From positions 2,560,001-2,624,000 of the forward strand of contig OZ245046.1 in NCBI GenBank assembly GCA_965224245.1: 64,000 bases of DNA, in the 5' to 3' direction. Shown here one piece after another: positions 1-64,000 of this stretch; the stretch's first letter is position 1, and each line of letters opens with the position of its first letter. This DNA is from Candidatus Eiseniibacteriota bacterium. GTDB taxonomy: Bacteria > Eisenbacteria > RBG-16-71-46 > CAZAMP01. Made by a program: the position numbers and the translations under genes. The notes beneath the pieces are model-generated. The model did no database searches, had not been told where the DNA came from, and saw only the letters and a program-made list of their open reading frames with translations.

Positions 1-2
1 AG

Positions 3-1742
3 GCTCGCGAAGTACGGTGCGGCGTTCATGACCGCGGGTGAGATCTCGACGCAGTGATTGACGGGTACGCCGTACGCCGAGAGCGACTGGTTGCTGATCC
101 CGACCCCGAACCCGAGCACGAGCGCGCGCTCGACCGACCGGTCCATCAGCATCATCGGAACGTGCACCAGGAGCTTGTGCACGACGCCGCGGTCGTCGAG
201 CACCGTGTTGTTGATCGCGAGCACCGGACGCTGAGCCCGTTCGCTGTCGTAGACGGCCACGGTCGTCTCGACACCTTCCTCGTAGTAGGTGAACGTCGCG
301 TCCAGCACGCGCTCCAGGAGCCGGTGGAAGTAGTTCGGCGATCCCGCCAGAATCGCGATCACGACGATGGTCGCGAGCCCCGCCACGGCCGACGTGGCGC
401 GAGCCCCCGTCCGCATGACGAGATAGGACCCCGACAGGACGCTCACCAGCCCGAACGCGACGATTGCGCCCTGGATGCCGATGGCGGGCAGCACGACGAA
501 CGCCGCCAGGAGGCTCCCGGCCACCGCACCGATCGTGTTGAGCGCGTACACGCGCCCGACCGCGCGGGCCACCGTGGACGTGTGCCCGGCCACGACGCGG
601 GCCACCAGCGGAAACGACGCGCCCATCAGGAGCGTGGCCGGCAGCATGAAGATCGCCGAGACCGCGTACGCGCGCCCGAGCATGCCCACGAGCCAGCGGC
701 TCTCGGCCTCGGGCGTCATCGCATCCACGAACGACGTCCCGACGAGCCCGAGGCCGATCGGCGTGAGCGCCGCGATCACGCCGATGAGGAGCTGGAACAC
801 GGCCAGGAGCCACGCCGGGCGACGGATCCGGGACACGAGCCCGCTCATGACCGCCGAGCCGACCGCCAGCCCCACCAGGTAGGTGGTGAGGATGACCGTG
901 AACGCGTAGATCGTGCTGGTGCTGAAGAGCACGATCGCGCGCGTCCACAGGAGCTCGAGCCCGAGCCCCACGAAGCCGTTCACCGCGTAGACGAACGTGA
1001 TTGCACCCAGGAGCCCCGCCGAGTCGCCCGCGTCGTCCGCATCGCCCACGTCGCCGGCCCGGCGCGCGTCGCCCTCGCCTCGAGCCGCGCTCGCGGGCGA
1101 CGGGGTCCCCCAGCGAGCCGACAGCGCCCAGGCCAGGGCGAACACGACGAGGTTCCCTCCCGCCGCCGCCCAGGTGGCGCGCTCGATCCCGAGCGCCCGG
1201 ATCAGGACGAAGCCGGTGACCGCGGTGCCGACGATGGCCCCGATCGTGTTCGCGGCGTAGAGCCCGCCGATCGACGCGCCTCGCGCCAGTGAGAACCCGG
1301 TCAGGTAGCGGCTCAGCACCGGGAGCGTGCCGCCCATCAGCGTCGTCGGCACGAGCAGCATCACGAAGCTCGCAACGAAGCCGAAGAGCCCGGACGAGAA
1401 CGCCGGGCCCAGCCCCGATTCGCCCGTGGCGGCCGCCGATGCGATGGCCCGGAACACGAACGGCAGCACGAGAGCCGCGGCGCCGATGCCGATCTCCATC
1501 AGCGCGTAGGCCCGGAGCGGCTGCGCGAATCGATCGCCGAGACGGCCGAACCACGCGCTCCCCAGGGCGAGGCCGGCCATGAACGCGCTGATGACGATCG
1601 AGATGGCGTAGACCGTGCTCCCGAGCGTCAGCGAGAGCACGCGGATCCACAGGATCTGGTAGACGAGCGAGGTGGCGCCGGACAGGAGGAAGATCGCGAG
1701 CAGCGCGAGCGTGCGGCCGGTGCCGATGCGGTTTTCCGTCAC
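3..1742 (-). CDS. Fused MFS-like membrane domain / spermidine synthase-like SAM-binding protein, 3' end beyond window edge
   Basis: Not in the ORF track; translated by hand from GTG 1742 with AGGAG RBS: ...IFLLSGATSLVYQILWIRVLSLTLGSTVYA...MGGTLPVL...LYAANTIGAIVG..., later ALVLGFGVG...CVEISPAV (SAM-binding motif). Confidence 0.85.
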   Translation of the reverse strand, partial: MTENRIGTGRTLALLAIFLLSGATSLVYQILWIRVLSLTLGSTVYAISIVISAFMAGLALGSAWFGRLGDRFAQPLRAYALMEIGIGAAALVLPFVFRAIASAAATGESGLGPAFSSGLFGFVASFVMLLVPTTLMGGTLPVLSRYLTGFSLARGASIGGLYAANTIGAIVGTAVTGFVLIRALGIERATWAAAGGNLVVFALAWALSARWGTPSPASAARGEGDARRAGDVGDADDAGDSAGLLGAITFVYAVNGFVGLGLELLWTRAIVLFSTSTIYAFTVILTTYLVGLAVGSAVMSGLVSRIRRPAWLLAVFQLLIGVIAALTPIGLGLVGTSFVDAMTPEAESRWLVGMLGRAYAVSAIFMLPATLLMGASFPLVARVVAGHTSTVARAVGRVYALNTIGAVAGSLLAAFVVLPAIGIQGAIVAFGLVSVLSGSYLVMRTGARATSAVAGLATIVVIAILAGSPNYFHRLLERVLDATFTYYEEGVETTVAVYDSERAQRPVLAINNTVLDDRGVVHKLLVHVPMMLMDRSVERALVLGFGVGISNQSLSAYGVPVNHCVEISPAVMNAAPYFAS

Positions 1743-1915
1743 CTGGTCTCCTCAATCCGCTGCGGACGTCCCTCGCGGCGGCCCGTCCGCCCCGATCGAG
1801 CGGCCGGTAGCGTAGCAGCTCCAAGACGTTCCGTCAGCGACCCGCCGCCCGGGGAGCCCCGGGGCACGGCTCGACCGCACGCCGGCACCCGAGAACGCCG
1901 GGACCGGACCGACGC

Positions 1916-3616
1916 TCAGTAGCTCCCGAGAATCGACAGGTGGACGCGTAGCTCCTCGTAGGACGTGATCTCGTCGTTGCCCGCGAGATCCACGCCGACG
2001 AGCCCGACCCGGCTCCGGACCCTCATCCCGACGCCGATCCCGATCTTCCAGCGATCGTCCCCGACACCGAGCGAGCGGTCCGGATCGAAGTAGCCGGTGT
2101 CCACGAACAGATGCACGCGCGAGGCTCCGGCGTCCAGGTAGCGACGCGCCTCGAGCGTGAGCACGCCACCGAGATCGGTGCGGAACCGCCCCTCCTCGAA
2201 GCCCCGCAGCGACGTGGCGCCCCCCACGCGAAACGCCGTCTCGGCGCGAATGCGCTGGCCGGGGGACTCGCGCAGGTAGCTCACTCCCTCCACGAACAGC
2301 GTGCGCGCACCCCACACGCGCTCGCCGCCGATTCGCGACTCGAGGGTGGTGACGTCGCGCGTGGCGCGTGTCCCGTCGCGCAGGCGATCCCGTTCGGTGC
2401 CGCGCGTGGCGGTGACGTCGACGAATGCGCCTCCACGACCGCGCACGACGTCCCGGCCGTTCCACCCGAAGCCGAATCGGTTCCCTCGACGTTCGGTCTC
2501 CTCTAGCTCACCGACCGGACGGGACGACTGCTCGACCTGCCACCCGGTCCGGAGCTCGACGCGTTCGGTGAGCGCGACGCTGACGTCCAGCCGCCAGTCG
2601 GTGCGCGTGTACAGCGTATCTTCCTGATCCTGGTGGAACCCCGCGTCCAGCGCGACGGGCCAGCCGGCGATCCAGGGCTCGCGATAGTCGATCTCGTACG
2701 TGGCGCGGCCCTGCCCGCGTCCCTCCCAGCGCGCGTGAAAGCGCCGGGCGGTTCCGAAGAGGTTGTCGAGGCGCACGTCGAAGAGCCCGGTCAGCTCGCG
2801 ATCCCGTCCGCCGACCCCCAGGATCCCGTGTATCGTCGTGAACGGCTTCTCGGTGACGGTGAGGGTCAGGATGCCGTCACGGACGGCGTCGCCGGGATCG
2901 CCGCCGACGAGGAGCGAGGGCGGGGCGACGTCCAGGAAGAGCCCCGAGCGCGCGAGGCGTTCGCGATAGAGCGGGATCAGCGACTCGCGATAGCGGGCCC
3001 CGGGCCGAAAGCGACAGAGCCGGTATACGGTGGACGGCCGCGTCACCTCGAGACCGTCCACGTGGAGCGAGTCGATCCGGACGACCGGCCCGGGGTCGAT
3101 GGCGACGCGGTACGACATCACCGACTCGTCGCGAACGAAGTCGGTGGCGGTGGCGCTCGCGAACGGAAAGCCGGCCTCGACCAGCGCGGCCACGTAGCCG
3201 CCGAGGCCGCGGTCGATCTCGTCGAACGTGGTCAGCTCGACCTCGAACCGTTCGGGCTCCACGGCTCGGGCCCACTCGGCGTCCGGCAGCCCGTCGATGC
3301 GCGGCGCCTGGATCCGGACCGGTGCGCCCGCGTCGATCGTGAGGACGAGGTCGTCGTCCTCACGCCGAAGCTCGAGGCGTGCGTCGAGGTAGCCCTCCAG
3401 CACCACACGCTCGGTCAGCCGCTCCAGACGACTCACGACGACGGCCGAATCGGCGATCCCGCGCTCGGTGACGCCCAGGAGCGCGTCCAGCTCGTCCACC
3501 GGGACCACGAGATCACCCCGGTAGACGAGCCCGCCGGCCACGGCGGGAGCGGACGCCCCCACGAGGCCGACCACCGCGGCCAGGGCGACGCCCGCGACGG
3601 CGGCGCGCCTGGCCAC
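1916..3616 (-). CDS. BamA/TamA (Omp85) family outer membrane protein with POTRA domains
   Basis: Signal peptide, POTRA-like GPVVRIDSLHVDGLEVTR and RERLARSGLF, barrel NLFGTARR, VGGATSLRGFEE (VRGF-like motif), IGIGVGMRV. Start GTG 3616 after GGAGAG. Confidence 0.85.
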   Translation of the reverse strand: MARRAAVAGVALAAVVGLVGASAPAVAGGLVYRGDLVVPVDELDALLGVTERGIADSAVVVSRLERLTERVVLEGYLDARLELRREDDDLVLTIDAGAPVRIQAPRIDGLPDAEWARAVEPERFEVELTTFDEIDRGLGGYVAALVEAGFPFASATATDFVRDESVMSYRVAIDPGPVVRIDSLHVDGLEVTRPSTVYRLCRFRPGARYRESLIPLYRERLARSGLFLDVAPPSLLVGGDPGDAVRDGILTLTVTEKPFTTIHGILGVGGRDRELTGLFDVRLDNLFGTARRFHARWEGRGQGRATYEIDYREPWIAGWPVALDAGFHQDQEDTLYTRTDWRLDVSVALTERVELRTGWQVEQSSRPVGELEETERRGNRFGFGWNGRDVVRGRGGAFVDVTATRGTERDRLRDGTRATRDVTTLESRIGGERVWGARTLFVEGVSYLRESPGQRIRAETAFRVGGATSLRGFEEGRFRTDLGGVLTLEARRYLDAGASRVHLFVDTGYFDPDRSLGVGDDRWKIGIGVGMRVRSRVGLVGVDLAGNDEITSYEELRVHLSILGSY

Positions 3617-3659
3617 CTCTCCGTTTACGCCGCGACCGACGCGGCGCGTCGTCGGCACA

Positions 3660-6600
3660 TCAGAAGTACGCACGTAGCTCCATCCGTCCATCGTATCTCG
3701 TGCTCGCCCCTCGCGGGCGCGCGGCCCGGAGCGTTCCCGCGAGGGTCAGGTACTCGCGAAGGCGGACGTCCGCCACCGCGGACCACTCGACTCCGCTGGC
3801 GTTCGCCAGCCCGAACGCGAACGTGGGGTACACGCGGTCGAGGCGGTCTCGGACCTCCACCCAGGTCACGCTGAGCTGGATCCGTCCCCACCGCGACGGG
3901 GTCACGTTGACCGTGGGCGTCAGCGTGACGCGGGTCTCGCGCCCGTCGCGCCCGGGCGACTCGGTGCCACCCCACGACGCGCCGAGCGAGACCCGCCACA
4001 GGCTCGTCGGCTGATAGACGCTCTCCCCCTCCAGCCGGGTCGTGTCGAACACCTCCTCGGACGTGGCCGACGACGTCGAGTCGCTCACGGTCACGACGTC
4101 GGCGTTGCGCTCGTACACGCCGTCCAGCCCGAACGACCACCGCTCGCGGGGAACGGCCCGTACCCCGGCGGTCACGACGTCCTGCTCCCTCCACTCGGCC
4201 ACGTTCTCGAATCGGCCGTCGAAGCTCCGGTAGCGCTCCCAGCGCCCGCGCGGCGAGAAGCGCTCGGCCGGAAGGAACGTCAGCTCGTGCCGCATCGTCG
4301 AGGCGGACGTCGCGCTGTTCGGTCCGGTGGCGTAGAGATCGCCGGAGAGCGGGTTGATCAGGCGGGAGAACGGGAGATCGGTGGTCTGGTCGACGCGGAC
4401 GAAGCTCGTCACGCGCACCTGGCGCATCAGGAACGAGGCATCGGGTTCGTTTCGTCCCGCGAACGAGGCACGCACGGCCAGATCCAGCCGGGAGAGCAGC
4501 TCCTCCTCGTCGGCCTCGGTGATGGCGACGTCGTAGTCGCCGGTGCCCACGAAGATACCGAACATGTCGTAGTTCCCCGTGCCGGGCGCGACCGGGGTGA
4601 TGGTCTTGATGCGCGGGCGGAACGCCTCGGTCGTCACCCGGTAGTCGACGCGCGCGCGAAACGCCCCCTGCCAGGGCTCGGCGTCTAGCGCGAGACGCGC
4701 GAGGTCGGTGGAGCCGCCGGCGGCCGCGCCGGTCGCGTCGACGCGCCGGTGCCGGTACTCGAGCTGCCCGCCCACGAACGACCAGCGGGTCAGCGAGAGC
4801 TGCGTGCCGGTCTCGCGCGTGGTCCGCTCGCGCGCCCAGTCGCGCGACGGGCGGTCCGGCGCGCCGCGGGTGTCGTCTCGACGTTCGGAGACGTCGACGT
4901 CGAGCCGGAGGGGACCGGTCGGCGCGACCCCGAGGAGCGCCCGGAGCTCCACGAACCGCGAGCCGGTCGACGTGGTGTCGGTCTCCGCATCGGTACGCTC
5001 GTGGCGAAGTCGCAGCTCGGGGCGAAGGGCGCGCCAGCGGTAGCGCGTGCTCGCCCTGGCCACGTCGCGCCGGCCGCTCGTGCCCGCCTCGGGCCGGCGC
5101 GACCACGTCCGGCGCACATCGGCATCGCCGGAGAGCCGGCCCGCACGTCGAACACTGGCCGATACCCGCTCGGCGTCGAACGCACGCCCGCTGCGCAGGC
5201 GCGCGGCCTCGACCGACAGCGCACTGCCGTCTCCCGCGTCCACCTCGATCGCGGCCGATGCCCGGTCGTCCCCGTCGGTGAGTCCCGTGGGGTCGTAGTT
5301 CCAGTCCAGGTAGTCGAACGAGTCGTTGATCCGGGAGAACGCTTCGAAGTCCCTCGAGATCGAGCGCCACTTCCCGCGCAATCGCACGCCGCCCGCGTCG
5401 TCCGCCCACGTCGGCCCGTGGAGCACCATCTCCGCCCGGCCGGCGAGGCCGTCGTTGTCGCCGTCGTCACGCGCGGAGAACGTGTTCTCGTCGACGCGGC
5501 TCGCGGCCAGCTCGCTGGAGAGCGTGAGCCGGGGCAGCGTCCAGCCCAGCTCGAGATCCACGAGATCGTGCGACCGGGGACTGTCGAGCCGCCGGCCGGG
5601 CTCGAAGTCGCCCACGCCCTCCCCACGGAACAGGTAGGCCACCGATCCATCGGCGAGCGTGGAATCGACGTACGCCCCGAGCCCGTCGCCCACGCGCACG
5701 AAGCTCACCAGGAGGTTCCCGTTCTGCTCGAAGCCGACCCACTGGAAGTGCCGGGGCGCCTCCGCGTCCGCGGCCACCTCGACGTAGTCGCCCTCACCCA
5801 CCGCGACCTCTCGCACCGCGAACGCCTCGCCGATCGGCTCCTCGTCGCCGAGCGAGGCCAGGAGGTCCTTCTCGTCGTCGTCCAGCGTGAAGCCGCGCGG
5901 CGCGTCCCGATCGTCGGTCTCGGACGCGGCGAAGGCGCGTATCGAGAAGACGTCGCCCGATCGGTAGCCGGCGCGCCCCGCGGCGAAGCCCCGGCGGTAG
6001 CTCTCGGTCTCCACCTCGAAGTCCACGGTGATTCGCGAGTCGAACGTGACCGCGCGACGGGGCATGAACGTGAGCTCGCCGAGCTCGTAGTCGATCACGT
6101 AGTCACGGCTCTCACCCCGCGAGAGCCGCTCGCCGTCCAGGACGACCTCCTCGGAGCCGGGCACGATCGTCACGATCGTGCCCCCGGCCAGGTCTCCGAT
6201 CCGGTAGGGCCCCTGTCGCCCCTCGATGCCGAAGAACTCGACGCTGCGGAACTCGCCGCGTGCGTTCGCAACCACCCCGAGGACGTCGGTGCGCTCGCCG
6301 GTCCGCTCGACCTCGGCCCCCTCGAGGCGGCGCTCGTAGCGGGCGAACTGACCGTCGGTCTGGGAGACCTCGATGTCGCCGAACGTCGCTCGTGCGTTTC
6401 GCGTCTCCAGCTGCACCAGGACCTTGTCGAGCTCCTCGAGCTCGCTCGACGTGCCCTCGGGGGTCACCGGCGAGTCGCGATCGCTGAGCACCGCCTGGAT
6501 GCTCACCTCGGGAGACAGCCGACCGCGGATGGAGAGATCCAGGCTCTGGCGGAGCGCGGCGTCACCATTGGACGCCACCTCCACCGCGAACGTCTTGCTT

Positions 6601-7160
6601 CCCCCGACGACGAGCCTCGCGCCGTCGTCGGCGTCGTCGATCGGCGTGACGTCCGCGCCGATCGGGACGTCCCGTCCATCGGCGCTCACCGGCTCGTGCA
6701 GACGCGCGTGAAGGCTGCTGGAGAGGGGAAGGTACCGGTAGCGAATCTCGAGTCGGAGCGTGTCGCTCGGCGCGACGCGGAGCTCGATGCACCCGCTCCG
6801 CTCGTCGGGAACGTAGTCGACGCCGGGCAGGAGCTCCCCGTCCGGGCTGCGTACCGAGAACGTTCCCAGGAACACCGGCGTTCGCGTCACGCAGGCGCGG
6901 CGCTGGCCGGGCGCGAGGGTGATGGTGTCGCGACCGTCGCCGACCCGGTGCTCCCAGATCAGCGTCGAGCCCGAGGTGTCGGGAGGCGCCGCGCGTTCGG
7001 ACGTCCGGGGCTCAGTCTCGGCGAGTGGGCTCGCCGTCGCCGGCGTCCGAGCGCCGACGAGCGCGAGCGCGAGACCCGCGAGGAGGACGCCGGCGATCCG
7101 GGTCGCGGCTCGCCTCGGGTTCGGCCGGCCGCTCGTCGGACGAGCGTCGTGCGCGTCCAT
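3660..7160 (-). CDS. Large (1166 aa) putative outer membrane beta-barrel protein with SprA-like DY-x-x-D-x3-G motifs
   Basis: Signal peptide, long amphipathic beta-strand-rich C-terminal half, terminal Phe (MELRAYF); motifs LLPGVDYVPDERSGCIEL and LSRGESRDYVIDYELGELTF. Confidence 0.65.
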   Translation of the reverse strand: MDAHDARPTSGRPNPRRAATRIAGVLLAGLALALVGARTPATASPLAETEPRTSERAAPPDTSGSTLIWEHRVGDGRDTITLAPGQRRACVTRTPVFLGTFSVRSPDGELLPGVDYVPDERSGCIELRVAPSDTLRLEIRYRYLPLSSSLHARLHEPVSADGRDVPIGADVTPIDDADDGARLVVGGSKTFAVEVASNGDAALRQSLDLSIRGRLSPEVSIQAVLSDRDSPVTPEGTSSELEELDKVLVQLETRNARATFGDIEVSQTDGQFARYERRLEGAEVERTGERTDVLGVVANARGEFRSVEFFGIEGRQGPYRIGDLAGGTIVTIVPGSEEVVLDGERLSRGESRDYVIDYELGELTFMPRRAVTFDSRITVDFEVETESYRRGFAAGRAGYRSGDVFSIRAFAASETDDRDAPRGFTLDDDEKDLLASLGDEEPIGEAFAVREVAVGEGDYVEVAADAEAPRHFQWVGFEQNGNLLVSFVRVGDGLGAYVDSTLADGSVAYLFRGEGVGDFEPGRRLDSPRSHDLVDLELGWTLPRLTLSSELAASRVDENTFSARDDGDNDGLAGRAEMVLHGPTWADDAGGVRLRGKWRSISRDFEAFSRINDSFDYLDWNYDPTGLTDGDDRASAAIEVDAGDGSALSVEAARLRSGRAFDAERVSASVRRAGRLSGDADVRRTWSRRPEAGTSGRRDVARASTRYRWRALRPELRLRHERTDAETDTTSTGSRFVELRALLGVAPTGPLRLDVDVSERRDDTRGAPDRPSRDWARERTTRETGTQLSLTRWSFVGGQLEYRHRRVDATGAAAGGSTDLARLALDAEPWQGAFRARVDYRVTTEAFRPRIKTITPVAPGTGNYDMFGIFVGTGDYDVAITEADEEELLSRLDLAVRASFAGRNEPDASFLMRQVRVTSFVRVDQTTDLPFSRLINPLSGDLYATGPNSATSASTMRHELTFLPAERFSPRGRWERYRSFDGRFENVAEWREQDVVTAGVRAVPRERWSFGLDGVYERNADVVTVSDSTSSATSEEVFDTTRLEGESVYQPTSLWRVSLGASWGGTESPGRDGRETRVTLTPTVNVTPSRWGRIQLSVTWVEVRDRLDRVYPTFAFGLANASGVEWSAVADVRLREYLTLAGTLRAARPRGASTRYDGRMELRAYF

Positions 7161-8176
7161 CAGCGCGCCCCGGCGTCTCTCGCGGCCTTTCGGTCCACGG
7201 CGACCACGCGCCGGGACTCGGCGTCGACGCCGAACAGGCGACCTCCGGGATGCTCGACGATGCGAACCGGGACCGTCCCCGGCCAGCGACCGACGCGGGT
7301 GACGACCTCGGTCAGCTCGACGAGCACGCCGTCGTCACCGACCGCGACGGCGCCGAGGCGCGACCCCCCGACCGCCACCGGCTTCGCGCCGCCCGGCAGC
7401 GTGAACGATCGGCGCTCGGCGCCCAGCCCGTCGAACTTCGAGATCCGCGCGTTCCCGGCGTCGAGCACGAACACGTGACCGCCCGCGCTGGTGGCCAGCG
7501 CCGTGGGATTCCGCAATCGGCCCGCCGACGATCCGAGACCGCCGAAGACGCGAAGGCGTTGCCCGAAGACGTCCATCACGAGCACCGAGTGGTGATTGCC
7601 GTCGGACACGAACACGAGCCCGGACGTGTCGGTGGCGATGTCGGTGGGATCGACCGATCCCAGGCGATCGGCGGCCAGATCGAAGTCGACCACGTCGCCG
7701 ACGGTGTTTCCGAAGCTGTCCAGTCGCACGATCAGTCGCTCGTCCGGGTCCAGGAGCAGCACGGTGAGGCCCGTGACCGCGATCGCCCGGGGCTGGAAGA
7801 ACGGATGCACGTCGCCCCCCGACACGGACCAGGCATCGATCGCGCGGCCCTCGGCCGAGAAGAGCAAGAGCTCGGTACCCCGGGAGTCGAGCACGAGGAG
7901 CCGATCGCTGGGATCGATGGCGACGTCGATCGGGTCGCGGACTCCGGACGTGGCGTCCAGCACGAAGGCGATGGTGAGGGTGCCGGTCGCACGCCCGGCC
8001 GCGGCACGCTCGCCGTCCGGCGGCGTCCGGGGCTCGGTCGCGTCGGGATCGCCGAGCCGGGTCTCGATCGTGCCCCTCGGCGCGCGCGCGCAGGCGAGCA
8101 CCGTGACCCCGAGCGCGATCAAGAGGGTCGACCGGCAGGTGGCCCGGAGCGATCGCCGGCACGAGGGGGCGCTCAC
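7160..8176 (-). CDS. NHL-repeat beta-propeller protein, possible lipoprotein
   Basis: Repeats DPIDVAIDPSDRLLVLD, QPRAIAV, DPTDIATDTSGLVFVSD, NPTALATSAGGHVFVLDAGNARI; VTVLAC lipobox-like; stop overlaps next start. Start uncertain. Confidence 0.8.
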   Translation of the reverse strand: MSAPSCRRSLRATCRSTLLIALGVTVLACARAPRGTIETRLGDPDATEPRTPPDGERAAAGRATGTLTIAFVLDATSGVRDPIDVAIDPSDRLLVLDSRGTELLLFSAEGRAIDAWSVSGGDVHPFFQPRAIAVTGLTVLLLDPDERLIVRLDSFGNTVGDVVDFDLAADRLGSVDPTDIATDTSGLVFVSDGNHHSVLVMDVFGQRLRVFGGLGSSAGRLRNPTALATSAGGHVFVLDAGNARISKFDGLGAERRSFTLPGGAKPVAVGGSRLGAVAVGDDGVLVELTEVVTRVGRWPGTVPVRIVEHPGGRLFGVDAESRRVVAVDRKAARDAGAR

Positions 8177-8192
8177 CGCGGGCCTCGCGGGC

Positions 8193-8981
8193 TCAGAAGC
8201 GCGCGGTCCAGGCAACCGTCGGCATGAGCTCACCGGCATTCCCCGGCCGGAACCCCAGCGAGAGCGAGGGCTCGCGATGCGAGGGCACCGCGCGGGCCGC
8301 GTGAACGACGGCGATCGCGCGGTTCAGGAGCGCGAACCCGATCATCAGCTCGGCCCGCTGGTCGGAGTCCTCGGACGCGGACACCAGCGAGCGAAAGCGA
8401 CGGCGCCGCTCGGTGCTGGGCCAGCGCCACTGCTGCTCCTCGGGGTACAGCTCCTCGTCGGGGCTGCCCTCGTCGCTCCGGATCGCGATGACGCGGTACT
8501 CCTCGTACGAGTCGTACTTGCCCATGTTCGTGTAGTACGTGGAGTCGTGCCCCTCGGCGTCGGCGACGCCGCCCCACCGCTCGGCGAAGTCCACGTACCG
8601 GTCCTCGCGCATGTCGGCCTGGATCCGGAAGCCGGCGAACGAGGCCCAGATCGCGGCCTCGGCGCCCAGGAACCCGTAGCCCCAGGCCGTGTGTCCCGCG
8701 TTGATCTGACCGAGGCCCGGCAGCACCAGCGAGAGAAGCATCGCCTTGACGCGCGGGCTCATGCCCCCGCCCCCGTCTCCGGAGGTCGCGTCGAGCGACA
8801 CGCGCGTGCCGGCATCGGACGCGAGCGGCTCGACGCCGAGCGAGACGCCATCCAGCACGCTGGGCGCGGACGCCCCCCGGTACGGGGACGCGTTCCGGGG
8901 CCCGGAAGCCTCGGCCGCGTGGAGCGGAAGCCCCACGGCGACCAGCGCCACGGTCAGTCGGCAGAGCGAACGGAGTCGCAT
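8193..8981 (-). CDS. DUF5683-like exported/membrane protein (paralog 2)
   Basis: Signal peptide, KAMLLSLVLPGLGQ motif, YYTNMGKYD, terminal Phe. Confidence 0.65.
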   Translation of the reverse strand: MRLRSLCRLTVALVAVGLPLHAAEASGPRNASPYRGASAPSVLDGVSLGVEPLASDAGTRVSLDATSGDGGGGMSPRVKAMLLSLVLPGLGQINAGHTAWGYGFLGAEAAIWASFAGFRIQADMREDRYVDFAERWGGVADAEGHDSTYYTNMGKYDSYEEYRVIAIRSDEGSPDEELYPEEQQWRWPSTERRRRFRSLVSASEDSDQRAELMIGFALLNRAIAVVHAARAVPSHREPSLSLGFRPGNAGELMPTVAWTARF

Positions 8982-8999
8982 CGATCACCTCTCTCCACG

Positions 9000-9974
9000 T
9001 CAGAACAGCTGTCGTCGATAGACGAGGTTGGCCCGGAGTCCACCGTCGACGTCGGGCTCGAAATCCAGGCGCAGGTCGCTGTCGGCGGCCTCGATCCGCT
9101 TGTTGTGGCCCTTCGCCTGGAAGAAGGCGTGGACGCTCGAGACGAGGTGGTTCAGCAGGATGACCTGCTTCATGCTGCGCGATTGCTGCAAGAGATCGTT
9201 GGCCTCGGCGCGCATGCTTCGATAGCGGGTGCGAAGCTCGGGGCTGAACCAGCCGCACTGGTACTTGTCGTACTTGCCGATGTCCTCGTAGAACTCCCGG
9301 GGGTTGTGGAAGTAGAAGTCGACGAGCATCGAGTCGGTCTCGGCGTTGGCGCGCTCGACGAGAACGCAGCCCTCGGGCACGTCCTCACCCCGGTACGCGG
9401 CGCGCCAGCGCTCCCAGGACCAGTTGCCTTCCTCGCGGAGGATCTCGTTGAGCGGTGCGCCCTCGGTGTCGTCGAGCTTGCCCTGCCAGGCGAACTGCTC
9501 GAACTCCTCGGTCTTCTCGTCGCCGTCCTGCTCCCATGCGGAACGGAGGTACCACGAGAGCACCTCGACGCCGGCGTAGACGAACGAGAGCAGGTTGCCG
9601 CGATTGACGTAGAACTGACCGGCGCCCGGAAGGGCGGCGCTGAGCCCCATCGCGAGCCAGGGGCTGCGCGGGCTCTCGGGCTCGTCCTCCTCGGCTGTCT
9701 TCTTCTCGTCGTCCGGCGACTTCTTGCCGTCGCCGATGACGCGCTGGGCCAGGAGCGCGTCGACGTCCAGCAGATGTTCGTTCGCGTACAGGACGTGTCC
9801 GGCGCCGGATGCCGGCACCCGACCGTCGGCCGGGGCGTCGAGGATCGAGGCCCGGCCGGAGCCGAGGACGGGACGGGTCAGGGGATCCGGATCGTGCACC
9901 GAGGCGGGGGAGCTCGACGGGACCACGAGGGACGCTGTCACACAACCGGCCAACACGAGGCTCGCTCGCACCAT
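9000..9974 (-). CDS. DUF5683-like exported/membrane protein (paralog 1)
   Basis: Signal peptide, SPWLAMGLSAALPGAGQFY motif, FYEDIGKYDKY, terminal Phe; GGAG RBS upstream. Confidence 0.65.
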   Translation of the reverse strand: MVRASLVLAGCVTASLVVPSSSPASVHDPDPLTRPVLGSGRASILDAPADGRVPASGAGHVLYANEHLLDVDALLAQRVIGDGKKSPDDEKKTAEEDEPESPRSPWLAMGLSAALPGAGQFYVNRGNLLSFVYAGVEVLSWYLRSAWEQDGDEKTEEFEQFAWQGKLDDTEGAPLNEILREEGNWSWERWRAAYRGEDVPEGCVLVERANAETDSMLVDFYFHNPREFYEDIGKYDKYQCGWFSPELRTRYRSMRAEANDLLQQSRSMKQVILLNHLVSSVHAFFQAKGHNKRIEAADSDLRLDFEPDVDGGLRANLVYRRQLF

Positions 9975-10182
9975 CACGACTCCCACTCCGCGCGTCCTCC
10001 CGCGCGGCATCTCGGCGTTTCGCACCGCGTGACCGCACGCCGCCGTGTCGCGCGTCGAGACACGACACGGCTCACGACGCGTGCGCGGCGGCACCTGCAC
10101 TCCATACCACGTCCGGGGTCAGTCGGCGAGGGTCGGATCTCGGGGATCGCGGGCGACGCCGGGCGCCACCCGCTCGACAGAG

Positions 10183-11238
10183 CTAGAACCGGGCGGTCAC
10201 CGAGAACTTGTGCACGTTGTCGTCGAGGCTGGTCGCCTGCGGCACCATCGCCCAGTCCAGCGTGAACTGCCCGAGCGCGAAGCCGAGCCCGAACGTGGGG
10301 TCCTTGATGTCTCCGTCGGGATCGTAGACGTACCCGAGCCGCGCGGCCAGCGCCAGCCGCTCCTGCGCGTAGGCGACCTCGCTGCCGAAGTGCTGGATCG
10401 GCTCCTCGCGCGACCGGAACAGCGGACGCTTGAAGTCGGTGAGACGATCGAAGAACCCGGTTCCGTCCTCGGAGATGATGACCGGCTGGTTGAAGTCGTA
10501 TGTGAACCGGACCGAGACCTGATCCCCGTCGACCGGCTGGTACATCATCCCGAGCTTCACGATGTGTCCGAGAGGGCTGGACTGCCCCTCGTCGATGAAC
10601 GAGATGTCCGGGCCGATGTTGGTGAGCACCGCCGCGAAGTTGATCTTGTCGTTGGCCAGGGGACCGAACGTCAGGTTGCGATACAGGACACCGAGATCGA
10701 GCGCGAGGCTCCATCCCGATCCCTCGGTCTCGTCGGGGGTGGCCCATGCGGGCGCCAGGTCCACGTAGACGAACTTGCCCGCGGCGCCGAACCCGACGTT
10801 GGGGGTGACCTCGAAGCCCAGCGATCCGGTCAGCGCCACCTCGTAGCTGGTGAACTCGCCGAGGATCTCCTCCTCGTCGGAAACCGCGGTGGACTTGCCG
10901 TACGTGAGATAGATGATGTTGACGCCGGCGCCGCCGACACCCTCGAGCGGCATGCTGCCGCCGAGGTACTCGTAGTACACGTCGTCCGCGAGGCCCGGGA
11001 CGAGCTTGGTGTGCATCAGCGTGGCGCTGGTCTGGTCGGTGAAGGCGAGCCCGCCCGGATTCCACCACACGGCGGTCGGGTCCTCGGCCACGGCGATGTA
11101 GGCGCGCCCCATGCCGTCGGCACGCGCGCCGGGTGTGATCAGAAGCGACTGCGCGCCCGCGGTCGATTGCGCATGCGCGGCCGTGGCGAGCGCCGAGGAA
11201 CACACGGCGGCACAGACCCAGGCGATACGACGACTCAT
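10183..11238 (-). CDS. porV: PorV family T9SS shuttle beta-barrel
   Basis: SLLITPGARADGMGRAYIAVAEDPTAVWWNPGGL PorV/PorQ signature, KLVPGLADDVYYEYL, LTNIGPDISF, HKFSVTARF; directly downstream of porU; GGAGG RBS. Confidence 0.85.
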   Translation of the reverse strand: MSRRIAWVCAAVCSSALATAAHAQSTAGAQSLLITPGARADGMGRAYIAVAEDPTAVWWNPGGLAFTDQTSATLMHTKLVPGLADDVYYEYLGGSMPLEGVGGAGVNIIYLTYGKSTAVSDEEEILGEFTSYEVALTGSLGFEVTPNVGFGAAGKFVYVDLAPAWATPDETEGSGWSLALDLGVLYRNLTFGPLANDKINFAAVLTNIGPDISFIDEGQSSPLGHIVKLGMMYQPVDGDQVSVRFTYDFNQPVIISEDGTGFFDRLTDFKRPLFRSREEPIQHFGSEVAYAQERLALAARLGYVYDPDGDIKDPTFGLGFALGQFTLDWAMVPQATSLDDNVHKFSVTARF

Positions 11239-11624
11239 TGAAACTGCCTCCCTGACAGGCGTTGCCCCGTGTGGCTCGAAATGAAAGGCCTGCCGCGTTT
11301 TACCCTTGGGGGCTCGGTACGGTTCCGAAAAGAACGCCATGGATCGTAGCACGCACGCCCGCAGATGGGCCAGCATGCCCGCGCCGGGAGCACCCGTCAT
11401 CCGAGGATCATATCTCATTATCGATATGCCGATCCAACCCGGCCAATCACCTGCCCGCCACCAATCCCCGCTCGTCCGCAAGACCGCCGTGACCCCCCAC
11501 AGCCGGTTCCTTCGTCGGCTCGCCACCTCACCGTCCCCGTCACGTCCCCGGCGGAGGTACCCGCACGCACGGGCCCTCCCCCCGGCACGCGGACACGCCG
11601 TGCCATCCGAGAGCGCTCGACCGA

Positions 11625-11776
11625 GTGCTCGGGCGTGGAGGGGTGGGCTCCGCGGATCGTTGATCGCGAATCAGCATCCACACACCCCGCTCCGCCAACC
11701 GCCGAAATCCGCCGCCGTCCACTACCGCACCCACCCCCACCCGATCCGCGGAGCCCACCCCTTCGCGCCCGAGCAC
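11625..11776. repeat. 35-bp inverted repeat pair (fold-back element) between porU and porV
   Basis: gtgctcgggcgtggaggggtgggctccgcggatcg (11625-11659) versus cgatccgcggagcccaccccttcgcgcccgagcac (11742-11776), 2 mismatches. Confidence 0.85.
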
Positions 11777-11830
11777 CCCCGAAGCGCCGAGAGCGGGAAC
11801 GCCCAACGCCAACGTAGGCCCGGAAGAAGA

Positions 11831-14800
11831 CTACCGGAGCACCGCGAGCCACCCCGTCCGCGTCTCCCGCTCGCCCCCGTCCCTCGGCGTGATCGCCACC
11901 ACGTAGTGGTACGACCCGTTGGCCACGCGATCGCGGTCCTCGTCACGCAGGTCCCACAGGATCGGATCCAGACGCCCCTCACCCGGACCGCGGGATGCGT
12001 CGAGCGTTCGGATGAGCTTGCCCGAGACCGTGTAGAGCTTCAGCTCGACGTCGATCGCGACGGCCACGTCGACGAAGAATCCGACCGGGGCGCCGCCGGT
12101 GGGGTTCGGATAGGCGAAAACGCGCTGCACCTCGGCCGAGTCGTTGGCCACCAGGAACACGTCCTGCGTGATCTGGGCGCGGTTGCCCAGGTTGTCGGAC
12201 GCGCGGACACGGATCGTGTACGGTCGTCCGACGGTCAGGGCGGTCGGAATGGGCAGCGTGACCTCGGCCTCGCGATAGTCGTCGCCGAAGACGATCTCGG
12301 GCGCCAGGTCGATCGTGACCACCGCGAAGCCACCGGGCTCCTCGATCGTCATCACCGCCGAGCGGGAGTCGAGAAGCTGCGTGATGTTGATCCCGCTCTC
12401 GTCGGTGAACCCGAGGTGGAGATCGCTCCGGATGGGAAGGGCGGCGGCCGGCCCGTCCAGCGTGAGCGTGATCTCCGGTGGATCCACGTCGTCGGGACTC
12501 CAGCCCGGCCTCGACTCCTCGGGGACGAAGATCCCGTCCAGGCTCGCGAAGGCGTCGGTTCCGCCGGTGCCGTTGACGTGGCAGCGAATGCGGGCCTGCC
12601 CGCGTTCGCCGCGACGCAGCCCGGCGGGCACCCGGAACGGCGCCTCGAACACGCCGTTCACGACCGGAACGTCGGCGCGATAGATCGTCGCGCCGGGCAG
12701 GCTGTAGTTCGTGGGCCGAACCGTGACCGGTCCCCCGTCGCACTCGGGTGGATCGTCGGTGACGTAGTCCTCGCGAATGCGCCGCTCCTCGGAATCGAAG
12801 ACCTCGACGCGTGCGGTTCCGGTGTATCCGGTATCGACGTCGCCGGCGAGCGTGAGCACGCGACCCGAGACCGTCATGCGCTCGCCGCGCCAGAGCGTGT
12901 CGGCGGCCGCTCCCCCGCGCGCGTCGGGAAGCGACAGCGTCAGCTCGGCCGGCCGTCCCGGCCACGCCATGGACGTCGCGGGATCCCCGAGAATGTTGTA
13001 CTTCGTGTCGTTGCTCGCACCCGCGCCCTCGATGCGCGCGAGGAGGAAGGCCTCGCCGAACGTGCGCAACGAGTCCGGATGCACGCTCCCGGACCGGAAG
13101 AGCCCGGTCAACAGCCGACGGTTCAGCGCCACGTTGGCCGACGAGCCGGCCACCGCCGCGGCCGACAGCGACAGCACCGCTCCCCCGCCGGGCTGCTTGA
13201 CGATCGTCTCGCCGAGACCTTCGCCGCCCTCGTCGAACTTGCCGACCGAGCACGAGGCGGTGACGAAGTAGTGATAACGTCCGGCGTTCTGCATCGCGGG
13301 CACGTCCGAGCTCAGGAGGACCTTCTCGTCGGACATCTGGGTGGAGCCCCCGTGTCCGACGTAGTCGACGAGCCACGTGCCCGCGTTGATCGCGCCCAAC
13401 AACGCGTCCCGCGCGCTCGACTTGTCGACTCCCCGGCACTCGAGGCCGGTGACGGGATCGGGATAGTCGACCAGGTAGATTCGCTCGACCCACATCTCCG
13501 ACGGAACGTACGGAATCAGGTCCCGCTCGGCCTGGCGCGTGTGTGTGAACAGGAAGGATCGATCCAGACAGAACCGCTGGCAGATGTCGTCGGCCACCAT
13601 GACCGCACGCGATCGCCAGTCGTCCCGCGCCGACCCGTAGACGTGCTGGCGGGTCTTGGTGACCATCGCGGTGGCGCCCGAGGGCGTCTGCGCCGGGATG
13701 CGTCCGATGGAGACGCTGGGGGGGTCGTCGTCGAGATCTCCGAAGATCCCGAAGTAGTCGTCCGACGGCCAGCTGGCCGTGTAGTCCTGGAACCACAGCG
13801 AGATCGAGTGGCGTCCGGCCCAGGCCGGCACGAAGTCCTCGCTGGACGCTAGCTGGAAGTTACGCCGGTCGAAGCTCGCGTCGCCCAGCAGCGTGACGTA
13901 GCGAAGTCGCGGTGACGCCGGCGCCCCGGGATCGCGATAGCGATCGTAGGCGAACTTGACGAACCGGCGGATCGCGCCGGGATCCTTCGAGCCGCCGGAG
14001 AACTCGGCGAAGACCTGGCTGATCGGCGCGAGGAGTACGCGCGGACTCTCCACGCCGGGCAAGACGTCCTCGCGGAGCGCCGCCAGGAGATCCGCCGCCC
14101 CCGAGAAGTCGTCGTAGTAGACGATCATCGCGTCCACGGGATCGGTCAGGTCGCGAAGGTACGAGCCGTTCGGCGGCTGCCAGGCGCGGACGACGACCGG
14201 CGAGATGCGCGTCGTCGAGTGGGCGATCAGATAGCGCCTCGACGTCGTGACGACCTCGGTCCGGTCGAAGGTCAGGGTCGTGGTCCCGCCGCTCCCGGTC
14301 ACCTCGCTGCCGGTGAGACGGATCGGGTTCAGGGGATCGGTCACGTCGAGCACGTCGGCGCTCGCGTCGGGGAGATTCGACACCCGGTAGCGCACGCGTC
14401 CGTCGAGCGCGGGAGAGCGGTAGACGAGGTCTCGTCCCCCCCAGCGGAGTCGGTACTTCTCCCACAGCTCGAACCACGCCAGGTAGATCTGATCGAACAC
14501 GCCCGGGGCCGTGGTGGCCCGGATCGTGAACTGATTGGCCCCGTCCAACACGAACCGCTCACCGGCCGACCAGGCCACGTCGAAGTCGTACGGAGCCGAG
14601 CGTCCGGACCACGTGAGCTCGGGCCACGCGTTGCCGTTGAAGCTCATCGTGACGCGGTGCGCCACGTTCACGTCGGCCCAGAGCCGGCCGCGCAGGCGCC
14701 CGGCCGCACCGGCGTCGTGGCCGGGCAGGTCGAACCGGATCAGCCGATCGCCGTCCTGGCTGGTCGTGCCCTCGTCCCACCACCACTTCTCCCAGCGCTC

Positions 14801-16093
14801 GCCTGAGCGCTTGGGGCCGGGGTCGTACCAGCGATTGCGCTCGATGTGGGTGCGGCGCGTGACCCAGTCGCGCTCGGCGACCGGCGTGCCGGACGGCGCC
14901 ACGTCGACGACCGACATCCGGCGTGGGGGATCGGGGAACGCGGCGTCCCAGGTCATCCAGTACGTGCGTCGCGACGTGTACTCGTTCATGTGCCACTCGA
15001 ACCGCTCCGTCGAATCGGCGAGCGCGACCGCATCGGGATCGATGTCGATCAGGTAGCCGTCCACGCTCGTGGCGAAGAACTCGATGCGATCGGACACGTC
15101 GATGTCGTCGTCTCCGCCGTCCTCGACCAGGATCGCCACCTCGTCCATGAACGCGTCCGGATCGAACGCGGACAGGTCGGCGGAGATCGGCCGGGCAGGC
15201 CCGGTGAACACGCGGATGGAGGCCGCGTCGGTGGGAAGCGGCAGCCCGGCACCCAGGATCTGGGAGCCGAGCACGCGACAGATCCCGCCGGCCTCGGTGT
15301 CGATGCGCAGCCAGCGGGTGGAGGCCGAGAATCCGGGCGTACCGCGAAGCGGGGGGGCCGGCGCCTCGGATCGGAGCCACCGTCGCGACTGGGGACCGTT
15401 GACCAGCGCGCCGTCGATCAGTGCGTCCCATCCGTCGTCGCCGTAGCGCGCGGGCAGCGTCTTCTCGGCCTCGCCGGTCGGGGGACCGAAGGTGAGCTCG
15501 AGCGACAGCGACGAGGCCGCCTCGAGCACGTGCTCGCCCGGACGCGTGCGAAGGGGGAACAGATCGAGGATCGCGATGCGCCGGTTGCGCCACCAGGTGA
15601 CGGTCCGGACCCGCGCGCGCTCGGCGGGGTACATCCCCTGCCACCCGTCCTCGCGCCACACCGGGGACGCGATCAGCTCGTCGAGGCTCTTCGCGTCGGG
15701 GCCGGGCACCGGTCTCAGCGGCGGCCCGTCCTGACGCCCGACGCCGGACGGCCGGGCTGAGAGCCCGACGACGTCGCGATCCGGCGGCACGCCGACCATC
15801 ACCGTGTGAACCGGCACACCGGGCCATCCCACCTCGGCGTGCGTGTCGAGCCCGGGTACGTGCGCAACTCGCCAGGTCTCGCCATGGAGCTCGGCGTTCT
15901 CGAACGTCGGTGGGTCGAACGTCACCGTGACGCGAACGGAGGTCTCGGACGAGGACTCCAGCGTCGCGGTGGGAGCCGCGGCCGCGCCGGTGACGACCAG
16001 GGTGGTCGCGGCGAGCGCGCAGCCGATGAGTCGTCGTCGAATGTCCCGGGGTGTTCGTCGGTCACGGACGGAAGTCCACATCGTCGTCATCAC
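11831..16093 (-). CDS. porU: PorU-like T9SS sortase, C25 (gingipain) cysteine peptidase with N-terminal propeptide-like domain and C-terminal FlgD/CTD domain
   Basis: EFSGGSKDPGAIRRFVKFAY, YVTLLGDASFD, SDDYFG, IGRIP, catalytic DYVGHGG and VTASCSVGKFD, YNILGDPA, FTDESGIN, C-terminal AYPNP...LYTVSGKLIR...WDLRDEDRDRVANGSY. Confidence 0.85.
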   Translation of the reverse strand: MMTTMWTSVRDRRTPRDIRRRLIGCALAATTLVVTGAAAAPTATLESSSETSVRVTVTFDPPTFENAELHGETWRVAHVPGLDTHAEVGWPGVPVHTVMVGVPPDRDVVGLSARPSGVGRQDGPPLRPVPGPDAKSLDELIASPVWREDGWQGMYPAERARVRTVTWWRNRRIAILDLFPLRTRPGEHVLEAASSLSLELTFGPPTGEAEKTLPARYGDDGWDALIDGALVNGPQSRRWLRSEAPAPPLRGTPGFSASTRWLRIDTEAGGICRVLGSQILGAGLPLPTDAASIRVFTGPARPISADLSAFDPDAFMDEVAILVEDGGDDDIDVSDRIEFFATSVDGYLIDIDPDAVALADSTERFEWHMNEYTSRRTYWMTWDAAFPDPPRRMSVVDVAPSGTPVAERDWVTRRTHIERNRWYDPGPKRSGERWEKWWWDEGTTSQDGDRLIRFDLPGHDAGAAGRLRGRLWADVNVAHRVTMSFNGNAWPELTWSGRSAPYDFDVAWSAGERFVLDGANQFTIRATTAPGVFDQIYLAWFELWEKYRLRWGGRDLVYRSPALDGRVRYRVSNLPDASADVLDVTDPLNPIRLTGSEVTGSGGTTTLTFDRTEVVTTSRRYLIAHSTTRISPVVVRAWQPPNGSYLRDLTDPVDAMIVYYDDFSGAADLLAALREDVLPGVESPRVLLAPISQVFAEFSGGSKDPGAIRRFVKFAYDRYRDPGAPASPRLRYVTLLGDASFDRRNFQLASSEDFVPAWAGRHSISLWFQDYTASWPSDDYFGIFGDLDDDPPSVSIGRIPAQTPSGATAMVTKTRQHVYGSARDDWRSRAVMVADDICQRFCLDRSFLFTHTRQAERDLIPYVPSEMWVERIYLVDYPDPVTGLECRGVDKSSARDALLGAINAGTWLVDYVGHGGSTQMSDEKVLLSSDVPAMQNAGRYHYFVTASCSVGKFDEGGEGLGETIVKQPGGGAVLSLSAAAVAGSSANVALNRRLLTGLFRSGSVHPDSLRTFGEAFLLARIEGAGASNDTKYNILGDPATSMAWPGRPAELTLSLPDARGGAAADTLWRGERMTVSGRVLTLAGDVDTGYTGTARVEVFDSEERRIREDYVTDDPPECDGGPVTVRPTNYSLPGATIYRADVPVVNGVFEAPFRVPAGLRRGERGQARIRCHVNGTGGTDAFASLDGIFVPEESRPGWSPDDVDPPEITLTLDGPAAALPIRSDLHLGFTDESGINITQLLDSRSAVMTIEEPGGFAVVTIDLAPEIVFGDDYREAEVTLPIPTALTVGRPYTIRVRASDNLGNRAQITQDVFLVANDSAEVQRVFAYPNPTGGAPVGFFVDVAVAIDVELKLYTVSGKLIRTLDASRGPGEGRLDPILWDLRDEDRDRVANGSYHYVVAITPRDGGERETRTGWLAVLR

Positions 16094-16100
16094 TCTCTCG

Positions 16101-16499
16101 TCAGGTCAGGACGCGCCAGAACGCACACGCGCCGATCGCGAGCTGCCAGGCTGCGTGCGGCAGCCCGAGCGCTCGTCCGTGCGGCAGGAAGCCGTCGTGT
16201 GTGGGAAACACCCGCTTCGATCCAGGCAGGACTCCGAGCTTGTAGAAGAGGTTCTCCAGGTCGGGCAATGCCCCTCCGATGAGCCCCCAGGTCGTGGCGG
16301 CCTCACCGCCCGACAGCCAGATGAGCGCCACGGACACCCCGACGGTCAGCGCGACGTCGATGCGCCAGTCGTGGAGGTCGTAGTGCGGAACGACGTCCAG
16401 AAGCGCGTGGCTGGCGATGCCGGCCGCGAACGCCAGCGCCGGCACACCGACGAAGGACCCGACGATCGCGCCGGCGGCGGCGTGCGAAGCGGTCGTCAT
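16101..16499 (-). CDS. Small membrane protein of metal-dependent hydrolase-like type (HxxxG / SHxLLD / PD)
   Basis: MTTASHAAAG...ASHALLDVVPHYD...ALPDLE, several TM segments; GAGG RBS; 7 bp upstream of porU. Confidence 0.65.
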   Translation of the reverse strand: MTTASHAAAGAIVGSFVGVPALAFAAGIASHALLDVVPHYDLHDWRIDVALTVGVSVALIWLSGGEAATTWGLIGGALPDLENLFYKLGVLPGSKRVFPTHDGFLPHGRALGLPHAAWQLAIGACAFWRVLT

Positions 16500-16655
16500 C
16501 GGCGTGTCGTCCTCTCGGGATCGTGCCCGGGTGATGCCGGGCCGCCTGGGCGGGTCCGGCCCGCGCCCGCGCGGCGCTTGCACCCGTCCGCTATTACCCG
16601 CGGCCAACTCCGCGGTTCCGAAGCGATTAGGCCCCGAGGGGCCACGGGCGGACGA

Positions 16656-16687
16656 ACGGTAGCAATCGCGTCAAACCAGTGTCAAAC
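16656..16687 (-). promoter_or_regulatory. Sigma70-type promoter for the T9SS-like operon with tandem GTTTGAC repeat
   Basis: Minus strand TTGACA-N18-TACCGT with extended TG; gtcaaac at 16670 and 16681 (11-bp period). Confidence 0.45.
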
Positions 16688-16926
16688 GACGGCTTGGGTG
16701 GCCCTCCGACATCCAGCGCCACCGCGATCGTGTGGCAGCCGACGGATCCTCGTGTACCATCCGACCCGTATTCGACCGAGGCCGCCGGCATCGCCGGCCC
16801 CGGCGGACGAGCGAGGCACGCGGCGTTCGCCCGCCGGAACGGATCGGCGCTTCGCGCATCGCCGGCGCTCACCGGCTTCGACATCCACACCGCTCATCGC
16901 AAGCGACCCGAGGAGATGACCTGAAC

Positions 16927-18165
16927 ATGCTGGCCAGATGGACACTTGCACTGATCGGACTGGTCGCGCTGACCAGCCCCGCGCTCGCGGCCTGGAACGG
17001 GACACACGAGACTCGCGACGGCGTGCGTCACGCCATCAACGGCGAGGACCCGATGACCACCACGCGGGTCCCGCTCGAGCCGCTGTGGAGGGTCGGGGGG
17101 CTCGACGACGAGGAGGTACTGTTCGGCGTCATCAGCCAGCTCGTGCACGACGACGACGGGAACCTGTACGTCCTCGACCGCCAGCTGTCCGAGATCCAGA
17201 TCTTCTCCCCGGCGGGGGAGTACCTGACCACGATCGGCCGCGCCGGTGAGGGCCCCGGCGAGTTCCAGAACCCGGCCGACATGTACCTGGGCCCCGGCCG
17301 GACGCTCGGCGTCGTGCAGATCTTCCCGGGCAAGGTCGTGCAGATCGGCCTCGACGGCGAGCCCCGCGGCAACTTCACGCTCCCGGCCGCGGGCAGCTTC
17401 CAGCTCGTGATGGCCGGACGCGCCAACGACGAGCGGATCACGCTGGCCGGCACGCTGATGCGCAACGAGGCGGGCCAGGGATTCGAGGATCGCTACCTGA
17501 AGGCATTCGCACCCGATGGCACCGAGCTGGCCACCTTCTACGAGGAGTCGGTCGATGCGCCGTTCGGGGGCCGCAAGTTCGACGAGAAGACGTTCACGAG
17601 CTTCCAGCAGCGCTGGGCGATGGCGTCCGACGGGCGCGTGGCGGCCGCCCCGTCGTTCGACGACTACACGATCCACGTCTGGAATCCCGACGGGAGCCCA
17701 TCGGTCATCATCCAACGCCCGGAGCACGAGCTCGCCGCCCGCACCGACGGTCAGATCGAGCGCTTCCAGAAGCTCTACGACGGGATCACGAGATGGAGCC
17801 CGCAGTCCACGTTCCACGTGAGCGAGACCCACGAGGCCGTCGACCGGATGACGTTTCGCGCCGACGGCTCACTGTGGGTGCTCTCGAGCCGCGGCTCCTG
17901 GACGCCGCCCGACGGCGTGATGGCGGTGTTCGACGTCTACGACCGCGACGGCCGGTTCGTGAAGCAGGTCGAGTTCGCCGGCGAGGGCGATCCCACCGAG
18001 GACTACTTCTTCTTCGCCGGCGATCGACTCTACATGGTGACCGACTTCTTCAGCTCGATCATGACGAGCTTCGCGGACGGTGACACCGAGGCCGAGGACA
18101 CCGAGCCGGAGCCGATCTCGCTGATCGCATTCGACCTGTCGGGGGTCGACGTCGGCATCAACTAG
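16927..18165 (+). CDS. Secreted 6-bladed beta-propeller (NHL-like) protein
   Basis: Signal peptide (ALA-A), GNLYVLDRQLSEIQIFSPAGEYLTTIGRAGEGPGEF, FDVYDRDGRFV; GAGGAG RBS. Confidence 0.8.
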   Translation: MLARWTLALIGLVALTSPALAAWNGTHETRDGVRHAINGEDPMTTTRVPLEPLWRVGGLDDEEVLFGVISQLVHDDDGNLYVLDRQLSEIQIFSPAGEYLTTIGRAGEGPGEFQNPADMYLGPGRTLGVVQIFPGKVVQIGLDGEPRGNFTLPAAGSFQLVMAGRANDERITLAGTLMRNEAGQGFEDRYLKAFAPDGTELATFYEESVDAPFGGRKFDEKTFTSFQQRWAMASDGRVAAAPSFDDYTIHVWNPDGSPSVIIQRPEHELAARTDGQIERFQKLYDGITRWSPQSTFHVSETHEAVDRMTFRADGSLWVLSSRGSWTPPDGVMAVFDVYDRDGRFVKQVEFAGEGDPTEDYFFFAGDRLYMVTDFFSSIMTSFADGDTEAEDTEPEPISLIAFDLSGVDVGIN

Positions 18166-18217
18166 CGGCGTCGCTCCGGCGGCGTCGCTCCGGCTGACGG
18201 CGTGGGGTTCCAGTGCC

Positions 18218-18360
18218 GGGTCGACGAGGGTGGGGCGCTCCGTCGCTCCGGCTGACGGCGTGGCCGTGAGATCGGCTGGGGGCATCATTTCGTGTCGGAG
18301 CGGCTTTGCGAGGCACCGGTGTCGCACGAGTCGCGACTCCGGCCCCACCCTCGCCGACCC
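18218..18360. repeat. ~143-bp fold-back repeat element, inverted copy of the 20037/20296 family
   Basis: 18-bp terminal IR (18218-18235 / 18343-18360, 1 mismatch); 18244-18305 matches reverse complement of 20093-20154 with 4 mismatches in 62. Confidence 0.8.
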
Positions 18361-18631
18361 TACGTCGGGGGCCCGGGGCCGAGCGGCCATCGCACGGGGT
18401 CGGTCACGCCTGACGCCGGCATCGACCGCGGCGGCCCGGCTCAGCGGGTGACGTCACCACGCATGGCTGCGGCGGACGCACGATGCGCGGTCGTGACCGC
18501 TCAGCGCTGGACACCGTGCGACCCGTGGCCCGCCAGCGGAGCACGTGTACCCGGGGAACGGTATAGAGGAGTCAGCCTCCCGAGTAACCTGTTGGTGGGT
18601 AAGCACACTTGCCAACAGAAGGAGGCTGACG

Positions 18632-19702
18632 GTGCCGAGGCTAGCATATGCGTACACGTGTGGCGTGGATCTTCACCGGGATTCCGCGCAGATTTGCGTG
18701 GTGGATGCCAGAGGTGAGCGTGTTCAGGAACGTCGGTTCACATTCGGTAGTGCGACGACTCGAACGTCGCTGCTGGACTTCATCGTGGGTCTGGGGCGGG
18801 TAGAGGTCGCGGTAGAGTCGGTGGGGATGAACCGGTGGTTCGTGAACGGCCTGGAGGCCCGTGGTCTGGTCGTCGGCCAGGACCTGTTGGTGGTTCATGC
18901 GGCCTTTCTTCGCCTGAGCGAGAGTGGCAAGAAGACGGATCGACGCGATGCCCGCGAGATTGCTCGTCGTCTGCATCTGGGAGATCTCCGCCGGCGGGGG
19001 CGGTCGTACTACGCCACGGAAGCGGAGTGCGACACGCGTCGGCTGCTCCGAACTCGTCGCGAGCTGGTGAAGCAACGCCAGCAGTGCATCAGCACGCTTC
19101 GAGGGATGTTCCGTGCGTATGCGCTGTCGATGCCGCGTGGCACGTTGTGGAGCCAGTCGTCGCTTCAGTGGCTGTCGGAGCACGTGACGCAGCTTCCGAC
19201 GGGGGCCTTCGCCGCTGGCAGCCTGGTGTGTGTGTTGCAACGTACTCAGCAGGAGATCTTGCGACTGGAGACGGAGATCCGTCGTCGGGCGCGTCGCGAT
19301 CGCCGTGCCTCGGATCTCATGCGGGAGGTTCCGCAGGTCGCGGAGCTGACGGCGCTGACGCTGGTGGCGGAGCTCGGAGATCTGTCACGGTTCGACGGTC
19401 CGCGCCAGGCGGCGGCGTATCCGGGGCTGGTGCCGTCGGTGAACGACTCGGGGGACGCACAACGCCATGGTCGGCTGATCAAACCTGGCAATCGTCATCT
19501 CCGGTGGATCCTGGGCCAGGTCGCCGTCCGGTTGCTGGCGAGCAATGCGCGGGTGAAACAGTGGGCGGTCCCCTACCGCAAGCGCATGCCGACAAACCGG
19601 ATCCGAACGGCGCTGGCGCGGCGGCTACTGGTTGGCATCTATCGCAGTCAGCAGCGTGGAGAACGGTTCTCGCTCGAGCGGTGCCTGGGAATGAAGCCCT
19701 AG
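18632..19702 (+). CDS. IS110 family transposase/recombinase
   Basis: GVDLH, VAVES, KKTDRRDA (RuvC-like DEDD); ELGDLSRF...AAYPGLVPSVNDSG...HGRLIKPGNRHLR (Tnp domain with catalytic Ser); GGAGG RBS then GTG. Confidence 0.95.
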   Translation: MPRLAYAYTCGVDLHRDSAQICVVDARGERVQERRFTFGSATTRTSLLDFIVGLGRVEVAVESVGMNRWFVNGLEARGLVVGQDLLVVHAAFLRLSESGKKTDRRDAREIARRLHLGDLRRRGRSYYATEAECDTRRLLRTRRELVKQRQQCISTLRGMFRAYALSMPRGTLWSQSSLQWLSEHVTQLPTGAFAAGSLVCVLQRTQQEILRLETEIRRRARRDRRASDLMREVPQVAELTALTLVAELGDLSRFDGPRQAAAYPGLVPSVNDSGDAQRHGRLIKPGNRHLRWILGQVAVRLLASNARVKQWAVPYRKRMPTNRIRTALARRLLVGIYRSQQRGERFSLERCLGMKP

Positions 19703-19719
19703 CCCGCGGCTGGTGGTGA

Positions 19720-19950
19720 CATGACGATCGAGCTCGTCGGTGCTCGAACGGAGGCGTACTACGGTTTGCACCAAGGCCAGCGATGCCTGAGCCTCAACCC
19801 GCGAATGTCAGGCGCTTCCGACTACCTCTCTGTGCCACGTCATATGACGTGAGCCCGAAAAGGCGTACGGACGAAACCGACACTGGGATCGAGCGCCGGC
19901 ATCCGATCGTATCTGTGGCGTGACACGCGCAGATGAGGAAGCTACGGCCG
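19720..19950 (+). ncRNA. Putative bridge RNA / seekRNA of the IS1111-type element; boundaries approximate
   Basis: Nested stems acgatcg/cgatcgt and gtcggtgctcga/tcgagcgccggc, internal gaggc/gcctc or cctga/tcagg, perfect palindrome cacgtcatatgacgtg; short matches to target and donor junctions; location typical for IS1111. Confidence 0.65.
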
Positions 19951-20028
19951 AAAGGGGCTTGACTCCTCTCGGGTGCGCGTCACCACCGCAGAAACCGATG
20001 CGAGCCGAGTGCGCCCCCCCGACGCCCA

Positions 20029-20500
20029 CCGCGTGAGGGAGCGACGGGGGTGGCGTCGCCGGAGCGACTGATGCGACCCCCACGTCCCACGGAGCCGCTC
20101 CGACACGAAATGATGCCCCCAACCGATCTCACGCCCACACCGCCAGCCGGAGCGCAGGCGACACCACCCCCGTCGCTCCCGACACGCGCCCCCGCCGTCG
20201 GGAACACCCGGGTGCAACACGCCACGAGCACCCCCGCGGCCAATCGGCACCCCCGACGCACCCCCCGGAAAACACTCCCGAGACCCCCCGCGTGAGGGAG
20301 CGGCGGGGGTGGTGTCGCCGGAGCGACTGATGCGACCCCCACGTCCCCCCGGAGCCGCTCCGACACGAAATGATGCCCCCAACCGATCTCACGCCCACAC
20401 CGCCAGCCGGAGCGCAGGCGACACCACCCTCGACGCTCCCGACACGCGCCCCCGAGGGACCGCTGGCGACACCACCCCCGACGCTCCCGACACGCGCCCC
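20029..20500. repeat. Two near-identical ~166-bp direct repeats plus a partial third, each a fold-back with 24-bp terminal IR
   Basis: Units 20029-20194 and 20288-20454, partial 20465-20500; IR gggagcgacgggggtggcgtcgcc (20037-20060) / ggcgacaccacccccgtcgctccc (20157-20180). Confidence 0.9.
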
Positions 20501-20530
20501 GGACGAGGGAGCGCCCCAGAAGGAGAGCGC

Positions 20531-21490
20531 TCAGCCCCCGAGACAGCGTCCCATGCGCCGGAACTTCTCACACCGCGAGGCGAGGAGCGCCTCGGGCGCC
20601 TCGCCCTCGAGCTCGGCGAGGCTGGAGGAGATCGCGGCCTTGACGTTGGCCGCCGCCCGATCGGGTGCGCGGTGTGCACCGCCCATCGGCTCGTCGATGA
20701 CCCCGTCGATGACGTCGAGCTCTTCGAGGTCTCGGCTCGTCAGCTTCAGTGCCTCGGCGGCCTCGGGCGCCTTCACACGATCGTGCCAGAGAATGGCCGC
20801 GCAGCCCTCGGGTGAGATGACCGAGTAGATCGCGTACTCCATCATGAACACGCGATCCCCCACGCCGAGAGCGAGCGCGCCGCCCGACCCGCCCTCGCCG
20901 ATGACGACGCACACGATGGGAACCGGGAAGCGTGACATCTCGCGGAGGTTTCGCGCGATGGCTTCCGACTGCCCGCGCTCCTCGGCCCCGATCCCCGGGT
21001 ACGCGCCCGGTGTGTCGATGAACGTGACGATCGGTAGGTGGAATCGGTTGGCCAGCTCCATGATGCGCAGCGCCTTGCGGTAGCCCTCGGGATGCGGCAT
21101 GCCGAAGTTGCGGCGGATGTTCTCGCGCGTGTCCCGGCCCTTCTGATGCCCGATGACGGCGAGTGGCCGTCCGTCGATCCGCGCGAGGCCTCCGACGATG
21201 GACTCGTCGTCGCGGTACGCGCGATCGCCGTGCATCTCGAAGAACCCGTCGAAGACGCGCTCGACGTAATCCAGCGTGTACGGGCGGCGAGGGTGCCGCG
21301 CGAGCTGGACGCGCTGCCATCGCGTCAGGTTCGAGTAGGTCTTGTGGCGGAGCTTGTCGGCCTTGGCCTCGAGCCGGGTGAGCTCGTCGGAGAGCTCGAT
21401 CTTCTCGACGGACGTGAAGTTCTTGAGGTCCTCGATCCGTCGCTCGAGCTCGATGATCTGGCGTTCGAAGTCGAGCCAGGTACTGATCAT
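20531..21490 (-). CDS. accA: Acetyl-CoA carboxylase carboxyltransferase alpha subunit
   Basis: [56 protein letters not shown]. Confidence 0.97.
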
Positions 21491-23571
21491 GGTCCCGTCA
21501 CGGTGAAGGTCCACGTCCGTTCGGTTCGATTGAGACAGCGGTCGACGGCGATCAATCTAGCAACGTGTTCCCCTTTGGACAAGGGCGTGCCTGTTCGCGC
21601 GCGGCACACGCCGACGTCGGGGGCCCACTCCGCGATCACGGGCTCGCCGTCGATCTCCAGGGTCAGGCCGGTCCAGTGGAGCCCGGACCCCACGTCGGAG
21701 ACCGTGGCCCCGACCGGCGCCCCGGCGGACACGCGAGCGCCGTCGGCTGGACGGACCGCTTCCACGACGGGTGCCACGCGATCGAGAGCGACGCAGAACC
21801 GCCCGATCCGGCGCGTCTCGACGGCCAGCGCCTCGCCATCCCACTCCCCGCCCTCGAATGCCCAGGAGCCGGTCTTCTCGTCCAGGGCGTAGATCCCGAG
21901 GCCCTGGGCGGGGGTGCCCGCAACCCCGGCCACCGCCGCCACATCCGCCGGTGCGGGGTCGGGGACCAGGCGAACCGTGACCGGTCGGGCGAACACCTGT
22001 TCACGCGGCTCCAGGGCCACGATCCGCGAGCGCGGCACGAGCCCGTCGGACAGCTCGGGACGTTCGCCGACCGTCGCCCGGAGCCAGCCGGAGGCGAAGA
22101 GATCCCCCGGCTCCACCGTCACCGTGACCCCGTCCCGCGCCAGCGTGGTCGGCTCGGACGCGTCGGGATCGACGAAGACGGCATCGATCGGAAGCGTCTC
22201 CTCGAAGCCCGACCCGTCGGCGTAGGTACCGGCGATCGCGACCTCGGCGGGTCCGCTTCCGAAGGGCGCGAAGACGAGATCGATCCGGTGCGAGTCGTCA
22301 CAGAAGACCGATGGGATCTCGGTGCGACCGGCCAGGGTCACGCGCGCCCGGTCGAGGCTCCCGATCGCGCGCTCGACCTCGAGCACCACGTGAGCTCGGT
22401 CGACCGAACCCCTGACGGACGAACGCCATCGATCGACGCCGCCTCCCGCGCTCGGCGTGGCCACGGGCACGGCCGCGTCGGGAGGATCCTCCCGACGATC
22501 CGGCGACGCCGGAAGCCCGGCAGGGGTCGGATCCACGAGCACCGGAACCCGGACCCGGGTCTCGTTGCCGGCGAAGTCGACCGCGCGTACCTCGCAGATC
22601 ACGAGGTCACCGGCCCCGGCATCCACGCCCACCACGCCGTCGCCGGCCGTGTGCGCATCGGCCAGGGCCGAGCCCGGGGCCACGTAGAGTCGCCGCACCC
22701 GCGTCTCCCCCATCGACGCGCGCTCGGGGTCGTACACGAGGTCGACCACCCGCTGGTTCGCGTACGGGACCGTGTCCAGGCGAGACGCGTAGAGCAGCCG
22801 GTCGGTGCGGAGCTCGAGCGCGTGAACGGCCAGCCGTGCCGTGCCCCTCCCGGCCCGATCGAACACGTGTGTCGAGAGCCGAAACGGGCCGGTGACCCGG
22901 GTCGTGTCGGGAACCAAGCCGCGCGAGACCGTGCGGACGACGGACGAGAACTCACCGTCGACGCGCGTGCGCGGCGCGGCCGGCTCGATCCGGACGTCGG
23001 CGATCGTCGGCGCGACGTCGTCGGCCGGATCGTAGCCGAAGCGAAGCGGATTGATCGCCACGTCGCCGAGCGCGTTTCGCAGCTCGAAGTGCAAGTGCGG
23101 TGGACCGGCCCCGGTGTCCCCGGTCGCGCCGATCACGTCGCCGGTCGAGACGCGAAACGTGCCGTCGTCCGGATAGAGATCGACCTCGTAGCGCCCCAGG
23201 CGGTGCTGCGCGGCACGCACGTAGGCGTCGAGCTCGGGCATGAACCGGTCCAGGTGTGCAAACACGGCCATCGGTCCGTCGTCGACGCGGAGATAGATCG
23301 CGCGGCCGTAGCCCACGCCCGAGGCGCGAACCCGAACGATCTCGCCGTCGCCGATCGCGTGGAGGGGCACGCCCACGCGCCCGCCCGTGGAGAGGTCGAT
23401 CCCGCTGTGGAAGTAGCCGCGCCGGTACTCGCCGAACGTGGAGGTCAACGAGGGGCTCGTCGTCGTGGGCCACGCGAGCGGCGGATCGGCACGGCTGGCA
23501 CCGACGAGCCCCGATGCCAGCCCGACGCCGACCAGCGCCGCGGCGACGCGAGCCCGCCGTCGACACCTCAT
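21487..23571 (-). CDS. M23 family metallopeptidase with C-terminal beta-sandwich domains
   Basis: [16 protein letters not shown] (HxxxD) and GPPHLHFE (HxH); signal peptide; ATGA overlap with accA. Start approximate. Confidence 0.88.
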
Positions 23572-23803
23572 CGTCCGGCTCCGATCGATCGGGCTTCTGG
23601 CACCGCGGCACCTCCGAATGTGCGTTCGTGCGTCGTGCGAGTCGTGGGGCATCCTGCAATGAGCCCTCGCAACGTGCAATGACAAACCGGGACCCGGTCG
23701 CGCCACCCGGTCGCGAACCGATGCGAGGTCGGCGGCCTCATGTCTGGGAGCGTCATCACCTTACCCGATCGACTGCACGTTGGTTCCGCACCCGTCGGAT
23801 CTC

Positions 23804-23819
23804 TGGTACGCGGCTTGCT
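23804..23819 (+). promoter_or_regulatory. Sigma54-type -24/-12 promoter
   Basis: TGGTAC-GCGGC-TTGCT versus consensus TGGCAC-N5-TTGCW, about 105 bp upstream of the Fn3 lipoprotein. Confidence 0.5.
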
Positions 23820-23923
23820 CGTCCGGTGCGCGGCACGACACGAGGGGCACCGGTCACAGCTCCGGCGACTCCATTCATTGGCACGAACGCGGACTGACAG
23901 ACCAGAAGGGGGTCATCGAAACC

Positions 23924-24454
23924 ATGATGACGCGAGCACTGGCGACGACCTGCAAGATGCTTCTCTGTGGGGCGATGGTATTCATGGCCACCGGTTGCGG
24001 TGGCGACGACCAGCGGGTCGCCGCTCCGGACTCGCCGGCAGGCCCGGGGAACCCCCACAACGAGATCTTGCTGGGCGCTCCGTCGAACCTGAACACCCGT
24101 GCGGCCGGTGGCTCCGACATTCTGCGGTGGCAGGCACCGACGTCCGAGACCACGCAGACGCTCGTCGGTTACAACGTCTACAGCTATCAGCCGGATCCCG
24201 GCACGCCGGACTCGTTCGTCCGGGTCAACGGTAGCCTCGTGCCGGGCGGGCGCTACGTCTTCGAGGGCCTGATGGCCGGCGACGAGTACCACGTGAAGGT
24301 CCGTGCGGTCGACTCCGAAGGCAACGAGAGCGATTGGTCGGCCACGCATTCGTTCCGGTCCCAGGGTGCCGCGAGTGGCTCGGACGGACGACCGGGTGGT
24401 CTCGGCCAGTCCGACCCCGACGTGGTCGAGGGCGAGACCGGCCCCACCCACTAG
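23924..24454 (+). CDS. Lipoprotein with a fibronectin type III domain
   Basis: Lipobox ATGC; APSNL...LRWQAP...GYNVY...GLMAGDEYHVKVRAVDSEGNESDWS. Confidence 0.8.
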   Translation: MMTRALATTCKMLLCGAMVFMATGCGGDDQRVAAPDSPAGPGNPHNEILLGAPSNLNTRAAGGSDILRWQAPTSETTQTLVGYNVYSYQPDPGTPDSFVRVNGSLVPGGRYVFEGLMAGDEYHVKVRAVDSEGNESDWSATHSFRSQGAASGSDGRPGGLGQSDPDVVEGETGPTH

Positions 24455-24584
24455 TCGACGCATCGACCGGCGCCCCGGTGTCACACACCGGGGCGGCCGG
24501 ACTTCGGGGGTTCAGTTCCCCGGCCGATCCGTCGATATGACGGTTGAGACGGAAGGGCAATAGGGGACCTGTCCTTCCAGCTCT

Positions 24585-24626
24585 GAGCCCGTCGGGCCGC
24601 GTTCGCGCGGTGCGGCGGGCTCTTTT
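24585..24626 (+). terminator. Intrinsic terminator-like hairpin
   Basis: gagcccgtcg...cggcgggctc followed by tttt. Confidence 0.55.
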
Positions 24627-24642
24627 CGTCTAGAGTGCCCGC

Positions 24643-25194
24643 ATGCACGTGCACGCCGCCATTCTCGCGGGCGGCCGGAGCCGCCGGTTCGGGTCGGACA
24701 AGGCCCGCGCGGTGGTCGAAGGGAGCCCGCTCATCCTCCGGGTCGTCGAGGCGGTCCGGCCGGTCGCGGGATCGATCCTGGTCGTGGCCGACGAGCCCGA
24801 CAAGTACGCCGATCTCGGCCTGTCGACCGTCGCCGACCCGATCCCGGACGCCGGTCCGATGAGCGGCCTGGCGGGCGCGCTCGCGCGGCTGCCGGCCGGC
24901 TTCGGCCTGGTGCTTCCCTGCGACCTGATCGGGCTGCGCACGCCGTGGCTTCGCACCCTCCGGGGGGCGGCCGACGACGAGGTGGACGCGGTGGTGTTCG
25001 AGTCGGACCGCCTCGAGCCGCTTCCCGGGCTGTATCACACGCGACTGGCCACCGAAGCCCTCGTCCGGGCACGCTCGGGCCCCCGGGCCCTCGTCCGGCT
25101 CCTCGCCGACGTCCGCACCCGCCGGCTGCCCGCGCCGGGAGACTGGGCCCGCATCGGTCGGGTCACCCGGCCCTCGGATCTGCCCGCGGATTGA
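24643..25194 (+). CDS. mobA: Molybdenum cofactor guanylyltransferase
   Basis: ILAGGRSRRFGSDKA, DAGPMSGL, VLPCDL, LEPLPGLY. Confidence 0.85.
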   Translation: MHVHAAILAGGRSRRFGSDKARAVVEGSPLILRVVEAVRPVAGSILVVADEPDKYADLGLSTVADPIPDAGPMSGLAGALARLPAGFGLVLPCDLIGLRTPWLRTLRGAADDEVDAVVFESDRLEPLPGLYHTRLATEALVRARSGPRALVRLLADVRTRRLPAPGDWARIGRVTRPSDLPAD

Positions 25195-25219
25195 CCCCCG
25201 CGGGGGCTTCCGCTAAGTT
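25191..25219 (+). promoter_or_regulatory. Sigma70-type promoter upstream of pyrE
   Basis: TTGACC-N17-TAAGTT. Confidence 0.45.
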
Positions 25220-25315
25220 TCGCCCGCTCGTGTTCCGCCCGTCCGGTACCCGCGCGCGCGCGGCACGTCGACGGCATGGCTGTTCCACTCTCCTCGCACG
25301 CGGGAGCTCCCGGCG

Positions 25316-25891
25316 GTGACCTCGGATCTCGACCTCCCGCTCTCGGCGGCCCGCGCTCGCCTCCGTGATCTCATCTGCGAGCTGAGCCTCCGGTTCGGCG
25401 AGTTCGTGCTCGCGTCGGGCGCGAAGAGCGATCACTACGTCGATCTGCGCCGCACGACGACCCACCCCGAGGGCGCACTCCTGTCGGCGCGGCTGCTGCT
25501 GGATCGGATACCCCCGTCGATCCATGCGATCGGCGGCCCGACACTCGGGGCGGATCCGATCCTGGGCGCGCTCGCCGTCGTGGGTCAGCTACGGGGGACG
25601 CCGAGGTCGGTCTTCATCGTGCGCAAGGCGGCCAAGACCCACGGGGCCGGGCGCCAGATCGAGGGACACCTGGAACCGGGTCAGCACGTCGCGGTACTCG
25701 ACGACGTGGTCACCGGCGGCGGATCGATCATGGTCGCCATCGACGCGGCCGTGCGGGCGGGTGCGATCGTGGATCGCGTCCTGTGCATCGTCGATCGACG
25801 AGCCGGGCGGGGCGGTCCGCTGGCCGACGCCGGGTTCGAGCTGGACGCACTCTTCACGATCGAGGAGATCCTGGATGCCGCACGCGCGTGA
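25316..25891 (+). CDS. pyrE: Orotate phosphoribosyltransferase
   Basis: GEFVLASGAKSDHYVDLR, GGPTLGADP, VRKAAKTHG, PRPP motif VLDDVVTGGGS. Confidence 0.93.
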   Translation: MTSDLDLPLSAARARLRDLICELSLRFGEFVLASGAKSDHYVDLRRTTTHPEGALLSARLLLDRIPPSIHAIGGPTLGADPILGALAVVGQLRGTPRSVFIVRKAAKTHGAGRQIEGHLEPGQHVAVLDDVVTGGGSIMVAIDAAVRAGAIVDRVLCIVDRRAGRGGPLADAGFELDALFTIEEILDAARA

Positions 25892-26318
25892 CTGTCCCAG
25901 GTGCGGCCACCGGCTCCCTCCCCGCGGACCGGCGGTGACGGTCGACGTGATCGTGCAGAACGCGCGAGGCGAGGTCGTCCTGATCGAGCGACGCCATCCC
26001 CCACACGGGTGGGCGCTGCCCGGCGGGTTCGTCGACCGGGGCGAGCGAGTCGAGGTCGCCGCCCGGCGCGAGGTCCGCGAGGAGACGCACCTCGACGTGA
26101 ACCCCCTGCACCTCGTCGGCGTCTACTCCGATCCCGCGCGCGATCCGCGGGGCCACACGGTCACGATCGTGTTCAGCACCCGGTGCGACGACGAGCCCCG
26201 GGCCGACGACGACGCCGTCTCGGTCGGCGTGTTCCCGATCGACGCCCTTCCGGCGGAGATGGCCTTCGATCACCGCGAGATCATCACCGACTTCGTTTCG
26301 CGGGGGGCCGACGCGTGA
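25875..26318 (+). CDS. NUDIX hydrolase with N-terminal CxxC
   Basis: WALPGGFVDRGERVEVAARREVREET Nudix box; YSDPARDPRGH; MAFDH. Confidence 0.92.
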   Translation: MPHARDCPRCGHRLPPRGPAVTVDVIVQNARGEVVLIERRHPPHGWALPGGFVDRGERVEVAARREVREETHLDVNPLHLVGVYSDPARDPRGHTVTIVFSTRCDDEPRADDDAVSVGVFPIDALPAEMAFDHREIITDFVSRGADA

Positions 26319-28003
26319 TCACGCGAGTGCTCGGGGTGGTCCTGGCGTGCGCGGTGCTCTGTCCGAGCGCCCACGCCGGGGGCGACGGGGTCTCGATCGA
26401 CTCGGTCACCACCAGTCGGGTGAGCATCGGCGCCGATCCGGAGTTCGCCTCGATGGACATCGACGTCGCGTACTCCGCCACGGGCTCCCCGGTGCTCCTG
26501 ACCGGCGAGCTCCATCGTGACGGGGTCCGTCGCGCGACCATCTTCCAGTCCAACCGGGTGACGGCGGTCGACACCCTCTCGGTCACCTGGGACGGTACCG
26601 ACCTCGACGGCCTTCCGGTCGCCGACGGCGTCTATCGCCTCCTGGTGAGCGCCGCGCTCGGCGACTCGGTCGCCCTCTCCGACTCGGTGCGCGTGGTCGT
26701 CGACAAGACCGCGCCACAGGTCCTGTCGATCTTCCTGACCGGACCCCAGGGGGCCTACCAGAACGGCGACTACGTGCAGCTCCGCGCGCGCTTCGACGAC
26801 GACCCCGACAGCCTCCGCCTCGAGGTCACCGCCGACGAGAACACCGACCACTGGGCCACGGCCTCGTTTCTACCGCTGGGCGATGCGACGTACGACGTTC
26901 TCTATCGCATCAGCGACGACAACCCGGCCCCGGACGCGCGCGGCCGTCCGATCAACGTCATCGTGGCCGACAGCCTCAGAAACGAGTCCACGAACAACGA
27001 CATCGTCATCTGCCTGTCGAACCATCCCCCGATCTTCGACCGGCTGGAGCTGATCGACGCCGCGGGCGACTCGGTCGTGCCCGGCATCGTCTACACGCGC
27101 GGACAGACCGTCCGCCTGCGCGGCTTCGTCCAGTCGCCCCGGATCCCGGCCGAGGCACCGGCGGTCCTCTCGTTCACGCCCGACTTCTCCAGGATCGACA
27201 CCGAGTTCAACCCGGTCACCCGACCGGCCACCATCGACACGACGTACGCGCTGGCGAAGGAAGACGCCCCGGACTCGCTCCTCGCCGACGGCTACCAGTC
27301 GATCGTCGCGGTCGAGATCTCGTATACCCTGTCCGAGCTGAACCTGCGTCTCGAGGGCACGTACGACGTCCCGGTCGAGGTCGCCGACAACGGATGCGGG
27401 ACGGATCCGTTCACGCCGGCCATTCGCCTGCGGCTGGGCGACCTCGGTCCCCCGATGCCCACCCTGAACGGCTTCGCGAGCGAGATCACCGCGGCCGAGT
27501 CGGTCCGGGTCGCCGGGACCGCACCGGACGCGCTCCGCGTCGAGGTCCGGCGAAACGGCGAGGCCCCGGGGATCGACGCCACGCTGGACGAGGTCACCGG
27601 CGACTACGAGGCCACGATTGCGCTCGACCCCGGCGAGAACGAGATCGTCGCGATCGCCTACGGTCCCTTCAACCACCCATCGGCGCCGTCACCGACCCGA
27701 CGCATCTACCGCGAGACCGAGGAGCGGATCGAGATCAACGAGCGCTTCCGTCCCGGTGACGAGATCACCGTCACCACGTTCGACGCACCCGATCGCATCG
27801 AGCTCGACGTCTGGAATCTCGCACGGGACCTCATCCACCACGACGAGGCGCTCGATCCCGGTGAGCTGCACGCGTTCGTGTGGAACGGCCGCAACCTCGA
27901 CGGCGCCGAGGTGCTGAGCGGCCCCTACATCGCCCAGATCACGTTTCACCGGCCCTCGGGCACGTCGCGAATCGCGCGCGCGCTCGTCTTCACGCGAAAG
28001 TGA
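26315..28003 (+). CDS. Secreted multi-Ig protein with FlgD-like domains at both ends (T9SS CTD-type cargo candidate)
   Basis: Signal peptide (AHA-G); WDGTDLDGLPVADGVY near N-terminus; C-terminal VWNLARDLI...WNGRNLDGAEVLSGPYI...ALVFTRK; GTGA overlap with NUDIX gene. Confidence 0.7.
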   Translation: MITRVLGVVLACAVLCPSAHAGGDGVSIDSVTTSRVSIGADPEFASMDIDVAYSATGSPVLLTGELHRDGVRRATIFQSNRVTAVDTLSVTWDGTDLDGLPVADGVYRLLVSAALGDSVALSDSVRVVVDKTAPQVLSIFLTGPQGAYQNGDYVQLRARFDDDPDSLRLEVTADENTDHWATASFLPLGDATYDVLYRISDDNPAPDARGRPINVIVADSLRNESTNNDIVICLSNHPPIFDRLELIDAAGDSVVPGIVYTRGQTVRLRGFVQSPRIPAEAPAVLSFTPDFSRIDTEFNPVTRPATIDTTYALAKEDAPDSLLADGYQSIVAVEISYTLSELNLRLEGTYDVPVEVADNGCGTDPFTPAIRLRLGDLGPPMPTLNGFASEITAAESVRVAGTAPDALRVEVRRNGEAPGIDATLDEVTGDYEATIALDPGENEIVAIAYGPFNHPSAPSPTRRIYRETEERIEINERFRPGDEITVTTFDAPDRIELDVWNLARDLIHHDEALDPGELHAFVWNGRNLDGAEVLSGPYIAQITFHRPSGTSRIARALVFTRK

Positions 28004-28007
28004 GACC

Positions 28008-28973
28008 GTGATGCACGCCACCCCGACCTCCCGATCGGCGTTGCTCGCGCTCGCGGCGGCATGCGGCGTGGCGTCGCTCGTGGCCGGGCCGGCGGGCGCG
28101 CAGACCACGGGCGCGTTCGCCATACGCGGGGGCTCGGCGCGCTCGGCCGTGTGGAACGAGGCCTTCGGGGCCGTCGGAGGCGACGCGGACGCCGGCTACT
28201 GGAACCCCGCGTCGCTGATCCGCGTGGACCGGCCGCATCTTCAGGCCACCTATCACGACGTGTACGGTCTGGGACTGGCTCACTACACGTCTCTGGACCT
28301 CGCGTGGCGCCGCGGCTCCGAGACGCTGTCCGAGTCCGGTGACACGCTCTACGTGACGACGCGTCCGGCGGACGGGTGGGCCTACTCGGTGGGAATCGAC
28401 GTGCTGGCGCTGGAGCTGGAGTCGGATTCCTACAACGAGTTCCGACCGTCGGTGACCGTGGCGGCGCCGATGGCCGGTGGCGGTGCAGTCGGGGCCAGCG
28501 TCCGCTACCTGCGTGCGTCGTCGAGCCTGCGCGAGGTCAGCGCGACCGGGTACGCGTTCGACGTCGGGATCCACCAGCCCCTCACCGACCGGATCGACGT
28601 GGGCATCTGGATCCAGAACCTCCTGGCGCGGCTGTCGTGGAAGGCCGGCCGCGAGGAGCCCCAGCGGCGCGAGACCGGCGGCGCGATCGCGTTCCGTCCC
28701 GCTTCGCGCATCAAGCTGGGCGCGGGCGCGCAGGGCGAGCTCGGCGACTCGGGAATCGACCGCATGTCGGCGGCCGCCGAGGTCGAAGTCCTGCCCGGTC
28801 AGTGGGCGCTGATGGGCGGGGTGGCGTCACGTCGATCGGGAGCCGACCGCGAGGCCTCGGCCCGGTTCGGCACGTGGGTCGAGGTCCAGCGCATCCGAGC
28901 GGACTACGCCTACGTCCCCGAAGCCGAGACGCCGGGCGACACCCACCAGGTCACGTTGCTCGTCCGCTTCTGA
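28008..28973 (+). CDS. PorV/PorP-like outer membrane beta-barrel
   Basis: GGSARSAVWNEAFGAVGGDADAGYWNPASL, GYAFDVG, IQNL, DYAY, THQVTLLVRF. Confidence 0.75.
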   Translation: MMHATPTSRSALLALAAACGVASLVAGPAGAQTTGAFAIRGGSARSAVWNEAFGAVGGDADAGYWNPASLIRVDRPHLQATYHDVYGLGLAHYTSLDLAWRRGSETLSESGDTLYVTTRPADGWAYSVGIDVLALELESDSYNEFRPSVTVAAPMAGGGAVGASVRYLRASSSLREVSATGYAFDVGIHQPLTDRIDVGIWIQNLLARLSWKAGREEPQRRETGGAIAFRPASRIKLGAGAQGELGDSGIDRMSAAAEVEVLPGQWALMGGVASRRSGADREASARFGTWVEVQRIRADYAYVPEAETPGDTHQVTLLVRF

Positions 28974-29025
28974 CTCGGGCTCCCGGCACGCGTCACGTTC
29001 CGCCGGCGCGCGAGGGGCGCGTGGA

Positions 29026-29523
29026 TCACCAGCAATACGACGACGAGTAGTAGTGATGCCAGGGATTCGAGTACCCGAAGCCGACGTGACGGTGACGCGG
29101 CCAGCGATGCCAGTAGCGGTACCGGTAGGGATACCGGTAGGCGCCGTACACCACGACGCGGTCGCGCGAGGCGGCCCTGTTCAGCGCGTCGAGCTCGCGC
29201 TCGGCCGCATCGCGTGCGTCCCGGAGATCCTCGACGTGGTCGTCCCGGACACCGGTGGCCACGAGCGCGGCGATGACCTCACCGGACACCCCGCGCGTGT
29301 GCAGGCGCAGGATCTCCTCGGTGGAGAGATGGAAGACCTGTCCGGTGGCGCGGATCTGGGACGTGATGACGTCGTCGGCGACACCGGCTTCCGACAGCGC
29401 TTCGACGTCGCGGAGCGTCATGGCGGCGCCGTCGCCGGCGGACTCGCCTGCTCGTGTCGACGGTGCGGCCACGAGCAGGGCGAAGGCGAGGGCCGCCGCG
29501 GTCATCGTGCGAACGTTCGGCAT
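29026..29523 (-). CDS. Exported hypothetical protein with duplicated L..xGVs.eVI helical motif and aromatic/His-rich tail
   Basis: Signal peptide; LSEAGVADDVI and LHTRGVSGEVI; GAGGAGG RBS; TTGACC-N18-TAGGCT upstream. Confidence 0.7.
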   Translation of the reverse strand: MPNVRTMTAAALAFALLVAAPSTRAGESAGDGAAMTLRDVEALSEAGVADDVITSQIRATGQVFHLSTEEILRLHTRGVSGEVIAALVATGVRDDHVEDLRDARDAAERELDALNRAASRDRVVVYGAYRYPYRYRYWHRWPRHRHVGFGYSNPWHHYYSSSYCW

Positions 29524-29617
29524 CGTCGCCTCCTCGGAATCGATCGTGACCCGGGGTCCAGGGCGGGTGGATCGATCGTGGTCGTGGTGCAAGCCTATCA
29601 ACGGCCTCCGCGAGCGG

Positions 29618-31603
29618 TCAACGCACCGGCGCCCGAGTCGTGTCCGCCTGCGCCCCGGACGCCACACGCCACACGCGCCAGTGGTCGTTCCGAGCCTCTC
29701 CCAGTCGCGCGTCGAGCACCAGGCGGAGCCCCGGGGCCGTCTGGAGATCGGACCGGAACGGCGCTCGATCCACGATCAGATCGACTCCCCGCGACCGAGC
29801 CTCCCCGAGCACGTCGCGGGCGACGACGCTCTCGTCCGGCCAGGGATCGGGCACGACCCGGTTCGCGAGCCGGACGCCCGCGAGCGCGTAGTTGTCGGTC
29901 GGGTGCCCGGACAGGTTCCACACGCTCGTCCCGTCCGCTACCTGATCGAACAGCGGTGGGTATCGGTATGTTCCCGCCCGATCGGTGCGACCGTCGGCCA
30001 GTCGCTCGGCCAGCCGGTAGGCCGGGAGGTAGGTCGAGATCGCCAGCGTGACGACCGCGGCCAGGGTCCCGAGCGTCCGGAACGACACGCGTGCGTGCCG
30101 GTCGAGGACGGCGAGGAGCGGCGTGGCGGACACCACGGCGAGCGCGAGCACCGGCAACCCGAACCGGGGCAGGCGCCGCAGCGCCACCCACCACACGAGC
30201 CCCAGCGCGAGCGTCAGGAGCAGGATCGCGGTACGGCGCGTCCGGAGGCAGGCGACGAGCGACCGTCCGGGCTCCGGGGCCCCCTGACGATCGCCTCCGT
30301 GGCGCCGGGCGCGACGGAGATCGCGCGCGAGCCGCCAACCCCCCAGCGCGAGCCCCATTGGGACGAACGTCGCGAACAGCGCACCGAGCCCGGTACCGGT
30401 GCCGTACGCGTACCCCGAGCGCTTCGGCTCGACCCACGGGTAGACCAGCCACTGCCAGCGATGGGCGACGATCTCCCGCTCGTAGTCGTGGGGCGTGATC
30501 TCGGCGGGTGCAACGCCGTCGAGGAGCGTCCGGCCCGCGACCTCGACCTCCAGGGGATGCGCCGGGTTCCCGGTCGCGACGCCCGCGCGCACGAACCAGA
30601 AGACGCTCGACAGCGCCAGCACGACCGTCGCGAGCGCCAGCGCGCGACCCACGTACCGCGCGCGCCGGCGCGCGACGTCGCGCCCGGCGAGCGCACCGAT
30701 CCCGATCACCGCCGCCACGGCGTAGACCCAGAACGTCGGCTTCGTTCCCACCGCGAGCCCCAGCGACAGCGCGCTCAGCACGAGCATCGCGGCTCGCCAG
30801 CGATGCGGATCGGTGCCGGGCGCGGGGTCGTTGCGGGCACTCGCGAGCGCGGCCGCGATCAGCACCAGCGCCGCGCCGAAGAGGTCCAGGTATCCGCTGA
30901 ACGCCTGGAACTGCACGACGGGCAGCGTCGCGAACGCGAGCGTGGTCCACCGGACCGCGGCGCGGCGGTGTGTCAGGCGCGCCGCCAGCTCCGCCACCGC
31001 CGTGCACGCGGCGCCGTACGCGATCCAGTTGCCGATCGTGGCCAGACGCTCGGCGCCCAGGGCGAGCATCGACAGGATCGTGAGCTCGAAGTTCCCGGGC
31101 AATGCGAACCGCCAGTCGGGTGCGGCTCCGATGGCCAGGCTCCCGGTCTGAAGCCACCGCACCGCGACCGGTAGATGATAGACGAGCGCGTCCCAGCCCG
31201 ATGGACCGGACGTGAGCGAGTTGGCCAGGAACACCGCCAGGGACGCCGCCACGAGCCCCGAGACGATCGCCGTCGCGCGGTCGGTCCGCGTGCGCGTGAT
31301 GCCCGCCGATCCCCGCCCCCCGGACCCGAGGCCGGCGTCGGCGGAGGCGCCGGTCATCCACCGGATCCCCAGGATCCACGCCCCCACCAGCACAACCGTC
31401 GACGGGAACGACAGCCCCCATCGAGCCGTCCCGGTGAGCACCTCGGAGAGGCCGACCACGTGAAACGGCAGGATCCAGATCGAGAGCACCGCGAGCACGA
31501 GCACGAGCGCTCGTCGCCTCGCGGTGACGGCGGCCAGCGTCCTCGCCAGGAACGGCGTCACGAGCGCGAGCACCGAGAGCTGACAGACGATCGCGGTGTG
31601 CAT
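29618..31603 (-). CDS. Polytopic membrane protein, GT-C fold (ArnT/PMT-like) glycosyltransferase candidate
   Basis: About 13 TM segments, WDALVYHLP loop motif, YLDL, GLAVGTKP, ATGNPAHP, RFGLP. Confidence 0.65.
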   Translation of the reverse strand: MHTAIVCQLSVLALVTPFLARTLAAVTARRRALVLVLAVLSIWILPFHVVGLSEVLTGTARWGLSFPSTVVLVGAWILGIRWMTGASADAGLGSGGRGSAGITRTRTDRATAIVSGLVAASLAVFLANSLTSGPSGWDALVYHLPVAVRWLQTGSLAIGAAPDWRFALPGNFELTILSMLALGAERLATIGNWIAYGAACTAVAELAARLTHRRAAVRWTTLAFATLPVVQFQAFSGYLDLFGAALVLIAAALASARNDPAPGTDPHRWRAAMLVLSALSLGLAVGTKPTFWVYAVAAVIGIGALAGRDVARRRARYVGRALALATVVLALSSVFWFVRAGVATGNPAHPLEVEVAGRTLLDGVAPAEITPHDYEREIVAHRWQWLVYPWVEPKRSGYAYGTGTGLGALFATFVPMGLALGGWRLARDLRRARRHGGDRQGAPEPGRSLVACLRTRRTAILLLTLALGLVWWVALRRLPRFGLPVLALAVVSATPLLAVLDRHARVSFRTLGTLAAVVTLAISTYLPAYRLAERLADGRTDRAGTYRYPPLFDQVADGTSVWNLSGHPTDNYALAGVRLANRVVPDPWPDESVVARDVLGEARSRGVDLIVDRAPFRSDLQTAPGLRLVLDARLGEARNDHWRVWRVASGAQADTTRAPVR

Positions 31604-31609
31604 GGGGTC

Positions 31610-31777
31610 TCAGCGTCCCGTGACGTGGCCGAGCAGGCGGAGGACCGAGTCGACGAAGCCTCGAAGCGCCTGGTTCACGACGAGGAACACGGCCAGACTG
31701 ATCGCGCAGCCCACGAGGAGCTCTCGCCCCGGAGCGCGGGCCGCTTCCGATCGATCTCGACGAGACGCGAACGTCAT
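31610..31777 (-). CDS. Small single-TM hypothetical protein
   Basis: 55 aa, hydrophobic segment LLVGCAISLAVFLVV, AAGGGGG RBS, ends 6 bp before the GT-C start. Confidence 0.45.
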   Translation of the reverse strand: MTFASRRDRSEAARAPGRELLVGCAISLAVFLVVNQALRGFVDSVLRLLGHVTGR

Positions 31778-32054
31778 CGGGGTCCCCCTTCCTCGGTCGG
31801 TTATCGACCATGGGACGGGACGGCTGGACACCGGGGTCCGGGCATGCCGCCCGGACGGCGTCTCGGAGCGGCCGGCGTCGAACGACGAGCCCCTCGGTCA
31901 CGAGCGTGAGGCCGCCGATCGGATGGCACGTGACGGGCGAACGGGGCGGGAGCGTGTCGGGAGACGTCCACCGGCCGACATCGGCCACGACGCGGCGCGA
32001 CCGGTGGGAGTCGGGGCGGCGCCGAACGTCGGGGCGGCACCGGCCCCGGTGGCC

Positions 32055-32199
32055 CGACACCGGGGGCGATGGGGTCGGCCGTCGACCCGATGGGTGGCGA
32101 ACGCCTGACGGATTAGCTTGCCTGCCAGCACTGCCTTGACCCGCAGCCAGAGCTCTCCACCCACAAGACCGAGACCAAGCCCCATCGCCCCCGGCGTCG
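32055..32199 (-). ncRNA. Long rod-like hairpin; unidentified structured RNA or fold-back element
   Basis: 20-bp terminal stem, inner tgggtgg/ccaccca, near-continuous pairing on the minus strand via G-U pairs, apical GGCA tetraloop. Confidence 0.45.
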
Positions 32200-32447
32200 C
32201 GACCTACTCCGCGCCCGGCGCGGGGATGCTGCTCGGCGTGAAAACCGGAACCCCGACCGCGCCCGACCCACCCGTCACAAGAGCCCGCCAGAAGGCCCTC
32301 AGCCGAGACGGTGTCGGTTTGCGCATGCCATTTCCTCGCCGAGCGTGCCGGTCGCGGCCGGGGTCACCCCCCCTCAAAGCACCCGACGTGCCACCGCCGG
32401 CCGGGATCGGCCGACTCACGCCCCGTCGCCGACGGCCTCGATCGTAT

Positions 32448-32473
32448 CTCATTTTGATACAATGAGTTATACT
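32448..32473. promoter_or_regulatory. AT-rich palindromic operator next to a -10 element
   Basis: CTCATT-N7-AATGAG followed by TATACT in the divergent GT-C/pabB intergenic region. Confidence 0.45.
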
Positions 32474-32699
32474 GCCAGAAGCCGGACCGGACGGATGTCG
32501 CGTCGGGCGTGTCGACACCATCCGGCCGCCGGGAGTGGCCGCGGCCGGGTCCGAGCCGTGTCTCCCCGTACACAGGGGTGTGTCCTTCGAGACACGGGTC
32601 GAGGCACCCGGCCCGTCACGGGACCCGCGACGACCGCATGGCGTCGGGCGGCGCGAGTCGCTACGCTCCCCTGCCACGTTTCGAACCAACGGAGCGGCC

Positions 32700-34310
32700 G
32701 TGCGACGCGTATCGGACACCCACATCTGGCGCGACCTCGAGCGACTCGCCGTCTGCCGCGCGGAGACCCGTCGCGAGCGCGTCTCCGATCGGCAGCTCCA
32801 CGGTGATCCGAGCCGGCAATCGATGCCCGGCACGTTCCGGTTCGATGGCACGCCCGGCTATCCGGGGCTGGGCGACGAGAGCTACATGGCGCACTCGCCG
32901 CTCCTGACGTGCTCGCTCAGCGACGAGACGTGGACGCTCGTGCTCGCGTCGAAGCGGCTGACGGGCGAGCTGCCGTTCGATCCCACAGAGCCCTTCGGTC
33001 CGCTGGCCCGGGTCGCCGCGCTGCTTCGCGCGCCGGAGGATCCTCCGTTCGCCGGCGTCATCGCCGGCTACGTCACCTACGAGTTCGGGGAGCGCCTGCT
33101 CGGCCTCACGCCTCGCACGCGCACCGGTCCCGACGCGCTCTTCTTCGTTCACGATCGGATCGCGCGACGCGTGTCCGGGGGATGGGAGATCACGTGCGCC
33201 GGTCTGCGAACCGACCCCGATCTGGACCTCGACATCGCGGGCTGGGCGAAGGGGCTGAGCGCCGGGGGGGAGCCCGATCACGCGCCGACGTCGAGACATC
33301 TCGTCACCGCCCGGGCCGACACGCGCGATCGGCCGCCCGTCCTCGGATTCGCGCCCCGCGCGCGCCGCCGGGACACCGGGACGCCGGGCGTGCGCGTGCT
33401 CTCGGACTCGTTGCCGGAGCCGGCGTACAAGGCGGCGCTGGCCAGGTTGAAGCGGTACATCGCCGCCGGCGACGTGTATCAGGCCAACCTGACCCACATG
33501 CTGACGCTCGCGGTCGACCTGCAGCCGCAGCACTACTACGCGGCACTGCGAGCGTCACACCCCGGTCCGTTCTCGTCGTACGTGATGGAGCCCGGCGGCG
33601 CGGCCGTCGTCGGCATCTCGCCCGAGCTCTTCCTGCGCGTGGACGGGCGGCGGATCCGGACGCAGCCGATCAAGGGCACGCGGCCGCGCGGCGCGTCCGT
33701 GCTCGACGACGTGGCGCAGCGCAACGCGCTCCTGGAGAGTGACAAGGACTCGGCGGAGCTCCTGATGATCGTCGATCTGATGCGAAACGACCTGGGGCGC
33801 GTGGCGCGATTCGCGTCGGTGACCGTTCCCGAGGTCAAGCGCATCGACGCCCACCCGAGCCTCTATCACCTCTCGGGCGTGATCGAGGCCGAGCTGGACG
33901 ACGACGCGTCGGTGTGGGATCTCCTGGCCGCGTCGCTGCCCGCCGGCAGCATCACCGGCGCCCCCAAGCGACGGGCGGTCGAGATCCTCAAGGAGCTCGA
34001 GCCCCACGCGCGCGGCGTGTACACCGGTGCGGTCGGCATGGTGGACTTCTCGGGTAACATGATCATGAACGTGGCGATCCGGACGATTCGCCTGATCGGC
34101 GACCGCGGGTACCTCGGGGTCGGCGGCGGCATCGTGGCCGACTCCGATCCGGATGCCGAGTGGCAGGAGACGCTGACCAAGGCGCGCGCGTTCTTCCTGG
34201 GTGACGCGCCGGAGGCGCCGAGCACACCGGCGGCTCCCTCGCCGGCGTCCGCGCCGGGCACGTCGCCCGTGCCCGATCACGCCTCCGAGCCGGGAGAGGA
34301 CGACCGGTGA
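32700..34310 (+). CDS. pabB: Aminodeoxychorismate synthase component I
   Basis: GYVTYE, AGDVYQANL, SPELFL, PIKGTRPRG (PabB-type), ELLMIVDLMRNDLGR, GSITGAPK. Start GTG after GGAG, approximate. Confidence 0.88.
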   Translation: MRRVSDTHIWRDLERLAVCRAETRRERVSDRQLHGDPSRQSMPGTFRFDGTPGYPGLGDESYMAHSPLLTCSLSDETWTLVLASKRLTGELPFDPTEPFGPLARVAALLRAPEDPPFAGVIAGYVTYEFGERLLGLTPRTRTGPDALFFVHDRIARRVSGGWEITCAGLRTDPDLDLDIAGWAKGLSAGGEPDHAPTSRHLVTARADTRDRPPVLGFAPRARRRDTGTPGVRVLSDSLPEPAYKAALARLKRYIAAGDVYQANLTHMLTLAVDLQPQHYYAALRASHPGPFSSYVMEPGGAAVVGISPELFLRVDGRRIRTQPIKGTRPRGASVLDDVAQRNALLESDKDSAELLMIVDLMRNDLGRVARFASVTVPEVKRIDAHPSLYHLSGVIEAELDDDASVWDLLAASLPAGSITGAPKRRAVEILKELEPHARGVYTGAVGMVDFSGNMIMNVAIRTIRLIGDRGYLGVGGGIVADSDPDAEWQETLTKARAFFLGDAPEAPSTPAAPSPASAPGTSPVPDHASEPGEDDR

Positions 34311-35143
34311 GCGATCGCAGAGTCGCGTACGTGGACGGACGCATCGTGCCGCACGACGAGGCGGCGCTCCCGATCCGGGACGCCGGGGTGCTGTACGGGG
34401 TCGGCGTGTTCGAGACGCTCAGGGTCTACGACGGCGTGCCGCTGGCGCTGCCCGAGCACGTGGCCCGGCTGACCCGAGGCGCCGCGGGATTCGACATCGC
34501 AATGCCCGACGTGGACGTGCGCGAGATCCTGGACGACCTGGTCGCGCGCAACGCGCTCCCCGATGCGATGGTGCGCATCATCCTGACCGCGGGCGATCTG
34601 GCCACCTGGGGACCCCCGAGGCTCGTGGTCGAGGTCTCGCCGCTGCCGTCGCCGATTCCGGAGTCCGGCGTGGCGGTGCTCCTGGAGACGGTGGACGACA
34701 GGGACAGCGGACGGAAGAGCCTCTGCTACGCCGACAACGCCCTCGCGCGGCGCCGCGCCCGGAAGGCCGGCGCGGACGAGACCGTCCTCTGCGACCGGGT
34801 GGGGCGCATTCTCGAGGGCTCGTCGTCGAACGTGTTCGTGGTGATCGACGGGGCGCTCGTGACCGCGCCGCTCGATCGGCACGTGCTGGCCGGCGTCACC
34901 CGCGGCATCGTGCTCGAGATCGCGCGCGAGATGGGCATCGCGTGCATCGAGCGACACCCGAGCGTCTCGGAGCTCGACGCGGCCGACGAGGCGTTCCTGA
35001 CCAGCTCCATCCGCGAGATCGCACCGATTCACACCATGGGCATTCACCGGCTCGTCTGCCCGGGACCGGTGACCGGGCGGATCCGGAGCGGCTTCCGCTC
35101 ACTCGTCGCCCGTCGCGTCGCCGACGCGCGGGCGGGCCGCTGA
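34307..35143 (+). CDS. pabC: Class IV PLP enzyme, probable 4-amino-4-deoxychorismate lyase
   Basis: LYGVGVFETLR, PLP lysine RKSLCY, EGSSSNVF, LAGVTR, AFLTSS; coupled to pabB. Confidence 0.75.
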   Translation: MSDRRVAYVDGRIVPHDEAALPIRDAGVLYGVGVFETLRVYDGVPLALPEHVARLTRGAAGFDIAMPDVDVREILDDLVARNALPDAMVRIILTAGDLATWGPPRLVVEVSPLPSPIPESGVAVLLETVDDRDSGRKSLCYADNALARRRARKAGADETVLCDRVGRILEGSSSNVFVVIDGALVTAPLDRHVLAGVTRGIVLEIAREMGIACIERHPSVSELDAADEAFLTSSIREIAPIHTMGIHRLVCPGPVTGRIRSGFRSLVARRVADARAGR

Positions 35144-35374
35144 TCAGCTCGCCGACGCGGTCACGGAGGGCTCCTCGTCCCCGCAACCGTCGCGGCGCTG
35201 CTCCTCCACCGTTCGCCCGCACACGCCGCACCGCGTCTCGCCCAGCTCGTCACGAACCCGGCCGTTGAGCCCGCCGCAGCTGCCGGTAATGCGCCGGCCG
35301 CCGAAGATCACGCCGACGGCCATCAGCACGATCCACACGCCGAATCCGACCAGGGTGACCAGAAACGTGTTCAT
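35144..35374 (-). CDS. nqrM: Na+-NQR maturation factor NqrM
   Basis: 76 aa, TM then MAVGVIFGGRRITGSCGGL...CGVC...C; ATGA overlap with apbE. Confidence 0.85.
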   Translation of the reverse strand: MNTFLVTLVGFGVWIVLMAVGVIFGGRRITGSCGGLNGRVRDELGETRCGVCGRTVEEQRRDGCGDEEPSVTASAS

Positions 35375-36396
35375 GAGGCAGCCTCTCCGAACTGTTCGAC
35401 GAAGCGGGTGGAGCGATGCTCGATGGTGGCGCCGTCCTTCTCCTCGATCAGCAGCACCGCCAGTCCGAGGCGCTCGGCCAGGGCGATCCCGTCCGCGACG
35501 CCGAGCACGATCATGCCGGTCGCGTACGCATCGGCCATCATACACGACGCGTGCAGCACGGTGGCGGACACGACGTCGTGCGTGACCGGCCATCCGGTGC
35601 GCGGGTCGATCGTGTGGGAGTAGCGCCGACCGCCGCTGTCGAAGTAGTTGCGGTAGGTGCCGCTCGTGGCCATCGACGCGTCCTCGACGCCGAGCACGGT
35701 GTGAACGGCACGCCCGCCGGGGCCGGGCCGCTCGACCCCCAGACGCCAGGGCCGGTTCCGGAGACTCCGTCCGCCGACGCGCACCTCGCCCCCGACCTCG
35801 ACCATGTACTGTTCGATGCCGGCCTCGACGAGGAGATCCGCCACGCGGTCCACGGCGTAGCCCTTGGCGATCGCCGAGAGATCCACGTACATCCCGGGAC
35901 CGCTCAGCTGGAGCGCCGGCGGATCCCCGCGGACGTGAAGTCGATCGATCCCCACCTGCCCGCGCGCCTCGGCCACCGCCGCGTCGGGCGGGGGCTCCAC
36001 GACCCGATCGGGTGGACCGAACCCCCACAGATTCACCAGCGGCCCCACGGTGGGGTCGAACGCTCCCCCGGTCTCACGGCAGGTCTCGATCGCGGCGCGC
36101 ACGACGGTCACCGTCGCCGAGTCGACCGACACCCACTCGCCCGGCGCCGCGTCGTTCAGGCGGCTCAGGTCGGAGTCGGGCCGGTAGGTGGACATGAGCT
36201 GGTTCACGTCGTCGAGCGCGGCGACGACGTCGCGCTTCAGCGCGTCGAGCGCGGATGCGTCCTCGGTTGTGATGCACTTGACGGTGTACGTCGTGCCCAT
36301 CGTCTCGCCGGTGTGCACGAACTCGTACGACGGGCGTACGCGGACCAGCGCCACGGCCACCCCGATCGCGAGGAGTATCGCGAGGAGGCCGCGCAC
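35371..36396 (-). CDS. apbE: FAD:protein FMN transferase
   Basis: TMGTTY, FDPTVGPLVNLWGFG, DLSAIAKGY, ATSGTYRNYF, SHTIDPRTG, ADAYAT. Confidence 0.95.
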   Translation of the reverse strand: MRGLLAILLAIGVAVALVRVRPSYEFVHTGETMGTTYTVKCITTEDASALDALKRDVVAALDDVNQLMSTYRPDSDLSRLNDAAPGEWVSVDSATVTVVRAAIETCRETGGAFDPTVGPLVNLWGFGPPDRVVEPPPDAAVAEARGQVGIDRLHVRGDPPALQLSGPGMYVDLSAIAKGYAVDRVADLLVEAGIEQYMVEVGGEVRVGGRSLRNRPWRLGVERPGPGGRAVHTVLGVEDASMATSGTYRNYFDSGGRRYSHTIDPRTGWPVTHDVVSATVLHASCMMADAYATGMIVLGVADGIALAERLGLAVLLIEEKDGATIEHRSTRFVEQFGEAAS

Positions 36397-36399
36397 GGG

Positions 36400-37614
36400 T
36401 CAGCCCCCGAAGTCGTCGAAGTAGATGTTCTCCTGCTCGACGCCCAGATCGGCCAGCAGCTTGAAGGCCGCGTCGTTCATCATCGGCGGCCCGCAGATGT
36501 AGTACTCGCAGTCCTCGGGCGCGGGGTGGTCCTTCAGGTACATCTCGTAGAGGACGCTGTGAATGAAGCCGGTCGGCCCGGTCCAGTTGTCCTCGGGGAG
36601 CGGCTCGGACAGCGCGAGGTGCCAGGTGAAGTTCTCGTTCTCCTCGGCGATCTTGTCGAACTCCTCGGTGTAGAACGCCTCGCGCAGGCTGCGCGCGCCG
36701 TACCAGAAGCTGACCTTGCGCTTGGTGTGGATGCGCTTGAACTGGTCGTAGATGTGCGAGCGCATGGGCGCCATCCCGGCGCCGCCGCCGATGAAGATCA
36801 TCTCGCTGTCGTTTTCGGTCGCGTAGAACTCGCCGTAGGGCCCCGAGATCGTGCACGTGTCGCCGGGCTTCAGTCCGAAGATGTACGAGGACATGATTCC
36901 CGGAGGATGGTTCGTGCTCGGCGGCGGGGTGGCCACACGCACGTTGAGCATGATGATGCCCTTCTCCTCGGGGTAGCTGGCCATCGAGTAGGCACGGGTG
37001 ACCGGCTGCTTCACCACCGACCGGAGCTCCCACAGCTTGAAGTGGTCCCAGGCGTCCCGGTACTCCTTCTCGACGTCGATGTCCTTGTACTCGACGACGT
37101 GCGGGGGACACTCGATCTGGATGTAGCCACCGGCGCGGAACCCGACGTCCTCGCCCTCGGGCAGCTCCAGCACGAGCTCCTTGATGAACGTGGCGACGTT
37201 GTGGTTCGAGCGCACCGTGCACTCCCACTTCTTGACGCCGAAGACCTCCTCGGGAACCTCGATCTTCATGTTCTGCTTCACCGACACCTGACACGAGAGC
37301 CGCTCACCCTGGCGCGCCTCCCTGGGCGTGATGTAGGTGGTCTCGGTGGGCAGGATCTCGCCCCCGCCCTCGAGCACCTTCACCCGGCACTGCGCACACG
37401 TCCCCCCGCCTCCGCAGGCCGACGAGACGAAGATCTTCTCGTTGGCCAGCACGCTCAGGAGCTTCGAGCCCGGCTCCACGTGCAGCGTCCGCTCGTCGTT
37501 CACGACGATGTCGACGGAGCCGCCGGCCACGAGCTGCGAGCGCGCCAGCAGAATGACGCCGACGAGCGCCAGCACGATCACCGTGAACATGATGACGCCG
37601 AGGATGATCTCCAT
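36400..37614 (-). CDS. nqrF: Na+-translocating NADH:quinone reductase subunit F
   Basis: [48 protein letters not shown]. Confidence 0.97.
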
Positions 37615-37656
37615 GACGGTGTCCCTCTTCCTCACGCGACGCTCCGGCAACCGCTC

Positions 37657-38268
37657 CTAGAGCTGGATGCCGGAGAAAGCCATGAACGCCAGGGCCATGA
37701 GCCCGGTGATGATGAACGTGATCCCGAGGCCGCGCAGCGCGGGCGGAATGTCGGAGTAGACCAGCTTCTCGCGGATTCCCGCCAGCGCCATGATCGCCAG
37801 CGCCCAGCCGGCGCCGGAGCCGAAGCCGAACACGATCGATTCGCCGAACGAGTACTCGCGCTCGACCATGAACAGCGAGCCGCCGAGGATCGCGCAGTTC
37901 ACCGTGATCAGCGGCAAGAAGATCCCCAGTGCGTTGTAGAGCGCGGGTACGAACTTATCGAGCGTCATTTCGAGAATCTGGACCATCGCGGCGATGACGC
38001 CGATGTACGTGATGAGGCCCAGGAACGACAGATCGGCCTCGGGAAGGCCGGCCCAGGCCAGTGCGCCCTCCCGGAGCACGTACGTGTAGAGGAGGTTGTT
38101 GACCGGAATCGTGATCGTCTGGACGACGACGACGGCGATCCCGAGCCCGGTGGCCGTCTCGACCTTCTTCGACACGGCCAGGAACGTACACATGCCCAGG
38201 AAGAACGCGAGCGCCATGTTCTCGACGAAGACCGCCTTCAGGAAGAGGCTGAGATATTGCTCGAACAT
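37657..38268 (-). CDS. nqrE: Na+-NQR subunit E
   Basis: [36 protein letters not shown]. Confidence 0.97.
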
Positions 38269-38904
38269 CTAGCCGTCCTCCTCGATCTGGTCACGTTTGA
38301 ACTCACGGAGGACCCAGATGAAGATGCCGATGATGAAGAACGCGCTGGGCGGCAGCAGCATGAGGCCGTTCGCGTTGTACCACCCGCCTTCGGTGACCAG
38401 AGGCAGAATGCTCTGCCCCATCAGCTTGCCGGACCCGAAGAGCTCGCGCAGCACGCCCACGATCAGCAGGATGATGCTGTAACCGAGCCCGTTCCCGATC
38501 CCGTCCAGGAAGCTGGGGATCACGCCGTTCTTCATCGCGAACGCCTCGGCCCGGCCCATCACGATGCAGTTGGTGATGATGAGCCCCACGAACACCGAGA
38601 GCTGCTTGGAGATCTCGAACGCGTACGCCTTGAGGAACTGATCCACGACGATCACCAGCGACGCGATGATCGTCATCTGGACGATGATGCGAATGTTGCC
38701 CGGGATGTGATTGCGAATCAGCGCCACCGACGCGTTCGACATCGCGATCACGAAGATGACGGCCAGACACATGACGACGACCGTCTCGAGCTTGCTCGTG
38801 ACCGCCAGCGCCGAACAGATCCCGAGCACCTGGAGCGCGATCGGGTTCTGATCGAACACCGGCCCGAAGAGGATCGAGCGGTAGCTGGTGGGGGCATCAG
38901 ACAT
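38269..38904 (-). CDS. nqrD: Na+-NQR subunit D
   Basis: [32 protein letters not shown]. Confidence 0.97.
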
Positions 38905-39730
38905 GTGGCACCTCACGAATCCCGCGGCGTGGAAGGGTACCGGCACTGGGCGCCTCGCCTCCGAGGCCCTCGGTCCGCTTCCGATCCAGGTAGTGACCGA
39001 AGCCGTTCTCGCTGATCCAGTAGCGCACGGTTCCGCTGACCCCGCGCGCGGTGATCGTCGCGCCCGAAAGACCGTCTACCTGATGGATCGCATCGGGGCT
39101 CGACGCGTTGACCGACCCCTTGATGACCTCGGCCGCGACGTTGCCGTCGTCGTCGAACACCTTCTTTCCGATCCACGTGCTCTTCCAGCGAGGATTGTCC
39201 ACCTCGCCACCGAGCCCCGGCGTCTCCCCGTGCTCGTAGAATCCGAACCCCTTGACGGTGTTGAGGTCGGGCTCGAGCGCCAGGAAGCCGTACATCGTCG
39301 ACCAGAGCCCCTTGCCGTGGATCGGGATGATGACGCCGTCGACGTCGTCCCCGTTCTTGATCAGATAGACGGGGGCGTACTTCGAGCGGCGACCGATGCC
39401 GGCGGCATCCGCCGAGCGCGGGATCTCCACGCTCGTCTCGGGAGTCTTGGCCGCCTTGCGCTGGTCGAACGTCTCGACCGGGAAGGCGTCGGTGTACTCT
39501 CCGGTCTCGAGGTCGACGAGACGCGCCTCGATGTGCTCGTCGTAGATCGCATCCACGTCGGCGACCTCCGAGTAGCCGGCCGCGGCCAGGATGTTCCTCT
39601 TCTTGTCGGCGGCCTTGTTCGCCTCCTGGGTGTCGCGCAGGAAGACCGCCGCACTCGACACGAAGATCGAGCAGACGATGCACAGCGACGTCGCGACGAT
39701 CACGATCTTCGCGGGCGAGTCGTTACGCAT
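38897..39730 (-). CDS. nqrC: Na+-NQR subunit C
   Basis: [19 protein letters not shown] site [10 protein letters not shown]. Confidence 0.96.
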
Positions 39731-40931
39731 AGCGTGCCAGCCTCCGCTTGATGTTGGCCTGAACCACCGCGTGGTCGATCAGCGGCGCGAAGGTGTTCCC
39801 GAAGAGAATGGCCAGCATGATGCCCTCGGGGAACGCCGGGTTGATCACGCGGATGAGCACCGTCATGAAGCCGATGAGAAGCCCGTACCAGATGCGTCCG
39901 GTGTCGGTGAACGCCGACGAGACCGGATCGGTGGTCATGAAGACGATACCGAACGCCGCTCCCCCCACCAGGAGATGCCAGTGAGGTGGCATCTGGAACG
40001 CCGGGTTCGTGTCGCTTCCGATGGCGTAGAGCGCACCCGAGGTCGCCAGAATCCCCACCGTGGTCGCCAGCATCGTGCGCCACGACCCCACGCGCGATCC
40101 GATCAGGATGACCGCCCCTATGAGGCACGCGAGCGTGGACGTCTCCCCCATCGACCCCTGGATCGTGCCCACGAACGCCTGCTGCCAGGTCATCGCGGCG
40201 TGGACGGGAGCCATGCCGTCGGCGGCCACCAGGCCGAGCGCGGTGGCGCCGGAGAACCCATCCACGGCCGTCCAGATCGCGTCGCCGGAGATCTCGCCGG
40301 GATAGGCGAAGTAGAGAAACGCCCGCGCGGTGAGCGCGGGGTTCAGGAAGTTCTTCCCGGTACCGCCGAAGATCTCCTTGCCGATCACGGTGCCGAACAC
40401 GATCCCGATCGCCACCTGCCACAGCGGGATGGTCGCCGGGAGGGTCAGGGGATAGAGGATGCCGGTTACGAGGAAGCCCTCGTTCACCTCGTGCTTGCGG
40501 ATGCTGGCGAACGTGACCTCGCAGATCCCGCCGAAGATGTTGGCGACCAGGTACACCGGGATGAAGTACAGCGCCCCGTGCACGAGGTTCGCGAGCACGT
40601 TGTTGGCATCGTATCCGATCCCGAGAAACCCGATCAGCGCGCCCCGCCAGCCGGTGGTCTCGGCCATGGCCAGGTTCTGGAGCGCCGTGTTGGCCTGGAG
40701 CCCGGTGTTGTACATGGCCATCAGGATCGCCGGGATCAGGGCGAACGCGACCGTGATCATCATGCGCTTGAGGTCCATCGCGTCACGGACGTGCGAGGCG
40801 CCCTTCGTCACGTCGGGCGGCGTGTAAATGAACGTGTCGATGGCCTCGTAGAGCGGGAACAGCTTGTGGAGCTTCCCCCCCTCCTGGAAGTGAGGCTCGA
40901 CGCGATCCAGGGCCGATCTGAGGATCTTCAT
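39723..40931 (-). CDS. nqrB: Na+-NQR subunit B
   Basis: [31 protein letters not shown] site [14 protein letters not shown]. Confidence 0.97.
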
Positions 40932-40934
40932 CGA

Positions 40935-42290
40935 CTAGCCATCCCTCTCGATCACCGTGAGCGCCTCGCGCAGCAGAGGCGCGTACTCGGTCTTGCCGGG
41001 GCAGACGAACGTGCACAGCCCGAGATCTTCCTCGTCGAGCTCGAGGACACCGAGGTCCTGGGCCCGCTGATAGTCCTTCGACACGAGCGATCGGAGCAGG
41101 AACGTCGGGATGATGTCGAGCGGCATCACGTCCTCGTACATGCCGATCGGGACCATCGCGCGCTTGCTGCCGTTGGTCGTGGTCGTGAGCGGGAACTTCT
41201 TGCCGGGCGTCAGCGCCGACGCATACACGGGCCGGGTCGAGTACTTGTCACGACCGGGCATCTGCCAGCCGAGGAGCTCGCGCCTCCGATTCTCCCGGAT
41301 GACCGACACCTGGAGGTGGTAGCGCCCCAGGAACGCCAGGGGGCCGTCGGTCGCGTCGTCACCCGAGAGCACCGACCCCGAGACGACGCGGGCCGGCGAC
41401 ACGGAGAGCTCGTCGGAGACGAGGTCGGTCGTCGAGGCGCCCACCCGCGTGCGCACGAGCCGCGGGTGCTTCACGGCCGGGCCGGCCAGAGAGACGATGC
41501 GTTCGGTCCAGATCTGACCGGTGACCAGGAGCTTGCCCAGCGCGATCACGTCCTGGTAGCCGATGTGCCAGACCACACGCTCGGCGTTGACCGGATCCAC
41601 GAGGTGGATGTGGGTTCCCACGAGGCCCGCCGGGTGGCGGCCCTGGAAATCGTGTACGGTGACCGCGGGATGGCCCGGATCGGGGATCTTTGACCCCGCC
41701 ATGCGACAGAGATGGACGCCCTTGGGCGCCAGGACGGTCAGCGCACGCACGCCGTTGACGAAGTCGCGCTCGTGCTCGGCCACGACGACGGCGGGGTCGG
41801 CGGCCAGCGGATTGGTGTCGCTGGCGGTCACGAAGATCGAGCGCGGCGAGGACTCCACGCCCGGCGTCCGGCTGTACGGCCGCGTGCGCAGGGCGGTCCA
41901 GGCGCCGGACTCGATCATGACCCGGCGCAGCCTGGCCTCGGGGATCGAATCGAGGCCGCCCTCGGGGAACTTCTCGAACGTCTCGGCGCCCCCGTCGGAC
42001 ACCGCGATCACGACCGACTGGAGCGCGCGCCTGTCGCCGCGGTTGATCGCCGTCACGCGGCCGGCCGCGGGAGAGGTGAAGATCACGCCCTCGTTCTTCT
42101 TGTCCGAGAACAGCGGCTGCCCCAGCCGGACCGAGTCGCCTTCCTTGACGAGCATGGTCGGCCGCATGCCGACGTAGTCGGGCCCCTTCAGCGCCACCGT
42201 GCGGGCCTGGCGGCCCGGGGTGATCTTCTGATCGGGATCGCCCGTGATCGGGAGCGTGAGGCCCTTCTTGATCTTGAACACTGAACCCAT
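40935..42290 (-). CDS. nqrA: Na+-NQR subunit A
   Basis: [48 protein letters not shown]. Confidence 0.96.
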
Positions 42291-42530
42291 GGCCCCTCGG
42301 ATCGCCGACGCGCCGTGCACGCCGAGCCCTTCGTTTGGGATCCGCACGAGCGGCGCGCGCACCGCGTTCGTCGCGAGTTTCGACGCCCGCCGCACTCTCC
42401 CGGACGCGCCGCAACTGCTTGTGGAGCCTGGCGGAACGCGTCCGGAACTCGATCTTCGATCGCCCGAGCTGGCAACGAAAGCGAGAGAGCATAGCCCCAT
42501 TCGGACGGGTCGTCCAGTCCAGTCCCACGC

Positions 42531-44054
42531 TCAGCGGCGCGGATCCGCGGTCCGGCGCTCGAGCCGCCAGGCGCCGATGCCCCACTCCTCGAGCTCGACC
42601 GCCAGACCGTCGTCGAGGAGCGCGTCGCCGTCGACCGACGCGTCGTGATCGCCCAGCAGATCGTGCAGCGTCACCCGATGGCCGCGAAGCGGCATCAGAC
42701 GCATCCGGACACGGGCGGCAATGCGGCAGCCCGCGACGTTCGCGGCCACGACGACGTCGTCTCGGTGACGACACTCCCAGGCGAAGGCGAGGCAGTCGGC
42801 GTCGTCGGTCTCCAGCCAGCGGAACCGTCCATCGGCCATCGACGTGTCGCCGAGGACGGCCAGCAGGCGATCCAGGCGCGCGACCCGGTCGGGATCGGGG
42901 GTCGCGTTCGCCGGCCGTCCGAGCTGGACCGGAAGCCGCACGCGGCGGCCGTCGAACTGCCCCTCGTGAAACAGGCGCAGCCCGGGCAGCAGCGCGGACA
43001 GGCCGGTCGCCAGCTCCCAGCGCTCGGGTGGAAACGCGGTGACCGCCGGATCCTCGTCGTGGTTCTCGACGAAGTGCGCCGACCGCTCGAGGTATCGCTC
43101 CGAGCGGCCGGGCAACGTCCGAAGCCCGGCGGTGTCACCCGCGCGCAGAAGATCGTACAGGTGCTTGTCGTACGTGTAGTCGAAACCCTGCTCCAGGAGG
43201 CGTTCCTCGAGGCCCCAGTACACCTCGGCGATGAAGATGAACGTCCGGTGGACCGATCGGGCCTCGGCGACCGCGGCGGGCCAGAAGTCGCCGCGGTCGG
43301 GCGGCGGCTCCACCTCGGGCCAGGTCGTCCGGAACACGTCGGGCAGGATCAGCATCGCCATGTCGCACCGGACCCCGTCACAGAGCCCGGCCAGCATCCG
43401 TACCAGCGACAGCATCTCGGCCCGGAGCTCGGGCGAGGCCCAGTTCAGCTGGGCCGTGTCCGTCCAGCTCGGGAAGTGAGGGTCCTTCCCGAAGGCCACC
43501 GCCCTCGGGCCCCGGTCGGTCTCGGCGCGAAAGTAGCGCTCGGGGTCGCGGTCGGCCAGAACCGGGTCGCCCGACACGTATAAGTCGGGACGACGACGGA
43601 TCCAGGGGTGATCCCGCGCCGTATGGTTCGGTACGAGGTCCAGGACCAGGCCGAGGCCCCTCCGGGCCAGCCGCTCGCGGAACCGGGCCAGGGCGTCCCG
43701 ACCCCCGAGCCGAGGGGAGACGACGTAATCATGTACCGCGAAAGGGCTTCCGACGACATCCGCCGGCGTCCAGTCCGGAAGGGCGAGCGCGTACTCCGGC
43801 CACGCGACCCGGTTGTCGCGCGCCAGCGCCACGCCGAGCGGGCCCCTGGCCCACACGCCCATCAGCCACATCAGCTCGAAGCCCCGGTCCGCCCACGCGT
43901 CCAGCTCGGCGTCGGGGACGTCGTCCAGGGATCCGGCCGGCCGGCCGGCGTGATCGAGCCGCCCAAGCCACGTCGTGGCATTGACTTGGATCAATCGTGG
44001 ACCGCTCGTGCATTTCGAGGGGTGGTGGCGTGGGGATCCGGACGATGATTCCAC
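42531..44054 (-). CDS. GH13 alpha-amylase family glycoside hydrolase
   Basis: LDLVPNH, DGVRCDMA, FIAEVY, FVENHD (catalytic D/E/D). Start uncertain. Confidence 0.88.
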   Translation of the reverse strand: MESSSGSPRHHPSKCTSGPRLIQVNATTWLGRLDHAGRPAGSLDDVPDAELDAWADRGFELMWLMGVWARGPLGVALARDNRVAWPEYALALPDWTPADVVGSPFAVHDYVVSPRLGGRDALARFRERLARRGLGLVLDLVPNHTARDHPWIRRRPDLYVSGDPVLADRDPERYFRAETDRGPRAVAFGKDPHFPSWTDTAQLNWASPELRAEMLSLVRMLAGLCDGVRCDMAMLILPDVFRTTWPEVEPPPDRGDFWPAAVAEARSVHRTFIFIAEVYWGLEERLLEQGFDYTYDKHLYDLLRAGDTAGLRTLPGRSERYLERSAHFVENHDEDPAVTAFPPERWELATGLSALLPGLRLFHEGQFDGRRVRLPVQLGRPANATPDPDRVARLDRLLAVLGDTSMADGRFRWLETDDADCLAFAWECRHRDDVVVAANVAGCRIAARVRMRLMPLRGHRVTLHDLLGDHDASVDGDALLDDGLAVELEEWGIGAWRLERRTADPRR

Positions 44055-44209
44055 GAGATGTGCTCGCCCGTGACGGCGCCGGAGCGCCGGTGAGGTCGAC
44101 GCGCGCGTCCGCGCGCGGCCGGGGAGCCCCCCCGGTCGGGGCAATCGCGGACCCTAGCACGGGAGCCCTCGGCCCGCCAGGGGGTGGGAGAATCTCCGGC
44201 CCGCAGCGG

Positions 44210-44239
44210 TTGACAGGCTTTCGAGTCGGTCCGTACTCT
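44210..44239 (+). promoter_or_regulatory. Sigma70-type promoter
   Basis: TTGACA-N18-TACTCT, 44 bp before the ATG at 44284. Confidence 0.55.
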
Positions 44240-44283
44240 GCCGCGCGCAACGAACGAGGGGCCGCTTCGCGGCGGTCGAGATC

Positions 44284-45507
44284 ATGGAGCACCGCATGCC
44301 GAGCTGGATGCACGAACGACTGATCGGGCTTGCCCGCGCGTTCGCGCGATCGATGGGGATCGCGCGGCGTCGTGTCGTGCAACTCGTCGAACGCCCGCGA
44401 CCCGGCGTCGTCAGCCGACGCTCGGAGGTCGCGGGCGCCGCCGCCGCCCTCGTGGCGCTCGCCGTGCTCGCCTGGAGCTTCGCGTCGAGACCGGAGGTCG
44501 ACCGGGCACTCGACGCGATCGACCCCGGGGCCGCGCTCGAATCCTCTCGCGCCGCACGCCCGCACGCGACCCGGTCGTCCACGTCGGACGGTCGGATCGA
44601 TTCGGCTCGGCTGCGCCGATACGCGGTGGGGCCGGTGGGCTTCCAGGACGTCCCGGTCAGCGGCCTGGCTGCCCTGGCGCCGCTGGTTCGCTACGACGGA
44701 TACGACGCCGACCCGATCGCGCTGCCCAGCGTGGGCGCGAAGAACATGCCGCTCGGCCTCGAGGATCTCGACGTCGACGCGAAGAAGCGAGTCTTCGTCC
44801 GGACCGTGGTTCCGCTGATCGTGGCCGAGAACGAGCGAATCGCAGCCGACCGGACGCGGCTGCTGGCCATCCTGGACGGCGCCGCCGCGTCGACGCCGGC
44901 CGACGACGCGGACTGGCTCCTGATGCTGATGGCGGCTTACCGGCTGCGCGATCGCGGACCCGGTGACGGCGACTTCCTGCGGAACTCCCTCCTCCGACGC
45001 GTCGACCAGATTCCGGTCGCGCTCGCCCTGGCCCAGGCGGCCATCGAGTCGGCCTGGGGGACGTCGCGGTTCACGCTGGAGGGGAACGCGCTGTTCGGCG
45101 AGTGGACGTTCGATCCGAAGACGCCGGGGCTCGTGCCGGCCGGCCGTGAAGCCGGCGCCACGTACCGTGTCCGCGCGTTCCCGACGCTGCGGGAGTCGGT
45201 GCGGCACTACATGCGAAACCTCAACTGCGGCAGCGCCTACGCGGAGTTCCGGACCCGGCGCTGGCAGGCGCGGCAAGCCGGCCGGGAGGCCGATGCCGGG
45301 ATGCTCGCCCGGACCCTGACCCGCTACTCGGCGCGCGGCAGCGACTACGTCGACGAGCTCCGGATGATCATGACCACGAACCGGTTCGATCGGTTCGAGG
45401 ATGCGTCGCTGGATCCTCTGGATCTGGATCTGGTAGCCGAGCTGGTCGCGCTCGCGTCCATGGATGCCGGAACGGCCGAGTCCCTGCTGGCGTTCCTGGC
45501 CGAGTGA
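44284..45507 (+). CDS. Bax-like glucosaminidase (GH73-like) domain protein
   Basis: KKRVFVRTVVPLI, RRVDQIPVALALAQAAIESAWGTSRF, NALFG, YMRNLN, YSARG; N-terminal TM. Confidence 0.85.
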   Translation: MEHRMPSWMHERLIGLARAFARSMGIARRRVVQLVERPRPGVVSRRSEVAGAAAALVALAVLAWSFASRPEVDRALDAIDPGAALESSRAARPHATRSSTSDGRIDSARLRRYAVGPVGFQDVPVSGLAALAPLVRYDGYDADPIALPSVGAKNMPLGLEDLDVDAKKRVFVRTVVPLIVAENERIAADRTRLLAILDGAAASTPADDADWLLMLMAAYRLRDRGPGDGDFLRNSLLRRVDQIPVALALAQAAIESAWGTSRFTLEGNALFGEWTFDPKTPGLVPAGREAGATYRVRAFPTLRESVRHYMRNLNCGSAYAEFRTRRWQARQAGREADAGMLARTLTRYSARGSDYVDELRMIMTTNRFDRFEDASLDPLDLDLVAELVALASMDAGTAESLLAFLAE

Positions 45508-45573
45508 TCCGCGCGGCGGCACCCCCGCCCGCCGTGATACCCGAACGCTCTCGGAGCCGATCGGAGGCCCGGC

Positions 45574-46683
45574 GTGCGTCGACTTTCACCGCCCGTCCTG
45601 CTGGCGGCCGCGTTCGCCCTGGCGAGCCCGATCGCCCGGCCGGCAGAGGGTTCCTCGCCTCCACCCGAGCCCAGCACGGGCTACACGACGATTCTCCTCT
45701 ATCACAAGTTCGACGAGCCCGAGCATCCGACGACCAACGTCTCGACGGACGCGCTTCGTGCCCAGCTCACCTACCTGCTCACCAGCGGCTACCGCATCCT
45801 GGAGATGCCGGAGTTCGAGGCGCTCCTGGAGTCGGGGGGCCCGTTTCCGGAGAAGAGCGTCCTGATCACGATCGACGATCCCTACCGATCGATCTACGCG
45901 CACGCGTGGCCCGTCTTCCGGGAGCTCGGCGTGCCCTTCACGTTGTTCGTGTGGACCGACGGTGTGGAGCGACGCTTTCGCGATCTGATGACGTGGGCCG
46001 AGATCGACTCCCTGGTGGCGGGCGGCGTCACGATCGGCAACCACACGCACACGCATCCGCACCTCGGGACCCCCCAGCCGGGAGAGTCCCGCGAGGGCTA
46101 CCGGAGCCGTGTGCGCGACGAGATCGAGACGAGCCAGCGCCTCCTCCGCGCACACGGCCACGACAGCGACCGCTTCGCCTACCCGTACGGGGAGTACAAC
46201 CACGACGTGATCGACGTCGCGCGATCGCTCGGGTACCGCCACCTCTACACCCAGGACCGGGGTTCGGTGGGACCGGATACGCCGATCGCGCGCATCCCGC
46301 GCGAGGCCATCGTCGGCCTGTCGGACGATCTGGACGCGTTCGTGGCGGCGCTGCGTCTGACCCCGCTCGAGCTGGCCGACGCCGACCCCGACGTCGGGTT
46401 CCTTCGCGAGAACCCACCGCCGCGAATCCGTTTTCGCATCCCGGACCCTGAGCGGTACGCGCCGGTGGTGAACGTCTTCGTCTCGGAGCTCGGCCGGGTG
46501 GATGCGCAGTACGATGCATCCACCGGGATCGGCTCGGTCGTGCTGGCCGCGCCCCTGTCTCGCCCGTTCAATCGAATCAACGTGTCGATCCAGGAGCGGC
46601 GGACCGGCCTGTTCGCGCTGTCCTCGAGGATGATCTTCCGGCCGTTCGCGGAGCTGACGGCACCGGCGGACCCCGACCGCTGA
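45574..46683 (+). CDS. Polysaccharide deacetylase (CE4/NodB)
   Basis: Signal peptide, ILLYHKF, ITIDD, IGNHTHTH, FAYPYG. Confidence 0.9.
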   Translation: MRRLSPPVLLAAAFALASPIARPAEGSSPPPEPSTGYTTILLYHKFDEPEHPTTNVSTDALRAQLTYLLTSGYRILEMPEFEALLESGGPFPEKSVLITIDDPYRSIYAHAWPVFRELGVPFTLFVWTDGVERRFRDLMTWAEIDSLVAGGVTIGNHTHTHPHLGTPQPGESREGYRSRVRDEIETSQRLLRAHGHDSDRFAYPYGEYNHDVIDVARSLGYRHLYTQDRGSVGPDTPIARIPREAIVGLSDDLDAFVAALRLTPLELADADPDVGFLRENPPPRIRFRIPDPERYAPVVNVFVSELGRVDAQYDASTGIGSVVLAAPLSRPFNRINVSIQERRTGLFALSSRMIFRPFAELTAPADPDR

Positions 46684-46775
46684 GCGCGGGCCCCGGTCAG
46701 GCGTCCGCCCCGGTCCGGCGGCGTTCGAGGTCAGGCGACGGTCGGGATCAGGCCCCGGTCGAGATCAGGTCGAGG

Positions 46776-47771
46776 TCAGGCGGCCTCGCGGTCGCGGCCG
46801 CGCGCGTCGTCCCGGGACCGCTCTCGGGCACCCTCGGCGATCGCCCGGTTGGGGACGCGCGCCGGGTCACCCACCACGACCCGGTTTCGCCCGGCGGCCT
46901 TCGCCTCGTACAGCGCCGCGTCGGCGATCGCGAGGAGACGATCCACCGTCAGGTGCTCGTCGGTTCCGGCGGAGCTGACCCCCACCGAGACGGTGGCGGT
47001 CACCGTGGCTCCGGTGGGCAGCACGAACGGAACGTCCGAGATCGAGGCCCGCACTCTTTCGGCAATGGCGCAGCCGGCGTCGAGCGGCAGGTCGGGAAGC
47101 ACGACGATGAACTCCTCGCCTCCCACGCGCCCGAACACGTCGTACTCACGAAGCTGAACCGCGACGCGCTCGGCGAACTCGCGGAGAACCGCATCGCCGG
47201 ACGCGTGACCGTGGGTGTCGTTCAGACGCTTGAAGTGATCGACGTCCAGCATGACCACCGTGAGCTCGCGGCCTTCCCGCTCGGCGCGGGCCAGCGACTG
47301 CTGGAGCCGCGAGAGCGCCGCGCGCCGATTGCTGATGCCGGTCAGCTCGTCGGTGGCGGCCATGATCTCCAGACGCTCGCGCGCGTCCCGGAGCTGCTGC
47401 TCGAGGGTGACGATTCGCGCACCGGCCGTGACGCGCGCGCGAAGCTCGTCACGATCGAAGGGCTTGGTCAGGTAGTCGTCCGCCCCGGAGCTGAACCCCT
47501 CGAGGATCTCCTCCTTCTCGTCCTTGGACGTCAGGAGGATCGTGTAGACGTAGTAGGGAAGCGTGCCGGCCCGGATCTTCTTGCACAGGTCCACGCCGGT
47601 CAACTCGGGCATCGCCCAGTCCGAGACCAGCATGCGGGCGCCGCTGGCCCGAAGCGCGTCCCACGCGGTGGCGCCGTCCTCGGCCTCGAGCACCTCGTAG
47701 CCCCACTTGGCCAGGATGCGACGCAGCATCATCCGCGCGAGGGGGTCGTCCTCGGCGACCACGACCCGCAT
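46776..47771 (-). CDS. Response-regulator diguanylate cyclase (REC-GGDEF)
   Basis: AEDD, SDWAMP, DYLTKPF; DVDHFKRLND, I-site REYD, active site GGEEF. Confidence 0.93.
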   Translation of the reverse strand: MRVVVAEDDPLARMMLRRILAKWGYEVLEAEDGATAWDALRASGARMLVSDWAMPELTGVDLCKKIRAGTLPYYVYTILLTSKDEKEEILEGFSSGADDYLTKPFDRDELRARVTAGARIVTLEQQLRDARERLEIMAATDELTGISNRRAALSRLQQSLARAEREGRELTVVMLDVDHFKRLNDTHGHASGDAVLREFAERVAVQLREYDVFGRVGGEEFIVVLPDLPLDAGCAIAERVRASISDVPFVLPTGATVTATVSVGVSSAGTDEHLTVDRLLAIADAALYEAKAAGRNRVVVGDPARVPNRAIAEGARERSRDDARGRDREAA

Positions 47772-48090
47772 CGCCTCCACGTCACGATGGGAAGCCACGA
47801 TGCTGCGCTCCTGACCCGCCACGCGTCCAAATGCCGTTCAGGCCGGCGCCGAACCCGCGTTGCGCCGATGTATCGTCCATCTCTCATCCTTCGGCGTTCG
47901 CGGCCGGGGCACGAGCATGGACCGGTAAACCGGTGCCCGATCGGTCGAAAGCGTGCGATCCGGGCGCTCCCGGATCTCCGGCCGAACGCCCGCCGGGGGA
48001 ATCGGACTTGAACAACCGGGCTCCGCGTGGAAAGATGGGGGGGCTACGAACCCGGTCACGAATCGATAACCCCAACTCCATGCATACATT

Positions 48091-49221
48091 ATGACTCACG
48101 AAAACGACGCCCTCGCGACGGAACCCGTCATCCCCATCGACATCGATCGGTCGGTCCGCGTCGACGATGCCCGCCGGCGCGACGTGCTGTCCCGGGAGCT
48201 GGGTTTCGGCCGGTACTTCACCGACCGGATGTTCACGGTGCGCTGGAACGAGGACCGTGGATGGCACGGCGCGACCATCGGGCCGTTCGAGAACCTCACG
48301 CTGTCCCCGGCAGCCGCCGTCCTCCACTACGGCCAGGCCATCTTCGAGGGACAGAAGGCGTACCGCCGGGTCGACGGCGAGATCGGCCTGTTTCGGCCGC
48401 GCATGAACGCCCGGCGCATGCAGGCGTCCGCGCAGCGCATGGTGATGCCGCCGATCCCGGAGGACCTCTTCATGGACGCCCTCGAGACGTTGATCGATCT
48501 CGAGCGGGAGTGGACCCCGCGCGGCGACCACGAGGCGCTCTACATCCGGCCGTTCTCGATCGCGACCGAGCCGCTCCAGGGCGTCCGCCCGGCGAAGCAG
48601 TACCTGTTCGCGATCATCCTGAGCCCGGTCGGCGCCTACTACGCATCGGGGTTCAAGCCGGTCCGGATCCTCGTGTCCGAGGATCTCGTCCGCGCGGCCG
48701 TCGGAGGCACCGGCGAGGCCAAGGCAGCGGGCAACTACGCCGCGAGCCTCTTGGCCGGCGAGCGCGCGCGAGCGGCCGGCTGTGCACAGGTGCTTTGGCT
48801 CGACGCCGCCGAGAAGAAGTACGTCGAGGAGATCGGGGCGATGAACGTCATGTTCGTCATCGACGGCACGCTCGTGACCGCGCCGCTCCACGGGAGCATC
48901 CTCCCCGGGGTCACACGCGACTCGATCATGCACATCGCGCGCACCGAGAGGATGCCCGTCGAGGAGCGGGCGATCAGCATCGACGAGGTGGTCACCGCCA
49001 TCGCCAGCGGGCGCTGCACCGAGGCGTTCGGATGCGGGACGGCCGCCGTGATCACGTCCATCGGGTCGTTCCTGTACGACGATCGAGAGCACCCGCTGCC
49101 CGATCCCCCCGGACCGGTCGCGAGGCGGATGTTCGAGACGATCACCGACATGCAGTGGGGTCGCCGCCCGGACCCGTACGGGTGGATTCACATCATCCCC
49201 CGGCGCTCCGACGAGAGCTAG
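48091..49221 (+). CDS. ilvE: Branched-chain amino acid aminotransferase
   Basis: LGFGRYFTD, LHYGQAIFEG, LYIRPF, AKAAGNYA, ILPGVTRDS, GCGTAA. Confidence 0.95.
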   Translation: MTHENDALATEPVIPIDIDRSVRVDDARRRDVLSRELGFGRYFTDRMFTVRWNEDRGWHGATIGPFENLTLSPAAAVLHYGQAIFEGQKAYRRVDGEIGLFRPRMNARRMQASAQRMVMPPIPEDLFMDALETLIDLEREWTPRGDHEALYIRPFSIATEPLQGVRPAKQYLFAIILSPVGAYYASGFKPVRILVSEDLVRAAVGGTGEAKAAGNYAASLLAGERARAAGCAQVLWLDAAEKKYVEEIGAMNVMFVIDGTLVTAPLHGSILPGVTRDSIMHIARTERMPVEERAISIDEVVTAIASGRCTEAFGCGTAAVITSIGSFLYDDREHPLPDPPGPVARRMFETITDMQWGRRPDPYGWIHIIPRRSDES

Positions 49222-49251
49222 GGACCTCTCCCACCGCGTGCGGGGAAGCCG

Positions 49252-50118
49252 TTGAACGCTCCGAATCGATCGAGAGCGACATTGTGCCCGTCGTGTCGAA
49301 CCCTCATCGCCGCCGACACGACGCGTTGCCCGAACTGCCATGCCCCGCTGGCCGGCCCGGTGGGTCGGTTGACCCCGATGCGGTTCTTCGGGGATCACCT
49401 CGACGTGGTCAGTGCGATCCCGATCACGTGCATCGTGCTGTTCCTGTTCTGCATCGCGCGCGAGCCGCGCGCCGCGTTCGAGGGCAACGTCGGCATCTTC
49501 GACTTTCTCTCGCCGAGCACCCGCGCGCTGGTGAAGATGGGCATGACCGGCACCGCGGCCTGGTTCTCCGGGGGCCGCGTGGAGGTGTACCGCGGCGAGT
49601 GGTGGACGGTCTTCACCGCGATCTTCCTCCACGGCAGCCTGATCCACATCTTCTTCAACGTGATGTGGATCCGGAGCCTCGGCCCCGCCGTGGCCGAAGC
49701 CTATGGGCAGGCCCGCTACTTCATCCTGTTCATCGCGTCGGGCGCCGTCGGGTTCATCGTGTCCAACGCCGCGTCGGGCGGCGCCACGGTGGGGGCGTCC
49801 GGTTCGATCTTCGGACTCCTGGCCGCGATGATCGTTGCCCACCGGCGCTCGGGCACGCTGCACGGACGGCTCGCCTCGCGGCAGCTCTGGCAGTGGGCGA
49901 TCGCGCTGTTCGTGCTCGGCTTCCTGATGTCGCGCGTGAACAACTGGGCGCACGGCGGGGGCTTTCTGGCCGGCTGGCTCGTGGCCACGCTGATGACCCG
50001 GGACGGTCTGCGCGTCGAGCGCGGCTACACCGTGATCGCGGCGCTCGTGCTTCTGGGGTTCACGCTGTTCGGTTTCGCGAACGTGGCGCTGGGCCTGGTT
50101 CGAGACCTGACGCGCTGA
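49252..50118 (+). CDS. Rhomboid intramembrane serine protease with N-terminal zinc ribbon
   Basis: CPSC...CPNC, FLHGSLIHIFFN, VGASG, AHGGG. TTG start uncertain. Confidence 0.9.
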   Translation: MNAPNRSRATLCPSCRTLIAADTTRCPNCHAPLAGPVGRLTPMRFFGDHLDVVSAIPITCIVLFLFCIAREPRAAFEGNVGIFDFLSPSTRALVKMGMTGTAAWFSGGRVEVYRGEWWTVFTAIFLHGSLIHIFFNVMWIRSLGPAVAEAYGQARYFILFIASGAVGFIVSNAASGGATVGASGSIFGLLAAMIVAHRRSGTLHGRLASRQLWQWAIALFVLGFLMSRVNNWAHGGGFLAGWLVATLMTRDGLRVERGYTVIAALVLLGFTLFGFANVALGLVRDLTR

Positions 50119-50127
50119 CCGACCGGG

Positions 50128-51288
50128 TCAGCGCCCTCCCCCGCTCGAGAGGCGACCGATCTCGCTCGCGATGAGCGCCGCCGCCTCGCTCACCTCCTCG
50201 CGTGTCGTCGCGCGACCCACCGACAGACGGACCGTCCCCGCCGCCAGACCGGCGTCGACTCCCATCGCCGTGAGCACCGGCGAGACGGACACCCGGTCCG
50301 CGTGACAGGCCGAGCCCGCGGACACCGCCAGGCGATCTCCCAGCACCGCGACCAGCGCGTGCGATGCGACGCCGGGAAACGCGACGCTGAGCGTGTTCGG
50401 CAGCCGCTCCTCGGGGGCGTCCGGACCGTGGCGGACGATCCCCTGAATGCGCGCGCCCAGCTCGTGCCACAGGGTGTCGGTGAGGTCGCCGAGACGCGTC
50501 ACGTCCGCGTCGAGGCACCCGGCCGCTCGCTCGGCGGCGGCGCCGAGTCCGACGATCTCGAGCACGTTCTCGGTTCCCGCGCGACGGCCGCCCTCGTGAC
50601 CGGCTCCCAGCATGAACGGCTCGAACGGCGCCCCCGGCCGGACGTACAGCGCCCCCACGCCCTGCGGCGCGTAGAGCTTGTGGCCGGCGATCGACAGGTA
50701 GTCGACGCCGAGCGCGTCCACGTCGATCGGGATCTTGCCCGGCGCCTGTGCGGCGTCGGTGTGCACCCTCACCCCGCGCTCGCGGGCGACGGCCGCGATC
50801 TCGACGATCGGCTGGAGCGTCCCCACCTCGTTCTGGGCGAGCATGATCGTGACGAGCGTCGTCTCGGGGCGGATCGCCCGGGCCACGGCGGCCGGATCCA
50901 CGCGGCCCGACCGGTCCACCGGCAGCACGGTGACCGCGACACCCCGCGCCCGGAGCCGCGCACAGGGCTCGAGCGTGGCCGGATGCTCCACCGCCGACGT
51001 GATCACGTGCACGCCGGCGGGGTCCACGCCCGGCGAGAGCACACCGCGGATGACGGTGTTGTTCGACTCGGTGCCGCCGCTGGTGAAGATACACGCGTCG
51101 GGTGGGGCGCCGATGAGGTCGGCCAGCTGCCGACGCGCCCTGTCCACCGCCTCGCGACCGACGCGGCCGAACACGTGACCCGAGGACGGGTTGCCGACGT
51201 GCTGTGCCATGACGGTGCGCATCGCGTCGGCCACCGCGGGGTCCAGCGGCGTGGTGGCGTTGTAGTCGAGATAGATCGGCGTCGCCAT
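50128..51288 (-). CDS. Cysteine desulfurase (NifS/IscS group I)
   Basis: IYLDYNATTP, GNPSS, FTSGGTESNN, HTDAAQ, AGHK, SAGSAC. Confidence 0.93.
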   Translation of the reverse strand: MATPIYLDYNATTPLDPAVADAMRTVMAQHVGNPSSGHVFGRVGREAVDRARRQLADLIGAPPDACIFTSGGTESNNTVIRGVLSPGVDPAGVHVITSAVEHPATLEPCARLRARGVAVTVLPVDRSGRVDPAAVARAIRPETTLVTIMLAQNEVGTLQPIVEIAAVARERGVRVHTDAAQAPGKIPIDVDALGVDYLSIAGHKLYAPQGVGALYVRPGAPFEPFMLGAGHEGGRRAGTENVLEIVGLGAAAERAAGCLDADVTRLGDLTDTLWHELGARIQGIVRHGPDAPEERLPNTLSVAFPGVASHALVAVLGDRLAVSAGSACHADRVSVSPVLTAMGVDAGLAAGTVRLSVGRATTREEVSEAAALIASEIGRLSSGGGR

Positions 51289-51296
51289 CGGTGTCG

Positions 51297-52307
51297 TCAG
51301 ACGTTGAAGCGGACGTTGATGATGTCGCCGTCCTCGACCACGTAGTCCTTGCCCTCGAGGCGAAGGACCCCGGCGTCGCGGCACGCCTTGAGCGTGCCGT
51401 GCTCCAGGAACGCGTCGTAGGAGACCGTCTCGGCCCGGATGAAGCCACGCTCGAGGTCGGAGTGGATGACGCCGGCCGCGCGCCGGGCGACCGAGCCTTT
51501 CTTGATGGGCCACGCACGCACCTCGTCCTCGCCCACCGTGAAGAAGCTGACGAGGCCCATCTGACGGAAGATCGCCTGGGTGACGACCTCGGCCGCGGTG
51601 CCCGGCAGGCCCATCGCCTGCGCGAACTCGAGCTGCTCCTCGGCACTCAGCTCGGCCACCTCCCGGGCTTCGGAGACCGGGAACGCGACCACCTGACGGC
51701 CGTCGGCCAGCGTCTCGATCTCGGCAACGTCGGCGTCCCCGTCGGCGGAGGTGTTCACGAGAACGACCTGGGGGACGAGGGTCCGGAACGCGTAGCCGCG
51801 GAGCTGCTCCAGCGCGGCCTCGTCGAGGTCGGCGTTGCGGAGCGGGATCTCGTCCTCCAGAAGCGCCTGGCACCGCTCCAGCGTCTTCTTCACGATCTCG
51901 CCCAGCGGCTGCTTTCTGGCGCGCTCGAAGACACGCTCGATCGCCGTGAGGTCCGCCAGCACGAGCTCCTGGTCCAGGAGCGACAGGTCGGCGGCGGGCG
52001 TGGTCTCGGCGCCGAGCATGGGGTTGTCGAACGCGCGCACGACGTGCAGGAATACCTCGGCCCCGGTGAGGCCGTCGATGTAGCGCGCCATCTGACCGCG
52101 CCGCCCCTCTCCGGGCGTCCACTCGGCCTCACGGCATCGCACCTCGGCGAACGTCGTCTTCCGGGGCCGGAAGATCTCCGAGAGCGCGAGCACGCGCCGG
52201 TCGACAACCTTGACCGCGGCCACCCCGCTGTGCGCGCGGCCCTCGCTCAACGCGTCGAGAAGCGTCGTCTTGCCGCAGCCGGGTCGTCCGATGATCTTGG
52301 CTTCCAC
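51297..52307 (-). CDS. ychF: Divergent YchF/DUF933 family protein
   Basis: P-loop GRPGCGKTT, LHVVRAF, ELVLADL, FFTVGEDEVRAW, AGVIHSDLERGFIRAE, EGKDYVVEDGD. Confidence 0.85.
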   Translation of the reverse strand: MEAKIIGRPGCGKTTLLDALSEGRAHSGVAAVKVVDRRVLALSEIFRPRKTTFAEVRCREAEWTPGEGRRGQMARYIDGLTGAEVFLHVVRAFDNPMLGAETTPAADLSLLDQELVLADLTAIERVFERARKQPLGEIVKKTLERCQALLEDEIPLRNADLDEAALEQLRGYAFRTLVPQVVLVNTSADGDADVAEIETLADGRQVVAFPVSEAREVAELSAEEQLEFAQAMGLPGTAAEVVTQAIFRQMGLVSFFTVGEDEVRAWPIKKGSVARRAAGVIHSDLERGFIRAETVSYDAFLEHGTLKACRDAGVLRLEGKDYVVEDGDIINVRFNV

Positions 52308-52346
52308 CTGTGAGACCTCGCGGTGCGTGACGGGGAGCGGGACCGC

Positions 52347-53003
52347 TCAGGCGAGTCGGTGACGGGAGATCTCTCCCTCGACCATGTAGATGACGTCCTC
52401 GGCGATGTTGGTCGCGTGGTCGGCGACTCGCTCGAGGTGGCGCGCGATCGTGAGCATCGGAATCAGCACGTCCACCCGATCCACGTCCTCGCGGAGCCGG
52501 CGGCTGACCTCGGTGTAGACCGCGCGATGCATGTCGTCGATCTCCTCGTCAGCCGCGCACACCGAGCGCGCCAGATCGCTGTCCAGGTTCACGATCGCGT
52601 CGAGGCTGCGCTTGAGCATCGATCGGACCTTGGTCGACATCGCGACGAAGTCGAACGGCATCGGGAGCGGCGGAAGCTCTGACAGACGCTGGCCGCGCTT
52701 GGCGATGTTGACGGCCAGGTCGCCGATGCGCTCCAGGTCGTTGTTGAGCTTCAGCACCGCCACGATGAAGCGGAGGTCGCGGGCCACCGGCTGATAGAGC
52801 GCGAGGATCTGCAGGCAGTCCTCCTCGACGTCGACCTCCATGCGATCGATCGCCTCGTCCCCGTCGGTGACGGACTCGGCCAGGCTCACGTCCCGCTCGT
52901 GGATGGCCCGGCAGGCGCACTCGAGGCTCTCCTCGACCCGCGTGCCCAGCTCCAGCACGCGCACCTTGAGCTGCTCGACCTCACGGTGAAGGTGTGTTTT
53001 CAC
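52347..53003 (-). CDS. phoU: Phosphate signalling protein PhoU
   Basis: QPVARDLR, DLERIGD, LERVADHATNIAE. Confidence 0.96.
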   Translation of the reverse strand: MKTHLHREVEQLKVRVLELGTRVEESLECACRAIHERDVSLAESVTDGDEAIDRMEVDVEEDCLQILALYQPVARDLRFIVAVLKLNNDLERIGDLAVNIAKRGQRLSELPPLPMPFDFVAMSTKVRSMLKRSLDAIVNLDSDLARSVCAADEEIDDMHRAVYTEVSRRLREDVDRVDVLIPMLTIARHLERVADHATNIAEDVIYMVEGEISRHRLA

Positions 53004-53061
53004 GACCTGATCCGACTCCGTTCGTCTCGAAAACGTCGCATGCGGGGAATCGCCCCGGATC

Positions 53062-53083
53062 CTAACACAACTCTAATCGAATC
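53062..53083 (+). promoter_or_regulatory. PHO-box-like 11-bp direct repeat, oriented opposite to the operon
   Basis: CTAACacaact-CTAATcgaatc on the plus strand between pstB and phoU. Confidence 0.55.
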
Positions 53084-53093
53084 GCTCCCGGGA

Positions 53094-53966
53094 CTAGCCG
53101 AACCGTCCCGTGATGTACTCCTCGGTCAGCCGGTGCGACGGGTTGGTGAAGAGCTGATCGGTGCGATCGAACTCGACGATCCGACCCAGCCACATGAACG
53201 CGGTGTAGTCGCTGACCCGGCCCGCCTGCTGCATGTTGTGGGTCACGATCACGATCGTGTAGCGCGACTTCAGCTGACCGATCAGCTCCTCGATGCGGGC
53301 GGTCGCGATCGGATCCAGCGCCGAGCACGGCTCGTCCATCAGGATGATCTCGGGCTCCACCGCGATCGCCCGCGCGATGCACAGCCGCTGCTGCTGCCCA
53401 CCGGACAGGTCCAGCGCGTTCCGGTCGAGGCGGTCCTTGACCTCGTCCCAGAGCCCCGCTTGCTCGAGGCTCTTTCGCGCGATGGACTGGAGCCGATCCC
53501 GGCTGCGCTCACCGTCGATGCGATGGCCGTAGGCGATGTTCTCGAAGATCGACTTGGGAAACGGATTGGACTTCTGGAACACCATGCCCACGCGCCGCCG
53601 GAGGTGGTTGACGTCGACACCTCGATCGTAGGCGTCGCTGCCGTCGATCGTGACCGACCCCTCGATCCTGACGCCGTCCACGAGGTCGTTCATGCGGTTG
53701 AACGTCCGAAGGAGCGTGCTCTTGCCACACCCGCTGGGTCCGATGAAGGCCGTCACCCGGTGCCGCGGCACGTCCAGCGTGACGTCGTGGAGCGCCTGGG
53801 TGTCGCCATACCACAGGTTCAGTCGCTCCACGCGCATCGCCGCCTCTTCGTCGATCGCGCGCATCTTCGGCACCAGGTCGCGCGCCACCGACTCGGGATC
53901 GAAGCGCCCGGGGCGCCGGTTTCCGGTCGTTCCTGGCTCTTTCGCGTCGTCGATCACGTGTGTCAT
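53094..53966 (-). CDS. pstB: Phosphate ABC transporter ATPase
   Basis: [45 protein letters not shown]. Confidence 0.97.
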
Positions 53967-53973
53967 CTGCTCC

Positions 53974-55602
53974 TCAGAACGAGGACGAGCGGTAGCGCGA
54001 CCACAGGCGGTTGCGAATGATCATGGCCGCCACGTTCAACAAGACCACGACCACGACGAGCAGCAGAGTCGTCATGAAGACCATCGGCTTGGCCGCCTCC
54101 ACGTTGGGGCTCTGGAACCCGAGATCGTAGATGTGAAAGCCGAGGTGCATGAACTTACGCTCGAGGTGAAGAAACGGCGCTCGCCCGTCGACCGGCAGGA
54201 GCGTCGCCGTTTTGACCGCTCCGGTCAACATCAGCGGCGCCACCTCGCCGGCGGCACGCGAGATCGCCAGGATGACACCGGTCAGAATGCCCGGCGACGC
54301 GGCCGGGAGCACGACCCGCCACGTGGTCTCCCACTTGCTGGCGCCGAGGGCCAGCGACCCCTCGCGCACCGCCTTGGGAACCGCGGCCAGCCCCTCCTCG
54401 GTGGCCACGATCACCACCGGCACCGTCAACAGCGCCAGCGTCAGCGCCGACCACAGTATGCCGCCGGTGCCGAACGTCGGCGATGGGAGCTTGTTCGAGA
54501 AGAGCGTCTGATCCAGCGCGCCACCGACCGTGTAAACGAAGAAGCCGAGCCCGAAGATCCCGAACACGATGCTGGGCACGCCCGCGAGGTTGTTCACGGC
54601 GATCCGGACCAGCTGTACGAGCCGTCCCTGGCGGGCGTACTCGCGCAGGTACAGCCCCGCCACGACACCCAGCGGCACGACGGCCAGCGTCATCAGGAAC
54701 GTCATCAGGACCGTCCCGAAGATGGCCGGGAGGATCCCGCCCTCGAGGTTGGCCTGCCGGGGCACGTCACTGACGAACGTCCACAGGCGCGAGAGATACA
54801 CGCCGGCGCTGCCGAACCATCCGAGCGCGTTGGGGCGAACGACCCGGTAGACGTCTCCGACCGGTAGCGTCACCGTGCGTCTGTCGGCGGTCTCGAGATC
54901 CAGCGCTTCCTCGTCCAGGCGTTCCCGTAGCCCGCCGATCACCGCGGTGAGCGAGTCGTACTCGGCGTTCAGCGCGGCCTCGGCCCGATCCAGCCGAGCC
55001 AGCCGATCATCGGCTCCGGGCTCGGTCGCGAGCGCGCGTCGCTCGAGCCGGATCGACTCCAGACGCTCGCTGACACGCCCCACGTCGTTCTTCTCCAGGC
55101 TCCGAACGCGGCCGCGGAGCCGGGACACCGCACCGAGTCGAGCGCCGAGCGTGTCGAGGGCGGCCTCTCCGCGCGCGCGCACGACACCGCCTCGTTCGTA
55201 CGCGCGCACGAACCCGATGAAGACGCCGTACTCGTCCCGCTCGATCAGAACGGCATCCTCGGGACGGTCCGTCCGTGTGATCCGGGGCCGGTCGATCCAC
55301 CGGAACTCGCCGGGACCGTACACGTCGCGATTCCCCGCCCGCACGCGGATGCGGGTCTCGCCCTCGGCGGCACCCGGAATCGGCTCCGACCCCCACGACT
55401 GCCCCATCACGACGTCACCGTCCGCGAGCACGTGCCGCTCGAGCGACTTGGGCCAGAACGCACCCAGGCCGCCGGCGGCCACGATCACCAGAACGGCCGC
55501 GATGAGGATCAACGCCAGCGCCGTCGCACCCGCGGCGAGCCAGATGAACGCGTCGCCGCTGGCCCAGTATCCCGCTCGGGGTCGCTCGTGGATGCCGGCC
55601 AT
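53974..55602 (-). CDS. pstA: Phosphate ABC transporter permease PstA (long form)
   Basis: [38 protein letters not shown]-terminal periplasmic coiled-coil insert. Confidence 0.95.
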
Positions 55603-55603
55603 G

Positions 55604-57793
55604 CTAGAACCTGCTGTAGCGCCGGCGGAGTCGCGTGCGAACGACCTCGGCGGTGGTGTTGATGACGAGCGTGAGCGCGAACAGGAGAAGTGCGCTCAGG
55701 AACAGGATCCGGTACAGCGAATCGCCGTGCGGGGCCTCGGGAATCTCGGTGGCGATGTTCGCCGACAGCGTACGAAAGCCGTTGAACAGGCTCCAGTCCA
55801 TGACCGGGGTGTTGCCGGTGGCCATCAGCATGATCATCGTCTCGCCCACGGCGCGGCCGAAGCCGATCATGATGGCGGAGAAGATCCCCGGTGACGCGGC
55901 GGGAAGGATCACGAGCCAGGCCGTCTGCCAGGGCGTCGCGCCGAGGGCCAGGGATCCGGCCGTGAGGTGGCGCGGGACGCTGGATAGCGAGTCCTCGCTG
56001 ACGCTGAAGATGATCGGGATCACGGCCAGCCCCATCGCGATGCCCACCACGATCGCGTTCCGCTGGTCGTATCGAATCTCGTAGGCCGTGTACAGCCACT
56101 CCAGAAACCCGCCGGGAAAGAGCCGGTCGGCGACGTGGCTCAGCCCCACGGTCAGGCCGATCGCGACCAGGACCACCGGCACGAGTCCCAGGACCTCCGT
56201 GCCCGGCCGCACCAGGAGGAGCCCACGGGGCACCACGCGCCGGAGCGCGCCGGCCAGCAACACGGCCAGCGCGATGAAGACCCCGACCCCGAGCGCGGCC
56301 GGCATCGCCTGCGCGAGCCGCGGCGCCAGCCAGAGCCCGGCCAGCAGGCCCAGCACCACGCTCGGAAGCGTGGCCATCAGCTCCATCGCCGGCTTCACCA
56401 CCCCGCGCAGCCGCTTGTCCATGAACGTCGCGGTGTACAGCGCGGCGAGGATCGCAATCGGTACCGAGAAGAGCATGGCGTACAGCGTGCCCTTGAACGT
56501 CCCGAAGATCAGCGGAACGAGGCTCAGCTTGGGCTCCGCCTCGTCGGTGCCCCCGGTGGACTGCCAGGTGTAGTCCGCGTGCTCGTATCCCTCGTAGTGC
56601 ACGGGCCGGAAGAGCGAGGCGAACGACACCTCGGGGTGAGCGTCGTCCAGCGCCCACGTGGCGACGTTGCCTTCGAAGGCCGCGATCAGCGCGTCGCTCT
56701 TGGGCGCGAACACCACCGACGCCGGCGCCTGGTTCAGATCGCGGGTGAGTCGGGTGGCGCTGGTGGTGGCGAAGCGCAGGCACAGCTCGCCGGAGGCGTC
56801 CCAGGTGACGAAGCCGCGGTTTCGTCCCGACGGCGCCGTGCCCACGACGGGTGCACCGTGCGGCTCGAACTCGTGCGCTCGGATCAGACGGAGCCCGCTC
56901 TCGACCGTGCGCGCGCGGAACCAGACCTGGACCTCTCCGCCGGCGTTGCCGACGACCAGCGAGTTGCGCCCGAGAACGGTTCCCAGAGCCGTGACCGCGT
57001 CGGAGCCGGTGCGGTACGACCCGAGGGGGGTGTGGGCGTCGGTGTCGACCGGCCACTCGACGAGCTGCCCGCTGGTCGAGCCCACGTAGAGGTGACGCGC
57101 GGCGGCGTCGAGCTCGATTGCGCTCGCGGTGATCCCTCTCCCGACGGGCACGTCCCAGAACGAGTCGCTCACCGTCTCGGCACCGAAGAGGTTGCGCTCG
57201 ACCTCGCGGATGAGGACACGCACCCGGCCGTCCTCTCCGAGGGTGGCCACGGTGATGCCCTCGTCGGACGCGACTGCTGCGATCCGCGCGACCGCGACGC
57301 CCGGAGACATCGATACCGTGTCCGAGACGCCGACCCGGGGTCGGTACCGCCGCTGCGCGCCGTCGTAGGTGAGCCCCGAGTCGAACCGGAGGCGTGCGAT
57401 GCGACCGTCGGCGGTGCCGACGAGCCACTCCCCGGCGTCGGGTGCGACCGGCCTGGCGGAGGTGATCGTCGCCGATCCGAGACCATCCGGACGCGGGAGC
57501 CGGCGCCCGGACCACGTGTCGCCGTCACGTACCCATGTCGCGGCCGCTCCGTCGGCGTCGAGCGCGAACAGCACCTCCCGGTACTCGTTCGCGGTGGCGA
57601 GAACCCACGCGTCGCTCTCGTGGGGAAGTGCGGGGTCGGTGGAATCCAGCGACGCCGAGCGCCACAGGGGCAGCGTCTCGCCGATCAGGAAGGCCAGTAT
57701 TGCGAGAATGCTCACGATGATCACGGCGCCGCCCCCGGTGATGGCGCGGGCGGCGATGCGATCGATCGTTCGCCGTCTCGTGTAGATGCTCAC
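55604..57793 (-). CDS. pstC: Phosphate ABC transporter permease PstC (long form with beta-propeller-like domain)
   Basis: PLIFGTFKG, KPAMELMATLPSVVLG, GSLALGAT, GRAVGETM. Start GTG 57793 approximate. Confidence 0.93.
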   Translation of the reverse strand: MSIYTRRRTIDRIAARAITGGGAVIIVSILAILAFLIGETLPLWRSASLDSTDPALPHESDAWVLATANEYREVLFALDADGAAATWVRDGDTWSGRRLPRPDGLGSATITSARPVAPDAGEWLVGTADGRIARLRFDSGLTYDGAQRRYRPRVGVSDTVSMSPGVAVARIAAVASDEGITVATLGEDGRVRVLIREVERNLFGAETVSDSFWDVPVGRGITASAIELDAAARHLYVGSTSGQLVEWPVDTDAHTPLGSYRTGSDAVTALGTVLGRNSLVVGNAGGEVQVWFRARTVESGLRLIRAHEFEPHGAPVVGTAPSGRNRGFVTWDASGELCLRFATTSATRLTRDLNQAPASVVFAPKSDALIAAFEGNVATWALDDAHPEVSFASLFRPVHYEGYEHADYTWQSTGGTDEAEPKLSLVPLIFGTFKGTLYAMLFSVPIAILAALYTATFMDKRLRGVVKPAMELMATLPSVVLGLLAGLWLAPRLAQAMPAALGVGVFIALAVLLAGALRRVVPRGLLLVRPGTEVLGLVPVVLVAIGLTVGLSHVADRLFPGGFLEWLYTAYEIRYDQRNAIVVGIAMGLAVIPIIFSVSEDSLSSVPRHLTAGSLALGATPWQTAWLVILPAASPGIFSAIMIGFGRAVGETMIMLMATGNTPVMDWSLFNGFRTLSANIATEIPEAPHGDSLYRILFLSALLLFALTLVINTTAEVVRTRLRRRYSRF

Positions 57794-57830
57794 GTGAGTT
57801 GCTCGATCGGCTTCGGCGTGCCGTCCGTGG

Positions 57831-58826
57831 CTACGAGCCGGCGACCTGGTACGCGGCGTCCAGCTTCGCGATCTCCTCGAGGCCGATCGCCGCCGGTACC
57901 GGGATGAAGCCGGCCTTGTCGACCTGTGCCTGTCCCTCGTCACTGTAGATGAACGACATGAACGCATTCACCAGCGGATCCAGCTCCTGGCCGGGCGTCT
58001 TGTTCACGTAGACGTAGAGAAAGCGACCCAGCGGGTAAGTCCCGGCCAGAACCGCGTCGACCTCCGCCGCAATCGGCTCGCCGCCGTCCTTTTTCGCGAT
58101 CGGGATCTTGCGGACGCCACTCGTCGAGTAGCCCATGCCGGAGTAGCCGATCGCGTAGCGATCGTTCTCCACGCCCTGCACCACGGACGCCGATCCGGGC
58201 TGCTCCTTGACCGTGTCCTTGTAGTCTCCCTTGAAGAGCGCCGTCGACTTGAAGAACCCGTAGGTTCCCGAGGCGGAGTTGCGGCCGTACAGCGAGATCG
58301 GCTTGTCGGCCCACTCGCCGGTGAGACCCAGATCGCCCCACGTCACGACGTCGGTGGCGTGCCCGCCCTTGCGGGTCTTGGAGAAGATCGCGTCGACCTG
58401 CTCCAGGGAGAGGCCCTGGTCGGCGAGCGGATTGTCCTTGTGGACGTAGACCGCGAGCGCGTCCAGCGCCACCCGGAACTCGGTGGGCTTGTAGCCGTGG
58501 CGCTCCTCGAACGCGTCGACCTCGGTGGCCTTCATGCCGCGCGACATGGGTCCGAGCTGCGCGGTGCCCTCGATGAGAGCGGGCGGCGCCGTGCTCGAGC
58601 CCTTGCCCTCTCCCTGGACGCGCACGTTCGGATAGAACTCGCGGAACTTCTCGCCCCAGAGGGTCATCAAGTTCAGACACGTGTCCGAGCCGATGAAGTT
58701 GAGATTTCCGCTGACGCCGCTGACCTTCTCGTATGACGAACGATTACCGTCGGCCACCGAGATCGCGGCCGCGCCGAGCGCGATCACGACGGCGGCCGCC
58801 CCGAGCCTGAGCTTGACGTTGTTCAC
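57831..58826 (-). CDS. pstS: Phosphate-binding protein
   Basis: GSDT, GKGSSTA, MSR, VALDAL, GRNSASGT, YPLGRFLYVY; AGGAG RBS before GTG. Confidence 0.95.
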   Translation of the reverse strand: MNNVKLRLGAAAVVIALGAAAISVADGNRSSYEKVSGVSGNLNFIGSDTCLNLMTLWGEKFREFYPNVRVQGEGKGSSTAPPALIEGTAQLGPMSRGMKATEVDAFEERHGYKPTEFRVALDALAVYVHKDNPLADQGLSLEQVDAIFSKTRKGGHATDVVTWGDLGLTGEWADKPISLYGRNSASGTYGFFKSTALFKGDYKDTVKEQPGSASVVQGVENDRYAIGYSGMGYSTSGVRKIPIAKKDGGEPIAAEVDAVLAGTYPLGRFLYVYVNKTPGQELDPLVNAFMSFIYSDEGQAQVDKAGFIPVPAAIGLEEIAKLDAAYQVAGS

Positions 58827-58865
58827 GTGTTCTCTCCTGTTTTCGAGCCCGACGGACGGTAGCAC

Positions 58866-58887
58866 CCGATCGTTAGACCCGCATTAG
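58866..58887 (-). promoter_or_regulatory. PHO-box-like repeat upstream of pstS
   Basis: Minus strand CTAATgcgggt-CTAACgatcgg. Confidence 0.6.
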
Positions 58888-58911
58888 GCGCGATCCGTCG
58901 CCGACCGGGTG

Positions 58912-60156
58912 TTAGAAGTCGATTTGGAAACGCGTCGTGAAGGTGCTCACCGTGCCCTCCCCCGCGTCTCCCCGGTCCACCGATCCGATGGTGTAGTTCG
59001 CCATGACCTTGGCCTGAGCGTTCAGATACCAGTTCGTGCCGAACGTGATGTCCGAGAGCGTCCCGCCCTCGATGCCGTTCGACGCGTCGTCGAGATCCAC
59101 CGAGGAGTAGCGCGCGGCGAGCTCGACCGCGCCCGTGCCCCCGTCCCGGCCGTACGTGGTCTTCGGCTTAACGCGCGAGAACACGCCGTCGCGGGTGCTG
59201 TAGGGCCGGTGCTCACCGGTCGCGAAGAAGCTGGCCTGGGCATAGAAGCCCGAGAAGCTCGGGTCGATGGTGTCGCCGGCCGCCACGTCCGGGCCCTGGT
59301 GGCTGATCGTCACGTACTCGCCCTGGACCGAGAACGAGCCGGCCACGACGGCGAGCTCGGCGTCCACGAGCCACAGGTCGTCCACCGCGAAGGACCCGGT
59401 CCGGATCACCTTGTCCCCGATGTGGTTCTCGGGACGGAAGCTGTACGAGCGTTCGTTGGCGGGCGGACGGCGGTGACTGGCACCCACGCCGAGATGCACG
59501 AGGCTGCGGCCGTCGTCGGTTCGCATCGGCACGACCGTGAGCCGCGCGGTCTCGGCCAGCGCACCGCCCTCGATGCTCCGGGTCACCTGGTCCCCGTCCT
59601 CACGAAACACGCCGACGGCGGCCCGGGCCGCACCGCCGGCGAACGTCCGGTGCGCCATCATCCCCATGTTGCGCGACGGCACGAAGCCGGTCGGGAGCGC
59701 CCGCTCGACGAACGTGATGTACTTGCTCGAGGTCTGCTCGACCAGCGAGATCGGCTCGTAGAAGTTGCCGACGCGGACGCTACCGAGCCCGGGGACTCCC
59801 GTCAGCTCCATGTAGAGGTCCTTGGCGTCCAGCTCGCCGTTGGCGAACTCGTACTCGGCCTTGTACTTCACGTTGCCGTACATCTTGCCCGAAGCGAACA
59901 GCCGCGCCCGGCGGAACTCGGTTCCGTCGGTCGACCCGAGCCCCAGCTCGTCACGCGCGTCGTCGTCGACCTGGATGAACGCCCAGTCCTGCTGAAGACG
60001 TCCGCCGACCGCCGCCGAGAAGCGACCGTCGTCGGACGCGAACGAGAGCCCTCCGTCGACCTCGGTGACCGTGGCTCGCACCGGAGCCCCGGCCGCACAC
60101 AGCATGACCATGGCCGCGGCCGCCCCCCATCGCGCACTCATCTCGCTCCGGCCCAT
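58912..60156 (-). CDS. Phosphate-selective porin, OprO/OprP family
   Basis: GGRLQQD, EFRRARL, SLVEQTSSKYITFVER, ELAARYS, GTNWY, terminal Phe; within the Pho cluster. Confidence 0.9.
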   Translation of the reverse strand: MGRSEMSARWGAAAAMVMLCAAGAPVRATVTEVDGGLSFASDDGRFSAAVGGRLQQDWAFIQVDDDARDELGLGSTDGTEFRRARLFASGKMYGNVKYKAEYEFANGELDAKDLYMELTGVPGLGSVRVGNFYEPISLVEQTSSKYITFVERALPTGFVPSRNMGMMAHRTFAGGAARAAVGVFREDGDQVTRSIEGGALAETARLTVVPMRTDDGRSLVHLGVGASHRRPPANERSYSFRPENHIGDKVIRTGSFAVDDLWLVDAELAVVAGSFSVQGEYVTISHQGPDVAAGDTIDPSFSGFYAQASFFATGEHRPYSTRDGVFSRVKPKTTYGRDGGTGAVELAARYSSVDLDDASNGIEGGTLSDITFGTNWYLNAQAKVMANYTIGSVDRGDAGEGTVSTFTTRFQIDF

Positions 60157-60223
60157 GGAACTCACTCCTGTTCGTGTTTGGATACGGTCACGTTTCCGTG
60201 AGGCCGGCGGGACAGTAGTGCGA

Positions 60224-60256
60224 GATCGTGTCAGGATGCCGTTAGGAAACGATTAG
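60224..60256 (-). promoter_or_regulatory. PHO-box-like triple repeat upstream of the porin
   Basis: Minus strand CTAATcgtttc-CTAACggcatc-CTGACacgatc, exact 11-bp period. Confidence 0.7.
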
Positions 60257-60291
60257 ATCAGGCGAAACGCCGCTTCTGCATGAGGATGTGA

Positions 60292-62076
60292 CTAGCGAGA
60301 CAGCTCCGCTCCTCGGGGTAGACGGAGCGTGAACACGCTCCCGCGGCGCGGTGCACTCTCGACGGAGACGGCCCCTCCGTGTGCGCGGGCCACGTGCTTG
60401 ACGATCGCCAGCCCGAGCCCCGTGCCCCCCGACGCGCGGCTCCGCCCGGTGTCCACGGTGTAGAACCGCTCGAACAGACGCTCGTGGTGGACCGGATCGA
60501 TGCCGCAGCCCTCGTCGCGAACGTGGATCAGGATCGTGTCGTCATCGCCGGGCTCTGCGTCCACCTCGACTCGCGACCCCGGGTCCGAGTAGCGGATCGC
60601 GTTCGCGACGAGGTTCGTGATCGCTTGCTCGAGCAGCTCCGCGTTCACCGCCGCGCTCAGCGTGTCCGGACAGCTCACGACGACCTCCACCTCGCTCGTG
60701 CGCGCCGCCGCCTCCGCGGTCTGGGCGGCGGTGGCCAGGAGCGGGCGGATGCGCTGGACGGACCGGGTGACTTCCTTCGCCTCGATGTCCCGCTCGAGCC
60801 GGGCCAGCCGCATCAGGTCCTCGATCAGGCCGTGCAGCCGATCGGTCTGCCGGAGCGCGATCGTCACGAAGCGTTGCGCGCTGGCGGGATCCGAGAGCGC
60901 GCCGTCGCGCAGCGTCTCCAGGAACCCCTTGATCGCGGTGACCGGAGTCCTGAGCTCGTGGGACACGCTGGCCACCAGCTCGCGGCGCTCGATCTCGCGG
61001 CGCCGCTGACCGGTCACGTCGTTGAGGACGACGATCGCGCCGACCCGACGTCCGTTCGCGGTGACCAGCGGCGACCCATGGGCGGTCAGGACGCGCTCCC
61101 GGTCGCCGCGTGCGACGATCTCGCCCTCGACCACGGTCGAGGAGCCCAGGGAGCGCCGCACGAACTCGACCAGCGCGACGTTGCGCACGACCTCGGCGAT
61201 GGGTCGGCCGGTCGCGTCGTCCACGCTCACGTCGAAGAGCGATCGGGCGGCCCGGTTCACGCTCAGGATGCGCTCGTCGGCCTCGACCGCGATGACCCCC
61301 TCGGTCATCGCGGCGAACAGGGCCGCCTGCTCGCGATTCCGCCGCTCGAGGTCGTCGATGCGGCTCTCGAGACTGGACGCCATCCGGTTGAACGTATCGG
61401 CCAGGCTCGCCGACTCGCCCGAGCCGGCCGGCACGACGCGATGGGCCAGATCGCCGGCCGCGAATCGCTCCGCGCCCCGCCTGAGGCCCTCGATCGGACG
61501 TGCCACACGGCGCGAGACGTCGAGGCCGATCAACGAGGCGAGCACGATCGCGGCCAGCGCGCCGAGGAGGATCCGCGTGCGGCCGGGGTTCAGGAGCGCG
61601 TCCACCGTCGGCAGCGGCATGGCCGTCCGCACGGCTCCGACGACGACCCCATCGCGCACCAGCGCCCGCGCGACGTACATCATCGTGGTCTGGAGTGTGT
61701 GGCTGAAGCGGGTGGACTGCCCGCGTCCGAGGGTCAGGGCCTCGTGGAACTCGGCCCGATCGCGATGATTGTCCATCGCAGTGGCCGCGGTCACGGTCTC
61801 GGCCACCACGCGGCCGGTTGCGTCGATGACCGTCACGCGGGTGTGCCAGTCCGCGGTCAGGACTCGAACGAGCGAGTCGGCCGGCTCAGGCTCGAGTCGC
61901 GCCGAGGCGAGAGCCGCCGCCAGATTCTGCGCCTCGGTGTCCAGCCTGAGCTCGGACTGGCGATGGCTGGACTCGCGAAGAACGACGAGAAAGACCGCGG
62001 TCGCGGCAACGAGGCTGATCAGCGTGATGAGGAGGTAGGTCGGGAAGAGCAACCACCGCACCGGAAGGTGGCGCAA
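60292..62076 (-). CDS. phoR: Phosphate sensor histidine kinase (HAMP-PAS-HisKA-HATPase)
   Basis: MDNHRDRAEF sensor motif, SHELRTPVTAIKGF, NLVANAIRY, FERFY, GGTGLGLAIVKH. Confidence 0.92.
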   Translation of the reverse strand: MRHLPVRWLLFPTYLLITLISLVAATAVFLVVLRESSHRQSELRLDTEAQNLAAALASARLEPEPADSLVRVLTADWHTRVTVIDATGRVVAETVTAATAMDNHRDRAEFHEALTLGRGQSTRFSHTLQTTMMYVARALVRDGVVVGAVRTAMPLPTVDALLNPGRTRILLGALAAIVLASLIGLDVSRRVARPIEGLRRGAERFAAGDLAHRVVPAGSGESASLADTFNRMASSLESRIDDLERRNREQAALFAAMTEGVIAVEADERILSVNRAARSLFDVSVDDATGRPIAEVVRNVALVEFVRRSLGSSTVVEGEIVARGDRERVLTAHGSPLVTANGRRVGAIVVLNDVTGQRRREIERRELVASVSHELRTPVTAIKGFLETLRDGALSDPASAQRFVTIALRQTDRLHGLIEDLMRLARLERDIEAKEVTRSVQRIRPLLATAAQTAEAAARTSEVEVVVSCPDTLSAAVNAELLEQAITNLVANAIRYSDPGSRVEVDAEPGDDDTILIHVRDEGCGIDPVHHERLFERFYTVDTGRSRASGGTGLGLAIVKHVARAHGGAVSVESAPRRGSVFTLRLPRGAELSR

Positions 62077-62077
62077 G

Positions 62078-62767
62078 TCACAGTCCTTTCAGGCGGTAGC
62101 CTACCCCCCGGACGGTTTCCACGATGTGGCCGACGTCGCCGAGCTTCTTCCGGAGGCCCACGAAGAGCACGTCGACCGATCGATCGGTGACGACGTAGTC
62201 GGAGCCGTGCACGGCCTCCACGATTTGCTGGCGAGTAAACACCCATCCCGGACGGCGCGCAAGGTGATGCAGTGCACGGAACTCCGCCGGCGTGAGTCGG
62301 AGCTCGCCACCGTTCAGGAGCACCTCGTGACGTCCCGGGTGAATCTCCAGACCGTGAACGCTGATGGCGGCCGCCTCGTCGGGTACCTCCCGGGAGCGCC
62401 GCCGAAGCACGGCCGCGATGCGCGCCAGCAGAACGCGGGGGCTGAACGGCTTGGTGACGTAGTCGTCCGCCCCGACCTCGAGGCCGCGCACGACGTCCGC
62501 GTCGTCGTCCTTGGCGGTCAGCATCACGATCGGGATGTCGCGGGTCAGCGACGACTGCCGGAGCGCGCGGCAGGTCTCGATCCCATCCAGCCCGGGCATC
62601 ATCAGATCCAGCAAGATCAGATCCGGCGTCATCGTGCGTGCGGCCACGAGCGCCTGCTCGCCCGATCCGACGCCGGTGGCCTCGAACCCGTCCTGACGGA
62701 GGTTGTAGAGCACGAGCTCGACCAAGTCGGGCTCGTCGTCCACCACCAGAATGTGCTCGCCTGACAT
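62078..62767 (-). CDS. phoB: OmpR/PhoB family response regulator
   Basis: VVDDE, LDLMMP, DYVTKPFS, DRSVDV, ETVRGVGY; adjacent to phoR. Confidence 0.9.
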   Translation of the reverse strand: MSGEHILVVDDEPDLVELVLYNLRQDGFEATGVGSGEQALVAARTMTPDLILLDLMMPGLDGIETCRALRQSSLTRDIPIVMLTAKDDDADVVRGLEVGADDYVTKPFSPRVLLARIAAVLRRRSREVPDEAAAISVHGLEIHPGRHEVLLNGGELRLTPAEFRALHHLARRPGWVFTRQQIVEAVHGSDYVVTDRSVDVLFVGLRKKLGDVGHIVETVRGVGYRLKGL

Positions 62768-62874
62768 CGTGCATCCTCGTCTATCGCGCGCGTGCGCCCT
62801 GGCTCTCGAGGGTCGTCGAGCGTCCCGATCGCCGTCGCCGCGCCCGGGATACTTCGCTGCGTCAGCGTAGTCCT

Positions 62875-62907
62875 CGGCTCGTGAGCGAAATGTTTGGAAT
62901 CGGTGAG
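62875..62907 (-). promoter_or_regulatory. Degenerate PHO-box-like repeat upstream of phoB
   Basis: Minus strand CTCACcgattc-CAAACatttcg-CTCACgagccg. Confidence 0.45.
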
Positions 62908-62921
62908 AAGCCGCTCGACCC

Positions 62922-63818
62922 TCACTCTACCGCGAAGCGGCGAGACACGCCGAGCGTCCAGGCGTCTCCGCCGGTCACGTTCCGGGCCTCCAGGACGCCG
63001 ACGTGCCCGACCTCGAGCGTGGTCTCGCCGGCGATCGCGAACCACAGGGTGGCGTCGAGACGCACCTGACGGCTGTCGTATGCGAACAGCTCGGTCCGGC
63101 TCGCGTCGGTGGGAAGCTCGAAGGCGTGCTGCCCGTCCAGCTTCAGCCGGACGCCGGCGTCCTCGAACACCGACACGCCGGCCTCGACCATGTACACCCA
63201 GGCGTCGCCGGGATCCTCGGCCCGGTGGCGGTATCCGGCCTCGACCCCCAGATAGCCGGGGATCCCGAGGGACCACAGCGAGGCTCCCACGAGGGCGCGG
63301 GCATCCACGTCGAGCTGCCCGTCGCCCAGCGGCGGCACGGCCCGGTCGTCGTAGAACGTGGGGACGTCCAGGCGGACCTGGAGTGACCGGACGACGGTGG
63401 AGCCGCCCAGCCCCACCTTGAGTCCCACGGCGAGGTCGCCGAGCCCCCGGGTCGTCGCGTCCTCGAGGTCGGTCTCCAGCCGGGCCCGCTTGGCCAGGAT
63501 CGCGACGTTCAGCTCGACGTTCCGCTCGATCCCCATCGCGACGTACACCGCGGCGTAGCTCTCCTCGTAGCGGCCGCCGTCGGGGAGCGGCTGGCGCTCG
63601 CCGTCGAAGTCGCGCCAGTGCCGGGTGGCCGAGGCGGCGATCCCGATGCGAGCGTACGCCTCGTCGGGGGGCGTGACCCAGGCGCCGGCGCGGGCATCCG
63701 GCACGGATCCGAAGGCCCCGCCGACCGCCCCGGCGACCGCGATCAGCCAGCGAGCGCGGGGCCGCCCGCAATCGGCGGGGCGGGGGGGTTGCGTATCGGT
63801 GTCCTCACGACGTTTCAT
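62922..63818 (-). CDS. Putative outer membrane beta-barrel protein
   Basis: Signal peptide then AGAWV, GLGDLAVGLK, PPLGDGQLDVD, EAGYRHR, alternating beta-strand pattern. Confidence 0.6.
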   Translation of the reverse strand: MKRREDTDTQPPRPADCGRPRARWLIAVAGAVGGAFGSVPDARAGAWVTPPDEAYARIGIAASATRHWRDFDGERQPLPDGGRYEESYAAVYVAMGIERNVELNVAILAKRARLETDLEDATTRGLGDLAVGLKVGLGGSTVVRSLQVRLDVPTFYDDRAVPPLGDGQLDVDARALVGASLWSLGIPGYLGVEAGYRHRAEDPGDAWVYMVEAGVSVFEDAGVRLKLDGQHAFELPTDASRTELFAYDSRQVRLDATLWFAIAGETTLEVGHVGVLEARNVTGGDAWTLGVSRRFAVE

Positions 63819-63925
63819 TGGCCCCTCGGGCGCTCTGCGACACGGTCCGGGATACAGCGGTTGGATGCGACAGGGGCGCGCGGGTCGCGCCGGTTCACTC
63901 ACGTCGACGAAAGGCGCGGACTCCG

Positions 63926-64000
63926 ATGTTCCCCACCGATCTCGAACCCGACGACCACACCGATCTCGTGGCCATCCGGCGCGATCTGCACCGCCACCCC
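63926..64000 (+). CDS. M20 amidohydrolase, N-terminal fragment at window edge
   Basis: MFPTDLEPDDHTDLVAIRRDLHRHP matches the RRxLHxxPE M20D start. Confidence 0.7.
   Translation, partial: MFPTDLEPDDHTDLVAIRRDLHRHP

Follow-up and report, generated by a model that had tools for sequence, protein, structure and literature searches.

A gene for a recombinase of 356 aa occupies positions 18632-19702 on the + strand of the window, the whole 64,000-nt stretch of DNA that was analysed. Its probable start is the GTG at 18632, preceded by AGGAGG at 18620-25, and the ORF is intact. Pfam assigned the two domains of the IS110 family, DEDD_Tnp_IS110 (PF01548; E 2.6e-14, 53.7 bits against a cut-off of 29) and Transposase_20 (PF02371; E 6.8e-20, 71.7 bits against a cut-off of 21.3), which represent the N-terminal DEDD RuvC-like part and the C-terminal Tnp part with its Ser. 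D13, E62, D103, D106 and S273 showed no variation across 12 aligned homologues. S273 lies within GLVPSVNDSG (residues 265-274), which fits the GL-P----S(t)G motif described as the C-terminal-domain mark of the IS1111 group (PMC11187229) and lines up with GLTPRRYESG of IS621. The C-terminal part as a whole could be aligned with the IS621 and ISCro4 chains, with an E value of 1.7e-6 for IS621. The identification of an IS1111-type recombinase with DEDD and Ser motifs in the first-pass annotation was thus confirmed by domain searches and residue conservation. Around the gene, the following features were located:

18549-18553, + strand: left flank arm (LT) ACCCG, copied by guide 2 (5 nt in register; foreign left flanks score 0-1)
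18553-18556, + strand: left junction G run GGGG, holding the crossover/core; paralogous uninterrupted sites read CCCGGG, and the overlap with the right junction is CGGG/GGG
18557-18564, + strand: left-end extension AACGGTAT, family motif GGA[ACT]GGTAT, kept in 13 relatives
18565-18574, + strand: left subterminal inverted repeat AGAGGAGTCA, perfect 10-bp complement of 19960-19969
18573-18631, + strand: leader hairpin GUCAGCCUCC / GGAGGCUGAC, from the minimum-energy fold, with the inner left repeat paired to the ribosome-binding site
18632-19702, + strand: recombinase gene, aligned to 12 sequences and to IS621
19884-19955, + strand: variable stretch separating the RNA from the right repeat, neither length nor sequence kept among relatives
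19960-19969, + strand: right subterminal inverted repeat TGACTCCTCT, perfect 10-bp complement of 18565-18574
19970-19973, + strand: right junction C + GGG; relative X5 has AAAG instead of C (a loose contig end behind 19969)
19974-19981, + strand: right flank arm (RT) TGCGCGTC, the same letters as after CCCGGG in the paralogous uninterrupted site L004

Two further IS1111 traits are present. Subterminal inverted repeats, 7-17 bp in that group, occur here as a perfect 10-bp pair at a distance of 9-11 nt from the left and 1-4 nt from the right junction, as the earlier annotation had noted, and the non-coding stretch 3' of the gene is the longer one, with 271 nt downstream (the 3' non-coding region, NCR, 19703-19973) vs about 76 nt upstream. 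The same type of inverted repeat and the left end GGA[ACT]GGTAT are present in relatives, and a stem equivalent to the leader hairpin was found in 9 of 10 folded family leaders, their sequences differing. From paralogous uninterrupted sites, the crossover was placed in the G runs 18553-18556 and 19971-19973, so that the ends first proposed, 18552-19973, were correct to within 1-4 nt. Those sites and the junctions share only the letters CGGG/GGG, and the sites hold 74 extra nt. A contig from run X1 that joins 18553 to 19986 was read as a paralogous locus rather than an excision product, because in loci L002 and L003 the match to the left flank stops at 18553 and that to the right flank resumes at 19979, with 81 nt between the two. 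A search of the 6.9-Mb genome returned a single copy of the element and no further ones; only its flanks repeat. The sequence ACCCGGGTGCAA occurs 32 times in this genome, unoccupied in every case, and its reversed control 0 times. Based on these sequence features and on the RNA described below, we consider ~18554-19973 to be one copy of an IS110-family insertion sequence with IS1111-type organisation and its own guide RNA, with a probability of roughly 85%.

The 3' NCR contains a structured segment composed of the following parts:

19734-19883, + strand: structured RNA of about 150 nt, candidate long seekRNA / bridge RNA; covariance model score 81.1 bits, sole match in the 6.9-Mb genome
19736-19741, + strand: P1 5' strand GUCGGU, closing the entire RNA and pairing with 19876-19881 ACCGAC
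19750-19756, + strand: P2 5' strand GGAGGCG, closing the target-binding loop and pairing with 19813-19819 CGCUUCC; the hexamer GCGTAC overlaps it
19774-19788, + strand: inner hairpin of the target-binding loop, AGGC...GCCU; helix 4 covaries in 2 of 3 pairs
19821-19830, + strand: conserved 5' strand of the second loop, ACUACCUCUC, which includes CCTCTC and is kept despite differing inverted repeats
19831-19857, + strand: P3 hairpin; of the 8 pairs of helix 5, 2 have changed on both sides, and 99% of cells are paired

In the 12-sequence alignment, 10 of the 28 modelled pairs had changed on both sides, 97.3% of the 332 cells were paired compared with 32.6-42.2% after the partners were slid, and the covariation score was matched by none of 500 shuffles. 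In support of P2, both-side changes affected 6 of 11 pairs of helix 3, and P1, UCGGU/ACCGA here, reads UCGGAU/AUCCGA or UCGGGU/ACCCGA in relatives; no covariation was found among relatives at 19821-19830. The covariance model (R1) also picked up two RNAs outside its seed, L017 (77.9 bits) and L024 (73.1 bits), in both cases directly 3' of the gene for a homologous recombinase. When run on 151 genomes from the phylum of L017, it matched the seed genome alone, and on L020 and L036 it gave no convincing match. The first-pass annotation had described a multi-stem 3' non-coding region with a candidate guide RNA and proposed a covariance analysis of homologous 3' ends. A conserved, covarying RNA was indeed recovered by both the alignment and the model, and the fold of the entire NCR is ordinary (z -1.83, with 7 of 200 shuffles equally stable). 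The RNA is known here from DNA, as the listed sequencing runs containing the stretch include none recorded as RNA.

The first internal loop contains two variable segments, a 5' one complementary to the right flank and a 3' one that is a copy of the left flank:

19765-19772, + strand: guide 1 UUUGCACC; GCACC pairs with GGTGC of the right-flank top strand, plus one U.G, and the homologous 8-nt position is present in 14 of 14 RNAs
19797-19805, + strand: guide 2 ACCCG (19797-19801) in left-flank sense, followed by CGAA copying the left end GGAA

Both assignments were tested across the family, with the exact ends and cores of the relatives deduced without empty sites and with fewer target classes than loci, since seven loci (Group A) have one common target. 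Guide 1 scored against the right flanks of 10 target classes gave a diagonal sum of 65 vs 40.4 +/- 4.5, a value reached in 1 of 100,000 permutations. For guide 2 and the left flanks, in register over 8 classes, the sum was 38 vs 12.5 +/- 5.25, reached in 4 of 40,320 permutations. The match of the window's own guides to its flanks is the weakest of the family. Guide 1 forms five Watson-Crick pairs and one U.G with its own flank (score 5.0 vs 2.0-5.5 on foreign flanks), and guide 2 matches over 5 nt, which fits only if the left arm ends one G earlier than in relatives. Target-matching segments are therefore seen family-wide and in the metagenome relative X5, and are weak for the window copy. Contigs of X5 differ from the window by T>G at 19765 and A>C at 19773, and the X5 guide appears to pair fully, at 9 of 9 positions, with its own flank GGGTGCAAC; the X5 record (21) lists 11 of 15 substitutions, so that further differences inside 19766-19772 or 19859-19865 are possible. 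X6, from another study, has the same letters as the window at 19765 and 19773, and the window guide is therefore a lineage variant rather than private decay. Both X5 and X6 are represented by single contigs at low depth (3-5).

These results bear on two other readings of the 3' region. It might, as DNA or as RNA, serve to bind or regulate the recombinase, its matches to the flanks being a coincidence or a common target motif. In favour of this, no transcript was observed, the matches of the window itself are short (5-6 nt), Rfam 15 gave no match in sensitive mode over 18000-20500, and the element contains no promoter-like site; a scan of 18400-20100 returned no sigma-70-like promoter sites and one terminator-like site inside the gene, within chance expectation. 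We regard this as very improbable, since the compensatory changes favour RNA structure and the loop segments co-vary with the flanks over 8-10 target classes and in X5. Moreover, the layout, a 3' NCR with a top-strand match 5' of a bottom-strand match in about 150 nt, equals that of the experimentally studied ISEc11, ISPa11 and ISKpn4, and ISEc11 is likewise reported to have no internal promoter (PMC11187229). Taken together, the comparison supports the reading that the 3' region specifies an RNA that is conserved and covaries, with variable segments in its loop that follow the flanks of each family member.

The second reading is the guide map drawn first, with GCGTAC (19754) as left-target, TGCACC (19767) as right-target and CCTCTC (19825) as donor guide. 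All three hexamers are present at these positions, 6-nt matches by themselves being no better than chance, and one of the three assignments survived. TGCACC lies within the homologous guide position 19765-19772. The GCG of GCGTAC forms the 3' end of the P2 5' strand, a covarying stem, the AC of the following UAC is invariant in 14 of 14 RNAs whatever their targets, and GCGUAC has a C.A mismatch to the flank. As for CCTCTC, CCUCUC equals the right repeat tip of the window and could pair with the left repeat; it is part of a scaffold motif, ACCYCYCUG, that is kept in relatives with the repeats AGAAAGAGTC or AGATGAAGTC and hence does not covary with the repeat. The three-hexamer map as a whole is hardly credible against this evidence, and a donor guide reading the inverted repeat was rejected for the same lack of covariation across relatives. 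We retain guides 1 and 2 as the candidate target guides.

The bottom-strand guide may continue with C plus 2-3 nt that copy the left end of the element, in which case the target loop would read the junction of left flank and left end. The extension changes with the left end (CGAC/GGAC, CGAA/GGAA, CGAU/GGAT and CAAA/GAAA), and its positions 2-4 are exact in 13 of 14 elements. We propose this only tentatively. If it is true, the junction read would be both the insertion product and the excision substrate, and the extension would act as a handshake-like device, carried by the guide opposite to the one that has this role in IS621. Such an extension is not described for IS1111 seekRNAs in the portions of PMC11187229, PMC11208160 and PMC11208158 that were consulted.

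Three further segments concern the donor, that is, the joined ends of the element:

19859-19865, + strand: candidate left-donor guide AAAGG + CG; in 13 of 14 members the equivalent segment repeats the final 4-5 nt of the right end
18562-18567, + strand: TATAGA, predicted -10 of a circle-junction promoter, kept in relatives, its function inferred from ISEc11 (PMC11187229)
19959-19964, + strand: TTGACT, predicted -35 of the circle-junction promoter; TTGAC in 14 of 14 right ends

The exception to right-tip copying among the 14 members is the element in the window. For the left end, no guide was convincing; a top-strand candidate, the pairing of the conserved ACCYUCC with GGARGGT, fitted at 6 of 7 positions by eye in some relatives and poorly in the window and L017, and was rejected. 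Counted manually, TTGACT and TATAGA would lie 15 nt apart with the present tip and 18 nt apart with an X5-type tip, relatives having 16-18. A joint of both ends was absent from the metagenome contigs compared, which cannot reveal rare forms.

Based on these assignments, the element may work as follows. An RNA of about 150 nt would be made from the 3' NCR (19734-19883), with the closing stem P1 followed by the first internal loop, closed by P2. On the 5' strand of this loop, guide 1 UUUGCACC would pair with the top strand of the right target arm, and on its 3' strand, guide 2 ACCCG would pair with the bottom strand of the left target arm. In the second loop, around P3, the 3' strand AAAGG + CG would copy the right tip of the element, which is the donor left arm. 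By analogy with the family, the element is expected to excise as a circle, TTGACT and TATAGA would then be joined into a promoter driving the recombinase gene and the RNA, and a recombinase tetramer with the RNA would carry out recombination between the circle junction and an ACCCG-GG-TGCAA type of target.

The present copy occupies a near-cognate site, ACCCG-GG-TGCGCG, and its right tip is C, vs the AAAG(G) specified by the closest relative and by its own RNA. In X5, a metagenome copy about 90-95% identical, the right end is ...CCTCT AAAGGGGTGCAAC, reading ...TCT AAAGG, and AAAG takes the place of the window's C. In the paralogous site L004, two CCCGGG enclose 74 nt that are missing from the window. 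We favour, with some reservation, a single deletion across the right junction that took the tip together with the 74 nt; the copy would then still encode its recombinase and RNA while having probably lost autonomous excision. Somewhat doubtful to us is a copy that is fully intact and mobile, in which the short tip ...CCTCTC is normal for the lineage and the insertion went into a flank already lacking the 74 nt. It would agree with the intact recombinase ORF and catalytic residues, with the RNA core score of 81 bits and with X6, whose window letters at 19765 and 19773 extend the lineage beyond this genome; the comparison, moreover, covers paralogous sites, the empty site of this exact locus being absent from it. 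Against it, AAAGG + CG fits the right tip in 13 of 14 members and in X5 and not in the window, the promoter spacing of 15 nt falls outside the 16-18 of relatives, there is one copy despite the 32 ACCCGGGTGCAA sites, and the two anomalies adjoin the same junction. Judged from these alignments, the copy is probably damaged at its right tip, and its present-day mobility is doubtful. The difference of the right tip from the closest relative and from its own RNA had been overlooked in the first-pass annotation.

The structured RNA recurs at 13 other loci, downstream of recombinases that share just 40-46% identity with the present one. The closest proteins are P0002 (69%) and P0003 (67%). Homologues were detected in none of the 205 other species genomes of the phylum at E<=1e-30. 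The earlier attribution to a poorly sampled lineage holds for the host phylum, with 206 species genomes, and not for the IS family, which occurs in MAGs assigned to Gemmatimonadales, Burkholderiales and Krumholzibacteriia. In a plasmid collection, tblastn returned 108 records, all below 60% identity and none of them a named IS. Just one covers at least 80% of the protein; this best match, 82% of the protein at 27.7% identity, is labelled only 'IS110 family transposase'.

RNA-guided IS110/IS1111 recombinases are being turned into programmable tools for DNA insertion, a development that can draw on diverse orthologues whose guide code is readable. Together with its 13 relatives, the locus makes up a compact subfamily whose sequences directly reveal the fold of the RNA, the two target guides and one donor guide, and this locus comes from a phylum with few genomes. 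It also illustrates how a copy with a probably damaged tip can occur naturally in a near-cognate site. The element is a genuine but ordinary addition to the RNA-guided mechanism published in 2024, which it leaves unchanged. Like ISEc11, ISPa11, ISKpn4 and ISPst6, it has a DEDD recombinase with GL-P----SG, subterminal repeats, a long NCR downstream, an RNA of about 150 nt with the top-strand match 5' of the bottom-strand match, a short, partly palindromic target and no internal promoter (PMC11187229). Its RNA falls within the 148-172 nt of long seekRNA forms (PMC13604230), and the top-then-bottom guide order has been reported for IS1111 seekRNAs (PMC11187229). It differs from the seekRNA-guided elements in that its recombinase is distant, with at most 28% identity to plasmid-borne family members, that it is known from sequence alone, and that the right tip of this copy looks damaged. 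Covariance models predict bridge RNAs for 93.0% of IS1111s, with ISCARN28, ISAzs32 and ISPa11 shown (PMC11208160). The second loop here belongs to a multi-branch region, unlike in IS621, an arrangement that has been noted for many IS1111 orthologues (PMC11208160). With IS621 it shares a two-loop RNA, each loop reading both DNA strands, an alignable Ser-containing domain and a short core common to donor and target (PMC11208160, PMC11208158). However, the RNA of IS621 is located in the left end, its repeats measure 2-3 bp and its core is CT (PMC11208160, PMC11208158), whereas the present element has a right-end RNA, 10-bp repeats, G/GG as the shared core and the reverse order of top- and bottom-strand guides.

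The element joins a recombinase gene and inverted repeats to a covarying RNA fold, and across its family the loop strands of this RNA correspond to the flanks, with a further correspondence at the right tip. One open reading frame was found within the element span, containing DEDD_Tnp_IS110 (residues 10-162) and Transposase_20 (residues 229-309), the pair of Pfam domains found in IS110-family recombinases. Its likely start is the GTG at 18632, with AGGAGG six bases upstream, and the product is 356 aa long. D13, E62, D103, D106 and S273 did not vary when 11 homologues (42-69% identity) were aligned with it, which bears out the first-pass annotation's claim of intact DEDD and Ser motifs. S273 sits in GLVPSVNDSG, and the Ser region aligned with the PDB chains of IS621 (E 1.7e-6) and ISCro4 (E 5.1e-6). 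In the folded leader, the left inverted repeat contributes its inner half, GUCAGCCUCC (18573-18582), to a predicted pairing with the ribosome-binding site GGAGGCUGAC (18622-18631), whose strand directly precedes the GTG start. An equivalent stem of other sequence occurred in 9 of the 10 family leaders folded (exception L025), and it probably keeps translation of read-through transcripts low.

The ends proposed earlier, 18552 and 19973, were correct to within 1-4 nt when judged from uninterrupted paralogous sites, and the sub-terminal repeats were recovered as a perfect 10-bp pair just inside both ends:
18565-18574, left inverted repeat, AGAGGAGTCA
19960-19969, right inverted repeat, TGACTCCTCT
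19703-19973, 3' non-coding region of 271 nt, downstream of the recombinase gene

By its domains, motifs, repeats and layout, as far as sequence can test them, the element has the defining features of the IS110 family and the IS1111 group. It is present once in the 6.9-Mb genome, and its flanks recur, uninterrupted, at three other places (L002, L003 and L004). These sites read ...GAGCACGT[G/A]TACCCG[G/A]GTACAC... on the left side and, at L004, ...AACTCCCGGGTGCGCGTCACCACCGCAG on the right; the window reads ...GTGTACCC GGGG AACGGTAT at the left junction and ...GACTCCTCT C GGG TGCGCGTCACC at the right. Comparison of these junctions with the uninterrupted sites therefore places the crossover in the G runs. 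The four places (in the window, 18166-18552 and 19974-20530) belong to an intergenic repeat system in which a conserved leader of ~300 nt precedes tandem ~260-bp units, at least three in L003 and L004; a partial inverted unit lies upstream, 18270-18300 being the reverse complement of about 20090-20125.

No recombinase homologue at E<=1e-30 was found in the 205 other genomes of the phylum. Genome and metagenome scans yielded 19 loci with recombinases 40-46% identical to that of the window, and the nearest proteins in a large protein collection shared 69% and 67% identity. Thirteen of the relatives' loci have the same type of ends, GGA[ACT]GGTATAGA...AGTC on the left and TTGAC...TCTA followed by GAAGG, AAGA or AAGG on the right.

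A block in the 3' non-coding regions of the relatives aligned with 19734-19883 and was folded by RNAalifold into five helices. The principal parts of the window's candidate RNA are:
19736-41 with 19876-81, stem P1, GUCGGU / ACCGAC
19750-56 with 19813-19, stem P2, GGAGGCG / CGCUUCC
19765-72, guide 1 (8 nt), UUUGCACC
19774-88, inner hairpin, AGGC...GCCU
19797-19801, guide 2, ACCCG
19821-30, conserved single strand, ACUACCUCUC
19831-57, hairpin P3
19858-72, purine-rich strand

Among 12 sequences, 97.3% of 332 cells pair, against 32.6-42.2% when partners were slid by 1-3 columns, both sides had changed in 10/28 pairs, and none of 500 shuffles matched the covariation score. The covariance model built from this alignment found two RNAs outside the seed, in L017 (77.9 bits) and L024 (73.1 bits), each directly downstream of a homologous recombinase gene, and gave one match in the window's genome, at the 3' region of the element. 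No Rfam family matched the RNA. The multi-stem 3' region noted earlier contains a conserved, covarying RNA fold with loop strands that track the flanks family-wide.

Guide 1 and guide 2 are the variable strands of the putative target-binding loop. In the relatives, guide 1 complements the right flank's top strand. In group A, seven loci with the common target TTGCGCC-GG-GCGCAA, it pairs 8/8 in L019, L027 and L028 and 7/8 in L029, and its outer two bases vary with the flank (ACUU with AAGT, AGUU with AACT). L025 and L024 each scored 8.0 on their own flanks, and L017 pairs 8/9 by eye. When each target class was represented once, by 10 of the 14 aligned elements in all (L018, L027, L029 and L030 left out as group A duplicates, and the right flank of L022 borrowed from its twin L023), own-flank scores summed to 65 vs 40.4 ± 4.5 for permuted flanks, and 1 of 100,000 permutations was as high. 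Guide 2 lies immediately 5' of a conserved C(G/A)A and reads in the sense of the left flank; it copies 4-6 nt of that flank in register in 7 of 8 classes, L025 having 2 only. Its sum was 38 vs 12.5 ± 5.25 permuted, as high in 4 of 40,320 permutations; this test additionally left out L031 (group A left flank) and L032 (contig without left flank). The 3-4 nt after guide 2 track the element's own left end, not the right flank (CGAC/GGAC, CGAA/GGAA, CGAU/GGAT and CAAA/GAAA for RNA/DNA; positions 2-4 exact in 13/14), and this extension could, as a hypothesis only, be a junction-reading or handshake-like feature. The cleanly readable guide code is the main value of the element.

The L017 element appears to interrupt a coding sequence (about 1500-1530 and 2790-2830). 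Translated by eye, the flanks give ...PNSNAFI and ERFIRSIKEECLDRVI..., resembling the integrase-core region of a different transposase; its target reads by eye TTCATC-GAA-CGCTTC, with GAA common to both junctions. L025 and L033 are one and the same insertion sequence on two contigs at different sites, with RNAs identical at the guide positions and right flanks one base apart within the guide-paired stretch (GACTATT vs GACTTTT), a natural case of mismatch tolerance judging from the two contigs.

In the window copy, guide 1 matches the right flank through GCACC opposite GGTGC and one additional U.G pair, and TGCACC (19767), assigned earlier to the right arm, indeed lies within guide 1. Guide 1 scores 5.0 on its own flank vs 2.0-5.5 on foreign flanks, some of which are as good. 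Guide 2 copies 5 nt of the left flank, ACCCG (foreign flanks 0-1), provided that the arm is taken to end one G earlier than in relatives. Taken alone, the window copy would be no proof of a guide; positional homology, the family tests and a close relative make the case. The other two proposed hexamers did not hold as guides. In GCGTAC (19754), suggested for the left arm, GCG closes P2, and of the UAC that follows, the AC is the same in 14/14 RNAs with differing targets. CCTCTC (19825), the suggested donor guide, belongs to the motif ACCYCYCUG, which is kept where the inverted repeats read AGAAAGAGTC or AGATGAAGTC; because the motif is constant despite differing repeats, its identity with the window's right repeat is without covariation.

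The close relative comes from contigs of metagenome runs X5 and X6, which carry an element ~87-98% identical to the window's, piece by piece (single contigs, depth 3-5). X5 differs at 19764 (G>A), 19765 (T>G) and 19773 (A>C) and continues past 19969 as AAAGGGGTGCAACAACCGTCATCACCTCGC. With these changes its guide becomes GUUGCACCC, the exact complement (9/9) of GGGTGCAAC in its own flank, a reading from 11 listed of 15 substitutions that leaves room for further guide differences. At 19765 and 19773, X6 agrees with the window. The X5 flank is 29/30 identical to a repeat of which the window's genome has five copies (...CGTGTACCCGGGTGCAACAGCCGTCATCACCTCGC...). The target that matches best, GTGTACCCGGGTGCAAC, is located at 1875-1891 of L038 (G000:C1:2349500-2351900), inside a ~1.9-kb element of 5-6 copies (85-98% identical), and the X5 relative is inserted in sequence homologous to it. 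The sole Pfam match of that element's 525-aa protein is a C-terminal HNH endonuclease domain, with the target motif at the start of the domain.

In 13/14 family members the final 4-5 nt of the right end recur in the RNA strand directly 3' of P3 (GAAG with ...TAGAAG, AAAGA with ...TAAAGA, AAAGG with ...TAAAGG), and the RNA then continues with C(G/A), against G(G/A) in the DNA. The window's AAAGG (19859-63) does not match its right end, ...TCTC; that of X5 reads ...TCTAAAGG. The predicted junction promoter, TTGACT (19959-64) plus TATAGA (18562-67), would have a spacer of 15 nt with the present tip, 18 nt with an X5-type tip and 16-18 nt in relatives. In addition, 74 nt between two CCCGGG in L004 are absent from the window. 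The element may alternatively have inserted into a site already shortened; taking the tip together with the missing 74 nt on the same side, one post-insertion deletion across the right junction is the simplest reading. The present copy would sit at a near-cognate site and is probably unable to excise.

The target core itself shows REP-like abundance. ACCCGGGTGC occurs 109 times in the genome vs 18 for the reversed control, often within the palindrome GCACCCGGGTGC, and 32 copies continue with AA. ACCCGGGTGCAA occurs 32 times (reversed control 0); 5 of the 32 have A as the next letter, which the window's guide would favour, and 0/32 are occupied in this genome.

IS110/IS1111 elements are described as excising to a circle whose junction forms a promoter, with a recombinase tetramer binding an RNA from the non-coding region, which base-pairs to either strand of the target and of the donor on the two sides of a short common core, and with strand exchange via a phosphoserine intermediate (PMC11187229, PMC11208160, PMC11208158, PMC13626964). 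By analogy, the present element would excise to a circle and its joined ends would form a promoter; a recombinase tetramer would hold the RNA, target and donor would each be paired to it on both strands, and exchange would proceed through phosphoserine. Its core would be G/GG and its preferred target ACCCG-GG-TGCAA(A/C). For 93.0% of IS1111 elements a bridge RNA was predicted by the covariance models of Durrant et al. (PMC11208160), and the present RNA subfamily may already be covered by them. In the IS1111 seekRNAs, as described in PMC11187229, the top-strand match lies 5' of the bottom-strand match, and the element family has the same order.
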